This document shows, piece by piece, positions 1-64,000 of a DNA stretch of 64,000 nt (position 1 is the first letter of the stretch; each line of letters begins with the position of its first letter). The notes below the pieces were generated by a model. That model was not told the origin of the DNA. It was given only the letters and a program-made list of their open reading frames with translations, and ran no database searches. The stretch is from the NCBI GenBank assembly GCA_020891255.1, contig BQFW01000013.1, positions 806,001-870,000 of the forward strand. The letters are read 5' to 3'. The position numbers and the translations under genes were made by a program. This stretch comes from Entomortierella parvispora E1425. Its lineage: Eukaryota > Fungi > Mortierellomycota.

Positions 1-2295
1 GAGATACTGACTCTGGCAGGTAACAATGATCTTGATCTCCTCGCTCATCTTGTTTTCAGAGTACAGGTTGCACCACTTTTGGCACTCTTCATATCTATCG
101 CAGATCAAAATAATGGGTCGCCTGGATCGCCTCAGTTCTGAAAGATGGCTCTCTGAAAACGAGACTTCGCCAAGACCCCCCAGGTGCTGCTGGATCAACT
201 TGTCCCCCAAAGTCTCGAGGGTCGTGAGATCGATGAACAAAGGAATGGGATCCCCAGCCTGGTAACCGAGCCAAAGCTCATGTTCCAATGCTAAAGCGAA
301 CGCGGACTTTCCCGACTCTGCTTCACCATGGATCAACATGACGGCAGCTTTGCTCTGGAGGAAATCTTTGACGCGCTGATGAAGAGGCACAGGGCTGTCC
401 TTGTCATCTGGAAGGCGGAGACTTCTTTTGCATATCAGCTCAATCGAGTCGGAGGGCTGCTCATAGTCACGGATGCGAATACGTCGAAGGCGGTCTATCA
501 CAAGCTCCAGATCCAGTTTATCGTCCACTTTTTTCAAAAGGATGGAGGATTTCGGCAGCTCCAGATGTCTTCGCAGTGGGTATGGGAAAGAGAGGGCCGT
601 GTTCCCATCGGACTTTAGATCTTGGGCCAGATCGCCTGCCTGCTTCTTGATTTCAGCATCCTCCTGTTCATTGCTGGAAGAATACGAGGGGGCATAGGAG
701 GAGGCAGAGAGACTGGAGATGGTTGCCAGGATGGTCAGGATCCAACTCTGAACAGAGCGGTAGGTTTCCGAGGATGCCATGGCTCTGTACAGCACCCCCA
801 GGAATTTCAGAGCCTGCTCCCTGTTGTCTCTCTTCCAAGCAGAATCGACTGCGATATCGCCGAGGAGCTGTGCGATACCCCAGAGGAACAAGGGATCATC
901 TCGGCATGGGGCAGTGGAAACGAGTTCGTTGAAATCTGCTAGCCGACCCTTGGCCACAAGTCTTTCTGCGCCTCGCAGGCCAACGTACCAGGGATGGCGA
1001 CGTTTGGCACCCAAGCTGAAGAGCCCCTTCCCGTCCTCTATCAAGGTCTTTGCATCTTCCCAACCTGACGACACAAAGTCATAAAACTCGCCCACGTCCT
1101 TTTGAATCGCCTGTAGACCCTCCATAAATCCTTGAAAGTCCAACTGAACCACCGCCGAGAGCTTGACGACCCCACCCACCACACCCTCAAGGTGCCGAAG
1201 ACCGCATTGAAGGGTGGTCTCCCCATTGGGCACCCACTGCAGAGCCTGGTAGGCGTACAGGGCCTGGAACTTCAAGAACGGGTCCTCTTTGTTTCTCAAA
1301 TCTGACAACAATTCCAGAACGGGATCATGGTCACTGACCCGATCGAGGCCTTCAATCTCTAGACCTCCCACCACTTTTTCGTCCACGATCGAGTTGAGGA
1401 TCGTGGCGACGGTGACGGTCAGGTAAAACAGGTATTCGTCCAACTTTTGGTCCCGGGATCGGATGACGCGGAGGATCAGAGTGAAATCGTCAGATCTCAG
1501 GTAGCCAGGCTTGGCGTCTTGGATCAGTTGGGTCAAGCCGCGGAGGAGCTCAACATTGAGAATGGTATCCTGTTTGAACTCTTCCAAGAGTCGGTTGAGG
1601 AGGGTTCGGTATTGATCCTTGTCGAGAACAGGTCCAACAAGGACAATCTCTCGTAGAGCCTCGTCGCTCTTGGAAGGGTGGAGAATAAATTGGTTGATGA
1701 CTTCAGTCAGCAGTTTCTGAAGGTGCTCCTTCTCAAGAGGGTTCCTGTCCATTTCCTGGGTCCATTCTAACTGGGCAGGGGTGAGCGTGGGCAAAAGTGC
1801 TGGCGACGGTGCTGGTGGTGTTGATGGGGTTGGAGTAGGGGGTCGCGAAATGGAGGACGAAGACGGGGTCGCTGACGCTGCGGCGACCTCTTTAGCCTGT
1901 ACAAGGAGGTGATGATAGGAGACAAGTTGAGAGGTATCCCGAATGTACCCCACCATCTCTGGCGGTTCAATCTCTGTGTCGTTCAGAGGAACATTGTTGG
2001 GAAAGATGCCAAGGGCAATATCATGCACTTTTGCCTTCCTGTGGGGAGTAGAGGGTTTTGGTTGCGATGGGTTATTGAGTGAAGGAGATTGGGCCTTTGA
2101 CTTGCCAGCAGGAGAAGCAAGAGAAGATGAGGCTGCAGCGACGACTGTGGAGTCGCTGCTAGGATTGCTCTGTTGACCATGTGTTGCAACGGGAGGGGTA
2201 GCTCTCTTCTTGGAGAAAAGCGAAAAGATCGACTTTTTCTTGCCCACGGAAGAGTGAGGTGTCTCTGTCGCCAGGGGTGGGGTACCAACTGTCAT
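1..2295 (-). CDS. NLR-like NACHT NTPase with N-terminal helical (Arm-like) domain; runs off the window edge (3' truncated), C-terminal WD40 repeats expected outside the window
   Basis: Hand translation gives a stop-free frame of 765 codons from ATG 2295 to the window edge (absent from the ORF track because no stop is in the window). S/P-rich N-terminus, IFPNNVP, WYVGLR...PCRDDPLFLWGIAQLLGDIA helical block, Walker A GEAESGKS (~303-326), PIPLFIDL, ILICDRYEE (Walker B-like), IIVTCQSQYL. Family assignment is from motif recognition, not a search. Confidence 0.8.
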   Translation of the reverse strand, partial: MTVGTPPLATETPHSSVGKKKSIFSLFSKKRATPPVATHGQQSNPSSDSTVVAAASSSLASPAGKSKAQSPSLNNPSQPKPSTPHRKAKVHDIALGIFPNNVPLNDTEIEPPEMVGYIRDTSQLVSYHHLLVQAKEVAAASATPSSSSISRPPTPTPSTPPAPSPALLPTLTPAQLEWTQEMDRNPLEKEHLQKLLTEVINQFILHPSKSDEALREIVLVGPVLDKDQYRTLLNRLLEEFKQDTILNVELLRGLTQLIQDAKPGYLRSDDFTLILRVIRSRDQKLDEYLFYLTVTVATILNSIVDEKVVGGLEIEGLDRVSDHDPVLELLSDLRNKEDPFLKFQALYAYQALQWVPNGETTLQCGLRHLEGVVGGVVKLSAVVQLDFQGFMEGLQAIQKDVGEFYDFVSSGWEDAKTLIEDGKGLFSLGAKRRHPWYVGLRGAERLVAKGRLADFNELVSTAPCRDDPLFLWGIAQLLGDIAVDSAWKRDNREQALKFLGVLYRAMASSETYRSVQSWILTILATISSLSASSYAPSYSSSNEQEDAEIKKQAGDLAQDLKSDGNTALSFPYPLRRHLELPKSSILLKKVDDKLDLELVIDRLRRIRIRDYEQPSDSIELICKRSLRLPDDKDSPVPLHQRVKDFLQSKAAVMLIHGEAESGKSAFALALEHELWLGYQAGDPIPLFIDLTTLETLGDKLIQQHLGGLGEVSFSESHLSELRRSRRPIILICDRYEECQKWCNLYSENKMSEEIKIIVTCQSQYL

Positions 2296-3690
2296 GGTAA
2301 AGGTCTTGAGGAGCAGTTGAAAGCTTGGGGAAGGGATGACAGGGGTTTACAGCCCAAGGACAATATCTATCATCGAGAGAGGGTGGTCAGAGGCTTTGGA
2401 GAACGCCAGCGCACCCGGATCAATTGTGCAATGACATGCAATTGAGCAACCCACCTCGGCTGTCGATTTACGACAAAGGATGGCACTGCTCCTTGATGAT
2501 GGTCTCGGCACTTGTAGGTCTTGAAGATTAAGTACCTAGCGCCTGAACGAATGCCAGTCAGAGGTACGCGCCAAAGATCATTCCTTCCCTCCGTTTGGCA
2601 GGATAACAAACTTGGTTTCTGTGCTATGCGGACGTACCCCTGATATCAAAATTTGGATTGGCCCGTGGGTTGTTGTTTGTGATCAGTCGAAGACCAAAGG
2701 GATGAGATTACAATGTGGCAATGGCAATGGCAGATGTGCGAAAACGGATGAAGAGATGAGGGCGGTCGACTCGAATGGCAAAGCACGAGGAGCCATCCCA
2801 TCTCGCAGCTGTGGCTTCGAGAAGGGGGCACAAGAGCCCTTCCTCTGTATCCATCTGCTTTTTTCACCTGGGTAGCACAAGATGATGAGATGATGGTGAA
2901 GAAGAAAGTGCCTTGGTGGAGTGACCTGCAGCAGGGGTACTTTGTTGCCACAATGCAATCTACTGTTGGTGTCGACTGGGCGCAGGAGAGCGTGCGCGCG
3001 AGCAAAGAGTCCAGTCGGCACTTGTCCTTGCCTTTCTTTTCTCGTCTGTGCACAGGACAACAACTTGTGCCTTGTAGATCTTTTTTTTTTCTTCTCGTTT
3101 TCTACTCATCCATCCTTTCTTCGGCATCCCCCTTTCTTCTTTCCTTCCTTCCATTCCTCTAGCTATGTTCTTGAGAACCAGTCTTATCAATCAAAAATTG
3201 GTGACCGTGTGGACAGCTGGGAAGGTTGTTGTCCTTGATCGGAACGCGTCCAAAAGAACGCGTGCCTTTGACCTTTTCTGTAGTTGTTTGACGCACGTCG
3301 CGCAAGAATTTGAAAAAAAAAAAATCTCGATTTTGATCAATTGCTGTTTGCTTGCAAAGTTTCCCTGCTTTATGCATTTCTGGCTGTATTGTCGTATAAC
3401 TGAGGGTGGAGTTATATTCTTGCGATGGAAGCCTTGGTTACGATTGAAACAAATCCTTAAGCCACGACAGAGGGATCTGTGATCAAAGGATTTCGTCTTG
3501 GCGAGGTTGCTGACAGTCCGCCTTGAACAGCTACAGAATGGAAGAACTCAGTGAACTCAGCACAACTAAGCTGACGTCGCAACCTGCATTCAATACAACC
3601 CCCCCCCCCCCCCCAAAAAAAAATGACATAGAATAAAGGGAAAACCTACAGTCCAGATACTGATTCCGCCGGAAAACCAGTCTTAAGATG
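2126..3690. repeat. Segment duplicated in inverted orientation at ~48600-49911 (NACHT 5' end and upstream region, 3' flank of the microexon gene)
   Basis: Long matching blocks, e.g. 3410-3560 vs 48610-48760; ORF-track translations 2921..3238(+) and 48768..49205(-) share LPQCNLLLVSTGxRRACARAK. Confidence 0.9.
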
Positions 3691-3697
3691 ACCCAAC

Positions 3698-6600
3698 CTA
3701 GTTGTCGCTGGAAAATTGAGATTCAACCAGAGAGGAATATAGGAGCAAGATCATCATATTGGTCACAATCTTGCAATTACAAATGTCACGTCTTCATCTT
3801 TATGAGCAAATTAGCCAGTCGAGTTTGACGTACCTCCTAATTGAGAAGACCAGAAACATCAGGGAGAAATACAGGTAGCCATGTCAGTTCCAATGATGCA
3901 ATTGTCATGTCTTGGTCGTTATGAGCAGTTAACAAGCTTCACGTACTCGCTGATGAAGAACAGAAACGCAAGGGAGAAGTACAGGTAGCCATGTCAGTTC
4001 CAATGATGCAATTGTCATGTCTTGGTCGTTATGAGCAGTTAACAAGCTTCACGTACTCGCTGATGAAGAACAGAAACGCAAGGGAGAAGTACAGGTAGCC
4101 ACGTTAGTTCCAATGTTGCAGTTGTTTGTCTTCGTCGTTATGAGCAATTAGTAGGCTTGTCTTACAGGCTGATTGAGAAGAACAGAAACGCCAGGGATAA
4201 TTACAGGTGGCCATGTTAGTTCAATCTTGCAAGTGCTATGTCTTCGTCGTTATGAGCAATTAGTAGGCTTGTCTTACAGGCTGATTGAGAGGAACAGAAA
4301 CACCAGGGAGAATTACAGGTGGCCATGTTAGTTCAATCTTGCAAGTGCTATGTCTTCGTCATTACGAGAGCTTGACGTACCGGCTGATTGAGAAGAGCAG
4401 AAACACCAGGGTGAAATACAGGTGGCCATGTTAGTTCCAATGTTGTAATTTTCATGTCTTCGTCGTTACGGGCAATTAGTAGGCTTGTCTTACAGGCTGA
4501 TTGAGAAGAACAGAAACGCCAAGGAGAAATACAGGGGGCCATGTTAGTTCCAATCTTGCAATTGTCATGTCTTCGTCGTTATGAGCAATTAGTAGGCTTG
4601 TCTTATAATACAGTACATGCTGATTGAGAAGAACAGAAACAGCAGGGAGAAATACAGGTAGCCAGCCATTTTAGTTCCAATGTTGCAATTGTCATGTCTT
4701 CTTTGTTACGGGCAATCAGTAGGCCTGTCTTACAGGCTGATTGAGAAGAACAGAAATGCCAAGGAGAAATACAGATGGCCATGTTAGTTCCAATGTTGCA
4801 GTTGTCATGTCCTCGTCGTTATGAGCAATTAGCAAGCTCGACGTACCCCCTAATTTAGAAAAGAAACACCAAGGAGAAACACAGGTTGCCATGTTAGCTC
4901 TAACACTGCAATTGCCATGTCTTCCTCGTTACGAACAATGAGCAAACTTGACGCACTTCCTAATTGAGAAGAACATAAACGCCAGGGAGAAATACAGGTT
5001 GCCATGTGAGTTCTAATGTTGCAATTGTCATGTCTTCGTCATTGCGAGCAATTGGTAGGCTTGTCTTACGAGCTGATTGAGAAGAACATAAACACCAAGG
5101 AGAAATACAGATGGCCGTGTTAGTTCCAATCTTGCAATTGTCATGTCATCGTCGTTATGAGCAATTAGTAGGCCTCTCTTACGTGCTGATTGAGAAGAAC
5201 AGAAACAACAAGGAGAAATACATGTAACCATGTTAGTTCCAATCTTGCGATTGTCATGTCTTCGTCGTTACGAGCAATGAGCAAACTTGACGTACTCCCT
5301 AATTGAGAAAAACAGAAACACCAGGGAGAAATACAGGTGGCCACGTTAGTTCCAATGTTGTAATTTTCATGTCTTCGTCATTACAAGCAATTAGTAGGCT
5401 TGTCTTACGAGCTGATTGAGAAGAACAGAAACACCAAGGAGAAATACAGATGGCTATGTTAGTTCCAATGTTGCAGTTGTCATGTCTTCGTCGTTATGAG
5501 CAATTAGTAGGCTTGTCTTACAGGCTGATTGAGAAGAACAGAAACGTCAGCGAGAAATACAGGTTGCCATGTGAGTTCCAACGTTGCAATTGTCATATCT
5601 TCGTCGTTATGAGCAATTAGTAAGCATGTCTTACACCCTGATTAAGAAGAACGGAAACACCAGGTATAAGTACAGGTGGCCATGTGAGTTCCAACGTTGC
5701 AGTTGTTATGTCTTCGTCGTTATGAGCAATTAGTAGTCCTGTCTTACGTGCTGATTGAGAAGAACAGAAACACCAAGGAGACATACATGTGACCATGTTA
5801 GTTTTAATGTTGCAATTGTCATGTCTTCGTCGTTACGAGCAACGAGCAAGCTAGACGTACTTGCTGATTAAGAAGAGCAGAAACGCCAAGGAGAAATACA
5901 GGTTGCCATGTTAGTTCCAATGATGCAACTGTCATGTCTTCGTCGTTAAGAGCAATTAGTAGGCTTATCTTACAAACTGATTGATAAAAACAGAAACGCC
6001 AGGGAGAAATGCAGATGGCCATGTTAGTTCCAGTGTTGCAATTGTCATGTCTTCGTCGGTATGAGCAATTAGAAAACTTGACGCACCCCCTAATTTAGAA
6101 TTTAGAAAATAAACAACAAGGAGAAACACAAGTTGCCATGTTAGTTCCAATCTTCCAATTGTCATGTCTTCCTCGCTACGAACAGTGAGCAAACTTGACG
6201 TACTCCCTAATTGAGAAAAACAGAAAGACCAGGGAGAAGTACAGGTTGCCATATGAGTTCCAATATTGCAATTGTCATGTCTTTGTTGTCACGAGCAATT
6301 AGCAAGCTAGACGTACTCGCTGATTAAGAAGAACAGAAACACCAGGAGAGGTACGGGTGGCTATGTTAGTTCCAGTATTGTAATTGCCGTGTCTTCATAG
6401 TTATGAGCAATCAGTAGGCTTGTCTTACAGCCTGATTGAGAAGAACAGAAACACCAGGGAGAAGTACAGGTGGCCATGTTAGTTCCAATCTTTCAATTGT
6501 TGTCTTCGTCGTTTTGAGCTATTATCTAACTTGACATACACGCTAGTTGAGAAGAACAGAAACACCAGGGAGAAATACAGGTGGCCATGTTAGTTCCAAT

Positions 6601-7127
6601 GTTGCAATTGTCGTGTCTTCGTCGTAATGAGGAATTAACAAGCTAGACGTACTCCCTAATTGACAAGAACAGAAACACCAGGGAGAAATACAGGTAGCCA
6701 TGTTAGTTCCAATCTTGCAGTTGACGTGTCTTCGTCATGATGAGCAGTTAACAAGCTTCACGTACTTGCTGATTAAGAAGACCAGAGGCGCCAAGTAGAA
6801 ATTCAGATGGCTATGTTAGTTCCAATGTTGCAATTGTTATGTCTTCGTCGCTATGAGCAATTAGTAGGCTTGTCTTACATCCTGATTGAGAAGAACAGAA
6901 ACACCAGGGAGAAATACATGTAACCACGTTAATTCCAAAATCTTGCCATTGCTTTGTTTTTGTCGGTACGAATAATATAGGACGGGTTGTCTTAATCGAC
7001 AGCAGGTGTTCATCAAGAGGCGCCTGTAGTTTTGCGATTTTCTTTTTTTTTTCTATTCAACTTACGTTGGAGCAGCCATGGTGACACCTAGAAAGGCAAC
7101 AAGGACAAGAAGGAATTTGATTTTCAT
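3698..7127 (-). CDS. Small secreted peptide gene built from 28 three-nucleotide microexons (copy 1, predicted 51 aa)
   Basis: Exon 1 7127-7066 (MKIKFLLVLVAFLGVTMAAP+AC, then GTAAGT). Microexons flanked by AG/GT, in gene order (lowest coordinate): GAT6879 CAA6766 GGA6653 CGT6540 GCT6429 CGA6317 GGA6204 GGG6087 TTT5974 CAA5861 CAC5748 GGT5635 CCT5522 CTC5409 GGA5296 CAC5183 CTC5070 GAA4957 GGG4847 CCT4734 CAT4617 CCT4494 CCG4381 CCT4278 CCT4166 CGA4057 CGA3947 GAG3834. Last coding exon 3707-3698 (TTTTCCAG|C GAC AAC TAG). The joined frame has no internal stop. Confidence 0.8.
3780..6950 (-). repeat. Tandem array of ~113-bp units (28 copies), each unit = one intron + one 3-nt exon
   Basis: Minus-strand consensus GTAAGACAAGCCTACTAATTGCTCATAACGACGAAGACATGACAATTGCAACATTGGAACTAACATGGCCACCTGTATTTCTCCCTGGTGTTTCTGTTCTTCTCAATCAG-NNN; most periods are 110-113 bp, range about 103-123. 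Confidence 0.97.
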
Positions 7128-7835
7128 TGTAAGGTGAGTGGAGCTGGATTGTGTGTAAAGTAGTTCGAACAAGGACAGGATGGAAGGAAAGGTGTGGATA
7201 AAGCGATGGTCGTCGCACAAAGTAAACGGTGTATAAAAGAAAATCAGGGACCAAGATCAAAACTGGCATTGTTTTTCAGGAGATGATTAAAGGGGCACCA
7301 CCCTCCTTGCCCTTACTTTCCCGGAGGGAGCACTCAAGGTCAGATTACAGTCGTGCACTTTTACTCAGTTGCGAATGTCAAATCGCGGCAGCAAGTTTTT
7401 TTTCCCTTCAGAAAATGGTTGACGTCAACTGCTGGCTGTGGAGAGCATGAAGAAGGCACCTGATTCAGTGGAGATGACTGGCGTGTTTCTGTGAGTCGTC
7501 ATTACTTCTTGCTAAGTTCTGACCCTCATCCCCTCAAACCAAACGTGCCCCCTGCAACACATCCTCAAAAAAAAAAAAAAAAAAAAAAAATGGCGTTACC
7601 TGTCGCCAATGATGCTGAGAGTGGTCCTCCTCCTCCACTTCCATTTCCTTTCTCTGCTCCCGCTCATGCTCCCCCTCAGTGGTTGTCATCGCTGACTCGT
7701 ACTTCTGTCCTTTTATCTTTAACAGTGTCTGAAAAGATGGCCCAAGTTGTTCATAAATTATAGCATGATAGGCTTTGCTTTGTGAATTCTACTTTTGAGG
7801 ATGCTAGTTGCAACTAAAGGACAGAGGTGAGGTAG

Positions 7836-8165
7836 ATCAGCTCCTGGTTACAGCCTCACACGCCTCGAGTTTCCTGAAAAAAACGAGGGAACAGTGGCTA
7901 CGTGTTTTGATAATGGCACAGGACAGGACGATGATGACAACAGACAAGGGCACTTCTCTCTTTTTCTCATCTTTTGCGCTGCACCCTTGACAGCTTGCCA
8001 ATAAAAGAGGTTCGCCATCATTCTTCTTGGATCTTTTCGGCCTCTTTCCTTCCCTTTGGTCTTCAACAGTTGCCCTCCAATGAACTAGTCCACCTCACAA
8101 CCCTCTTGTCTTCGGATCGTCGAAAAGGTCAACGGTTTCCAGAATTCACCACATCCTGACACTGC
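7836..8165 (+). repeat. Left arm of a diverged long inverted repeat (partner 9740-10013)
   Basis: 8000-8125 aligns to the reverse complement of 9790-9915 (ORF-track peptides HHSSWIFSASFLxFGLQQLPSNExVHLTT occur on opposite strands); weaker similarity extends to ~7836/10013. Confidence 0.8.
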
Positions 8166-8199
8166 GTCAGGACTTTACACCAAGATGTTACGCCACCTG

Positions 8200-9737
8200 C
8201 GCTTCGTGCCCAGAGTGCTGTCATGTTGCTCCGGCTTTTGACTCTGGCCAATGGTTGCTATCTTTCGAATACGAACTGGCTTGGACAACCATGAATGAAA
8301 ACCTGGATGAACCATTTTTCTTTATTTGCAGCATTCCATCCTATAACGTACTGTCAGGCCTCTCCTCTTCCAAGAATTCTGCTGTTATTCGCGAGCTAAT
8401 TGAAATACCGCCTTGTCCATCAACAGGACAAACGGTCCCTTCAGCGTATCGATCACTGGGACCTTGGGCATCTTCAGCGCTTTCTCCGCCTCATCGTCGT
8501 CGTCATCTTCACCATAGTTGATCATCTCCAGTTCGTCCACGTCCTCCTGCCGCAATCCCATGCCCTTCAGCCCCTTGGCAATTCGACCATGATCCCTCTC
8601 CACTGTAATCTTCTCGACAGATGGGGTTGCGGATGACACAGACGATGAAGAGCTGCTAATCCGTGCCATCTCGCGAACCTCTTCTCTCTTCCGCTCCTGG
8701 ATCTGTCCGAAATAGGTCTGCAGGGCAACCGTCTCCTGCTCGAGTTCTGCCCATTAAGACTGGTCCACATTATCGCGCACAGAGTATCAAGTCCACAGAG
8801 ACCCGGAGCTCTTCTTCCGTCTTGTAGTTGATCCGAGTTCTTGCGTAACCTGTCCTCAAGAATGTCAGGATACTCTCGATCCATTCCAACAGGTCGTGGA
8901 AGAGTCCATCGTCTTGCTTGTGCACCGAGTGTACAAACTTGTAAAAGCTTGGAAGATGTTTCCTGACCAAGTTCAAGTATAAGGATGCGGTCTAGGGCTT
9001 TCCACTGCGGCCATCTATGACAAAATAAAACGACATAGAGCTTTAGTATCGAATTCCTTGATTGACAGACCGTGAAAACACCTCTGTTCTCATTCTTACC
9101 GTCATTCACATCCACCTGCTCTACAATCTTGATCAGCTCATCCACAAAGTCCTTCACATCCATCAAGCTGTCTGCAACATTCGCTGACTTGTAGACCTGG
9201 ACCAACGGCTGGTAAAAGATCGAGATCAACTCTTTGAAGATCTCTCCCGTCACTCCCTGGAAGACTAAGCCCATCATTCTTTCCTTGTCTCGGATTCGAA
9301 GATGAGTCACCAAAAGCTGTTGCAACTGACGAATCGGGTTCAACTGCTTGGCCCGAGCAGCCTTCTTCTTGCTCGAGGCGGTAGAAGAATGGAATCGACG
9401 TGTCGAACTCTCCTCTGTAGAGGCGATGGATGAGGGCTCGCTGTCACTGTCGCTGTCGCTAAGGTCGACATCCGCCGATTGGTGCCTGGCCAACTTTTCC
9501 AGCAAATCCTTTTCCAACTGTTGCTGGGCATCAAAAACACGTTTGATCTGGGCAGGATTGAGGGTAGGTTGGATAGCATCTGACTTGAGGACATCCATGA
9601 CAAGACCGAGTTGGGTGATATCGTATGGTCCTATAAGCACAGCAACAAATAAGATACAGTCAGAAATCAACCATCAATATTTTCTCCTGCAAGGCGCTAC
9701 CTTTTCGAAAGCACTTACTGTCTTTGGGGATAGTCTT
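8200..9737 (-). pseudogene. 3' fragment duplicate of the PX-domain gene (copy of ~15311-16861), introns and 3' flank retained
   Basis: Highly similar to the 3' exons of 15507-18915 but lacks the 5' half; CAA>TAA nonsense at ~8755 and a small frameshifting deletion at ~8785. Confidence 0.9.
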
Positions 9738-9739
9738 GG

Positions 9740-10013
9740 CTCAATGCCAGGATGCGGTGAATACTTAGAAGCCATGGTCCTTTTTCGCGATACGAGATTC
9801 GAGGGACAAGGGGGTTGTGAGGTGGACAACTTCATTGGAGGGTAGCTGTTGGAGACCAAAGTGAAGGAAAGAAGCCGAAAAAATCCAAGATGAATGATGG
9901 CGAAACTCTTTTGTTAGCAACCACTTCCAAGGGTACAGTGCGAACGATGAGAGGCAGGATAAGAAAAGGGTCGAGAGACAAGAGACGCGTGAGGCTGCAA
10001 CGAGGGACAGATC
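9740..10013 (-). repeat. Right arm of the diverged long inverted repeat
   Basis: Reverse complement of 7836-8165 (see left arm). Confidence 0.8.
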
Positions 10014-10959
10014 AATATTTGCTTTTCTGTTCATTGCATTCTGATGAGACTGAATGGATGAATGAATGAATGAGATGTTGGGAAACTCCACCATGCACCC
10101 CCTTGGATGCACGTACCAAGTACCACAATCTTCTCGCTCAGACTGACCTCCAAACGATCGGTTTATTTGAATCAAGCAGAGAGTTTCTACCTTGGGCCTG
10201 CTCTCAGTCAGCCTGTTTTCCACAATGAAAGAACAAAGCTGTGCAGGGCGCGCCAACGAGCAGGCGGCAGGCCATCGCACCCCACCTACCTTATACTTGA
10301 CCTGGTTCAACCCTCGAGCAACGGTATACACCCACACAGTACTCCAAGCTGGTCGTAATAATGAACCCCAACGGCCTCCCGGCCAAAGCTTTGTCCTCCG
10401 GTGGCCCAAAGCCGAATTGTCCAGCAGTAACAAGTCGAAGGGGATTACAAGAGGTCCTACTCAAGGCGTACTGGAGAGGGGGGATAAGGGGGTGCAGTGA
10501 TTACAAGAGGGGTGCAACAGACTTGGGCCCATGATAAAAGCAACGACAAAGACAAAAACAAGAACAACACAACATTCAAACAGAGCAAAAGGGACCCAAG
10601 TCGTTGCTGTCTTGATCGAGCCATGAGAGCTGCAGCATCCAAAGGAAAAGGATTCGGACTGCAGAGATAGTGTGGCAATCAGAGGCGAGGTGAGGGGGAT
10701 AGGAGCGGAATCGGTGCGTGTGAGGAAGAGAAGAGAGGAAAGAAGAAAGGAAAAGAAGAAAAAAAGACTCAAAAGTGCTGCGCCTTTTTCTGTGTCCTTT
10801 CTCACGCTCTGTCCCACTCAACTGATCTAATCAATGCACTGCCGCTCCTCCCTCTGTCCTTCCCTCACAACAAGAGAGTCTGTCCTCCCTTCCCTCCCTG
10901 TGACCATGGACGCACAGGCCCTTTTATTTGTGCCCGATTCCCAAGAGAGACCGATGGAT

Positions 10960-11600
10960 GCTACGATGGAACCCTGTACTCGGTATTCTCGCCTTGGGGT
11001 GGGCTCCTTTTCCTTGGATCCAATCAGTCTCTTTTCCTTCCTCGTCCCTGCCTCTGGACCACGGTGATTTCATGTCACCAACGGCCTTCTGGAACCAAAG
11101 ACGGGCTGATCAGTGCTCGACGTTGCATTCTCAAACGAATTCGGGCTGTGAGACTCTACACCTTTCTGCCAGTTGAAGAGAACTGGCACCACGCACAGCA
11201 AAGGGCCTCTCTTCTCTTTTCCCCTTTCCGTCTCTCTGCCTCTCGCTCCTGATTCATCCATCCCTCTCTCTCTTCTTGCCCTCTTTCTCCTTGCAGTAGA
11301 TGCTGAACAGGCAAGAGAGACAGCTGCGAGCTATAGGCCATCGAAAGAGACGTTTGTCTACGGTAGAAATGTCGCAATAAAAAAACTCGATTGCATCCCA
11401 CTGATTGACTGAGCAAAATGGGTTGAGGCCTCTCCTTCGTTTGTATCCATTCCGAGGGAAGCAAGGCCATGGTCGCGAGCTTTTGTTTTCAAGTGAATAT
11501 CCAAGCATGGCGAGCTGTCGTCAAGAGCTTTTCTACCCACCACCAAAGCTGCTTGCAGAGCAGATATACCTCCACTGCGATTTCGAAATGGGTCAGTGAA
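10960..11600 (+). pseudogene. Possible decayed protein-kinase fragment
   Basis: Short broken frames carry kinase-like words in the right order: RLGVGSF (~10990-11010), RNVAIKKL (~11365-11390), LFSSEYPS, QIYLH. No continuous ORF. Confidence 0.2.
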
Positions 11601-12324
11601 GTAAAGCGAGGAAAAAGTGCTGCCGGGTTTTTGAAGAGGCTATTCTACTTTCGTTCATGAAGCGACACAAGAACACGAGCATCACAGCCCACCGCGATAC
11701 ATTCGTCCCCCTCGCAGGTTCTTCTCCCAATCCCTTTTAATGGCTATGTTGGTGTCTCTTTGTAGAAGAGTGCCTCCGAACATTTATAAGGAAGGTCAAA
11801 CGAATAGAGACAAAAAAAAAAAAAAAAAAAAAAAAAAGAATAAAATGAAGATATGAAGATCCAGGGCATGTCCATGTCATGCAACCATCAGTCTCAATGG
11901 AATAGAGCTTCCTTTCAACAGTCCTCTCTTTGTTTTCACATGGACCTTGCCTGCCTGTTCCTGTTTCGGCGAAAAGCCATTTCTTATTTAATATTATTTT
12001 CTATTCAATATTTTTTTCTCATGCAACATTTGTTGTCATGGTGGATTGACGTCGACATCGGCCATATATTTGGCGCTCCTTTGTTTTTTGTTTCCCTCGT
12101 TCTCTCTTCTGCTTTCTCGTTCATCTCTCTCCAGAGAGCATCCTCATCGCACTCTTGCTCACTTCTCAGCACTCTAGCTCACTTTTCAGCACTATCGCCA
12201 GCTCTTCAGCTCCTTCCCCGAAGTTCGACTGCGACGCACCCCCCCCCCCCCCACGCCTCTGCGCCCACCTTTACGTAACCACGCGCTTTGCAGACCTTGA
12301 CCTCCTCGCGCTTTGTTTCAAGCA

Positions 12325-12327
12325 CGC

Positions 12328-12361
<34 letters not shown>
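12325..12361 (+). repeat. (CA)n microsatellite
   Basis: gcacacgcacacacacacacacacacacacacacac. Confidence 0.9.
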
Positions 12362-12364
<3 letters not shown>

Positions 12365-12732
12365 CTCATCCAAGCACAGGTATGTTGGCTTCCTTTCATA
12401 CTCACATGGCGCAACCTCTTCACACCCTCCACGTTGTCTTTGTCAACACTGAGTACTCACCCAAGTTTCTCCTTTCTCTTCCTCTCCCCAGTATAGTACC
12501 ACTACGTCGACCGTCCTTACCTGTTTGCTTTTTGCTGTGCCTCCCATCCTTGGAGCTCTCAACTCGAGTGAAACTCGTTTTCCGCCAACTTCAGGTATAG
12601 TAGTTGCCCCCTATTCTCTGGTTTTCAGCTTTTCTGTTAAAAGGTAGTGCACGTCCTTTTCCCCCCTGCCTGTGTTTTATTAACAAGGACCTTTTTACCT
12701 TTTCTAGCCTTCCTCTGTAGCGTTCCCTCGCT

Positions 12733-14319
12733 ATGTCTCTTGGACCCTTTTGCTTGTTACCGCCCGAGTTGTTTGGTATCATCGCCGAACACCTTCCCAA
12801 GTCAGACATCTCAGCCTGTACTAGGGTCAGCAGAGGGTTCAGGAGAGTCTGGTCGCTCCATGTGTTTCGTGAGCTGTACTTTACCCATGAGAGTCAACTC
12901 GGCTACTTTCGTCTCAAGTCTGTGCAGAGGCTCTTCGTACGCAACAGCATGCTCACGCGTGTCTGCAGCTCTATCAGTGGGCTAGAGCATCTGAAAATCT
13001 TGGTGGATGCTGGGTGCAGCAGCTTGCGACACCTTGATCTTCAGTTTCACCGCAAGTCCGAGGGTTCCCCAAACCTGATGTTCAAGTTTCTCGGTTACCT
13101 CACTAGCGACAACACCTGCCTGGAGTATGTCGCGTTGCACGGCCGGTATAACTGGACGGCACCCTCGATATTTCCCTCCAGTTGCAGTTCGCTCCACTGT
13201 TTACATCTGGATTTCATGGGATTTAATTTCCTGGAAGAGCCAGTTCAGTCTGCTGCGTTTGCTGAAGGGACAAGGAAGTTGCTGGCCTTGAAGCAAATCT
13301 CCTTGATTGGATTCCAGGGAGCTGTCGACGGGCTGGTGGTTCTCTTGCGCGAGGCACCCAATCTGAAGGCGATCCGATGTTGGCCTGGGAGCATCTGGAT
13401 GACGTCCGATGGGTTCAAGAAGGAGCTGACCGACCTCATGAGGAATGTGGACGACTTGACCTGGGAGGCTGACGAGATTGCTGGACAAGAGTTGGGCGAG
13501 ATGTTGGATCTGGGTTCAGATTCCAAGAGGGTGACCATCTCGGCGCCAAATGTCTATAATCTCACGCCTTTGGTTGAGAGGGCGACAAGATTCAAGTCGG
13601 TCACACTGAATGGGCTCCGAGGACCGTTCAGTGCGAGGTTACAGTCCTTCATGGAGGAGGCGACAGGGTTGGAGGAGCTTTGTGCGCTGCCCTCGGTGCC
13701 GCTGGAGAACAATCACCTGAAGTTGCTGACATGCAACATCTATGACAGTCAGCATCGCTTGGACATGTTGGTGATTGGCGATCACTTCCCCACTAAGGTC
13801 TGGAGCAGCGCCACGACTTTGACACGTCTGGAGATTGTTATAGAGTGCATCTTCGAGACGTATGTTGACACGACGTTGATGGCACTTGAGGGCCTGTTAC
13901 TGGTGCCTCCTATGACGGCTGAGAGTCTTATCGAGCATCAGATCGTGTATGGTCAGCTGGGACTTCTGGTGAACCTCCAGTTCCTACGATTGGGGCAGAG
14001 AGGGGCGTCGATGGTTGTTGGTGTCGATGAAGAACATGGAGGGTACCAGACATCATGTCTGGTATTCTCCCTTGCGTCAGGTCTCTCCCTTCTTGCTGGC
14101 ATGAAGGCGATGAGGGCTCTCGATGTTCGATGGATCGCACACGACATTGCGGTCCCCGAACTGGAGTGGATGCGCCAGAACTGGCCATTGTTGGAAGATG
14201 TCCCCGGACTGACCGACCTTCCTCCGGATGCTGGTTTGTTGTCCATCTTTCGATCCGCCGCTGCCGCTGAATGGGTTCTTGACCATCCACGAGGGATCGG
14301 ACGCAGCCTTCAGGAGTAA
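12733..14319 (+). CDS. F-box / LRR-like protein (528 aa, intronless)
   Basis: N-terminal F-box LLPPELFGIIAEHLPKSDISACTRVSRGFRRVW; leucine-rich body; C-terminal LGQLVNL..L.L...L..L..MKAMRALDV...EL.WM..NWP.LE motif shared with 52655-54292. Confidence 0.85.
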   Translation: MSLGPFCLLPPELFGIIAEHLPKSDISACTRVSRGFRRVWSLHVFRELYFTHESQLGYFRLKSVQRLFVRNSMLTRVCSSISGLEHLKILVDAGCSSLRHLDLQFHRKSEGSPNLMFKFLGYLTSDNTCLEYVALHGRYNWTAPSIFPSSCSSLHCLHLDFMGFNFLEEPVQSAAFAEGTRKLLALKQISLIGFQGAVDGLVVLLREAPNLKAIRCWPGSIWMTSDGFKKELTDLMRNVDDLTWEADEIAGQELGEMLDLGSDSKRVTISAPNVYNLTPLVERATRFKSVTLNGLRGPFSARLQSFMEEATGLEELCALPSVPLENNHLKLLTCNIYDSQHRLDMLVIGDHFPTKVWSSATTLTRLEIVIECIFETYVDTTLMALEGLLLVPPMTAESLIEHQIVYGQLGLLVNLQFLRLGQRGASMVVGVDEEHGGYQTSCLVFSLASGLSLLAGMKAMRALDVRWIAHDIAVPELEWMRQNWPLLEDVPGLTDLPPDAGLLSIFRSAAAAEWVLDHPRGIGRSLQE

Positions 14320-15506
14320 TGGCAATACCAATCCCGCCCCCTGAGAAGGCGCTGTCAACAGCCGTCTTCCGGAGCAGGATTGCCTTGTATTTTTATTCAT
14401 ATGTATTTGTAGCTTACCTTTTGTTTTTCTGTCCCATCGATTACCTCTGTTTTCTTTAGTTCCTTGTTCATTGTCCTCAGTACGTTGTATATCATCACTC
14501 AGTTCTTTGTATATTACCCCTCGTTTCCTTGTTTTCTGTTCTTCACCCTGTTTTCCATTTCAATACATTCATCTGCTGTTCCTCATACCATAAAAAACTC
14601 AGGCTGGTCGTTTATTTCCGTAAAGCTGTAAGATACATACTAATGCCTATCACTCGTTGGTTGAGAGAAGGATGAAGGGGGTCTCCTAGAAAATCATCCC
14701 ATATTCTTCGAGACAGCCTTTTTTTTTTTTTTTTTTTTTTTTGGTGATTGTTGGATATTTTTGTCCTCTCTGTGAAGATGTCTTGGACGATGGGAGATGC
14801 CCGTTCGCACGTCGCACCGACCATTGAACCTAAGTTCAACTGTATTTTCAGTGGTAATCCTTCCTTCCTTCCTTCCTTCATGAAAACAACGACAGGTTGG
14901 CCTGTTGCCTACAAGTATTCAAGGATCTTCAAATCTGCTCATGATATCTCCACAAATAAAATTTGATTAAATCACATCTCTGGACATAGCTCCCTTGCCC
15001 TTAGAAAAAAAAAAACACGCAAATGAAAATCACCCCCAGCTGTCGAGTCAACAGCCACGTCCGTGGTGCACTCACTTTTTGATCAAAAAATGATGTTGCA
15101 AGAGTGTCTCGCATCTTGGGGTACGCTTACGGTATGTATCGGTAAAAACTGAAGGGTCCCGTATATTGCTCAGCGCAATTAGCCGCGCCTGGGCTTCGAC
15201 TCTCAACAGCAACGACTACAACCCTGCCCCCCATAAGGATGTGGGCCCTCGAAGGCTGGAATCTTTTCAACTCATACACAGGACAATCTCAAGGCTATCG
15301 TCGCTCTTCGCGCTTCGTGCCCAGAGTGCTATCATGTTGCTCCGGCTCTTGACTCTGGCCAATGGTTGCTATCTTTCGAATACGAACTGGTTTGGACAAC
15401 CATGAGCGAAAAGCCAAGAACATCAAATATTTTTCTTTATTAGGCGGAAGCATTCCATCCTATAATGTACTGTCATGGCCTCTCCTCCTTTCCAAGAATT
15501 CTGCTG

Positions 15507-18500
15507 TTATTCGCGAGCTAATTGAAATACCGCCTTGTCCATCAACAGGACAAACGGTCCCTTCAGCGTATCGATCACTGGGACCTTGGGCATCTTCAGC
15601 GCTTTCTCCGCCTCATCGTCGTCGTCATCATCACTATAGTTGATCATCTCCAGTTCGTCCACGTCCTCCTGCTGTAATCCCATGCCCTTCAGCTCCTTGG
15701 CAATTCGATCATGATCTCTCTCCACAGTAATCTTCTCAACAGATGGGGTTGCGGATGACACAGACGACGACGAGCTGCTAATCCGTGCCATTTCGCGAAC
15801 TTCTTCTCTCTTCCGCTCCTTGATCTGCCCGAAATAGGTCTGCAGGGCAACCGTCTCCTGCTCAAGTTCTGCCCATTGAGACTGGTCCACATTATTGCGC
15901 ACAAAGGACTTCAAGTCCACGGAGACCCGGAGTTCTTCTTCTGTCTTGTAGTTGATCCGAGTTCTTGCGTAACCGGTCCTTAAGAATGTCAGGATACTCT
16001 CGATCCATTCCAACAGGTCGTGGAAGAGTCCATCGTCCTGTTTGTGCACCGAGTGTACAAACCTGTAAAAGCTTGGGAGATGCTTCCTGACCAAGTTCAA
16101 GTATAAGGATGCGGTCGAGGGCTTTCCACTGCGGCCATCTATGACAAAATAAAACGACATAGAGCTTTAGTATCGAATTCCTTGATTGACAGACCGTGAA
16201 AACACCTCTGTTCTCATTCTTACCGTCATTCACATCCACCTGCTCTACAATCTTGATCAGCTCATCCACAAAGTCCTTCACGTCCATCAAGCTGTCTGCA
16301 ACATTCGCTGACTTGTAGACCTGGACCAACGGCTGGTAAAAGATCGAGATCAACTCTTTGAAGATCTCTCCCGTCACTCCCTGGAAGACTAAGCCCATCA
16401 TTCTTTCCTTGTCCCGGATTCGAAGATGAGTCACCAAAAGCTGTTGCAACTGGCGAATCAGGTTCAACTGCTTGGCCCGAGCAGCCTTCTTCTTGCTTGA
16501 GGCGGAAGAAGAATGGAATCGACGTGTCGAACCCTCCTCTGTAGAGGCGATGGATGAAGTCTCGCTGTCACTGTCGCTGTCGCTAAGGTCGACATCCATG
16601 GATTGGTGCCTGGCCAACTTTTCCAGCAAGTCCTTTTCCAGCTGTTGCTGGGCATCAAAAACACGTTTGATCTGGGCAGGGTTGAGGGTAGGCTGGATAG
16701 CATCTGACTTGAGGACATCCATGACAAGACCGAGTTGGGTGATATCGTATGGTCCTATAAGCACAGCAACAAATAAGATACAGTCAGAAATCAACCATCA
16801 ATATTTTCTCCTGCAAGGCGCGACTTTTTCCAAAAGCACGTACTGTCTTCGGGGATAATCTGAGAAACAACTTCCTTGGACGCATAGACATAGTTTCGAA
16901 TCTTGTCGCAAAGAGCGGGATCGTTAATGGATGTCTCCAGAACCACAATGTCCTTCTTGTACTCTGTGATTTCTTCCTGCAGGTTCACTGAGATGATGCG
17001 TTGCATCAAGCTTCGGCTTCCAAAGGGCTGCGCCAAGAAGAGATCCATCATGCCTTTCATCATGGCCATGGGATTCGACACCTTGAGGATACCCCACATC
17101 GTCCTGTAGGGCATCAGCATGTTGGTCCGCTTGAGCTGCGTAAAGTTCAAGGCTGCATCATCCGAGGCCGTAAAGGCATGGTAAAGGGTTGACGCGAAAT
17201 TCATGCATCCCCACTCAAAAACTGTCTGGTAGAGTGGGGGAAGATCCTGCACATTTTCGTACTGCCTGAAAGCGTCGAACAAGCGCGACACACCACCAGG
17301 CTGAAGCAAGTCCAGCTTGACCTGCTTCATATGACCCTCAAGTTCCTGCACCTTGGCGGCAACCTCTCGGTCAAACTTCTCCTGCTGCTCTGCTCGATGT
17401 TGGTCCAGTGCGGCACGGATTTGAATATCCTTAAGCTCATCTGCAGTCAGTGTGACAGGATCCTTGGTCAAGAACTGAACGAAAATGGTCGATGTCACAA
17501 TCTCAGGAGCGACCCTGGCTAGATTGTGAAGGTAGCCTCTCAGACTGATGCGATCCTTTTCATGAGCGGCCTTGGCGCCGGCAGATCCAGACTTGACCTC
17601 TGATTTCGCAGGAGGCAATGGGAACTCGTAACGAGGATACTCCTCTCTCAACTAAGCAAAGGAGATTCAAGAAGTGTTAGGTTTTTTTCCAGAGGGACAA
17701 CGGCGTCGAAAATGATGATAACAGGTTAGATTCCTTCGTGCTTACCGAGGCATAGAGCCTGCGGAACTGACCGTGACGTCGAGCCACGATGGATTCCCTT
17801 CCGTCGGGCAGCTTGCTGCTGACCAAAAACTCCTAAAATAGGCAGAGACGAGAGCATGAGTCCTGACTGTAGAGTTACAGTTGAGGCGCAAAAGGCTGTG
17901 GCGACCATTGATTGACCTCCAATTGGGGCTACAAGTACAAGTTGGTCATGTCTGCCAAGATGCAAGCGTCACTGACCCTCAATCTCAGAAGTGAAATGGC
18001 TGGTCTTTGCCAAAGAAGAGAAAGAGAGAGCGAGCAAGCGATAAAGAAAAGAAAGGAAAAGAGAACAAACAAAAAAAAAGAAAAAAAATCGCCAGGAACA
18101 ACAAGACACCGAGCATTTTCAAATCCATCCATAAAAAACAAACGACGAAGCGAAACAAGCGCAGACGTAAAAAACACACCAGCATTCGATGACTATGACG
18201 ATGATCTTACCGCATGTTCGTGTTCGCGGATATGGCGTCGGATCCACACACTCTTGACGCCTGCCACGTTGATGCGCGCTCCATAGATGACCGTCGAGGG
18301 TCCCGAGACAGAAGGGAGCTCTGCTGGGGCGGGCTGCTGAAGGTGAAACTGCCCAAAGCTGTCCTCAAGCGTCGTGGCATGATCCCCCGGGGATGCAAGG
18401 TCCTTCTTCTCCTGTTCACGCTGCTCCACAGTCTTGACGGCCATCGAATACATCATGACCATGGTGCGTTCCGCCTTCGCCTTCATGCGTCGTCGACGGA

Positions 18501-18915
18501 CCATCTCGTCGCGTTCGATCCCGTTCCCAGACTCGATCTTGGCCCATTCCTCCACGAAGGCCTGGAGTTTAGGCCAAAGCTCGCCCTTGGAGCCCGCCAA
18601 GAAGGGGAAGGGCACGACCACAGACTCGAACAGGTATCGGAGAAAGGGCGTGGTCGACTGGGCGTGTTCATCCTTGAGGTCAAAGGGTCCGCCCAGGTTG
18701 GGCAGGGTCGCGTAAGGGTTCTTTTGAAGAAGGTCGAGTTCGCTGTTGATGAGAGCGCCAATGAGGTACTTTTTGAGGTAGTGCTCCTGACTGGGGGTCA
18801 GAACGGACGTGTCGCCTGTCAAGGAGAAAAGAACAAAGAAGAGAAGGAATGAGTTTCTATGGACTTGACATGGGATGCATTTAGTTCATGCTCTGCTCCA
18901 CACGCTACCTGTCAT
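15507..18915 (-). CDS. PX-domain protein, yeast YPR097W/LEC1-like (PX-associated + PX + DUF3818-type C-terminus), multi-exon
   Basis: 7-nt first coding exon ATGACAG (18915-18909); exon 2 LTPSQEHYLKKYLI...PFLRYLFESVVVPFPFL; PX motifs EFLVSSKL..VARRHGQFRRLY and LPPAK..EKDRISLRGYL; later exons LRIRDKERM, FYKFVHxVHKQDDGLFHDLLEWI; GT-AG junctions found. Confidence 0.85.
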
Positions 18916-19274
18916 TGCAATGGGGTGAAGGGAAGTAAAGCGGACAGTGGATGAAGAAGAGGAAAGGAGTGAAGAGGAGAGGAGAGGGGAATGAAGGATG
19001 AATGAAGAAGGAATGCAAGAAAGAAAGAGAAGAGAAAAAGAGAAGGCAGATAAGGCGGCAACGCGTGCGAACTGTGCAACAGCCAGCCATGGAACCAAAG
19101 CAAAAGAGCCTCGTCCTTGTCGTTCCTGTTTCCTCGGAGTTGGACTAGTTTGCTTTTTTTATTTGAAGTCATCTACGGATATATGAAGGAAGAGAGGTGC
19201 CCATGCTCATCATCGAACCATCCTCCTCCTCCTTGTCGCTGGGGTGGCTCGTGTTCTCTGATGCTCACTCAGCA

Positions 19275-20082
19275 CTAAGGTGCACCCATCAACGAGTTTC
19301 TGTTGCCACCCTCCAGAGCTCGCCCCCGTCCAATGGCTTCAATCTCCTGCTCGAATTTTTTGCTCTTGATCATCTTTAGTGAGTCAATCTCATAGAACGG
19401 GTTGCTGACATGGTTTCCGTATGCAGTGTGGATCCTGCGGAAAATCTGTTTTTTGTTTTTTTTTTGAAGCAAAGGAAGGGTGAAATGAGTGGGCCATACA
19501 TAATCCAGTCAGCAACGCTCAGCCTCGATATAAAAAAATCGGCCAAAGGGGTCCTCTCCTTACGTTCTTCATATCCAGATCCTTGATAATCACATCCGGT
19601 ACTGTGAGGACAATAATGAACTTGATCTTTGTGTTGGTCATGTAGCCGTAAACAGAGAGGTCCTCCATCGAGAATAATACTCCCAGGTACATATCCTGTG
19701 CCTTCATGGCTGCTAGTGACATCGCAGGGTTATCACGCAAGCAAAAGTCCTGGTTAGCGACCTCCTGCCCAAGAACTAAAATAGAAACAGACTTCTGGGA
19801 GTGACGGCAACCAACCTCGTTCCTCCATGACATCGCAGGATGTGTGGGCGATATAATGATACTTGAGGTCCGCATGTGAAGGATTGAAGTTTTTGATATA
19901 AAGAGGGTTGTTCTGAAAGTCGAGAGAGGATCCAAAGGGAGAAAGAGATAGGCGTGTTAGCCAGGAGTGCTCTATCCTGTGGCAAGAAGAACAATGCTGC
20001 CCGAACAATGCCCTGCATCCTGCATCTGGCCACTTGCCTGTTTGCCAATGACGGCGATGCAGCTAATGTTGATGTTGGCCAT
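19275..20082 (-). CDS. TRAPPC2L: TRAPP complex subunit 2-like (sedlin family), 4 exons
   Basis: MANINISCIAVIGKQ|NNPLYIK...LKYHYIAHTSCDVMEER...MYLGVLFSMEDLSVYGYMTNTKIKFIIV...IFRRIHTAYGNHVSNPFY matches the TRAPPC2L pattern; first intron has a GC donor. Confidence 0.9.
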
Positions 20083-20434
20083 GATGTCAATAAGATGGGG
20101 CTGATGGCGATGCGGATGAGTCGTGTATGAGCTGGGTCTGGTTCCTGCGAGTGTGTCCTCCTGATACGATGGCGGGAGTAGTCCTGGTCCTGCGTCTGCT
20201 CGTGTCCGTCGGGGTCAAATGAATGATGGAGAGATGAGCAATTGCAGACTGGAGGCACTGATGAACGGCAGGCGGACTCTGTTGTACTGGATTCAAAGCC
20301 ACTGTCCGCACGCGTTCATCTCGCGTATGGCTCTTTTTTTTTTTTTTTTTTTTTTCTGATTGTTTTTTTTTAATGACTACATGCATTGGTGGTTGCTCCT
20401 TGCTCGCTCTAAAAGGACAGGGAAGACAGCTAGG

Positions 20435-21633
20435 CTACCAGTCCAAAAACCGGTCCAGAGTGGCAGAGCTGTCCTGGATCTCCTTTTGTACCTTCTTGCG
20501 CATGTAAAAGATGGGGCAATCCTTACTTGTGCACAGCACTTCTTGGTGCAGAGAACCCTGGCAACGCTGGCACTGCGTCCAAAGACGAGAGAACCGGACC
20601 TCTAGGTTGTTAACAATTGTCTGCTGCTTCTGGTAAAGCTCGGGAGCTCGCCCCTTGCAGTTCACACACACAGCAGACTCGCCGTTCTTGAGGGGTGTCT
20701 TGCATCCTAGACATGTAGCAGTCCTAACTGCAAACTTCATCAGTCCTCCGATCGAAGGTGTAGACACTTGAATAGTTCTTGTGTGGTCTCCCGAAACTGA
20801 AAGAGAGGTAAAAAGTAAGTTATTTCATCTCGGGAAAGCGTTTCTGTCGTCAGTTTTCAAGAGCTGCATCTGCACTTACGAAGGGATTTGGCCCTCTCTC
20901 CCAGAATAGGTTCGAAAATTCGCAGCAAGGGGTTGGAGAGTTGGTTATCCAGGTAGTACATGGTGTCGATCGGGATGTTCTTCTCCAGCACATACAGCGG
21001 GTCCTCGGATTTATCATACGCCGCTGTGCCTTTACCGCCCTTGATAATGACATAGGCAACTCGATCTCCTAGAGCAGGCGCAGAACCTGTACAAGGGCAG
21101 TGTGTTAACAACAGATAACAAACCGACATATTCCAAGGCCAAAGACTGCTGACTTACCAGCATCGCGGATCTTCATGCGCTCAGCCAATTCAACGTGAGC
21201 TTGCTTGTTGGCGTAATCTACAATGGAATTATTAGAATACGTTCACCTACACTAGATTGATCGTAACCTTCGATAATTAACCAACTTACCTGTTTTGCTC
21301 AGTGCCTTTGTGATCACCAGCTGTGCCATATCGATCTTGTTTTGCAACAGGTCCGCAATAATTTGCTTGGTATAACTAAGTTCCATCGAAAATATTAGTA
21401 AACGTGCCCTCAATATGCCTCAGATAATAGAAACTAGACGCGATCCTGGGTGCTTACTCTTGAGCTCCAATGACATCTTTATCAATCAGAATCTTTCTCA
21501 GACAGGTATCAATGACGTTCTGGACCAGTCGACAATTATCACGACGAACGGTCTACCAGTTGATACCAGCTTTTGGTTAGTTTTGCTCATCATACTGGTT
21601 CAAAATGCGAAAGCTGTCAAACGAAACAGCAAG

Positions 21634-21665
<32 letters not shown>

Positions 21666-22868
21666 ATACCTCAATACCCTTCGTGTCCATCTTGTCGTAC
21701 TTGTCAGGGTTTGTCCAATATAGCCCAGCGTAACGCTTCTTGTTGATCAGCAGGTACGGGTAATACACCTTCTCGAACTCCAAGTTAATTGGCCGGATAA
21801 ATTGCTTCGTTACGTGCTCTGCTGCCTCTCGTCCTAGCTCCATAGCTTTCTTCAGATCCTTGACTCCAAATTTCACCATGACAGAATCCGTGTCTCCATA
21901 AATGACTTCAGCGGTGTGCTCATATCCATTTTCGATTGTGTACTTTGACTCGACTGCCTGTTTTGTCTGCTCAATCATAACACGACCGTACGACGTGACA
22001 CTGGACGATATTTGAAGACAAGGCAGCTTTCCGACAGTAGCTCCAGTAAAACCATACACAGAGTTGGCACTGATCTGTTGAAATGAAAATAAATAATATT
22101 AGTGAGTCGACTTGGGCGCAGCGATGAGATAGCAGAGTTTCAATCTTACCTTCAGAGCAAGTTGACGACCATCAAGCACGGCGCGTTTGAACGGATCCGT
22201 TTCTTTCTTGAGATCGGCCTTTGCACGCTTACGAGCAGAAAGCAGATCTTCCAGAATAATTGGCAATACACCCTTTCTTCTGTTTGCAGTCACAAATGCA
22301 TCTACAAGAGAGGGATGGAGTGAGTTTGGGGTCAAGGAATACATATAATCGGTCCTGTAGGTATATCAATCTTACCATTGTTGGGTGTGACAACATAATC
22401 CACATCTTTGACCAGGTTGTACTTCTGAATGATGCCTCCAGTAAGAAGTGTGGTGTAGCAGAGATTGTGCGCCATCATGATGGATGGGTACAGAGAAGCG
22501 AAATCCAGGGTTGCAATAGGCACATCGTAGTAACCCTTCCTAGGCTCAATGACCGTAGCTCCCTCGTACTGATCTTCAGTGCCTTGGCTGTTGACGGCTG
22601 GAATGACAAAGTCCTTCTCGAATGCCTTGCGGTAGAGCTGCGACACGACCTTGATTTGTTGTCCACGAGCAAGAAGGTAATTGAAAGGAACTCCTGTTAC
22701 TCTGGCCATCTCGATATAATTGATCAGACACATCAACTTGTCCATGAGACGTTGCGGAAGATAGGCATCCTTCAAACAATAAATAGCCAGACGTCTGCGG
22801 GTTTCTTCGTTTCCGTTCTGAAGCTCCGTAATGATAGAGTGATGCACATCCTCCTTTTGCTCGCCTAT

Positions 22869-22905
<37 letters not shown>

Positions 22906-24798
22906 GTTAATATACCTTTCAGACCTATGCATCTTTACAGTGTGTATCCGACACATTACCAAGGAACTGTGCACACACTGAGTTCAGTGTATACGAGCGC
23001 AGTTTGTAGTCACGCTGCATGACCTGCAACATGTCCAGCTGAAGACGTCCTTCCATGTTAATAGTCTTGTTTTCGCGATTTCCATAGGCCTTTGAAGAAA
23101 ATTTTGTGTCCTTGGCTTCAGTTCTGACGTCTACGGTCAAAAAAGTGATCAGTTAGTAGTCACTCCCATATGTATAATTCAAACTGATCAAGTTGGACTC
23201 CGCCCGTTGCACGTACCATTCAATCTTCCCAGGAAGGGAAACTTTAGCACTCCAAGATGTCTGGCTCGATCCAAGAGGTATGGGAAGTCGAAATTGGAGG
23301 TGTTGTAGCCAATGACAACGTCTGGGTCCACCGCACGGACAAAGTCACTCCATGCTTCCAAGAGCTTTTCCTCCTTGTCAAATGACATAGTGTGGGTACC
23401 AACGATATGTGAGCAAGTGTTGAGAACCATGACATTCCTGATGAAGGGCTTGGATTCGCCTTGGACTGTCACCATCGTAGCAATCTGAATAACGGGATCA
23501 ATTTTGGCTTCAGGAAAGATACCCTTGCGACCAGCGCACTCGATATCGAAACTCATGATTCTCAAGGGCGCAATCTTGGACCAATCTCCTTCAGGTTGAT
23601 GACTGATGATCTTTTCGTAGCTGTACATAAGAAGGAAAGGTCAACGACAGGCTCTACTTCCTGTAGTGAAAAAACTCCCTGAAAGCAAACGATGCACGTA
23701 CCTAATCTCGACATTGATTTGCGCATTCGAATTGCGGTCCTCGCGAGATTTGTAGGTGCCAGAAGGAAGTTCTATCCAATTTGCTCCGGTGACCTTGCAA
23801 TCGATCATGAATCGCAAAAGGTACGCCAAATTACTCTCATAGGTCTGAGCAGTAAAATCTGGGAATCCTTCAAAGGAGAATCCTCTCTCGATCGCCCGCT
23901 TTGCAGCAGCGATATTCTTTGGATCCTTGAGCGTAACTTTCAAAAATGGCGACTGTTCACCTCCATGGTATCCGTAAATCGACTCTTTCAGCTTCCATTC
24001 AATCTTGACAATGGTATTAAAACCTTTTTCAATTCCGCGCTACGGGGGGTTATTATGAAGACGATGACGATAGGTTAGACATTGTTCGTGCATGCATGCT
24101 CTTTATGTTCATGGACTCACCTCCAAGGCATCCTTGAATGCGGTAATGTTGTCGAGTTTGAACCCGACAGGAGCAGGAACATAAAAGTAGGGCAGAAATC
24201 CTGTAACGTGGCAGATGACACTGTTTCCAGTCTATGGTCATCACAAGAGAAAAGGTATAAGCGTTCTACTCTGCTGTTGGATCAAATACCCTCGCTGCAC
24301 GGTCGTGTTAAACTTACCTCAGTAATTCCAAAGAACCGGACCACTGGTGTTTGCGTTGCCGAGCTCATGTACTCATCAGCTTCGATCTGCTGGAAGACTA
24401 TTGGATCAGGGTCAAAAGTAAGGTTGTGGGTGTCAGCGATAATACACTGACCAGTTTTCTGAAGAATAAGTATCAACTGCCATTACTTAGTGCGTCTGTG
24501 CTCGGGTTGAGCTTTGGGAGTGTGGGTCTGGCCCACAAGAGCGAGGGATCATCCACTATTGAGTCGCGGAAGGATAAAAAAAAAGATGTTAGGAGTGGAC
24601 CATCAATCCTCCACACTACAGAGTTGTCTGAACGTCAGCGCAGTCAAGAGTGCAAGGACAGCACATCAGCATACCCTTTGTTGCCTGGTTGGTCTCCTGA
24701 AGCATCTCCAGGTCATCGAGGAAAGAAGGCTGTGACTCGAGCTGGGATGACCTTCCGTTCATGCGGCGCTTCTTTGCGGCATGGGATTCTTCGGACAT
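20435..24798 (-). CDS. POL3: DNA polymerase delta catalytic subunit, multi-exon
   Basis: Family-B motifs [94 protein letters not shown]; C-terminal Cys clusters CLGCKTP..CVNC and [23 protein letters not shown]. Confidence 0.98.
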
Positions 24799-25001
24799 GG
24801 TGGCGTAAAAGTCAAATGAGAATGCACAGAAAAAGAAAGAAGGGGTCAAAGACCAGTGGAAGCAGATGTCTTTCTTGGTAAGTCCAGCAGACAGCACTGA
24901 GGAAAGAGGAGATGTCGCAAGGAGGAACAAAGGACAGGAAGGAAGGAAGGAAGGACCTTTGCGAGAAACGGGTGGACACAACAGACGCGGTTGGGAAGGG
25001 C

Positions 25002-25003
<2 letters not shown>

Positions 25004-25043
<40 letters not shown>

Positions 25044-25045
25044 GC
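25004..25045 (+). repeat. (ACAG)n microsatellite in the POL3/NDUFA2 divergent intergenic region
   Basis: caaacagacagacagacagacagacagacagacagacgc. Confidence 0.9.
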
Positions 25046-25281
25046 GTTGGCGGTGTTGATTTTGAATGATCAACAGTCCTGCTGTTTGGTGTCTGAAAGT
25101 CTGAAATGAATTAGTGCGTGGAAATAAACAAGGGTGACGTCGACCATCCGTTATTTCCAGGCTCATTTATCATCCACCCACTCCGGATGCACTTTGATCA
25201 ACTTATAAGTCCCCCCTGTCTCCATTCTCTCTTTCCATCAGCAATACCCCCTCATCACCCCTACACATCTCTCCACTCACA

Positions 25282-26214
25282 ATGTTCTCCAAATCCCTCA
25301 AGGAGCTCCGCGTCCACTTTTGCCAAACTGGATCTGCCAGCAACGGCATCAGGTACTGACCGCATCCCTCTTCTCTCCCGACTGCTGTTTCGTCTCCATC
25401 TCTCGGAGCTCATCTCGGAGGACATACACGAAAACTTCTCGACGATCATGCACTCGGACCTCTCGACAACGAATCGGCGCGTGGTTTATCTGGACATGGA
25501 AAATGCAATCACCTTGGAGCAGTCATCAATGAAAACTGTGGATCGCGTTTGCAGCCATGGCCGGATCAGGAACATTACATATTATCTCGGAGTTGGATTC
25601 CGAGCTCTGCATCAATCCCCTGGTTGAACATTACCCTTCCAGATCTGCATGACCTCAGCCCTCAATCGAAATACTGACATGGGTTTCCCAATTTTCTCTA
25701 TTATAGACAATTCATTGCCTCCAACTACACTGCCGTCAAGGCCGCCAACCCTAACCTCCCCATTCTCATCCGCGAGGCCAAGGGTGCTGAGGCCAAGATC
25801 TTTGCTCGCTTCGGTAAGACGCTCGGACAGACATGCAGTCTTAGACTAGAACTGACTGGGTGACATGGATACTACGTTGGACATTGACAAGAGCGTTGGA
25901 TATCACCAACAATAAGAATTTTGTCGGATTGAGTGTATGGCATGGAACAACAAAAGCACGACTTTCATCAGCCGGATGCAGAGTGACAACGATCGACGGG
26001 ACTCGGATCAGCGGACCATGCTAAGAAAAAAAAATACACGTCCATTTGCTGGCCAACATTCAAGAGGACCCGTCCCTCACTCAAATTTCACCGCTAATCA
26101 ATCGAATCTTTTTACCTGATCCTTCTTATAGAGCACGGTGTCGAGAAGAAGGTCTCTTTGGATGGATTGAGCGCAAAGGAAATTGAGCAGAAGCTTGCCA
26201 CTCTTGTCAAGTAA
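25282..26214 (+). CDS. NDUFA2: NADH:ubiquinone oxidoreductase subunit B8 (complex I), 3 exons
   Basis: MFSKSLKELRVHFCQTGSASNGIR|QFIASNYTAVKAANPNLPILIREAKGAEAKIFARF|EHGVEKKVSLDGLSAKEIEQKLATLVK*; exons ~25282-25352, 25708-25814, 26132-26214. Confidence 0.93.
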
Positions 26215-26961
26215 ATTGCCGTTAGACAGAAACCTAGAACCGCCCTATCCCAACCAAAACACGACCCAACCCCCGACTCATGCTGTCATGAGCAGCAGGA
26301 AGCAGGAAGCATAGAGACTATAAGAAAATAATTATCTCAAATCATCATCATGGAATGAGCTCGTGGCGGCGCCATCTTGGGAGGAATCGGATGACTGGAT
26401 CGTGATTTAACCATTGGTCACAACCTTTCTGTCTGGCCTTTTTGACAATACGTGGTCTGTGAAGCAAAAACTTTTTACAGTTGATCAAAGAATGGACTCA
26501 TTCATAAGGGGTGTCTTTGGTTGTAACGCTTTAGTCAGAGAAGTGAGGGGAGGAATTAGTCAAATCAACTCAGTCCAATGGGGCTAGATATCTTCCCCAT
26601 GGTGAGACCATTGAGACCATTGGTGAGGGGTTCGGCTGCTTTTGGACTTGGCTATTGGTGTTATTTCCGACACCCTCGGCGGGATTTTGGGCTTTAAGGC
26701 TATGGGCGATTTGAGCAGGGGGTTTTTTTTATTCTCTGTTATGTCCTGATTGTTTGAATTCACATACCGCTGCAGTTGGGTGCCAGAACGTGCTAAGAAG
26801 GGTCAAGAAAGGCTGCCAGTTGCCAACCAAGGCAGGTCAAAGTGTTATACCTGCATCTTCTTGATCGGGTAGCCATTCACAGGGATCAGTTTGTTCGTGT
26901 CTCTCCTCGACTTGACTTTCCTCGAAGACCTCCCGACTTTCCTCGAGAACCTGCTCCTGCT

Positions 26962-29952
26962 CTAACTCGTTTTCCTGGAGAGCCTGCTTTTTCTCCACTG
27001 GGCTTTCTTCGAGAACTCGATCCGCCATGATTCAGTGGAACTAGAGTTTTGTTCGTGGCCATCACTATCATCATGCGAGCGTTTCAATTGTCTGTACACA
27101 CTGGCCACTTCAGAGGGGAAAAGGTCCGACGCAGTCTCTCCGTCTATAACCTTGAAGAGTTGATTCCATTGTTCAGCCACAAGCGGAGTGTCCTGGAGTT
27201 CACGGATTGACGCACCGTAGCTTTGGTGCCTCCAGTCTCTTGGGGCGCCAGAAATAACAGCTGGCAAACACACAATCAAACTGAGGTAAGTCTTCGAAGG
27301 GCAATAGTCCGCCAGATTATCAAGAATACTCAGGATCTTTTCGGTAGAGATTGTCGTCCTCGCTTCCTGCACAAGCTTTGGCGGAAGTGACTTCACAAGT
27401 TTGAGCTGCACGAAAACTGGGAACTTGACGTCGTTCAACTCAATCACAAATATGACATCGGGTCCAGAAGGGGTCTTTGGCGGGTAAAAAAAAGCTGAAA
27501 CTGGTTGGCCGTCCTGTCTTCTAGAGTTGTTGAAGTAATGGGCGCTTAAAAAGTCATCGATCCGAATCGTCTCAAAGCTTTGGCCCCAAGCTTCCCCCCT
27601 CCAACCAACAATACTGGCCTTGTGTTGAAAGAGATCATTTGGGAAGATGGGTTGTCCAAAATCAATAATAGTGTCGGCGTTTTCGAGATTGTGGGGTTTG
27701 TACTTCGTGGGTTCTTTGAACATAATTTTCTGCAGGGTTCTGCCTTGGATCATCTTGACCAACGACAACGGTTGCTGGCGCTCGCTGATGGTGCTGATTG
27801 CCTGAGCATCCCCAATCGAAGCGTACATTCGTCGAAAGTATTCGCCGAAATCACGGTCGTTCTGTAATACGTAGTTGATGACGCCTTGAATCACCCATGG
27901 CTCACTGACCGTTGTTTCCAATTCACGATCCTTCCACGTACACTCGGTCATGCATCGTAAACGAGCGAAAGCTGCCTCGACATAGATCGGCTTTTCGCCG
28001 GGTTTCGACCATGGAAGACCAAAGCAAGTCCATGAAAATACTATCTCGCGAAGTGTAACTGTCATTTCGTCCAATTCAGCCAGCCCCCCGTTCTTTGCTA
28101 GTTTTTCGAACATCCTACGAATATCGGCGACAAGGTTTCCTCGTTCCGCAGTCCCGTCGACAGCATCCGTCAATTTATTTTTCATTTTGATGATTGCCTC
28201 CATAGGGTTTTCCCCCGCCAAAATTCCTTCGACTGTGGTTACGATAGGGCGGGCTCGGCCAGCTAACATGCGGAAAAGCTCTCTAGCGAGTTGCGGAGTA
28301 AATATACTCCAAAACCTTTCCTGGTCGTCGGGAGCCAGGCACGAGCAGACGTCTTGCAGGTACCGGTTGACGTCCTCCAGTAGATCGAAGCTGGGAAATT
28401 GTAACACACGAGCCTCTACTTTATCAAGGCCGTGCCCAACACGGGATGACGGCCTATGTAGAAAATCAATGTCATCTCCGCTCAGACCAGTCCCACAAGT
28501 CACCAGACAAAAGTCGGAATCGAACTGCCCGTAGGAAACTCCGAGCGATTCCTCCAAAGCATTGACAATAGGCGAGAATATCGTGCGTTGGCAAGACCCA
28601 TCCGACGATGAGAAGGTCCCAAACCCCTCATCCATGAGAGTTTGCGCCTCATCAAGGATGACAATGACCTTCCCAGGCAAGCCTCCAGGTAGCTCCTTGA
28701 ACTTTTCTTGAACTTCTGTGAAAGCTTTACGTGCCTCCACAAAGATGTGGTTGAGCGCCAGGTGTGGTGTCGTCTCATAGATTGCTGCCAAATCTGTAAA
28801 GATTTGGGCAAAGACATCAACCCTGAGTTCCTTGAATGCACCCGGACAGACCTGGGACAACATCAGTCTCTCAGCGGAAAAAGATCCCCAGCTGGGATGC
28901 TCTGACATCTTCTTCAAGACACAGAGTCGAGCAAGGACCAAACAGGCGGTCAAGCCTCGCACGTTACCACAATGCGAAAAATATCGTAGTTGATCGTTGG
29001 TGATGCGATTGATAAGTGCCGCTACGTCTCCTGAACCTCTGTCCGTGGTACTCGCGTTGAAGTACATCCCAGGATTTTTAGAGAGCATCTCAATAGCTGA
29101 TCTTCTCTTGCCAGAGCCACTCGGACCAAAAATCGACATAAAATTGAGAAGATTGTTCTCTTTGATGATCCCGAGAGCCTGATCAGATGCGTTCATAGCC
29201 CAAGTCGGGTGGGCTCGAGTGGGGTGAAGGAGGTAGAGGGCAGGACGATCACGAGAGTAGTTGCTCTCTTTGTTTCGTGTCCAGGACTTTGGAAGACCTT
29301 TAACGACAGTGCCTTCAGCAGGTGGGAGCTGAATCTTGTCTCGAATAAACGCGTCAAGAAAGGCAGCTACGTGTGTGTTCTCAACCAACCACTTCTGCAC
29401 TATATCCAAGAGCGCAGCTTGAACTGGATGTGGCGTCAGCTGTTGCCGTAGGGCGAAAATTCACAATGAATTTCCAACTTCATAAAAACTTACATTGCGC
29501 TATAGCTTGTGCTGCCATAGCCTGTGCTCTGGGATCCAAAGTTGGCGCCGGGAGTCGACCGGATCCACCTGGGGTAACTGGAGGGCAACAAATACCTACT
29601 GATAAATGATCTTACTTCAATCAACACCAATTGACATCGAGGCGTTACCTTGCTGTGGAGGCTGCATCACGATCACGTAACGGTCTTCCAGAAACGAAGA
29701 AAGGCGTCGTGACGGGTCCAGCCACTCTTTGTTTTTCAGGGTTCTGAGCGTGATGTTTGAGCCCGGCTCAGCCATGGTGCGGTCCACTTTCCAGAGAGTG
29801 GGCGGATTTTGGGGGACGAACTCGAGTTTCAGCAATTCCAAAATACGCTGCGCGAGTCTAGAAACAGTGGCATTTGATATCACCGCCACATCAAATGCTC
29901 GCGAAGTGGGGTTTCCATCTAGGAGACACATAACGCTTAACGCATCGGCCAT
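26962..29952 (-). CDS. Crinkler (CRN)-type effector-like protein: CRN ubiquitin-like header + P-loop NTPase + restriction-endonuclease-like C-terminus
   Basis: Exon 1 MADALSVMCLLDGNPTSRAFDV...LWKV...LDPSRRLS...VIVMQPPQQG|gtaacg (29952-29649); 815-codon ORF 26962-29409 with IFGPSGSGKR, VILDEAQTL, VTCGTGLS and FYPPKTPSGPDVIF...VFVQLK. The exact exon linkage between header and body is not resolved. Confidence 0.85.
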
Positions 29953-30301
29953 TTTTAGGGTGTATTTGCCGATTGGTCCAGGAAATGGTAAATGAGTGAA
30001 TGAGATTGAGAAGGTGAAGAAAATGGCACGCACAAGAGAACCAGACCTTCAAACTCACGTAATCTAAACGATGTTCGACCCTCACCCACCATTTGATACG
30101 CGACACTTCGGTAGAGCAATCCTTCCCTTCATGATTTTATTATCAGTACATGGTCCGCCTTTCTATTCCCCATTGACCGACACTGACCGAGGCCAGCACG
30201 CTCTGATAGGATTGCCATATCCCGCCCAGAGCCCCTCAAGCCCAGTACGCAACGGTGGCAAACTAACGCTTAGTAGTAGATTGTTGTAGTCGTTTGTTTT
30301 T

Positions 30302-32794
30302 CTACGATGACTCTTTATCCTTCCCATCTGAGATCTTGTCCAACGCAGACAGAAGGCCAACATAGTCCGGATCCGAGAGTCGATCGACCTTTTCCCCAGC
30401 AGCAGCAACAGCAGTATTGGTGCTGCCAATCGAAGAAGAAGAAGTGCGGGAGGAAGCAGATGTCGCTGGAGCAGATATCGAGAGCTTTCTCCACTTCTGG
30501 TGTAGATCAGACACATTGCGCGCGGGCAGGTACTGCGCGCGCACATCTGCCCAGTTGTTGCCATAGCGTCGCACACCTTGTTTCAAGAGCATGACTTCCA
30601 TATCTGTCCAGCCATCGTCTTCTTGCCCATTTGGAAGAGCATCCTTGCCGTAATAGGTGTCAGCTAGTCTCCGACCTGACTGCATGCGAATCCGTCCTGG
30701 CTGAGCAGCGAGGAACTCCCAGCATGACCTGCACTGCTCCGCAGTAAAATGGCGGGGTACCGAAAGAACAACATCTGACGGAAGATCCGATGGTTCCGGA
30801 TTCGCCTTTATCGTCGGTTTAGCCAGCTTTGTCAAAGCAGGTGGGAGAGGATCTTCCTCTTCTCCTTGGGACTGCATCTTCAGTTCCCTTGATATCCGAC
30901 TCCAATCGACCTCAGAGTTGGCCCTAAACACGCCCTCCTTCTGCTGAAGTACGAGCTCCTGCAATGTCTGAAGTTTGGATTGGGTCCAGTTGGGTCGGAC
31001 AATATTTTGATGAGGGTCGTTCAGAACGGACTCAGAGATGGTTGTCATCTTGGCCAGCAAAGGTTTAGCGACCGACTCTTCAATCAACCTCAGCAACTCG
31101 TTTGGTGTCCTGAGAGTTGTCGCCCGGTATATGTCCTTTGTTTGTTGTCCCTTGACAGCCTCTAGAGGAATGTTCAACTCCAAGGTGTGATTGACCGCTG
31201 TGATAAAATATCGTTCACAGTCAACCTTGCTCCGGTGCCGCAGCCATCTCGATATTTCCTTTCCCAAAGATAGGTCCCTGCACATTTCAGCAATAATTGT
31301 CGTGTTCCTCATCTTGTCTCTTCGCGACGTCTTCATCATCTTGAGGAGTTGTTGCCCCTGCTTTTGATCCTTCATCAGGTAGGTCCAGACCATCCAAAAT
31401 TGAAAGCGCTCAAATCGATGCCAGGAAGTTGTCTGCGCACTTTTGTCCCCGTCCTCCATATTGATAAGGTCGCTCCACCGGCGTTGGCACTGCTGAGGTG
31501 TATGATTTCCAAGAGCCAATGCTATATCCTCCCAGATGGCCAGTCTCTCCAAAGGCTGACTGAGCCTTTCGTCTACAGGCGATCGATCGGAGGGAAGTGT
31601 TATACGTCCAGTTATAGAAATCCTTCGAGCAAGATCTATAACCCGTCGAGTCATTATAAGGTCATCTTCGAGCCCCCATCGAGTGCCATGCTTGAGCGAG
31701 CCCTTGTAAAGAGCCTCTGCAGTTGAAGGCTCTGTTTCGACCGGGGTTGTCGCCTCTGATGTAACGCCTCCATGTTGATCTTTTTTGGAACGTCGCAGTT
31801 CTCGACCCGACCAATACTTCATCAAGGAATCCGCGTATTTTGCGACCCTGGTCCAATTTTCGCCATGGATTTCAACTCCTCGATGAATTGCCTCTAGTAA
31901 GCTATTGTGGCGATCTTGATTCTTGGTACGGTTTAAAAAAGACTTGTAGGCAGCGTATTTTTGAACAATAGCCACCCTGTGGATGGGAAGAAAGGTATCC
32001 GGCTTCCCCTCAGTAGGCTTCTTTTGTTCAAACGGCTTCGTTTCCAGGGAAGGGTCGGGGATAGGCCAGGGTTCCCGCATTAATTCGAGCTTGGCGATGT
32101 CGCTAAATTGAATTTTCTTCTGATCCTTCAAGTAGATCAGATACTGCAGCATCTCCTCGTTCTGTTGGCCATTAGGCAGAAGCCAGGATTTCAGGTTAGG
32201 ATCGAGTACTGTGTGGAAGCGATGATGACTGGCTGAATATGGAAGACCCATTTCGAGGTCGATGTCCCGCCATGCAATCCGATCTCGGTAGAGCTGTAGC
32301 AATTCCTCGTCCATAGCCTGGTTCCAGACAATTTTAGACGACGACCCTAAGTAACGAGCAGCCGCGGCGGCGAGCTCTTCAGCCGTGGCTTGCCGAGGGG
32401 GATGTCCTAAATCTTTGCGAAGCTGTCGAAGTTGGGGGGTCTCCTTGGCAGGTTTTTTGGTATCCGGTCTTGGAATCAATTTTGGGCCCTTGACATCAGA
32501 ACTACCCGAAGGTGGGGATCGAGCAGAGACAGACTGCTTTCCTTCTTTTCTGCCTGCTTTTCCACTCAATTTCTGGACACCATTCCTGCCAGATTTGGCG
32601 GTGGCAGTTCCTGTGGACGAAAAGCGAGCGAATCTGCTAAGCACAGTCCAGGCATCTGTCGTCCCTGGTTTGGACACGGCGTGATGGAGCATTAACGGAA
32701 GAGTTTGTGCATGGCTTGATTGTGCAATTGTTCTGCGGGCTAACGTTAATGAGAGAAGCTGGCATGCGAGCCGCGGCGGATGCTGATGCGCCAT
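30302..32794 (-). CDS. Multi-Myb/SANT repeat protein with an Arg/Ser-rich, possibly mitochondrial, N-terminus
   Basis: Intronless ORF; Myb-like repeats WNQAMDEELL, WEDIALALGNHTPQQCQRRW, WTDMEVMLLKQGVRRYGNNWADVRAQYLPARNVSDLHQKW; start placed at MAHQHPPRL (32794). Confidence 0.75.
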   Translation of the reverse strand: MAHQHPPRLACQLLSLTLARRTIAQSSHAQTLPLMLHHAVSKPGTTDAWTVLSRFARFSSTGTATAKSGRNGVQKLSGKAGRKEGKQSVSARSPPSGSSDVKGPKLIPRPDTKKPAKETPQLRQLRKDLGHPPRQATAEELAAAAARYLGSSSKIVWNQAMDEELLQLYRDRIAWRDIDLEMGLPYSASHHRFHTVLDPNLKSWLLPNGQQNEEMLQYLIYLKDQKKIQFSDIAKLELMREPWPIPDPSLETKPFEQKKPTEGKPDTFLPIHRVAIVQKYAAYKSFLNRTKNQDRHNSLLEAIHRGVEIHGENWTRVAKYADSLMKYWSGRELRRSKKDQHGGVTSEATTPVETEPSTAEALYKGSLKHGTRWGLEDDLIMTRRVIDLARRISITGRITLPSDRSPVDERLSQPLERLAIWEDIALALGNHTPQQCQRRWSDLINMEDGDKSAQTTSWHRFERFQFWMVWTYLMKDQKQGQQLLKMMKTSRRDKMRNTTIIAEMCRDLSLGKEISRWLRHRSKVDCERYFITAVNHTLELNIPLEAVKGQQTKDIYRATTLRTPNELLRLIEESVAKPLLAKMTTISESVLNDPHQNIVRPNWTQSKLQTLQELVLQQKEGVFRANSEVDWSRISRELKMQSQGEEEDPLPPALTKLAKPTIKANPEPSDLPSDVVLSVPRHFTAEQCRSCWEFLAAQPGRIRMQSGRRLADTYYGKDALPNGQEDDGWTDMEVMLLKQGVRRYGNNWADVRAQYLPARNVSDLHQKWRKLSISAPATSASSRTSSSSIGSTNTAVAAAGEKVDRLSDPDYVGLLSALDKISDGKDKESS

Positions 32795-33799
32795 GGGAAG
32801 GATGAGGAAGGACAAGAAAAACGAAACAGACAGACATGGACGCATGAGATGTCTGCTTGATCGAGGGATCCGGAACCAGTGGCTTAGATGTCGAGGCACA
32901 ACTGGGCGACGCGTCGCCAGCGCACAAACAACGCGCCGATGAGAAGGGAAGAGAAGCCTTCTCTCCTATTTTGTCGTCGCTCTGTCCACGTTGCACTGCT
33001 GGCCGACAGGAAACGGACTCTGGCCGGTGAGCCATTGCCTTGGTCGTAAACTTGGGTGGGACCATGACCATTGTGCCAAGGGTGATTCATGTCAGAAAAG
33101 GAGGTTCTCGTGAGGGAAAAATGGTAATCCAGCCTGGTTCCGTTCTATCAATCTAAAGCGAGTGTGTGTGTGAGTTGTGTAGAGAGAGGGTACGAACACA
33201 CGGATAGATCGGATGACGACCTCCTGAAAACGCCATTGTCAACATTTTGCTCACTTGCTCCTGATCCGCGATGGGGTCAATTGTAGAGAAAGATTGAGAG
33301 GAAGAGGAGAGAGCCAACAAGGATGCCTCCGTGGCTTTCCTTGGACTCTTTTTTTTATTAGTATCATTGTCGAGGTGAGATCACCATACGCGAAAGTCTT
33401 TTTATAATAACCTTTTGTTCTTCGCAGGTTTATCCTTCGTAGTACCGTGGTAGAGTAGCTTTATGTGGCTGTTTGTCTGTTTGTCCCAAGACTGACTACT
33501 GTCTATCCTTTCCTACGTTGTTCTCTTATTACTCCTCTTCCTCTTCTCTCTGTCCCTCTTTTCTTCTTCCATTCCTCTTTGTCTTTTCAACATTTCCCTC
33601 TTTTCTCTCTTCTCTCTTCTCTCTTCTCTCTCCTTTCTCTCCCTCGATCCTACACCACCAACAGATATCAACCATCGTTGGCTACACTCAGCCACACTGT
33701 TCAACAGCCCCACCCCTCTTTGCGTTGATCGTTCAAAGCTCGTTGCACACTTAATCTACCTACCTATCTTCCTCACTCCTACCTCCACCCACTCACTCG

Positions 33800-34886
33800 A
33801 TGGTTTCTAAATCCTCATTGCTGCTGACAGTAGTCGCAGCCCTGGCTTACACCACCCAGGTGCACTCACAGCTCGTTGTTTCCCAATTCCTGGTCGCTCA
33901 CTTTGACGGCTCCCGTATGTACATGTTATTACCCTGATCAGCCAAAAGCCAAAAGCCAAAAAAAAATGTCAGGACGATACCCTTGCACATCCTCCATCCC
34001 CATCTGATCTATTTTCATCGAATTCACCCTTCACTCTCTTTGTACATCTCCTTCTGTCTCTTTTCCTTTTCCTTCTGCTTGATCCGTTTCAACCCAACTT
34101 TTTTTTATTTTTTCTCATTTTTTGTTTCCTTTTTTCTTATTCTAGAGGGAGTTGTGGCCGATTTCCAGTTCTCGTCTCTTCAGAGCGGACCTGGAGCACA
34201 GGTTGACATTGATGTGAAGAGTGGACTCAATGCTCAGGTTGCAGTCTACCCGAAGGCCGGATTCGAATACCATATCCATGTGAATCCTGTAGGGCCCAAC
34301 CATGACTGTATGGCGACAGGAGGACATTTGGATCCTTTGAACGTTGGAACGACTTTCAAGTGCACCACAAAGACACCGGCCGACAAGTGCCAAGAGGGCG
34401 ATCTCTCTGGTAAAGAAACGGAATAGAAATAGATTGCTACAGACTCTTTTTTGACTGTCCTAGTGAAAAAAGGAAGAGACAAGAAAAGACAAGAAAACTC
34501 ATCGATCCTGCGGTCGCCATCTTTTTTTTTTCCTTTTAGGCAAGCATGGAAACATCACGGCGACTGCTGACGGCAAGTCAAAAAAGATCTCTTATATTGA
34601 CCATCAACTCCAGTTCTCGGGCGCGACAACGACTATTGTGGGCCGATCGGTGGTGATTCACAACAATGGAGCTCGGATGGCCTGTGCGGACATTGTCTCT
34701 CCGGGGTCCGGTGATGCAGACAAGAGTAGCGATGGTGACAATCCATCGGCGACGGCAGAGTCGGCACAGAAGGCACAGGCACAGTCCAATTCAGCACAGG
34801 GAGGGCGATGGATCGGCAGGGAGAAGGCAACAACAGCGTTGGCAGTGGTCGCGACAGGAGTCATGGGTCTTTTGAGCGCACTTTAA
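33800..34886 (+). CDS. Secreted, probably GPI-anchored Cu-only superoxide dismutase (SOD5-like), 3 exons
   Basis: Signal peptide MVSKSSLLLTVVAALAYTTQVHS; FEYHIH, GGHLDP, CQEGDLSG|KHG, GRSVVIH..RMACA; hydrophobic C-terminal tail ATTALAVVATGVMGLLSAL. Confidence 0.85.
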
Positions 34887-35573
34887 AGTGGACGAAGGAA
34901 TGAAGGGGGTAGGACTAGCGGCTGAATAGATAGAGGGTCTGTCAGCGCAGTTAGGCCTGTAAACGAGCAAGAGACGCGTCCTGTTTGTTTTTAGTCTGTG
35001 AACCAACGATCTACATTACTAAATAGAATGGAAAGAAAGAGAAAGGAGGGCCGGCAAACAGATGCAATGCAATGAAATGAAATAGGGCTGGCGCGTGTTC
35101 CCTTGGAAAGAGGAAGGAAGGGAAAAAAGAAAAAGACAAAAAGCAGGTAGAGAGCAAAGGGCATGCTCTCGTCAGCCAAGCACAGAGTGCAAAAAAAGAA
35201 CAAATCGGACCTCGAGCTGGAAATGCCAGCCCAGCCCGTCCCAGCACGCACGCACAAGGACAGGGAAAGGAAAGAGCAAAGGGGACGTGTCAGTCGCTCG
35301 GGTTGTCGCTCTGTCTGTTTCAGTGACACACATACAGACACAGGGGCATCTCTTTCATCCTTTCACGGGCTGAATCACCCATTCATTCATTCATTCATTC
35401 ATTCATTCATCCCTCCTTCCTTCCTTCCTTCCTTTCTCTTCTCTTTCCCCTTCTCTTCCTCTTCCTCTCTCATCCCTATTCTGCCCTTTTTGTGCCTGTT
35501 GACGCACACACGCTTGCTCTTTCTCAGACCCACCTACTTTTAATCCCCCTTTACACAGCACATCATCATCATC

Positions 35574-38500
35574 ATGGACGTGGTGCCTGATGTCGATCAC
35601 CACCCCATCCACGACGAGGTCGTCCCCGATGTCCTCGACTCGCCTATTCCCTCGGGCAAGCAGCCTGTAGCTGTCACCAAGGAGGTCCTTCCAAGATTAC
35701 ATCTGATTGACGAGCAGCAGCAATTCAGGTACAGTGCAGTGGACGCGACCTTCTTTTCCCCTCTTCTCTCCTGTCGCCCATCCAACCTTGTCCGGTTGTT
35801 CCCCATGTTGGTCCCCATAGAATGATGCTCACCCTCAACTACCCCCTTTTCTTCCCTCTATAGTGAACAGCTCTCAAAGTTCATTGCTGACAAGTGGGAC
35901 CTTAAGGAAGCTGGATTCAACTACAATGTTGCTGCCGTCTTTGGAAGTCAGAGTACCGGCAAGAGTAAGTTCTCCTCTACCCCTTCTCCTCGGAGGATCG
36001 ATTATTCATTCTACCATGGTATGCTCGTTCAAAACACCTCCCCGAAACTGACAACCCCTTCCTCTTCCTCCTTCACCCTGCACTCCTCTCCCCTTTGGCT
36101 CGACTACCCGCAGGTACACTCCTTAACCGTCTTTTCGGAACCAGCTTCGATGTCATGAACGAAACCGCCAGAATGCAGACAACCAAGGGTATCTGGATGA
36201 GCAAAGGCAGGGACATGAAGGTCCTGATCATGGATGTTGAAGGAACTGATGGTCGTGAGCGTGGAGAAGATCAGGTAAGCCAACTTCGTCGGGGATTCTG
36301 TGTTTTTTATTGTGCACCAGAGCGGATGAACACGCCATTAACCTGCTGGATCGGATTATAGGACTTTGAGCGCAAGAGTGCTCTGTTCTCGGTCGCCACC
36401 TCAGAGGTCTTGATTGTGAACCTGTGGGAGCACCAGGTCGGTCTTTACAACGGAGCTAACATGGGCCTGCTCAAGACTGTGTTTGAGGTCAATCTGCAGC
36501 TGTTTGGCGGCAACCGAGGGTAGGTTGGGAAATGTCCCCAAAAATGAGTTGAAGATTTGGCTGCTTTGCATGTGATTGACAGAGACGTCATCCTGGACCA
36601 TGGGCCATGCTTTCGCCTGACCGGGCCAAGAATTGTGCTATAGCTAACATATTGATCCATATCTCTTTGTGCAACTATCCACTCACAGAAAGGAAAAAAC
36701 CCTGTTGCTCTTTGTAATTCGTGATCATGTCGGTGCCACCCCTCTCGCGAACCTCTCCAACACACTGAAGGCCGATCTTGAACGTATCTGGCATGGACTT
36801 TCCAAGGTAACTGGGGATGTGACAGTTAGGACGTTCGCTTGCCATTTGAGCCTGCAGTTAACCAGTATGCATAACCCTTTTTACCTATAGCCCGAGGGAC
36901 TCGAAGACTGCAAGATCACAGATTATTTTGACTTCATGTTCACGACCTTGGCCCACAAGCTTCTCCAGCCCGAAAAGTTTGACTCTGATGTCGATAAGCT
37001 GCGTCTTCGGTAAGGATCAATTGTACCTGAAAATACTACGTCTTTTTCGGGACGTACGGACTGGTAGGCCTAATACCCTGTTATTTCTTTTCATAGTTTC
37101 ACTACGCCATCAGACCCGAACTATGTGTTCCAGCCTCAGTACTCAAGACGTGTCCCTGCTGACGGTCTTCATTTCTATGCAGGAGGCATCTGGGACAAAA
37201 TTATGACCAACAAAGATCTGGATCTCCCAACTCAGCAAGAGTTGCTTGCCCAATACCGTTGTGACGAGATCGCCAACTCTGCCTTCGCGACCTTCCAGGA
37301 AAAGATCAAGGAGTTCAGACAGCCCATCGAATCTGGAAATATTGTCGAGGATCTCGGCCCCAAGATGCAGGATATCCGTGGAGCTGCTATGAGTAAGTGG
37401 TTCAGAGCTGTTGCAATCCTGTTTGTTTTGGTTATCACGACTCTAATGGATTTACTACTCCAATCCACTGTATTTTTAGAATCTTTCGATAAGGATGCCT
37501 CCCGTTACCATGCCGAAGTTTACAAGCGCAAGCGCACCGATATGTTGACCAAAGCTAATACCATGCTGGAGGCCTACTTTTTGGGACAGTTGAAGAACTT
37601 GCACAAGAAGGCCGTCAACATGTTCTCAACCAACCTCCAGAATGCTCTTCGTTTGGAGGGATCCGAGTTTGCCGTCGTTGTAGCCGCATCCAAGAAGGAG
37701 GTTTTGGATTACTTTTTGCAGGGTGCCAAGGCTATCAAGTTGGAGGAGACCGAATGGACTTATGACGAAGAGCTTTACCAACTCGAGCAGGGTTTGCAAG
37801 AGTTCGCGATCGCTCAGCGGGAAAAGGAGCTCAACAAGATGCTTACAACATTGGAGAAGCATTTGCGCAAGGAGTTGGATGAGCCCGTGGGACTTGCACT
37901 CAACAACCCCGGCCCAGGCATGTGGGGACGTATCATCACCATTTACCAGCGCACTGTCGAGGATGGAGAGGTTTTGTTGCAAAAGAAGGCCCGTACTTTT
38001 GATTTGGATGAGAAGGAGCAAGCCGAGCTGATCCTCAACTTGCGTCGTCAGGCTTGGGTGTTGTTGACCAAGAAGATTCAGGAAGAGTCAGTCGATGGCA
38101 TGATGCTACTCAAGCTTCGAAACCGATTCGAGGAAAAGTTCAGATACGACGAGCATGGTCTTCCTCGTGTCTGGAAGCCTGATGATGATATTGATACCCC
38201 TTTCCGCAAGGCCCGCGATGAGACTGTGGAGTTGGTGCCATTGTTCGCCAAGATCAACACCTTGGACCCTGCACGCGGCGAGAAGTTTGAGCTCGAGGCG
38301 ACCGAGGATTTCGATTTCGACCAGTCCCTCAAGGTGTTGTCTGAGACGCGTCAACAGGAGCTGACGACAAAGTTCAAGCGCGAGTCGGATGCCTTTTATT
38401 TGGAGGCCAAGCGGTCCGTGGTAGCGACACAGGCCAAGGTGCCATACTGGGTCGGAGTGGCGCTCATTATCTTGGGCTGGAACGAGTTCATGGCAGTGAT

Positions 38501-38813
38501 CACCAACCCGTTGTACTTGATGGTGGTTGCGATGGTGGGTGTGCCAATGGTGGCTATGTGGTACCTGGACATGTTGGGCTTGGTCGAGACCATCGCCTGG
38601 AAGGTCTATGACCAAGTCTACAAGTTTGGCATGGAGAAGCTTCGCGAGGGCATGGAAAAGAGCCGTGAGCTCCAGAACCAAACACATCAGCAGGGCCATC
38701 GCCAGCCCCAGCAATATTCGTCCGATTCATTGCAGAGCCGATTCTCGTCATCACACAGTGGCAAGGAGGAGGGTGAGATTGAGATGAGCTCTTTGGACAA
38801 GAAGTCGCAATAG
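35574..38813 (+). CDS. SEY1: ER-fusion dynamin-like GTPase Sey1/RHD3, multi-exon
   Basis: [70 protein letters not shown]-terminal TM pair [27 protein letters not shown]. Confidence 0.97.
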
Positions 38814-39088
38814 AAAAAAGAAGATATCTACCTTGTCACTCCCACAAGAATAGAAACCAAAGAAGCCAACAAAAAAGAACAATAAAAACGATATATATAC
38901 CAAGAGCAGCGTAGACGACCTTTGCACCGGTCGATCACTCACAATTTCTTGTTCTCCGCCAGCAGCAGGCAAACAGAGCAAAGCCACAGGGGACGCGACA
39001 AGACTGATTTTGCCACCAACCATTTCCTTTTATTTTTGCTCTGCCCGTTCGCCTGCTTCTCTCAAAGACACACATAAACACAGACACG

Positions 39089-40391
39089 ATGACCGTAGCG
39101 ACAGGATCGACCTCCAGGGCAACACCAGCTCCACCAGCATCTCAGAGGTCACAGCGGAATGCCAGCGTCAGGAATGACGCCCTCTTTGATGATCAGGACA
39201 TTGACACCCCGTCCCAAAATGCCAATGCTGGCATTAATGACTCGACATCATCACAAGCTCCTGCTGCCGAGCAAGAGGTTCAACTCGTTCTCCCTCGCTC
39301 CGCAGCCTCGACTCTCAAACCCATGATTGGATCCTACATTCCTCACGTGGACCTTATGAAAGCCGGTCTTCAATACATCACAGACTCGAGTGTAGAGTAC
39401 GAAGAGTTTCATGGATCCGCCAACGCTAAAGGCGCCGGAGACAAGGAATCAAAGAGGCCTGTCAAGAAACCCGCCGGTCGGTCCAAGGCCGTCTTGGCAG
39501 CCTTTGCAGACCAACAGGCCTTCAGTTCTGATCCTCAGATTCACGAGATGGAGGATGCGCTTCATACGCTGGTGGAGATGCAGTTTCAGGCAGAGGCAGA
39601 GAGGATGGCTTTGGATTCCTTGGCCAACACCATTGGATTGGGCGGACACTTGCCGGGCAAGGATCTTCAGACTTCATTTGAGATATTGTTGAAGAATGAG
39701 ATCAAACATCAGCAGGCGAGACGGAAACAAAACTTGAAGGTGGCGGCGACACCCGGCGGCATCGATCGAGAGTTGCATGAACTCAGGACCAAGATCTGGG
39801 AGGTCCATCATGCCCACGATCCTTTGCCCACGAGTGCCGGTGTTTCAGCAGGAGGCGCAGAAGATGAGGATGAAGATGATATGGAGATTGTGATGACGGG
39901 TGTGGGAGGATCGAGCCAGTCGTTGAAATGCCCGATTACGACCAATTACTTGGAGGAGCCGGTGACGAGCTCGGTCTGCAAGCACAGTTACTCGAAGGAG
40001 GCGATCATGAGTTTGATCCGATCGCGCGGAGGCCATCAATGTCGATGCCCTGTTCACGGTAAGTCTCCTTTCTCTTTTTGTTGTCTTATTTCTATTATGT
40101 TTATTCTTTTGTTCTATTTGACTCACGAGTTTTCCTTTGTTCTTGCATGGGTTGATTAGGCTGCAGCAGTATTGTGGGCGCAGAGATGCTGCACCCCAAC
40201 AAGGCGTTGGCAAGAAAGGTGGCGCGCCAAAAGTTGATTCAGGAAGAAATGGTGGAACACCAAGACGAAGAGGTAAAGAAAAACGACAGTTCTGTGTTTT
40301 TCTTTGTTAACTATATATTTTTTTTATTTCGTTGACCATGTGCTGACCCGTTTTGTGTTTTCGATGATAGTATACCACTGTGGACGACTGA
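39089..40391 (+). CDS. NSE2: SMC5/6 SUMO E3 ligase Nse2/Mms21 (SP-RING), 3 exons
   Basis: SLKCPITTNYLEEPVTSSVCKHSYSKEAI...CRCPVHG|CSSIV...LHPNKAL; ends YTTVDD* at 40391. Confidence 0.8.
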
Positions 40392-40839
40392 TCTCATGGA
40401 TCTGTTTTGCAAACAATAAAAATGAATATGTAATAAGTGCCATCGTTGACGGAAGACTGAGCCAAAGGAAAACGACAGGCAGCAAGAGAGAGAGAATGCG
40501 AGCATGGGCAGAAAATCACATTGAGGGACAGAGAGACTGGAAAAGAAAGAAAGATAAAGAGCAAACAAGAGCGAGCGACAAGCGCCACCTGGCGAACGTG
40601 TGGATCGACACGTCAAAGAGAGGCAGACATGAACGAATGGCCCGCACACAGCACAGATTGGCTCTGACCCATGTCTATATTGCAGCTCTATACCTTTATT
40701 ACCGCCTAAAAATACGTGGGTCCGCATGGACCCAAACCATTAGAGTCATTTGGTTCATTCTCCTCCCTTCCTTCTTTTCATCTCCCTTCTCTCTTCATCA
40801 TCACTTCTCTTTCCTTCCCCTTTCTCCTTCATAGTCATA

Positions 40840-42573
40840 ATGCATCCCAAGGCCATCATCCTCGTCGGCGGTCCCTCGCGCGGCACCCGCTTCCGCCCCC
40901 TTTCCCTCAATGTCCCCAAGCCCCTCTTCCCCGTCGCCGGCAAGCCCATCATCTCTCATCACATCGCCGCCCTTTCAAAGGTCGAGGACCTCAAGGAGAT
41001 TCTCCTCATTGGTTTCTTTGAGGACTCTGTCTTTGCCTCCTTCCTCCAGGATGCTGCTCGCGAATACCCCAACCTTCACATTCGGTAAGGTCCACGGCTC
41101 GAGAAATAACACGATCGAGAACAGTGACGCGATCTGATCCTCGTCGCCATCAGGATACCAGGAGCCAACAGAGTCCATGGAGAGGAATGTCATTCTAATC
41201 ATCTCGGGGTGTCTGTTTGACTCTTTTTATTTCTTCTTTGCAGCTACCTCCGTGAGTACCAGTCCTTGGGCACTGCAGGAGGACTCTACCACTTCCGTGA
41301 CGAGATCTTGCGTGGCAACCCCGAGCAGGTCTTTGTCTTGCACGCCGACGTTGCCTGCAACTTTCCCTTGATTGCCATGAAGAAGGCCCACGAGGGTCAC
41401 CGTGGATTGTGCACAATCTTGGGTACCAAGGTCCCCAGAGAGGCTGCCAACAACTTTGGATGCTTGGTTGCCAAGCCCGACACCAACGAGGTCCTCCACT
41501 ATGTCGAGAAGCCCGAGTCGTTCGTGTCCAACTTGATCTCTTGCGGTGTTTATCTCTTTGACTGTGCCATCTTTGACGAGATCAGAAAGTCGCTCGAGAA
41601 CAAGAAGGGAAAGTAAGTAGTGAAGAAGGTCCTCTTTCCTTTTTTTTTTTTTTTTTTTGTTGCTTTTGAAGGTTCAACTGACACTGACGAACTACGTCCT
41701 CTACCAATGCCGCTAGTGTCGAGACTGATATCTATGGAAAGGAGGTCTTCCAGGATGGAAACAAGTTGCGTCTGGAACAGGATCTTTTGCGTCCCTTGGC
41801 TCAGTCTCGCAAGCTCTTTGTCTATGAGACCAAGGACTTCTGGAGACAGATCAAGACTGCTGGGTAAGGGAGGACTGACAATGGACGATTCGGGAACGAT
41901 TCAGTGCTCTCAAACGACGATCTCCAGGGACAAGGAAAACTCATCATGGTTGTTTTTTTTTTCTTCTTTTTGTTTGTGTTTATCTCTTGGTCATGTGTAG
42001 ATCTGCTGTCCCTGTCAACGGATTGTACTTGGAGCAGCTCTTGCAGACCAACCCTGAAAAGTTGGCCCACTCCTCGCCTAACGGCCCCGAGATTGTTGGC
42101 GCCGTTTACATTCACCCCACCGCCCAGATTGATCCCAAGGCCAAGGTATGCACTCGACATAGTTATCAGTTCTTGGATTCACTTTATTTTATGACTGGAT
42201 ATCATGGACTAACCCCCCTTTCTGAACTGAATAGCTCGGACCTAATGTGTCTATTGGACCCAACGTTGTCGTTGGCAAGGGTGTTCGTATCCGCGATTCG
42301 ATTATTCTGGACAATGTCGACATTAAGCAGAACGCCTGCATCTTGCATGCGATCATTGGCTGGGACTCCAAGATTGGCTGCTGGTCCCGCGTGGAGGGCA
42401 CCTCTCCCAGCGCACACAACGTCAATGCTGTAACCAAGAACGGATTGAAGATTCAATCGATCACCATCTTGGGCAAGGAAGTCACCATCAAGGACGAGAC
42501 CAACATCCGGAACTGCATCGTCTTGCCCCACAAGGAATTGAAGAACAGTTGCGAGAACGAGATTGTCATGTAG
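40840..42573 (+). CDS. GMPPA: Mannose-1-phosphate guanylyltransferase alpha (regulatory) subunit, multi-exon
   Basis: [68 protein letters not shown], hexapeptide tail [19 protein letters not shown]...[10 protein letters not shown]. Confidence 0.95.
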
Positions 42574-42909
42574 ATATCACCCCGACCCATCACCCACCCC
42601 ACATTCATTTGCAAGAGGCCAGGAAATATAGGACTCGAAAGTATATATAAAAACGATGCCTTCCATCCAATCTCCACGCCCATGTCAAAGCCTTGTGTTT
42701 GCTGCTAGGCACCACAGACGTCCACATACTCCTCTTTTGACTGCAACCCTTTTTATTGTATTCCTTGTTATAGGACCTGCTTGCACAAAGAACTTGATGG
42801 CTTTGTGAAATGATTATAAAAGGGTCGATGCTTTGGGGAGGCCTCGCTTCTACTTTTTTACTTTTCGAGATCTGTATCTCTTGCACAATCTTGACTACAA
42901 AGCACATCA

Positions 42910-44807
42910 ATGGCCGATACACCAAATCCAGCGACAAAACCTACCTTAGACTCTACAGCACTAGAAACCAACTCGGTCGATGACCGATATTCGAATCACG
43001 CGCTTCCAGAAACCAACAAAATCGCGACTCCCCAGCAAGGCAACCGCGGCATACTAGCAGATAAAGTGGACAGTATTGGGAAGGACCCTGGTATGACCAA
43101 CATGTTGGGATGGGGAGCCCTTTTCCCTCTGTCTTGCAGCTCCTCCTCCTTTCTAGAGCACCTTATGAACACTTTTCCCCCCCTTCTCTCCCTACTTCTA
43201 AACCATTAGTACTCAGCTTTTCTCGGTTTTTGACCCAGAGAACGACAGTCTTGCTCCCCACCGTCGCCACAGCCTTTCTCACAGAAAAAAAGTTCATAAA
43301 TTCCCCCCAGAGTGTCAACAGGAACGTGAGCCCTCTCAATGTCGATGTCAAGCCTCACAATAAGGATAATACGAATAGTCATTCAAAAGATGCCTCCAAT
43401 TCAAAAACGAGTGCTCTTGGAGCCACTGCTCCTCATCCACACACTGGATTGTCCTGGATGACTCTGGGTCAATCTCTAAGAAGGAACAGTTGTGGACAGC
43501 AAAGTACTTCGGGACATGCCAGCGCCATGACAATTCAAAACACATCCCCCGTGGGCTCTCTCCAGATCAGTCCCCTCGGCCACCCCTTGTCCTCTGTGGT
43601 GATGACCCCAAAAGTGAATGGAGCCATGAATGGCAGTCCAAGGGAGGCGGAACAAAAGAAAAGTGCGCTTTTGCATTACTCTCCTGCGTACAACCCATTG
43701 GCGGATTTTCCGGGCGCCGACTCATACGCCCACTATGTCTCTTCGCGAGCTACAAACTCGGCACCGGCCACTTTGCGGTCGACTGCTTCCTTGGATCCTG
43801 GTCTGATAGATACGAAATATGTGCTTCCTCCTGTGGTCTCCTTGTCCTCGGCCCCAGCAGTTCTGACTGCAACCAGGGTGCCTATCCAACCAAGGGCGGC
43901 CACGATGCCGGACTCTATCCAAGGCGTTCATCCGCTATCTCTGGAACCCGAAAGGAGGACAGATGCATTGGACTGCGGCCGAGACCCAAGCAGCCACGAC
44001 AATTACAGCCTCAATGTCGATACCAATGAGATGTTCCAGTCGAGCTCAGCGCCTCTTTCCCAGGGATCATTCAACAGTTTTCCATCAGGCTGGCCGCAAG
44101 AGATTCAAGAGATTCGAGAACGGATCATGGAGGGCCGGGCAGACCTCGAGACGTACACCTTGATGTATCAACAACGCCAAGAGAACCTCCATCTCGCCGT
44201 GGAAGAGTATAACCATTTGAAGAGGGAAAGGATGGCACTGGAGCAGAGGATTGAATCTTTGGAAACAGAGTATAGGCGAGCAAAGGGTGCTGAAGCAACA
44301 GCGATGCCATCCTTTGAAGACAAGGAGTGTTGTTTGACGCGTCAGAAACGCGCAGGATTGCTGATGGGCGCAACAACACCGACTATAGTCCCGGCTTCGT
44401 CCTCATCCTCGGTTTTTAATCCGGCACAACTACGGATGGCCATGTCTGCCTTTACTGCAGCCTCATCGTCGGCAGCCCCAAGGAGTCCGCCCAGTGCATG
44501 GTCATCAGAAAATGCCAAGACATCACCGTCCTCAAGTATGTGCCCTCTCTGTCAAAAGTCGGACACATTGGCAAGAGAACAAGGGCAATTGAGAAAGATG
44601 GACAAGGAAATGGATCAAGCGCAGAAAAGGGTCCAGAAATGCACCTCGTACTTGAACCATGCCAAGCGAACCTACTTGGACCCTATCCGCAAGCACCTGG
44701 CCGAAGATCAAGCCATTCTCTCTCAAGTTCTAATTCGAAGTAAACGGCGTAGTGAAGGGGATCTGTTGACTGGGTACACTGGTGCCAAAACTGTCAACAA
44801 GTTCTAA
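42910..44807 (+). CDS. Hypothetical S/P-rich protein with C-terminal coiled coils (2 exons, intron ~43091-43208)
   Basis: MADTPNP...KDP G|gtatga; long ORF to 44807 with heptad segments (EEYNHLKRERMALEQRIESLE; LRKMDKEMDQAQKRVQKC). No recognisable family. Confidence 0.6.
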
Positions 44808-45190
44808 GTCATCTGGAATTTTCAAATCAAGCCGCTGCCATCCTTCAGCAACTCCAGCATACTCTAGTTTCAAATATACACGACTTTTCTTTTATTCATC
44901 TCCGTCTCATATCCTTCACCAGAAAACAGCCAACAGTCAATCCGGGCCAAATATCCAAGAGTTGATTTCCCACTGGATGTCGCCTGATGCTCGAAGCGTC
45001 ATTAAACATACCCAGGAAGGGTTCAGGATAGAGACATAGGTCCATGCCAAGGACCAAACGTACATCCATCCCGCAATCGGAAGTCGCACTGCTATCAGGG
45101 TCTGCAATCATCAGAGTCCTCAGCTGTCGAAGCTGTTGAAGTTGGCCTCAGTATCGAACATGGGTCGAATACTAACATACAACACTGACA

Positions 45191-46130
45191 GATGTCCGCA
45201 GTGGAAAGGCCGACCGCATCCTTATACTTGACCCTGGTCAGGAAGCATCTCCCAAGCTTTTACAAGTTTGTGCACTCAGTGCACAAACAGGATGATGAAC
45301 TCTTACACGACCTGTTGGAATGGATGTTACGCAAGATCTCGCATCAACCACAAGACAGAAGAAGAGCTTCGGGTCTCCATGGACTTGAAGGCCTTTGTGC
45401 GCGATAATGTGGAACAGGCTCAATGATCAGAACTCGATCAGGAGAGCAGATCAAGGAGCGGAAGAGACAAGAGGTTCGTGAGATGGCACGGATTAGCAGC
45501 TCTTCATCGTCTGTGTCATCCGCAACCCCATCTGTTGAGAAGATTACAGTGCAGAGAGATCATGATCGAATTGCCAAGGAGCTGAAGTGCATGGGATTAC
45601 AGCAGGAGGACGTGGACGAGTTGGCGATGATCAACTATGGTGATGATGACGAGGATGATGAGGCGGATGAGGCGGAGAAAGCGTTGAAGATGCCCAAGAT
45701 CCCAGTGATCGATATGTTGAAGGGACTATTTGTCCTGTTGATGGACAAGGCAGTATTTCAACCCGCTCGCGAATAACAGCAGAATTCTTAGAATGGAGGA
45801 GAGGTCATGATAGTACATTATAGGATGGAATGCTTCCGCCTAATAAAGAAAAATATTTGATGTTCTTGGCTTTTCGCTCATGGTTGTCCCAGCCGTTTCG
45901 TATTCGAAAGATAGCGACCATTGCCTAGAGTCAAGAGCCGGAGCAACATGAAAGTACTCTGGGCACGAAGCGCGAAGAGCGACGATGACCCTGAGATTGT
46001 CATGACTTTCAATTGCATGGGTTGGAAAAAAGATTCCGACCTTTGAGGGCGTACATCCTTACGGGGGTGGGGTTGCTGTCGTTGTTGTTGAGAGTCGAAG
46101 CACAGGGTGGCCAATTGCGCTAGGCAAGAC
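45191..46130 (+). pseudogene. Third (inverted) copy of the PX gene last exon and 3' flank (copy of ~16141-15165)
   Basis: SLYLTLVRKHLPSFYKFVHSVHKQDD...EKALKMPKIPVIDMLKGLFVLLMDKAVFQPARE*, broken by deletions and frameshifts. Confidence 0.9.
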
Positions 46131-46687
46131 AGGAGCCTCCCGTTTGAACCGGCACATATCATAACTGGAGTCCAACATGCGAGACACTCTTGCAACATCA
46201 TTTGCTGAACAAAGTGCATGTACCATGGACGCGGCTGTTGACACAGACAGCTGTGGTAGAGGATTTCCATCTGCATTTTTTCTTTTTTTCTAAGGGTAAG
46301 GGAACCATGCGAAGATCCTTGAATCAGTGCAGGCAGCAGGTCGACCTGTTGTCGTTTTCATAGGGGAATGAGTGGTACGCTGCCGCTTTGGTGGCTGCTT
46401 TGTGTAGGAACGATGCTCGGTGTGCTAGAATGATCACCACTGAAAATGCAGTTGGTGCTTTGGTTCAACGGTCGGTGCGACGTGCGCAGGGCCCCAGAAT
46501 CTTCACAGAAAGAAAAAAAAGGGAGGACGGGCAGTTCTGTAGAACGTAGGATGACGCTCTAGAAGCGCCCCTCATTCTCCCATCATTACTAAAGGAGATT
46601 GTTGACTATAAATTACAAAGTAGGGTCTGGGACCGGGTTTGAAAGATGAACCGCGTCTCTCTCAAAAAAAAACCGGTGCACCGAACC

Positions 46688-46726
<39 letters not shown>

Positions 46727-47141
46727 CCAAGCGTGGAGTAAAGTGATCTTTCCATTCTCCTAAACAGCAAACACAATAAGCGCATGCCGTCAGCTATTGT
46801 TCATGGCGATGGGTGCCTCACACAAGGAAACCACAAGTCCGTCGATATCTCCCTCGAATCCAATCTAGGAGAGCTGCTTTCAGGCCAGAAATTTCCTGGC
46901 CCCTTCAGCAGAACGTAAGACCAATCGATGCTGGAGGGAAATAAGGACGGGCACCATCTAGTCACACCGGCCGTCTTCCCCGCTCCCTTCCTCCTCGCCC
47001 CAAAATCGAGTTCTTCATGCTCTCCACAGCCAGAAGTGGACGTCAACCATTCTCTGACAAAAGAGTAAAAAGTTTGCTTTGTGCAGCGACCGTCGCTTGT
47101 TCAAACTTCTTCACATACAATCCAGCTTCACCCACCTTACA

Positions 47142-48598
47142 ATGAAAATCGAATTCCTTCTTGTCCTTGTTGCCTTTCTAGGTGTCACCATTGCTACTCC
47201 AGCGTAAGTTGAATAGAGTAGAAAAGCCTAAGAAGACTACAGGCGCCTATTGATGAACAGCGTCTGTCGATTAAGACAACCTGTCCTATTGTCAGTATCG
47301 ACGAAAATGATGGCAAGATTGGAACTAACATGGTTAAGTGTATTTCTCCTTGGCCTTTCTGTTCTTCTCGATCAGCCCGTAAGGCAAACCAGTCCATTGT
47401 TGGTGATGACGACTACATGACGAGTGCAACACTGGAACTAACATGGCCACCTGTACTTCCCCCCGGGTTTTCTGTTCTTCTTAATCAGCCTGTAAGGCAA
47501 ACCGACTAATTGCTCATAACGACGAAGACATGGCAATCGCAAGATTGGAACTAATATGGCCACCTGTATTTATCTCTGGCGTTTCTGTTCTTAACCAGCC
47601 TGTAAGACAAGCCTATGGCTCATAACGACGACATGTCAGCTGTAAGATTAGAACTAACATGGCCACCTGCGCTTCTCTCCGACGTGTCGGTTCTTCTCAA
47701 TCAGCGGGTACGTCAAGTTTGCTAATTGCTCATAACGACGAAAGACATTGTAAGATTAGATAATAACATCGTCACCTGTATCTCTGACATTTCTGTTCTT
47801 CTCAATCAGACCGTAAGACAAGCTTACAACTTCTTCATAATGACGGCATGACAACTGTAAGATTAGAACTAACATGGCCACCTGTATCTATCCCTGGCGT
47901 TTCTGTTCTTCTCAATCAGCGCGCGTCAAGTTTGCTAATTGCTCATAACGACGACATGACAACTGCAACATTGGAAATAACATGGCCACCTGTATTTCTT
48001 CCTGCCACGTTTCTGTTCTTATCAATCAGCCTGTAAGACAAACCTGCTGATTGCTCGATGACGACATGGAAATTGCAAGATTTTAACTAACATTGCCACC
48101 TGCATTTCTCTCCGGCGTTTTTGTTCTTCTCAATCTGCACGTAAGTCAAATGTGCTAATTGCTCATAACGACGAAAGACGTTGTAAGATTAGAACTAACA
48201 TGGCCACCTGTATTTATCCCTGGCATTTCTGTTCTTCTCAATCAGCGAGTACGTCAAGTTTGCTAATTGCTCATAACGACGAAGACATGGCAATTGCAAG
48301 ATTGAAACTAACATGGCCACTTGTATTCCTCCCTGGCATTTCTGTTCTTCTCAATCAGCCCGTAAGGCGAACCAGTCCATTGTTGGTGAGGACGACGACA
48401 TGATAATTGCAAGATTGGAACTAACATCGCCACCTATATGTCTCCCTGGTGTTTCTGTTTTTCTCAATCAGCCAGTAAGGCACACCAATCCATTGTTGGT
48501 CAGGATTACTATATGACAATTGCAAGATTGGAACTAACATGATGACCTTATTCCTCTCTTCCTCTCTGGCTCGATATCAATTTTTCAGCAGAAAATAG
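47142..48598 (+). CDS. Small secreted peptide microexon gene, copy 2 (11 units, 2 with damaged splice sites)
   Basis: Exon 1 47142-47203 (MKIEFLLVLVAFLGVTIATP+GC|GTAAGT). Triplets CCC47376 CCT47489 CCT47599 CGG47705 ACC47810 [CGC47920, donor GC] CCT48030 [CAC48138, acceptor CTG] CGA48246 CCC48359 CCA48472. Last exon 48589-48598 C AGA AAA TAG. Predicted MKIEFLLVLVAFLGVTIATPAPLLGPLDPHRK when the two damaged exons are skipped. Confidence 0.65.
47290..48545 (+). repeat. Tandem array (~100-115 bp, 11 units) homologous to 3780-6950, inverted
   Basis: Same GAACTAACATGGCCACCTGTATT...TTCTGTTCTTCTCAATCAG-NNN-GT unit. Confidence 0.95.
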
Positions 48599-48756
48599 GT
48601 TGGATCGCTCTCAGAGTTCACTGAGTTCTCCATTTTGTATCTGTTCAATGCGGCTTGTCAGCAACTTCCCCAAGACGAAATCCTTTGATCACAGCTCCCT
48701 CTATCGTGGCTTAAGGATTTGTTTCAATCGTAAGCAAGGCTTCCATCGCAAGAATA

Positions 48757-48802
48757 TAACGACACCCTCAGTTATACGACAGTATAACTGAGGGTGTCGT
48801 TA
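48757..48802. other. Perfect 21-bp inverted repeat with 4-nt loop
   Basis: TAACGACACCCTCAGTTATAC gaca GTATAACTGAGGGTGTCGTTA. Confidence 0.95.
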
Positions 48803-49732
48803 CAACCAGAGATACATAAAGCAGGGAAACTTTGCAAGCGAACAACAATTGATCAAAATCGAGGTTTTTTTTCCCAGATTCTTGTGGAACGTGCGTCAAG
48901 ACACGCGTTCTTTTGGACGCGCTCCGATCAAGGACGACAACCCTCTCAGCTGTCCACACGGTCGCCAATTTTTGATCGATGAGATTGATTCTCAAGGACA
49001 TAGCTAGAGGGATGGAAGGAAGGGTTGAAGCAAGGGGGATATCGAAGAAAGGAAGGATGAGTAGAAAACGAGAAAAAAGAAAAAAAAAGGATCTATGAGG
49101 CACGAGAAAAGAAAGGCAAAGACAAGTGCCATATGGAGTCTTTGCTCGCGCGCATGCTCTCCTTTGCCCAGTCGACACCAACAGCAGATTGCATTGTGGC
49201 AACAAAGGGCCAACAGTCTGGACCCCTGCTGCAAGTCACTCAACCAAGGCACTTTCTTCTTCACCATCATGGAAGGGCTATTGTGCCCCCTTCTCGAAGC
49301 CAGAGAGATACACATCTGCCAATGCCATTGCCATTGCCATCTCATCCCTTCGGTGTTCGATTGATCACAAACAACAACCCATGGGCCAATCCAATTTTGA
49401 TGTCAGGGGTAAACGTCCACACAGCACAGAGAGCAAGTTTGTTATCCTGCCACACGGAGGAATTAAGCGGAGGAATGGAATGATCTTTGGCACGCGCCTC
49501 CTACTGGCATTCGTTCAGGCGCTAGACACTAAATCTCTAAGACCTATAAGTGCCGAGACCTTCATCAAAGAGCAGTGCCATCCTTTGTCGTAAATCGACA
49601 GCCGAGGTCGGTTGCTGCGCTGGCGTTCTCTAAAGTATCTGATCACTCTCTCAATGATAGATATTGCCCTTGGGCTGTAAAGCCCCGTCATCCCTTCCCC
49701 AAGTCTTCAACCGCCTCTCGAAGACTTTTGCC

Positions 49733-49911
49733 ATGACAGCTGCTACCCCACCCCTGGCGACAGAGACATCTAACTCTTCCGGAGCCAAGAAAAAGTCGAT
49801 CTTCTCGCTTTTCTCCAAGAAGAAAGCCACCTTCCCGTTGCAACTCATGGTCAACAGAGCAATCCTAGCAGCAACTCCACGGTCGCCGCTGCAGCCTCAT
49901 CTGCAAGAAGA
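49733..49911 (+). pseudogene. 5' remnant of the NACHT gene (copy of 2295-2126)
   Basis: MTAATPPLATETSNSSGAKKKSIFSLFSKKK vs MTVGTPPLATETPHSSVGKKKSIFSLFSKKR; 1-nt frameshift, then similarity stops abruptly. Confidence 0.85.
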
Positions 49912-50054
49912 AACCTCAAGGCATGTATGAAGAGGCGGTCATTGTTTCACCCAAGACGGAACAGATTGAGGAATGAAATAGGGTACCCGCAAAATAGGGT
50001 GATCGCCGCCATCTCGATTGATTTTTTTTTCTTTTTTTTTGCTTTGTGGCCAAT

Positions 50055-50395
50055 CTTTTCTTGCATTCCTTCTGCATTCCTTCTTCATTCATCCCTCATT
50101 CGTCTCTCCTCCTCTCTTCGCTCCTTTCCTCTTCTTCATCCACTGTGTCGCTTTAGCTCCCTTCATCCCATTTGCAATGACAGGTAGCGTGTGCAGTAAT
50201 GCATGAACCAAGTGCATACCAAGTCAAGTCCAGAGAAACTCATTCCTTCTCTTTCTTTCGTTCGTTTCTCCTTGAAAAATGTCCGCTCTGACCCCCAGTC
50301 AGGAGCACTACCTCAAAAAGTACCTTATCGGCGCTCTCATCAACAACGAACTCACCTTCTTTAGAAGAACCCTTTTGACCTCAAGGAAGGGGGCA
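50055..50395 (+). pseudogene. 5' remnant of the PX gene (promoter/5' UTR, ATGACAG exon, intron, start of exon 2)
   Basis: CCCATTTGCAATGACAGGTAGCGTG matches 18925-18900; LTPSQEHYLKKYLIGALINNEL; internal deletion and truncation. Confidence 0.9.
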
Positions 50396-51864
50396 GAGCA
50401 GATCACATCAGGGTCAAGGTCGAGAAAGGAGAGGGACGGAAAGACCTGCAATCAAGCAAGCAAGCAAGTTGGAAGGAGACACGCGAAAGCCCCTTTTCAT
50501 ATCCCACCCACCGTCCCTGTTCATCTTGCTCCCCTTCTCATAATCACGCTCGACTCTCCTTTACTCTCATGTTTACCTCAACATTCGACCTCAACAGCCA
50601 GCCGTCCTTTGTCTTTGCCTCATCTACAAGACCGATGCCATGCATGCATACCCGCCCTTGATCAAGGACTTTCTCCAAAGCCCCTTCTACCCATCCAGTC
50701 AGGTGTACTCCGCCAGTGTTGCTCTTACCTGGCATCCAGTCCGTGCTTCATTCTGCCTTTGTGCATCGTGCAGGCTGATGGACTGGTTAGAAAATGTAAG
50801 TCGACGACGCAAATCAGTTTATTAATCAAAACTCGTTCATCCATGTCCTTCAACATTAGCATGAACTCGACAGCAGGAAATCTGTTTGATCTTCAGTAGT
50901 CAGGAGGAGCTCAACCTTGCCACGCGAACATATGGATGGTCTGGACAAACATCGATAGGCAGCTGGTAAGGTTGGTGAAGAAGGATTCTGCATGAAGGAC
51001 TTTGTGAGTTTCATTCAGTGCCCGACATTGCTTTCATCGGATAGCAGCTGCTTGACCTGGACATGGAGAGAGATACACCTCACTCTAAAATGATCTGTTC
51101 TCTGTTGTTCATACCGACCTTTCGCCTGGGGCTGACTGCGACTAGTAAGACTGGAGCTTGGTCATGATCAGTAGCAATCCTCTCGAGGACAAGGTCAAGT
51201 TTTATACACCAGTCATGGATATGAAGTATACGTTGTAAGCGTGTTGGACTAAAGCGGCGAGCATTAAGCGGCTCGCTCTTTATTCTAACTCGGTCTTTTA
51301 GGATCACCTCTAGTGAACAATCAGGACCTGGATATCATGGGAGTGTCACTGCCATATTCTTGGACCATAGGGATATCGGGCCACCAGAGACATGAAAGGC
51401 GAGTGTAACTGTTCTCGTCTGTCGTGGGATCCAGGACACACACACGTCCGAGTTTTAGGCTTGGTCCATTGGTTGTGTCATCGATCCTTCTCAGGATCTT
51501 GGTGTTAAGCCAGCCGTTTGCCATTTCGTTAATCTTTTGGTTCTCTGGACTTCAAACGATCGAAAGGCTGATACTTTATCACTCTACATGAATGCCGCAG
51601 CCAAGACTTTCTTGATTTACTGGGGTTTGCAGAAGCAGTGATAGTGATGAGGACTCATAATCGCTTTCAGCGAGGCTGGTTCCTGGCAGATACCTGATTT
51701 CAACCAAGAAAGTGAAGGGATGAATAAAGACGAGGCGTCGGTTAACTTAACCCTGCCGCGTCATCTGAAAGTCGCCCTGTGGCAAGGAAGATATTGGTTG
51801 ATTGCTCAGAAGAAACAAAGCGCCTAGGTTTCTCCTTCAAAAAACTTGCTCTTTGGCATTTTGC

Positions 51865-52025
51865 TTAGCCATTACAGAGGCTAAGCTAGATTGATTAGCC
51901 ATTACAGAGGCTAAGCTAGATTGATTAGCCATTACAGAGGCTAAGCTAGATTGATTAGCCATTACAGAGGCTAAGCTATATTTTTTAGCCATTACTTAGA
52001 GGCTAAGCTAGATTGATTAGCCATT
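51865..52025 (+). repeat. 30-bp minisatellite, ~5.3 copies, each with an internal TTAGCC/GGCTAA palindrome
   Basis: Unit TTAGCCATTACAGAGGCTAAGCTAGATTGA; three perfect copies, two variant copies and a partial. Confidence 0.95.
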
Positions 52026-52514
52026 CCTTAAACGACAGCAACCCCCGATTACTGGTGCACTGTTTGAATTTCAAGAGTGACAGTGGACATGTCCATAACC
52101 TCGAGCAGAAGCTGTCCCATTTCTGTCTTGTAGTCTTGCGGTCCTTTGGCGTAAAAGCGGTCATTGTTCGGATGTCCCTTCCATTTCGCCAATTAAGTTG
52201 GCTGGTAAAGAGGTGTGTGCACGCCTGGGGCAAAACTGAATCAAGGTCATGCCGTTGAAGGTATCTGGGGGTGCAGCGATTGCACTTCTGAAGCTGCTGC
52301 TGGGGCAGCGACTGAAGATGTCGCGTCCATGTTGGTCGTTCGTGAAGTCTTTGAGTGGAGTAATGTCAAAGGAAAGGAGGCAAGACTTGTTGTATGGCGC
52401 CAAAATGTACGGAGGCGCGGCGCGAGCACTGCCGCACGCGTCTGCGGCGCGTTTGAGGAGATTTTTTTGCTTCCACTTCTTTCATTCATTCATCACTTCC
52501 TCCATTCATCTGCT

Positions 52515-54292
52515 ATGTTGCACCCGCTAGAGATCTGTTCGAGGTCAGGGACAATGTTGCCGAGTTTTTGACCCGCCATGACCTCACCATCTGAGCACGG
52601 GTCTCCAAGGATTGGAATCGCTCATTCGAACCATGGATTTGGAGACATGTAACATTGTCACCTAATCCTCCATTCATCAAGGGCAGTGTCACCGAGGAGC
52701 TCATCTCATCGACCCTGGCACGCCATGCCTCTTCCATCCACAGCATCGACTTTGAACACCAGCATAAGCCTTCCTTTCAAGACCTCCACTTTCCTCGACT
52801 CTTGTCCCTGACCTATGAACAAAGTCCAAGGCTCGACCCCTTCTTGTCAGACATGATCCGGCAACACCAACAAACCCTCACCTGTCTGACGGTCAAATGT
52901 CCCTACTCTCTCTCCACTAATGACCGCCCTATCTTTTCCTCTCTTCTCTGGAAACAACTGTTGGCGCTGACGGCTCTGAAAGAGCTCTCGGTCAATGTGA
53001 CCCGGGTGGGTTTGGACGACTGGGCTCTAGTGTGGAGGATCTTGTCCTCGCGACTGATCCGTTTGACCTTGAGTTGCGTCCATTTTTTCCATCAAAGAGA
53101 TAAGGCCAGCACAGGGGCAAACCCGTCCAACTTTGAAGTGCTGGATCAAGAAGATGTAGCGTTGTCATCCTTGTCTTTAGGACCACCGTCCTCCGACGCG
53201 ACAACGGAGAGTTCTTTTCAGCAAGCGACGGTGATCCCTACGATCAAAGAATTAAAGGTGGACCAGATCACGGGCAGATCGGCTCACCAGATGTTGGAAT
53301 GGATCCAATCGTGTCTCCAGCTAAGGTCCTTGACATGGATTCCAGGGTATGATCAAACCCACTGGGAACCTCTATTTTCGCCCCTGGCGATCTTGATGAG
53401 CGATATTGAACGTCTACCAGAGCTGACATTCCTAGAGGTGGAGGATGATGATCACCGTCCGAATGAGATGTTGACGTTCTTGATGACGAGGACCCCCGGA
53501 TTTCGTTTAAAGACAACAGCCACGACGACGGCGACGACGACGACAGCTTCAGCAGCCACCGAATCTGGTTCTCCTTTGCCTGCTTCTGACTCCTTCCGAG
53601 GATTGGATCTCATGAGTGACTCATTTGACGGGCCGTGCTGGCGTTGGATGGCCAGTCATCTTGATTACTTCAAGACGGCCACTGTTATGTACTTTGTGAA
53701 TTGTCTCCTTGTCAGTGGTGCCATGATCCAGGAGATGCTCTGCTCGTTACCGAACCTCATCACGTTTTCAGCCGACATGCTATCCAACACAGACGTTGAG
53801 GCCGATCCTCGACCTTGGGTCTGCTTAAAACTGGAACATTTCCGTGTGAACTGTGCTCTCTCAGGGCCCGCTGCTTCTAACACTCTGACGACTTCCTCTA
53901 CCCCATGGATCCAAGAGGGCCCCACAGCGGACCAGATTCAGACCATGATCCTGTTCTTTCAACGGATTTCCACGCTGAAATACCTCGAAACCCTCGACCT
54001 GCCCAACTACTATCCGGATCACCAGACTGCTTTGGACTTGGATTTCCGATTGGGCCGTGGTTTAGAACTACTGGCGGATCTACAAGGGATGAAGACCCTG
54101 ATCTTTCGATTCTTGAAATCAAATCTGGAAGAGGCAGAGATGGAGTGGATGGCAAAGCATTGGCCGCGCTTGAAAACCTTGGATGGGAGGGTCCATATGA
54201 TCAACGACAAAGATAAAAAAATCCAGGAACACTTCTGGCGTTGCAAACGAAAGGCTTTCCCGAACGCCTCACAGTCATATATCTTGATATAA
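52515..54292 (+). pseudogene. F-box/LRR gene with a disrupted F-box (frameshift + in-frame TGA); downstream ~560 codons remain open
   Basis: ATG 52515 MLHPL, then a 2-nt shift to DLFEVRDNVAEFLTRHDLTI*ARVSKDWNRSFEPWIWRHV with TGA at 52593-52595; body PWVCLKLEHF...LGRGLELLADLQGMKTL...EAEMEWMAKHWPRLK. Confidence 0.75.
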
Positions 54293-54716
54293 GTTTCTGG
54301 ATGAAGACAAGAAAAACTCCATTCAAAATATCAATGATTTCTTTTGCAAGAGACAGAGGACAACAGAGAACTGGATTACTCGGCGAGACTGGCTGTGCCG
54401 CATGAGGTCCACTCTCAGTTTGTAAGAAAAGAAAAAAAAGAGATTTAATGATGACCAACGTCTATGAAAGAGTGAGGTAGAAAATGAGGGGGGAGAAAAA
54501 AAAACAAAGAAATGGGGGATGTCAAATGGCTATGACTCTTGGAAGGGGTCATCTCTGTCCTGGACTGCTACATGGCAGTGGGAGTGAAGAAGGCTTTCAT
54601 TTCTTGTTTGGGTGTGTGCGTGTGTGTGTGGTCATGACAAAAAGGTCCCCCCTTCTGATTCCTTTTTTGCGAACTGAATGAGCCGGAATGCTCAAAGTCT
54701 CCTGCCCATAGCTTGT

Positions 54717-55431
54717 TTATGCCCTGCGAAGAGAGTTGGGACGGATCAACCGCGTCGTGACATCTGGAGGTTGGATCACGATGCTGGAATGACGCCTCAG
54801 ATACAATTCTGGTGCTAATCCCGATCCCGATTCCAAACTGGCAGATGATGCTGGAGCCTCGGTAGGAGTTATTCTCGATTTAAAGACCTTGTTGGGCTCC
54901 ATGACGGCGCCTAGGGCTCTTCGCAAGCCTCGATCCATATATCCCAATCCAACCTGATAACTGGCATTCATCCATCCAAAGCCCTCTCGAGGAATAAACT
55001 TGAAGTCGACACCAACGTTTCCGTATTCAACTTGGACCTTGTGGGTCATGTTCACGACATCAAACTTTTCAGGCACAACTCCATTAAAGTCCACAAATGA
55101 TTTGGTGATCCTAAAAAGAAAAAAAAGCGAAAGATATTAGTCCAATTCTTATGATGAATATGAACAAAGAATGCACAAATTTAAACTTACGTGTACAGCC
55201 AGCGGTAGCATGTCCGCTTGGCCTCCTCCTTGAATCCATATTTTTCGAATCCGATCCACGAGATGATCTGATGAGGTGCCCAGCCAAAGGGGAAATCCCA
55301 TTGACGGTTGGGACGTGCCAGTGTGATGATGCCTCTCGAGGCTTCCGTTCCCGAAACTAGACCTCCAGTGACTTCAAACAGTGGCAATGCTTTGACCCTA
55401 TGATAAGGTACGAGGTTGATTAGTTCCGCTG

Positions 55432-55462
<31 letters not shown>

Positions 55463-57974
55463 TAATTCAACCAGGTGTCATGTGCAGGGATACTCACATC
55501 ATCTTCTCGGCTTTCTCACGATCGGCGCATCCTGACCACATAGTGTAGAAGGTGGTGACACTCTCATAGGTTCCCTGGACCTTGAGACGAGTATCATAAT
55601 CAAAGAACATGCCCCTCTCCTCGTTCCAGCAGAGCTCGTTGATTCTCGCTTGACGAAGACGTGCACGTTCGAACCATTCAGCCGACTGATGCACAGTCGT
55701 CAAAGGTCGGTTCTCCTCAGTCAAACTTGAAGTCTCATAACAGGAAAAGAAAGGAGTCTCGAACGAGTCGCCAAAGATAGTCTGAATGGTCTCTGCAATA
55801 TCCATCTCGTACTTGTACAGCAACGAGTTCAGATCCACGGTAGCAATATCCGCACAGCAGTTATCCAATCGGTAAGTGGTATCATGTCCTGACTCTCTCA
55901 CAGCTCGGTCATGCTTGAAGTAAGTGTCCAGCTCTGGCTCCTCCATTAATCCTTCGTTGTAAAGCCGGCTGTACTCTTCAATGGATAGACCCTTTGCATC
56001 GGCAAAGGGTTTGATGACATGGTCGAAATGAGTCGCCTCGGTCTCTGGAGGCATGCCGACACCCTCACTGTAGAATCGAGAGAGACCCGACTCGGGGTCG
56101 TAACGAGGCTGGGACATCCACACAGTCTGGTACTCCTTGATAGCCGCCGTCAAAGCCACTGCGAGCCATTGTTTGTTCTCAATCTCGAGACTGAAGGGCA
56201 GGCGATCATAGACCTTCAGCATCATGTCTGTCAGGAATGGAGGCTGTGTTCGGGTGAGGTAGTAACTGCGGTTGGCGTTGAGGATCTTTCCATAGTGCTG
56301 AATCTCGTACACGAAATTGTCGACCATGCCCTTGGCCAGCTCCAGGCGACCATCAACCAATAGACCCAAGGACTCGAAATAAGAGTCCCATCCGTACATT
56401 TCGTTGAATCGTCCTCCAGGAACAACAAACGGCACGCCCTTCAGAGTCTCGTGACCAGACTCGTCCACAAACTTGGTCATGGCCAAAGCCAAGATGCCGG
56501 GCTTTTCGTTGATCGACTGAACATACTTTGGTGTGATGACTTCTGGCAGTTGCTCCACATCGAGCTTCAAGTGTGGCTTTTGAGCGCTCACGTTCTTGTA
56601 GTACTCATAGACCTCATCCTCGCCGTAAGGAATGTAGATTCTGGGCGCAGTGTTCTTGGATCGGTTCTTTGGGTCGTTCGAGATCATCTCCAGTCCCTCG
56701 GCATCGATACGACGCGTCAATCCATCCCAGAAATGATGGCGGATCATACGCGAGAGTCGATCCACAGGGTTTTCGTTCAAACGTGCCTCATCCAGAACAA
56801 CATATTTACGTCCATAATCCTGAGCGAGAGAGAGTTCCTGCAACAGGTTGCTGAGCATGTAAGTGCCACGGATGTCGTACTTGTTGAATCCTGCAGAATC
56901 AGCTGTTCCAAGGGTGATGACCTTGGGTCCCATGTCGTTGACAGTAATCTGGAAGTCGCCGTCTGTGTCTTCCTGTTCCAAGATCAGCTTTTGTGTCTCT
57001 TCAACGTCGATGAGGAATCGTCTGGGCTTAGTCGCTTTATCATCTATGTTCGGGATGTGAAAAGATAAGGAGAATTAGACCAATAGCTTCAAACAGGGAT
57101 AGGAAATAAGATAAGGGAACAAGCGGCGATTGAGGATCCGATGTCTCTCTATCTCTCGTTTTGGTGCAGTGGCCACCATCTGAGAACGATTTTTTTTTTT
57201 TGATTTTTGATTTTTTTTTTGTTTGATCTTGTGCTCCTCCACATCTCGTACTAACCATGTGAACCACGGCGTGGTCGTCTGTATTTTGTTGCGGTTTCGG
57301 AATGCGCCATTGGATTATCGCTGCTGGCGCTGTCCATGCTTGCAGGCTTCCGGGACTAAAACAGGAAAGTGATGAACACGAGGAGCAAAAAGAAAGAAAA
57401 AAGAAAAGATCGAGATGTTTGAGGATCGGTGCTCATAGATTGCATCTATCAACCATCTAATTAAAACCCGAAGGATAGGTCTATTGGCACCAGAGTCCAC
57501 TATGCGCAGATGCCCAGGAAAAGGAAAGCATGCAGAGCTGCCGAGAGAGAGACGCCCGAGAAGAAAGGTCTGAACAAAAAATGGCGCCGAAGCTAGAAGG
57601 CGTCCTGATCTGGCAACCTGGTTAATCCACCAGTCAAAGCCTGGCCCTTTCTCCACTGCAGGAGCGCAGCCGTGTTTGACTGACTGAAGGCATAGACAAA
57701 GAGGGAGAAAGGCGTGGAAAGGAAGGCTCGTTATCTCCACAGGAGGGAAAGTACGACGGAAACTTACACTGCCGACGGTTCGGTGGCGACTGACGTAGTT
57801 TGAGCTCGAGTAGTACTCTTTGGCTGGCACGGACTCCACAGGCCGTGCTTCGGCAGGGGTCGTGTGGGTGGAGCCAGTAGTCGAGCTCGAGGAAGGGGGA
57901 GTGGACGAGGCAGCGAAGCGGGGACTGTCAGCCATGCCCATGGTGGATGGACTTTCAATGTTCATCTCTGGCAT
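54717..57974 (-). CDS. NTH1: Neutral trehalase, multi-exon with a ~700-bp first intron
   Basis: RRFLIDVEETQKLILEQEDTDGDFQITVND (Ca-binding), VVPGGRFNEMYGWDSYF, LNANRSYYLTRTQPPFL, RAVRESGHDTTYR, WDFPFGWAPHQI, EGFGWMNASY. Confidence 0.97.
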
Positions 57975-59290
57975 CCGATAATGGAGCGAGAGGACTCTGG
58001 GAGATGCAAAAGAGACAGAAGGGAGGTTGAGTTCTAGTTTGTTGAGAGTGAAGAATGAAGAATGAGGAAAGAAGGATGGAGAAAGGCAAGGAAAGGAATG
58101 AAACAAATGCCAGAGTGAAAGAAAGAAAGAGATTGGATTGAATGAAGAGAGAAGGAAAGGAAAGGAAAGAAAAGAAGAGAGTATGCGCATGCATGACAAG
58201 AAAAGCATGAAAGAATCAAAAGAACAGAAAAGCAGGACCGGACTGGACTGGACCAGACTGGACTGAGGACAGGCAAGAATCAAAAGGGGAACAACGGTCA
58301 AGGGACATGGACAGCATGGCTCTCTCTCTCGCTGTCTCTCTGTCTCTCTTTGGTTTTCTCCTTCCTTCCTGTCTTCCTCCTCTTCCTCTCTTCCTCCTCT
58401 TCCTCTCTTCCTCTTCCTCTCTCGGTTTTGGGACAGGCTGGGACGGGAAACAACACGCGTTCGTCCTTCGTTGCTGGTATGCCTCACCACAAGCCGTTGC
58501 TGCAAGGATCAAGACAGGATGACCGACACTGTCGCCGTGGGTTTAGGTGGGCAGCATTGCGCACTTTCATCCTTTTACTGTTCTCTATTCTCTCTTTTCG
58601 CGCCGAGCCCACCCTTGTTTCGTGTCTGTTGTGGACCACAATGGTCCGCGTCGAGGACAGACCCACCTCTTCCTCCTGTGCAACCAACCTTTTTTTTTTT
58701 TTTTTTTTTTTTTTTCATATTCTCACGCGTCGTCTCCTCTATGTTTGTTTCTATCCGCGTGTTGGATCCAGATGATGTAGTTGACCTCGGTCTATCGGTC
58801 GATCTTCAATGGAGTGTTGTATAACCATGACTCAATTCTGACCAGGTCTTTCATTGCTCTTCCATGTTTCTTTTCCTATAGCTATCCCGGAGAGGACTAG
58901 CATAGATAGGTCCACACTCATCGGGCCTTTTTTTTTTCTCCGTTGACTCGAGGTTCCTCCTCTTCCTCCTCCTCTTCTCTCCGTTTGACCCTTTGACTGT
59001 TTTAGATCTGTCCTGGCTCATGGGAACACTACATAATCCAAGGATCGTATACATTTTTTTACGGGATTTTGAGAGCCGTTGGAGGAGCAGGCACGGATCA
59101 CACCGGAATCGTTTCTTATTTCTTTTTGGTCATATAAGTTATGTTTTATTTCTTTTTCAAACGCTTTGAAAGAGAATCGCAAAAGGCGGGAATGACTCTG
59201 ATCTCGTGCATCTCACAGCTTGGCCGTGGAGAATTTATACGACGACAATGACGGCGACAATGACGGCGACAACGCCTGATGTTGTGTCTG

Positions 59291-60561
59291 TCAATAGAAA
59301 TCGTTGCCTTGCTCCGCAGCCCTGTGCATCCTCGATTCTTCCTCCCACAGCGTCGTGCCATCGCACAGGCAGACCTTCTTTGCGTTCTCAAACACACCCG
59401 CCGATCGAGCCACAATTCCGCAAATGATACCACGACCCGATCCACCATCATCCTTTCCAGAGCTGGCGGCGGAGGACGATGCCGAGGCAAACCGATCCTC
59501 GTTCTCGGTCACCACCACAGATCGTCCAATAATGTCCCAAACCTTCAACCGCCTGGACTCCAACACCAAATCACCCCAACCCTTCTCATCCACCTCAATG
59601 TTGCCCAAATCGCCCACATGACCTGTCTCGGGACTTCCATGTCGGACCTCAGTGGGGTTGAAATGATCGCCCGTCGAAGCAGCTCCCTTGGAAATATCAC
59701 CGAGCTCATGCACATGAATGCCATGTGGACCCGGGGTCAATCCTTGAACCGTCACGTCCACAACACAGGTTTCTTCATTGACTTGCAAGAATCGGACCAG
59801 TCCATAGGGTTTGCCCGTGCCTGGGAACGTCATTCTAGAATCACCGTCTTGCTCCGAGTGAATGTCCAAGATGCAGACCGCTGCACCAGCGTGTGTTCCT
59901 GTGTATACAGAAAAAACGTCATTTTGGAAGAGCAGAAAAGGACGAGAGTTCGCGCGGTTCGGTCGTCAGAGATCGTTTTCTGTTGGCTCGTGAACTGTCA
60001 AGTCAAAGAATCAAGAAGAGAAACACAGTCGTCATACCTTGCGCGACACCGGAACCGCGGACAATGACCATCTTGCCAGTGTTCTTGAGGAGACGCGAGA
60101 TCACAGAAGGAGGGGCTATTTTTTGACATCAGCAAAGAGACAACACGCAACATGTTTAAAATAAGTGAATAGCCCTTCCACGGATCAAACCAAAACTCCC
60201 CCATCAAAGAACCCAAGTGATGGATGGTTCATTGAAAAAAAAAAACAGCGCAGCGCAGATAGAACATTAGTCACCCTCTTCTCCCCTTTCACCCACGCTT
60301 ACCACTGCCTTCTACAACGACGCGCTGCTCCTTGAGGTCCACGTCAAACTTCTTGACGCCTTCAGCACCGGTCAAGACATTGGTCACATCCTTGACACAG
60401 GATTCGCATGTCATTTCAACGGCGAATTCCGTCTGAGGTTGGTCGGAAATAGGTCGGAGGTAAAACGGAACATGGGCGTGTCAGTGCTCATCTTAATCTT
60501 GTATGGTCATGGAAAACAAATGACGCGATGGTCCTACCTTGAAATCTGATGTTTGCACCAT
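59291..60561 (-). CDS. CCS1: Copper chaperone for SOD1
   Basis: MVQTSDFK|TEFAVEMTCESCVKDV (HMA MxCxxC); SOD-like domain HGIHVHELGDIS..STGDHFNP..HVGDLGNI; C-terminal VARSAGVFENAKKVCLCDGTTLWEE. Confidence 0.95.
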
Positions 60562-60700
60562 TGTTGTATGAATATGTGATATAGGTATGGGTACTCGCAA
60601 TGAAGGAAAAGAAGGTAGTTTTAATGAGAAAAGTCCATGCCTTTTTTCTAGGAATGACGTTCCATTTCTAAGCGGAGGTCACGTGGTCTATCTTTTTCTT

Positions 60701-63197
60701 TTACTCCAGAGGTTGGGGAGTCGCATCCCCTCCATACCCCAGTGCCCAAAAGCCAACCACCAACAATGCAGTTCCCAGCACGTCAATCAGGGATGTCCTA
60801 AGGGTTATTTCAAGGAATAGAATAAAATACAGGTGAGAAATCTGCACTCCAACATCCTCATAAATGTTACTAGTTCCTCCTATTTGACTTACAAGATTGG
60901 CAGCGCGTAGTTGTCGGGGTCATACCCCCATCTCCAGAACGCCATTGTGATCCACTTGGCCAACGCCAGAGCAATGACCACCAACGTCAATGCCACGCCA
61001 GCATAGCCAATCACCACTCCAGCACTCCACTGTACATCGCCCAGACCCAAAAGTCCAATCACACCGAGAAACAAGATCTCAATGGGGATATGGACCAAGA
61101 ACAATGTCTTTTCTGTGGATCTGTAGTTCTCTTTCACGTTGGCATGGACTGCAGTACTGATTCGACTGGCATAGATGGATCCAATGTTTCCAGTGAGTCC
61201 ATTGAGAACGGGCGAGATCATGGCCATGCCTGGGAATTGATTGATATAGCGCTCAAGAGTCAATCCTGCTGTGCTGGCAATCACCATGGCGGCAAAGACT
61301 GGACCCCATCCTTCCTTGACGACTTCGGACACAAACTCGTTGCGTCGTACATAATACAACCATCCAGGAATCATTCCAATGAGTACGAGGAGCAGAATGA
61401 GGCACAGAGGTGTTTCTAAATTGAAATGAAAACCCAAGGGTCAGTTCTGAGAGAGTACTTGACAGGGATCTGAACACGTCCGCGAACAGGGTTTGCTTTT
61501 CCTTGACTTACGGATATATTTTACCAAGAAAACTGCGCAGCCAGACAGGATCATAAGAGTCACCAAGTCGCCAAACGAGGATGCAAGTGGGCATGCAATG
61601 TTGTCTAAACAATGTTTGCAAAAATGGGCCACTGTCAACTAAGGTTCATGTCCACACCAAACGAAAATGGAAGCATTCACCCTTTCCAAGGCATGAATCG
61701 CTCCGCCCTTCCTTTTATCTCCTTACCTGGATTGACCTTGAAGTGACGGCAGATCAAGACCAGTCCACACATAAAGCTTCCAAGAACAAAACTACTGATA
61801 GACGCACAGAGCATGCTCGATGAAATCATGAGAGCGATTTCCTCCAAGTTGTTGGTCGTTGGGTGAACAATCATGCCCAAAGCAAACGAGAACAATCCAG
61901 CTACAGATGCGACCGTCAAACTCTGCAATTGAAGCAACGCCAAATTTCCAATGATGAACGAATTTCGTGTAGTGGGTGAGTCCAGCAAGCCCATATTTGA
62001 CTACAGCGTCAGGGAAGCAAGAAAACAGTAAACAATCAGTAAATAAACGTTACAGATCATCGGTCAGTCATTTGCTTCCATCAATCACCCAGGGCTTTTG
62101 CGTTCCCCCCCTGAGAATTGATTTTTGTTGTTCCTTACAGCGGTGGAGAGACGACTCGCGAGGTTCATTTCCAAGTTTCCTTTCAAGTTCAGAAGGATGG
62201 GTATCAGGATAATGAGCTCTGAAATCTCGATGAACACTGGCCAATGCTGTCATATCATAAATAAAGGAAACGAATTGGGTCAGCTCTCTTTTACAATTCT
62301 AAGCAGCCATACACATCGTTGTTCCAGATGCAATTGCACGAGATAATCGAGCCCTACCTGAACTTCATCTAACAGCCAGCCTGCACAAATCAATCCACTG
62401 ACAGCGATCACAAGGGTCGTCGATGCCTATCATGACAAGTGTCCAACGGAGAAAAGTTTAGCGAAAAAGAGTCTCTTCTCGAGCCCAGTCCCTGTGAGAG
62501 CCGAGTCTTTTTCCTTTTTTCTTCATTTCTTGAGTTTGAGCGCTTAATCCAATCCAATTCCTTGGAGAAGCTCCCCTCGTGCCTGTTCGTGTCACAAAAA
62601 TAACACAAACGACGATTGTTTACGTCGCTCCCTCTGAAGAGAGAATTCACTCACCTGCATCCACAGACCCTTCTCCGAACTGTCGTCCGTGCCTACAGCA
62701 TCCGAGCTACCGCCCATAATCTGGCCACGTTCCTCGTCCTCAAAGTGATAACTATCCCTGTCATGGCCCGGTTCTGAATATTCAAAGCTCTCGGGTCGAC
62801 CCTTCTTGAGCGGGTAGGAAGAATCTGGGTCATGAACCGACTCGCCGTCGTGGACAGAGACGATGGTGCTCTGACTGTCGCTGGCTGGATCGGACGCGGG
62901 ATGAACAAAGCCATCGGCATGATGATCAAATTCCTGGTCGTCCGAGTCACTGTCGCCACCGAGGGTATGTTGAGTAGGCTGGTGGTTCATGGAAAAGGAG
63001 GTGGTTCGTGTCCTCTGTCGGTTGTTTTGGGATTGCTGACGGGAAGAGTGTGGTGAGGAAGACGGCGGATGACTACTAGAGTCTGGATCGAGGTCGTCTT
63101 CGTCCTGCGTTAGGTCTTGGGAGTGACGAGAGTTTAAAAGAGGGGTGTAAGATGCCTGGGCAAAGGAAGGCCCCGCGGAGGAGAGTAACCTTGACAT
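60701..63197 (-). CDS. SLC41/MgtE-family divalent cation transporter, multi-exon
   Basis: [74 protein letters not shown]|[12 protein letters not shown]...*. Confidence 0.9.
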
Positions 63198-64000
63198 GAC
63201 TAGGCTAGTGTTTCTGGGTGGATGTTTGTGAGCGAGGAGAGACTGGGTATCGGACAGATAGACAGGATAGAGATGCGAGATAAGAGTACAAGCAAGAAAG
63301 ATGGAAAAGAAGAGAGAGCTAGTTTCAGGCTATAGAAGTCTTGTATTGTGTGAAGGGAGCAAGGAGGAGAGGGAGGAGTGGGGTGCAAGAGAAGGAAAGA
63401 AGGAAGGAGATGCGATGGGTAATGAGGTCAGTTGTGCAAGGAGATAGTAGAGAGGAGAGTGAAAAGGGAGGGGACAAGAGGAGAAAAGAAGGGAGAAAAC
63501 ACACAGAGAGAAGGGCTGAGAGGAGGGAAAGAACAAAAAAGAGAAAGAGAAGCAGCGATGGATGCAGATGGATGCAGATGAGGGGTGAAGTGGAGTGAGA
63601 GAACAAGGGAGCAAGTACAAATGAACACAAGGGATGGTCTCCGTTTCTTGTGCATGCAATGCAGCAACGCAGCCGCCAGAGGGTATGCAGATGAGCGGAG
63701 AGCAGCAGTGAGGCGGGCAAAAAAAAAAGACAGAAGGATCGACATTAAGGGTGTATTCCCATGGCTTATCACGTGATCTTCATTTTGCAGCACAGATCGA
63801 GCCATGGCCACTGCAGCCAATCACCGCGCTTCACTCGACGGGATCTGCCCTGGATCAAGCTCTCTTGTTGTTGTGTGTGTTGTGGGTGCTATCTTGAGAA
63901 CGAACAGACAATCACCCCACTTTCAAGACTGTGCCATTTCTCATCTCTTTTGTTTCTTTTCATCTATTTTCTCATCCTCATCTTCTCCTTCTCATCCCTC

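Follow-up and report, generated by a model that had tools for sequence, protein, structure and literature searches.

The minus strand at positions 3698–7127 of a 64,000-nucleotide stretch of Entomortierella parvispora E1425 DNA (the window) carries a locus, here called gene A, for which we hold a real or recently real chain of micro-exons to be somewhat more probable than not. According to this proposal, the transcription unit would start with a signal-peptide exon, and its body would consist of tandem units of ~110 nt, each a complete short fungal intron. By intron definition, the spliceosome would take the units out one by one, and the three bases lying between an acceptor and the next donor would stay in the mRNA as one-codon exons. 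Phase-2 joining would then give a 51-aa pre-peptide with an acidic mature part of 31 aa, which would be secreted. The array would lengthen through tandem duplication of intron + codon units, after which the codons would diverge fast, and the skipping of a unit would cost one residue only and would never make a stop. The features on which the proposal is built are as follows.

7403–7455, minus strand: conserved upstream block with the palindrome TGACGTCA (7420–7427), 94% identical to 47011–47057 of paralogue B
7066–7127, minus strand: exon 1 (62 nt), ATG and a 20-codon signal-peptide-like ORF with a phase 2 end (...CCAAC, then GTAAGT)
6882–7065, minus strand: intron 1 (184 nt), with donor GTAAGT; its 5′ part is unique, and its 3′ half resembles a unit (TTAAC, CAG)
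3837–6881, minus strand: array in which 28 spacers of three bases each (putative one-codon exons) alternate with 27 unit introns, 100–120 nt long
3870–4101, minus strand: perfect tandem duplicate with a period of 110 nt (107-nt intron + CGA), a 122-nt exact run at offset 110
3708–3833, minus strand: last intron (126 nt), with donor GTACGT, acceptor TTTTCCAG and the degenerate branch site CCAAT (CTAAC in paralogue B)
3698–3707, minus strand: last exon CGACAACTAG (10 nt), with TAG in frame for phase 2 only
3340–3560, minus strand: conserved downstream region, probably 3′UTR, 91% identical to 48614–48859; RNA contigs match 3433–3515
47142–48598, plus strand (inverted): paralogue B, with the same exon 1 (47142–47203), 11 units and the last exon CAGAAAATAG (48589–48598)

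The sequence statements of an earlier sequence-only reading of gene A all hold on the minus strand. That reading had counted 28 AG-NNN-GT units, 29 introns and 16 distinct triplets and had listed the donor types, and each count was reproduced. The 28 junctions have the form YAG-NNN-GT, with the first bases of the triplets running from 6881 down to 3836 at a spacing of ~113 nt, and the donors are GTAAGA, GTACGT, GTGCGT, GTATGT and a single, weak GTACTG at 4616. A CTAAC branch point had been noticed in most units; it is present in 20 of the 27 unit introns, with the branch A 45–52 nt from the 3′ end, and the remaining unit introns have CTCAC, CTCAT, CTGAC or CTAAA at this site. TRF reported a period of 113 nt with 22–28 copies and 79% matches, and the mean identity among the units is 80%. 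No ORF of note was found inside the array on either strand, and no copies of the unit were found in the 64-kb window outside the family.

The array is framed as had been described, by a signal-peptide exon ending at GTAAGT (7127–7066), which is conserved in B, and by the TTTTCCAG acceptor with its short stop exon (3707–3698). By inspection, the n-region of the exon 1 peptide is MKIK, its hydrophobic core is 11 residues long and T and A stand at −3 and −1, and this peptide is also kept in paralogue B and in a third copy. Joining the exons, with all introns in phase 2, gives a predicted CDS of 156 nt, whose 51-aa product is identical to the one read earlier and consists of MKIKFLLVLVAFLGVTMAAP followed by the acidic 31-residue part. 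In this predicted structure, 84 of the 94 coding bases past exon 1 sit in 3-nt units. The upstream block is likely a promoter element, and its palindrome may be a CRE-type motif.

Each unit of A has a complete set of U2-type intron signals. GT and AG are found in 28/28 units and G at +5 in 27/28, and the T and A of the branch site (YTNAY) are invariant; position −3 is always a pyrimidine (C/T) and position +3 always a purine (A/G). Changes per column were counted by parsimony on the 28 aligned junction regions, using trees built leaving out the scored block. The AG before and the GT after the triplets showed 0 changes. The essential positions (+1, +2, +5, branch-site T and A, −2 and −1) showed 1 change in total, against 19 changes at the interleaved tolerant positions (−3, +3, +4, +6 and the branch-site n and y). 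For a random allocation to the two sets, the chance that at most 1 of 20 changes falls in the essential set is P ~2e-5, with the split following the textbook GTRNGT / YTNAY / YAG and applied after the data were seen. The claim of an AG-free tract after the branch point needs narrowing: in three units of A, an AG stands 5 nt after the branch A, but from 8 nt past the branch A to the acceptor there is none in the 28 units. Taking the 39 post-branch zones of A and B together, ~23 AG would be expected from base composition and 1 was observed (in B, intron 1). The existence of full, selectively maintained U2-type signals in the unit introns of A is supported by the sequence, and the locus departs from randomness as functional introns do.

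The spacer triplets behave in the opposite way to the AG and GT around them, as had been said of the NNN being the variable spot in otherwise conserved units. The N1, N2 and N3 columns showed 8, 10 and 8 changes, respectively, versus a mean of 2.35 over 113 non-junction columns, only 3 of which reach at least 8 changes; the triplet columns thereby change ~4 times faster than the others. In the frame set by exon 1, N2 and N3 fall on codon positions 1 and 2; their pairwise diversities are 0.74 and 0.73, near saturation and with all four bases, and N1, the wobble position, is less diverse than either. It is possible that such fast triplets are simply neutral sites beside constrained introns, and this counts against the micro-exon chain. 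A neutral minisatellite was rejected as an account of the whole array, since substitutions track function, both in the splice signals (essential versus tolerant) and in the triplets (NNN versus the mean column).

Growth of the array is recorded in the perfect duplicate, in which 3870–3991 equals 3980–4101. This is the youngest growth step of the A array. The 110-nt period indicates that the array extends by units of an intron plus three bases and that a new unit starts with the triplet of its parent.

An inverted segmental duplication (~2125–8992 versus 49902–45212) contains both A and B, and its ordinary flanks are ~80–82% identical. Several elements of the predicted gene are better conserved than this. 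Only 1 of bases 1–48 of the signal-peptide ORF differs between A and B (98% identity, with a background divergence of ~18–20%), and at an 18% background the probability of at most one difference in 48 is near 0.001. The 13 nt past the first donor are 100% identical. The sequence surrounding the upstream block does not align between A and B. The downstream region of ~220 nt is 91% identical, versus ~80% in the wider duplicated flank. At the stop, TAGGTTGG is shared by A, B and a third family member known from RNA, and the TAG of the B last exon stands at the position homologous to the A stop. The bits predicted to encode the mature part differ by 21–100%, which exceeds the background divergence: 3 of the last 14 nt of exon 1, 3/3 bases of triplet 1 and 4/7 in the last exon. 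In secreted-peptide families, signal and regulatory parts are usually conserved and the mature part is hypervariable. Paralogue B also has three blemishes: a donor is lost at 47920, CTG stands at the acceptor of 48138, and in intron 1 an AG follows the branch point by 12 nt. Its triplets are of low diversity (CCN). The two dead junctions, the early AG and the CCN triplets of B speak against the micro-exon chain, and so do two flaws in A, the weak donor at 4616 and a last intron with no good branch site.

Three arguments that had been offered for the chain at the protein level gave no support. The absence of an internal stop is uninformative, as 0 of 20000 shuffles of the triplet order gave a stop. 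The C/G-ending codons had been called typical of local genes; third-position G/C is 96% in the chain, compared with 57% for ten long window ORFs and 40% for exon 1, and the chain value mirrors the unit subfamilies (TAG-G.. with GTACGT and CAG-C.. with GTAAGA), not codon choice. The amphipathic-helix pattern is not significant by the hydrophobic moment of the chain peptide (P 0.17). The overall claim of a one-codon-per-exon secreted-peptide gene therefore loses its frame, codon and helix arguments and retains the intron signals, the fast triplets, the conserved signal peptide, the duplication of units and, as described below, the array-less RNA of a family member.

Database searches returned little. 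The 51-aa product of A shared no words with 5.8 billion cluster representatives, exact look-up of this product and of four B isoforms in protein collections gave no match, and no protein record was found for the unspliced 70-aa ORF over exon 1. The occurrence of the predicted peptides in no protein collection counts against the chain; such absence says little, as products this short may never have been called and are rare in these collections. Metagenome pattern scans gave 0 and then 23 matches, none of the latter array-like by blastn, and revealed no orthologue in another species, which is a further point against the chain.

With the array as the query, no RNA run was listed. The Sey1 exon as the query gave 12 public runs, four of which were compared to 3400–9399. 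Run X2, although labelled 'DNA?', behaves as RNA, with no intergenic cover and an Illumina adapter at a fragment end. An X2 contig of depth 255 skips 9015–9099 and differs from the window at 27 + 6 positions, and these are exactly the differences of a 96%-identical direct duplicate (15522–16624), whose genomic copy retains the 85-nt intron. The skip together with the duplicate-specific differences identifies X2 as spliced RNA of the assembled strain. This RNA-verified 85-nt intron has the donor GTAAGA, as in half of the units, and the branch site ACTAAA.

With regard to the family, an X2 contig of depth 30 matches 7087–7126, with adapter beyond 7126, and 3433–3465, in exon 1 and in the conserved downstream region, respectively. 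At least one family member is transcribed from near the ATG, and the array is lost from its RNA. Contigs of depth 3–5 from other family members still carry units, and the excess of the array-less contig over these array-bearing ones is in line with the micro-exon chain, but the same contig fits direct splicing of exon 1 to the last exon equally well. The stop exon appears in a third version at the end of one low-depth contig (...AAAAATAGGTTGG). Loose ends of the RNA contigs matched nowhere in the window, which points to further family members; the family is small, with at least three or four copies in this genome. No X2 contig is at least 99% alike over 3400–7400; the transcript of copy A is therefore unseen, which counts against the chain, though a gap in contig cover is no proof of silence. 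In run X10, from a divergent strain, the array is matched only at the junction motif, in which AG-NNN-GTAAGAC follows the last part of the pyrimidine tract, at distances of ~100 nt. This weakly suggests that, within the array, the junction is preserved best across strains.

The RNA of X2 leaves room for the whole array being removed as non-coding, either in one step or with nearly all triplets skipped, so that no triplet would reach protein and the message would encode a signal peptide with three further residues, or no useful product. The link between exon-1-like and 3′UTR-like sequence in one contig, the impossibility of exon definition for three-base exons, and a chain that has an automatically open frame and no significant helical amphipathy agree with such a removal. 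It gives no reason, however, why 112 of 112 internal AG/GT, the branch-site T and A and the AG-free tract have been kept in 28 units that are ~20% divergent, and under intron definition it is unlikely that 3.4 kb with so many strong internal sites would be skipped as one intron. Moreover, joining exon 1 directly to the last exon leaves three residues past the signal peptide, a cargo that makes little sense, so the conserved signal peptide needs the triplets as its cargo. We therefore regard bulk removal as rather unlikely. The suggestion that exon 1 is spliced past both the array and the stop exon to a second exon in the 3′ region (e.g., TGTCAG|CAAC near 3509), giving a basic secreted protein of 45–105 aa, draws on the same contig, which ties exon 1 to 3433–3465. 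The frame is open in both paralogues from a shared acceptor-like site, and the region is better conserved than the flank. Nevertheless, the shared frame has 6 non-synonymous versus 2 synonymous differences, a pattern by which a coding exon in this region was rejected; the C-termini are unrelated, with an 18-nt indel containing a stop in B, and the constraint inside the array is left unexplained. The probability of this arrangement appears very low.

It is also conceivable that the locus is dead or dying: the intron of a small secreted-protein gene would have expanded as a minisatellite, with signals inherited from the founder intron and homogenised by unequal exchange, and A would be silent. 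The lack of an exact RNA contig on A, the perfect recent duplicate as a sign of ongoing minisatellite dynamics and the disabling changes in B are compatible with this. Homogenisation, though, hits all columns alike and does not account for frozen essential positions, varying interleaved ones and three saturated columns; conservation of the likely promoter block, the signal peptide, the first donor and the stop exceeds the background level of the duplicated segment, and family members are transcribed. We consider a dead locus unlikely. A host gene for stable or processed small RNAs derived from the introns, similar to SNORD115/116, with the tiny exons as neutral spacers, would share with A the conserved introns, fast exons and kept splice sites that are described for snoRNA host genes with tandem intron–exon units (PMC11608373). 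Against it, no Rfam match was obtained at E up to 1, no pairs (0) are present in the consensus structure of 37 units, single units show no advantage in folding over their shuffled versions (z −0.9 to +1.9) and the unit consensus is without C/D boxes; on the Rfam, consensus pairing and folding results, structured or snoRNA-like introns were rejected. The conserved signal-peptide ORF and the in-frame stop would also go unexplained, and such a host gene is highly improbable.

For the micro-exon chain, which we prefer, we infer the inclusion of the triplets in the mRNA of A, its translation, and the secretion and any activity of the peptide. A further step seems to us a tentative possibility, more doubtful than the chain itself: a family in which the mature secreted peptide is encoded one codon per exon, with the codons under positive selection, the introns kept alike and variable skipping yielding graded or combinatorial peptides. 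Any subset of the triplets is in frame and stop-free, and variable unit skipping would thus give a graded or combinatorial peptide set.

Comparison with known systems shows partial likeness in each case. The micro-exon genes (MEGs) of schistosomes have a signal-peptide exon, very short symmetric exons and a secreted, fast-evolving product, and their frame survives skipping. Gene A, as predicted, shares the signal-peptide exon followed by short symmetric exons, whereas MEG exons are typically 6–36 nt and their introns are not tandem copies; the exons of A are of 3 nt, the gene is fungal and there is no sequence relation. Isolated exons of 1–3 nt in fungi and plants have the same AG-NNN-GT junction as A. 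Long reads of Coprinopsis cinerea revealed 27 exons of 3 nt in 26 genes (10.1101/2024.05.10.593147), a fungal precedent for such exons that speaks for the chain. These isolated micro-exons are single ones in ordinary genes, in contrast to the 28 in series that would make up the whole mature peptide of A. At the ratchet points of recursive splicing in Drosophila and vertebrates, an acceptor likewise abuts a donor and removal is stepwise, but zero bases are left, whereas each step in A would leave three, and the units of A are full-size short introns, not fragments of one. SNHG14 (SNORD115/116) resembles A in its dozens of tandem intron–exon units, in which the splice sites are retained and the exons are poorly conserved; its introns hold box C/D snoRNAs and its exons are non-coding, while in A there is no RNA motif or fold and a signal-peptide ORF frames the array. 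The introner-like elements of fungi are, like the units of A, many near-identical spliceosomal introns from one founder, yet they are dispersed in unrelated genes, whereas the A units occur only in tandem and only in one family. The literature searched yielded no previous account of one-codon exons between tandem introns, in agreement with the lack of a described fungal precedent stated before; the same want of a precedent for 28 successive 3-nt exons weighs against the chain.

If A is spliced as predicted, no gene described so far would be split to such an extreme, and A would provide a natural test of how closely 3′ and 5′ splice sites can be packed, repeated 28 times in series. If the reading is true, gene finders and splice-aware aligners would be blind to a class of small secreted-peptide genes in fungi, and this family would have taken a new route to enlarging and diversifying a peptide, with each duplicated intron adding one residue.

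The two micro-exon-type genes, gene A and its paralogue B, both lie within an inverted segmental duplication, in a head-to-head arrangement with about 40 kb between them. This duplication and the other features considered here are as follows.

2125-8992 versus 45212-49902: large inverted segmental duplication, ~80% identity
3570-3697: insertion of ~125 nt in copy A, directly after the stop of A; not present in B
4594-4619: unit 21 of the A array, with a 10-nt insertion at the donor
7420-7427 (A) and 47039-47046 (B): palindrome, TGACGTCA in A and GGACGTCA in B
8400-9500 and 15522-16624: direct duplication covering a PX/DUF3818 gene in part, 96% identity
48761-48798: perfect hairpin (17 bp, 4-nt loop) in paralogue B, inside the conserved downstream region
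51861-52025: 30-nt tandem repeat (5.4 copies, 93% matches), unrelated to the array

The PX/DUF3818 gene, too, is present in the inverted duplication, as a fragment (8199-8992 versus 45973-45212). The direct duplicate of this gene contains its 85-nt intron. Only the copy at 15.5 kb is represented in the RNA run, where it is spliced and reaches a depth of 255; the copy adjoining gene A appears to be silent.

On the 3′ side of the genes, one arm of the hairpin found in B is absent from copy A, where it corresponds to an 18-nt alignment gap. The insertion behind the A stop, in whose plus strand a run of 15 C precedes 9 A (3600-3624), may alter the 3′UTR or polyadenylation.

The palindrome is located in the sole alignable piece of the A and B promoters. 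It precedes the ATG by ~290 nt in A and by ~95 nt in B. It suggests regulation of a bZIP or stress type, and such regulation could be the reason for the silence in standard culture.

In unit 21, the ancestral donor GTAAGA has become ATAAGA, and a new weak donor, GTACTG, is found exactly three bases past the acceptor. A second GT (GTATTA) is present 8 nt past the acceptor, and its use would shift the frame.

An unspliced contig from X2, an RNA run of the same strain as the assembly, represents another family member and matches 3437-3515, 5409-5525 and 4495-4570. It seems to contain only two unit-like introns, and the boundaries of the matching pieces suggest an acceptor-to-donor spacing of about 9 bases, not 3. 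If this is true, the family member could be a copy with precise intron loss, which would in turn be an argument for unit-wise splicing.

Follow-up and report, generated by a model that had tools for sequence, protein, structure and literature searches.

In schistosomes, micro-exon genes (MEGs) begin with a signal-peptide exon, continue with short symmetric exons and give rise to small, variable secreted products (PMC10526429). Their exons measure 3-81 bp, their introns are unrelated to each other and long (up to 5 kb), and their splicing is documented at the RNA level (PMC10526429). The gene family of the fungus Entomortierella parvispora E1425 that is described here resembles these flatworm genes in that the bulk of the predicted coding sequence lies in symmetric micro-exons flanked by a longer first and a longer last exon, in that a conserved frame is combined with highly variable products, and in that the skipping of an exon keeps the frame (PMC10526429). 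The differences are that nearly all internal exons of the family are 3 nt long, that the introns between them are tandem copies of one intron of ~110 nt, that the host is an early-diverging fungus, and that the splicing is in this case predicted from DNA. The schistosome MEG may be regarded as the closest known kind of gene, from which the fungal family would differ in exon size, in its tandem homologous introns and in the host, and this likeness is an analogy, as no sequence homology of the predicted product of copy W1 (see below) to known MEG proteins was found in the protein collection.

Tandem introns with short exons between them also occur in mammalian SNHG14, where dozens of such introns belong to SNORD115/SNORD116 (PMC11608373). 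These introns carry box C/D snoRNAs between non-coding exons, whereas the E. parvispora family shows neither a match to a known RNA family nor a folding signal, and its exon bases vary and seem to carry meaning. Large numbers of near-identical spliceosomal introns within one genome are known from the introner-like elements of fungi (PMC3609843). Such elements are scattered over hundreds of genes that have no relation to each other, exceed regular introns in length and are predicted to form a stable structure, whereas the E. parvispora unit is found in one gene family only, is arranged in tandem and is unstructured. A literature search for fungal arrays of 3-nt exons, or for coding introns in tandem, gave nothing relevant. 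No precedent was found in it for as many as 48 exons of 3 nt in a row; single 3-nt exons are known.

The window analyzed here, a stretch of 64,000 nt of the E. parvispora E1425 genome, contains two copies of such a gene, W1 (copy 1) at 7127-3698 on the minus strand and W2 at 47142-48598 on the plus strand. The genome paper of this strain reports an assembly from Nanopore and Illumina data and describes an RNA-seq library (PMC8759367). Our main reading, to which we give a probability of roughly 0.6, combines a gene model for the whole family, with a signal-peptide exon followed by serial 3-nt exons, with the view that W2 is a probably decaying member of it. A preliminary description of this DNA had taken W2 for a second gene on the same chassis as W1, and the unit, exon and intron structure was indeed found where it had been proposed. 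The arrays of 11 units in W2 and 28 in W1 were both recovered, their triplets being unrelated, and the attribution to Mortierellaceae fits the organism. Exon 1 is homologous to that of W1, as had been claimed, with 17 of 20 identical residues, not 16. An ORF neighbouring W2 is 100% identical to EMPS_09478 of E. parvispora.

The features of W2 are listed in Table 1. Its leader is signal-peptide-like, with a basic N-terminus, a hydrophobic core of 13 residues and small residues preceding A-P. Intron 1 has a branch site GGAACTAAC at 47321 and the acceptor CAG. Each following unit consists, in this order, of a donor GTAAG or GTACG, ~50 nt, a branch site (GGAACTAAC and variants, CTAAC-type), a pyrimidine tract and CAG, and the distance from the CAG of one unit to the GT of the next is exactly 3 nt. 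Tandem Repeats Finder (TRF) describes the array with a period of 113 nt and 11.2 copies at 47313-48541, and for this unit it also lists 3825-6951 (minus strand), which is the array of W1. The 3' half of the last intron, which differs from the unit, is common to the paralogous loci L003, L004 and L005 and to a copy that lacks exon 1. Downstream of the stop codon, the 3' flank of the paralogs contains an invariant block, AAGGATTTGTTTCAA, and a palindromic insertion in this region occurs in W2 only. ORFs within the conserved 3' flank of W2 gave no match in Pfam.

Table 1. Features of the two gene copies in the window (positions count from the first nucleotide of the window)
Feature	Position	Strand	Details
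W2, remnant promoter and 5' UTR	46990-47141	+	homologous to paralogs (upstream alignments: W2/W1/L003/L005; nine loci)
W2, exon 1	47142-47203	+	62 nt; ATG start; putative leader MKIEFLLVLVAFLGVTIATP plus 2 nt (phase 2 end); donor GTAAGT
W2, intron 1	47204-47375	+	172 nt; unique 5' part conserved among paralogs; 3' part unit-like
W2, array	47376-48474	+	eleven 3-nt spacers separating units 102-110 nt long
W2, spacers 1-6	47376, 47489, 47599, 47705, 47810, 47920	+	CCC, CCT, CCT, CGG, ACC, CGC
W2, spacers 7-11	48030, 48138, 48246, 48359, 48472	+	CCT, CAC, CGA, CCC, CCA
W2, lesion 1 (unit 6 donor lost)	47920-47928	+	CGC followed by GCGTCA; 2-nt deletion relative to GTACGTCA
W2, lesion 2 (unit 8 acceptor)	48135-48140	+	CAG changed to CTG (48135-48137) before CAC
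W2, last intron	48475-48588	+	114 nt; 3' half (ATGATGACCTTATTCCTCTC...TTTTTCAG) unlike the unit
W2, terminal coding exon	48589-48598	+	CAGAAAATAG = C-AGA-AAA-TAG; stop 48596-48598; followed by conserved GTTGG
W2, 3' flank	48599-49080	+	probable 3' UTR and beyond; ~450 nt conserved in all paralogs
W2, palindromic insertion in 3' flank	48757-48806	+
W1, entire copy	3698-7127	-
W1, exon 1	7127-7066	-
W1, spacers	6881 to 3834	-	28 intact 3-nt spacers
W1, terminal exon	3707-3698	-

The preliminary description had suggested exon 1 and the unit as queries for further family members, and in this genome the approach yielded ten loci and reconstructed peptides for several of them. A query of exon 1 plus intron 1 retrieved nine loci, and the unit retrieved these nine and a tenth one (contig C13, near 253.9 kb), a pseudogene in which exon 1 and its donor are deleted and five junctions are still intact. 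The family comprises at least 10 loci with arrays of 5 to 48 units, and matches to the unit are confined to these loci, none being dispersed in other genes. The units of W2 are up to 87% identical to those of L005. In W1, L003, L004, L005, L006 and L008, virtual splicing, which required AG and GT at the homologous positions and nothing more, resulted in an ORF closed by the homologous terminal stop. The predicted cargo is an acidic peptide of 31 residues in W1 (28 internal exons), TDALTAAVSADAIIATKK in L003 (15 internal exons) and TILDLTAIDIDLKK in L005 (11 internal exons). L006, with 18 internal exons, one of them 6 nt long, would encode a peptide with PSG three times, and L004, with 48 internal exons, a Pro/Tyr/Cys-rich peptide with YPTYPGDDRC twice, corresponding to a duplicated block of 10 units. 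L008 (18 internal exons of a diverged unit subfamily) is open to the terminal stop, with a predicted end ...DPPIK, and L007 (28 internal exons) is open save for an in-frame TAA four codons before the terminal exon. L009 is a divergent paralogue with heterogeneous introns, for which no unique gene model was derived. The terminal exons C-AAA-AAA-TAG (L003-L005), C-GAC-AAC-TAG (W1) and C-AAA-TAG (L006) are homologous to that of W2.

Units were duplicated together with their triplets, as seen for the 10-unit block that is present twice in L004, for a 3-unit block that is present three times in L006, and for an adjacent identical CGA pair among the last units of W1, and these cases show that the predicted peptides grow by whole codons. 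That a conserved leader is combined with a hypervariable cargo, which had been proposed from two copies, holds over the 10 genomic loci and one metagenome contig. A conserved signal in front of unrelated mature regions is also found in conotoxin precursors, amphibian skin peptide precursors and fungal Kex2-processed peptides, in which the core is encoded by ordinary exons and varies by point substitution. The fungal family would be comparable with respect to the conserved leader and the unrelated cargo, and its C-terminal basic residues could, by analogy, be trimmed by a carboxypeptidase. It would differ in that, by the model, variation arises via codon-sized exons and the copy number of units.

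What argues for a coding function of exon 1 is its mode of evolution. Over 40 pairs, the mean dN is 0.124 and the mean dS is 0.733 (dN/dS ~0.17), the length is always 62 nt with zero indels in ten sequences, and the variable sites are distributed over the codon positions as 10/5/14, which points to purifying selection on a coding sequence. Without splicing, the frame of exon 1 ends at a stop after one further codon, so that exon 1 depends on a partner downstream. For the array, the most telling columns are those of the spacer: in an alignment of 38 units, spacer bases 2 and 3 have the two highest entropies of all 113 columns (1.83 and 1.88 bits, mean 0.54), with next to no variation in the AG and GT on either side. 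Where the 100 flanking bases of two units differ at only 2.8% of sites, a mismatch is found at triplet base 2 in 34% and at triplet base 3 in 45% of such pairs. A per-column control gave scores of 0.37 and 0.51 for these two bases, while the other columns averaged 0.041 and did not exceed 0.19, and among near-identical units the two bases change at 9-12 times the rate of the mean intron column. Triplet bases 2 and 3 would be either diversified by selection or protected during the homogenization of the introns, and both possibilities would imply that they carry meaning.

The splice signals themselves are well kept. Across the family, 180 of the 182 junctions have an intact GT and AG, a count in which the units share ancestry and are not independent, and with the same dependence between units, the zones between branch site and acceptor contain one AG in 142 introns, as compared to ~69 expected from shuffles. 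Gene conversion could preserve junction signals for a time without selection. Exons longer than 3 nt also keep the frame. The family together with the metagenome contig L029 contains exons of 6, 9, 12 and 6 nt and, in L008, an exon of 5 nt, and the latter is offset by a terminal exon of 8 nt (7 nt in L006), so that the frame again closes with K-TAG. In the conserved genes Pmp3 and MPC, the junctions that were inspected for very short exons have ordinary introns.

In contrast to these data, the closure of the reading frame in a second copy, which the preliminary description had put forward as independent support, does not carry such weight: W2 shares the phase of exon 1 and the terminal exon with W1 through common descent, and closure adds little since exons of 3 nt, however many, cannot shift the frame. 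Of 172 triplets, 84% start with C, and with C at this position stops can hardly form. Avoidance of stops was therefore dropped as a coding test, as it has no power when triplets begin with C and within-gene shuffles rarely create a stop. A preference for GTACGT after purine-ending triplets (Fisher 1e-10) was also set aside, because the positions are adjacent and co-inherited in duplications and because the logic of U1 pairing is unclear in this case.

A homolog outside the genome was found when metagenome contigs were scanned with a motif from the conserved 3' flank, which gave one true homolog and 14 unrelated matches; a scan with a 21-nt word of exon 1 found nothing. The homolog, L029, is a contig of 2362 nt with a 62-nt exon 1 (MKAQYLLVLVAFLGFAVAAP) 2 kb upstream of the 3' flank motif. 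Its 14 unit-type introns have a mutual identity of only 56% (mean column entropy 1.02 bits), yet none of them has lost its GT or AG, and the CTAAC-type branch motif has largely been kept. The exons of L029 measure 3, 3, 9, 12, 3, 3 and 6 nt, followed by seven exons of 3 nt, each length being divisible by three, and the reading frame stays open as far as a stop within the homologous terminal exon. Precise intron loss from a spliced gene would leave fused exons of just this kind (6, 9 and 12 nt). From all these sequence features, we consider it quite probable that the family is truly spliced and encodes secreted peptides.

With regard to W2, membership in the family by descent is near certain: exon 1, the unit array, and the terminal exon with its 3' flank are all present, and the only deviation is that its junctions are not all intact. 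The two lost splice sites that had been noted early on, the donor at 47920 with its 2-nt deletion and the CTG at 48135-48137, are both real in the assembly, and they are the sole lost donor and the sole lost acceptor among the 182 junctions of the family. The other copies have 171 of 171 junctions intact. The preliminary description had named random loss of AG/GT and stops in other members as observations that would speak against its splicing model; no such loss was found in these members, and a stop was found in one of them, the TAA of L007. In addition, the upstream alignment shows that W2 lacks ~230 nt that are common to W1, L003 and L005, and the missing block holds the TATA-like TTTAAATA, which lies ~100 nt before the ATG in L003 and L005. 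The 5' UTR of W2 has a further deletion of ~30 nt, and the W2 units have diverged further than those of the other arrays (74% matches in TRF, versus 79-80% in W1). As both broken junctions of the 182 and the loss of the ~230-nt promoter block fall into this one copy, decay is the better reading of W2, and the early aside that the copy may be decaying is favored by the same data. We regard W2 as a likely case of a degenerating paralogue, and the intact junctions of the other copies, as opposed to the decay of W2, argue for an upkeep by selection. The two lesions could also be assembly errors in a tandem repeat of a Nanopore-based assembly.

Could W2 nevertheless be a working gene? The two damaged units would in this case be skipped as a whole within introns of ~215 nt, and the mRNA, with a string ending ...GGACCCCTCGACCCCCACAGAAAATAG, would encode the leader followed by APLLGPLDPHRK. 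A skipped 3-nt exon leaves the frame unshifted, no damage is seen in exon 1, intron 1, the terminal exon or nine of the junctions, and a strict AG-NNN-GT parser indeed yields the APLLGPLDPHRK ORF with introns of 217 and 213 nt. The difficulty lies in the signals that the damaged units have kept. In unit 6, both the branch site and the preceding CAG acceptor are intact, and the upstream donor should pair with this acceptor, which would join ACC to CGCGCG... (CGCGCGTCAAG) and, as worked out by hand, reach a TAA after ...APLLGPARQVC. Unit 8 has kept its branch site and its donor, and the first AG after this branch site sits within GTAAGT. Two clean skips past intact signals would be required, which makes the peptide APLLGPLDPHRK of the preliminary description doubtful, and the concentration of both broken family junctions, the deleted promoter block and the most diverged units in this copy speak against a working W2 as well. 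We consider a functional W2 unlikely; its most likely output, as judged from these features, would be no correct mRNA or a truncated product.

The arrays could in principle be intron-derived satellite DNA without a peptide product, either untranscribed or removed as one block, so that the triplets would be meaningless. Tandem repeats can be homogenized without any function, the units of the exon-1-less copy still look intact, the arguments from frame and stops are powerless, and large databases contain no matching protein: in a collection of 5.8 billion proteins, no protein of 28-89 aa with the family leader was found, nor any that shares three 5-residue words with the virtual W1 product, and none of the predicted family peptides is present in the deposited annotation. 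As the leader is absent from this collection, annotators and transcript assemblies represented there produced no such peptides. Satellite DNA would, however, leave unexplained why two of 113 columns are hypervariable directly beside a fixed AG and GT, why exon 1 evolves like a coding sequence, and why the longer spacers measure 6, 9, 12 and 6 nt and a terminal exon of 8 nt makes up for the one spacer of 5 nt. It also sits poorly with an array of 56% unit identity (L029) that keeps every GT and AG and largely its branch motif, and an exon 1 joined straight to the terminal exon would encode a signal peptide with two or three further residues only. Satellite DNA thus appears to be an improbable explanation. 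Clearly less probable still is the possibility that the introns are the product, i.e. that each tandem intron of a host gene releases a small RNA and the tiny exons are incidental. Tandem near-identical introns with short exons are known from snoRNA host genes (PMC11608373), and the intron body is well conserved between units, but the units gave no match in Rfam (both strands, E up to 1), six units folded with no excess stability as compared to shuffles (z -0.9 to +3.2), and no C/D-box or H/ACA-like motifs were seen on reading a unit. Intron-derived RNAs would also not explain the hypervariable spacer, the coding-type exon 1 and the spacer lengths that are divisible by three.

A further alternative concerns the origin of the arrays and is compatible with a coding function. 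A mobile, introner-like intron may have inserted after every codon of a once continuous ORF, rather than intron and codon having been duplicated together and changed thereafter. Insertion would explain without selection why near-identical introns have differing bases between them, and introner-like elements do exist in fungi (PMC3609843). However, the unit occurs only at the family loci and not dispersed in other genes, it is devoid of the stable structure reported for introner-like elements, blocks have been duplicated with their triplets (L004, L006 and the CGA pair of W1), and insertion in the same codon phase 48 times running is implausible. We therefore give very little credit to this origin.

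How could such a gene be expressed? The plan of the gene would comprise a promoter, the 62-nt exon for a putative cleavable signal peptide, which ends in phase 2, the unique intron 1, the tandem introns of ~110 nt and a short exon with the stop, and neighbouring spliceosomal introns of the array would be separated by one codon's worth of exon, i.e. 3 nt. As the two sides of a 3-nt exon are unlikely, for steric reasons, to be recognized at the same time, we propose a stepwise removal. A related principle is the recursive splicing at ratchet points in Drosophila and vertebrates, where a 3' splice site adjoins a 5' splice site and the intron is removed stepwise from 5' to 3' with regeneration or exposure of the next donor. 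At ratchet points, 0 nt are left and one long intron is removed, whereas the E. parvispora family would retain 3 coding nt per step and remove short homologous introns. Recursive splice sites in the strict sense, with an AG directly followed by GT, are not present, as a 3-nt spacer was found at all junctions, and the likeness would be mechanistic only. Following the logic of recursive splicing, the introns may be removed serially in the 5' to 3' direction with 3 nt left per step, and after each splice the triplet would become the end of a long upstream exon with the next donor exposed to it. Because two bases of exon 1 remain over, codon positions 1 and 2 would be taken by bases 2 and 3 of a triplet, with the first base of the following triplet, which is almost invariably C, serving as the wobble base. 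The resulting mRNA would encode the leader and a secreted peptide of 12-52 residues, usually with K or KK at the end. Recombination between the near-identical introns could add, delete or duplicate codons or blocks of codons, and in this way the cargo could become wholly different between paralogues.

On the basis of the sequences, we are slightly inclined towards a general principle that may be termed a “codon cassette” architecture, in which a repeat of ~113 nt consists of an intron plus a codon, in which splicing joins, step by step, as many as 48 successive 3-nt exons, and in which residues can be added, deleted, duplicated and possibly skipped, resulting in fast-evolving secreted peptides of Mortierellaceae. 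If this holds true, the run of minimal exons would exceed all known ones in length, and the peptides would diversify by a route that is absent from the searchable literature.

If the splicing model is true, the spliceosome handles dozens of adjacent 3-nt exons, which is far beyond known micro-exon genes, and the family would be a natural test bed for intron definition and recursive-type splicing. It would also mean that standard annotation overlooks whole families of secreted peptides. Within such a family, W2 would be a natural knock-out that shows how a gene of this kind decays, having lost a donor, an acceptor and a promoter block, as opposed to 171 of 171 junctions that are intact elsewhere, and the evolution of the peptides would proceed via a tandem repeat, with one residue per change.

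The conservation among the putative one-codon-exon peptide genes extends beyond their coding part, as about 450 nt 3' of the stop codon are kept across every paralogue. This flank includes an invariant block, AAGGATTTGTTTCAA, which is also present in the divergent paralogue L009 and in L029, a homologue on a metagenome contig. None of the ORFs in the conserved flank had a Pfam match, and the flank is a candidate 3' UTR element or, alternatively, a piece of the duplicated segment. A near-perfect palindrome in the flank of W2 (the copy at window 47142-48598) arose by inverted duplication, and it is limited to this flank, as no other family copy has it.

Coordinates of the features discussed (G000, E. 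parvispora genome; C, contig)
Feature	Location	Strand	Remark
3' flank of W2	window 48599-49080		counterpart in all paralogues
Palindrome ATAACGACACCCTCAGTTATACGACAGTATAACTGAGGGTGTCGTTA	window 48757-48806		in 3' flank of W2
L007, triplets ATA, ATC	G000:C8:3058900-3058560	minus	
L009, divergent paralogue	G000:C15:2455595-2454500	minus	
L017, tenth family copy	G000:C13:253100-253900	minus	
L029, homologous gene	110-1885		metagenome contig Ga0302182_10033103
L018, L019, L024, L025, L027, L028, L031			source: Ga0307507, Ga0307509, Ga0307513
Pmp3-family and MPC genes	G000:C11:1762150-1762411 and G000:C12:2270101-2271051		

The 21-nt search motif from this flank also occurs in seven further metagenome contigs, where it sits within a highly similar, coding-looking multi-copy element. 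No microexon arrays were found near the motif in these contigs. Most likely the element comes from a different fungus and is a repeated gene with no relation to the family. L029 belongs to an organism other than E. parvispora; its exons measure 3, 6, 9 and 12 nt, its unit introns have diverged and are old, and its virtual product under the predicted splicing is a leader followed by VSEDPGTNNADDLWNGMYYSI.

Some copies have lost parts of the gene or may end early. L017 is a clear pseudogene, in which a deletion has taken exon 1 together with its donor and the end of the 5' UTR, and yet the terminal exon CAAAAAATAG and five unit junctions are still intact, so that selection cannot be proven from the intactness of units alone. 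In L007, ATA and the next triplet create an in-frame TAA four codons upstream of the terminal exon. This stop may cut the peptide short, with three introns then falling in the 3' UTR, or else L007 is a further impaired copy.

Across all arrays (172 triplets), the last triplet base is tied to the donor type: GTACGT donors come after purine-ending triplets in 39/45 cases, and GTAAG donors after pyrimidine-ending ones in 82/88. L007 and another paralogue, L008, have GTAAGT donors everywhere, regardless of the triplet. This tie could be due to linkage in the duplications or to a balancing of splice-site strength. At the inspected junctions of the Pmp3-family and MPC genes of the same genome, introns are ordinary and phase-consistent.

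L009 shares exon 1 and the 3' block with the family, its introns are non-repeated and heterogeneous, and several candidate exons comprise 3, 6, 9 or 18 nt. This paralogue may reflect what the family looked like at an earlier stage.
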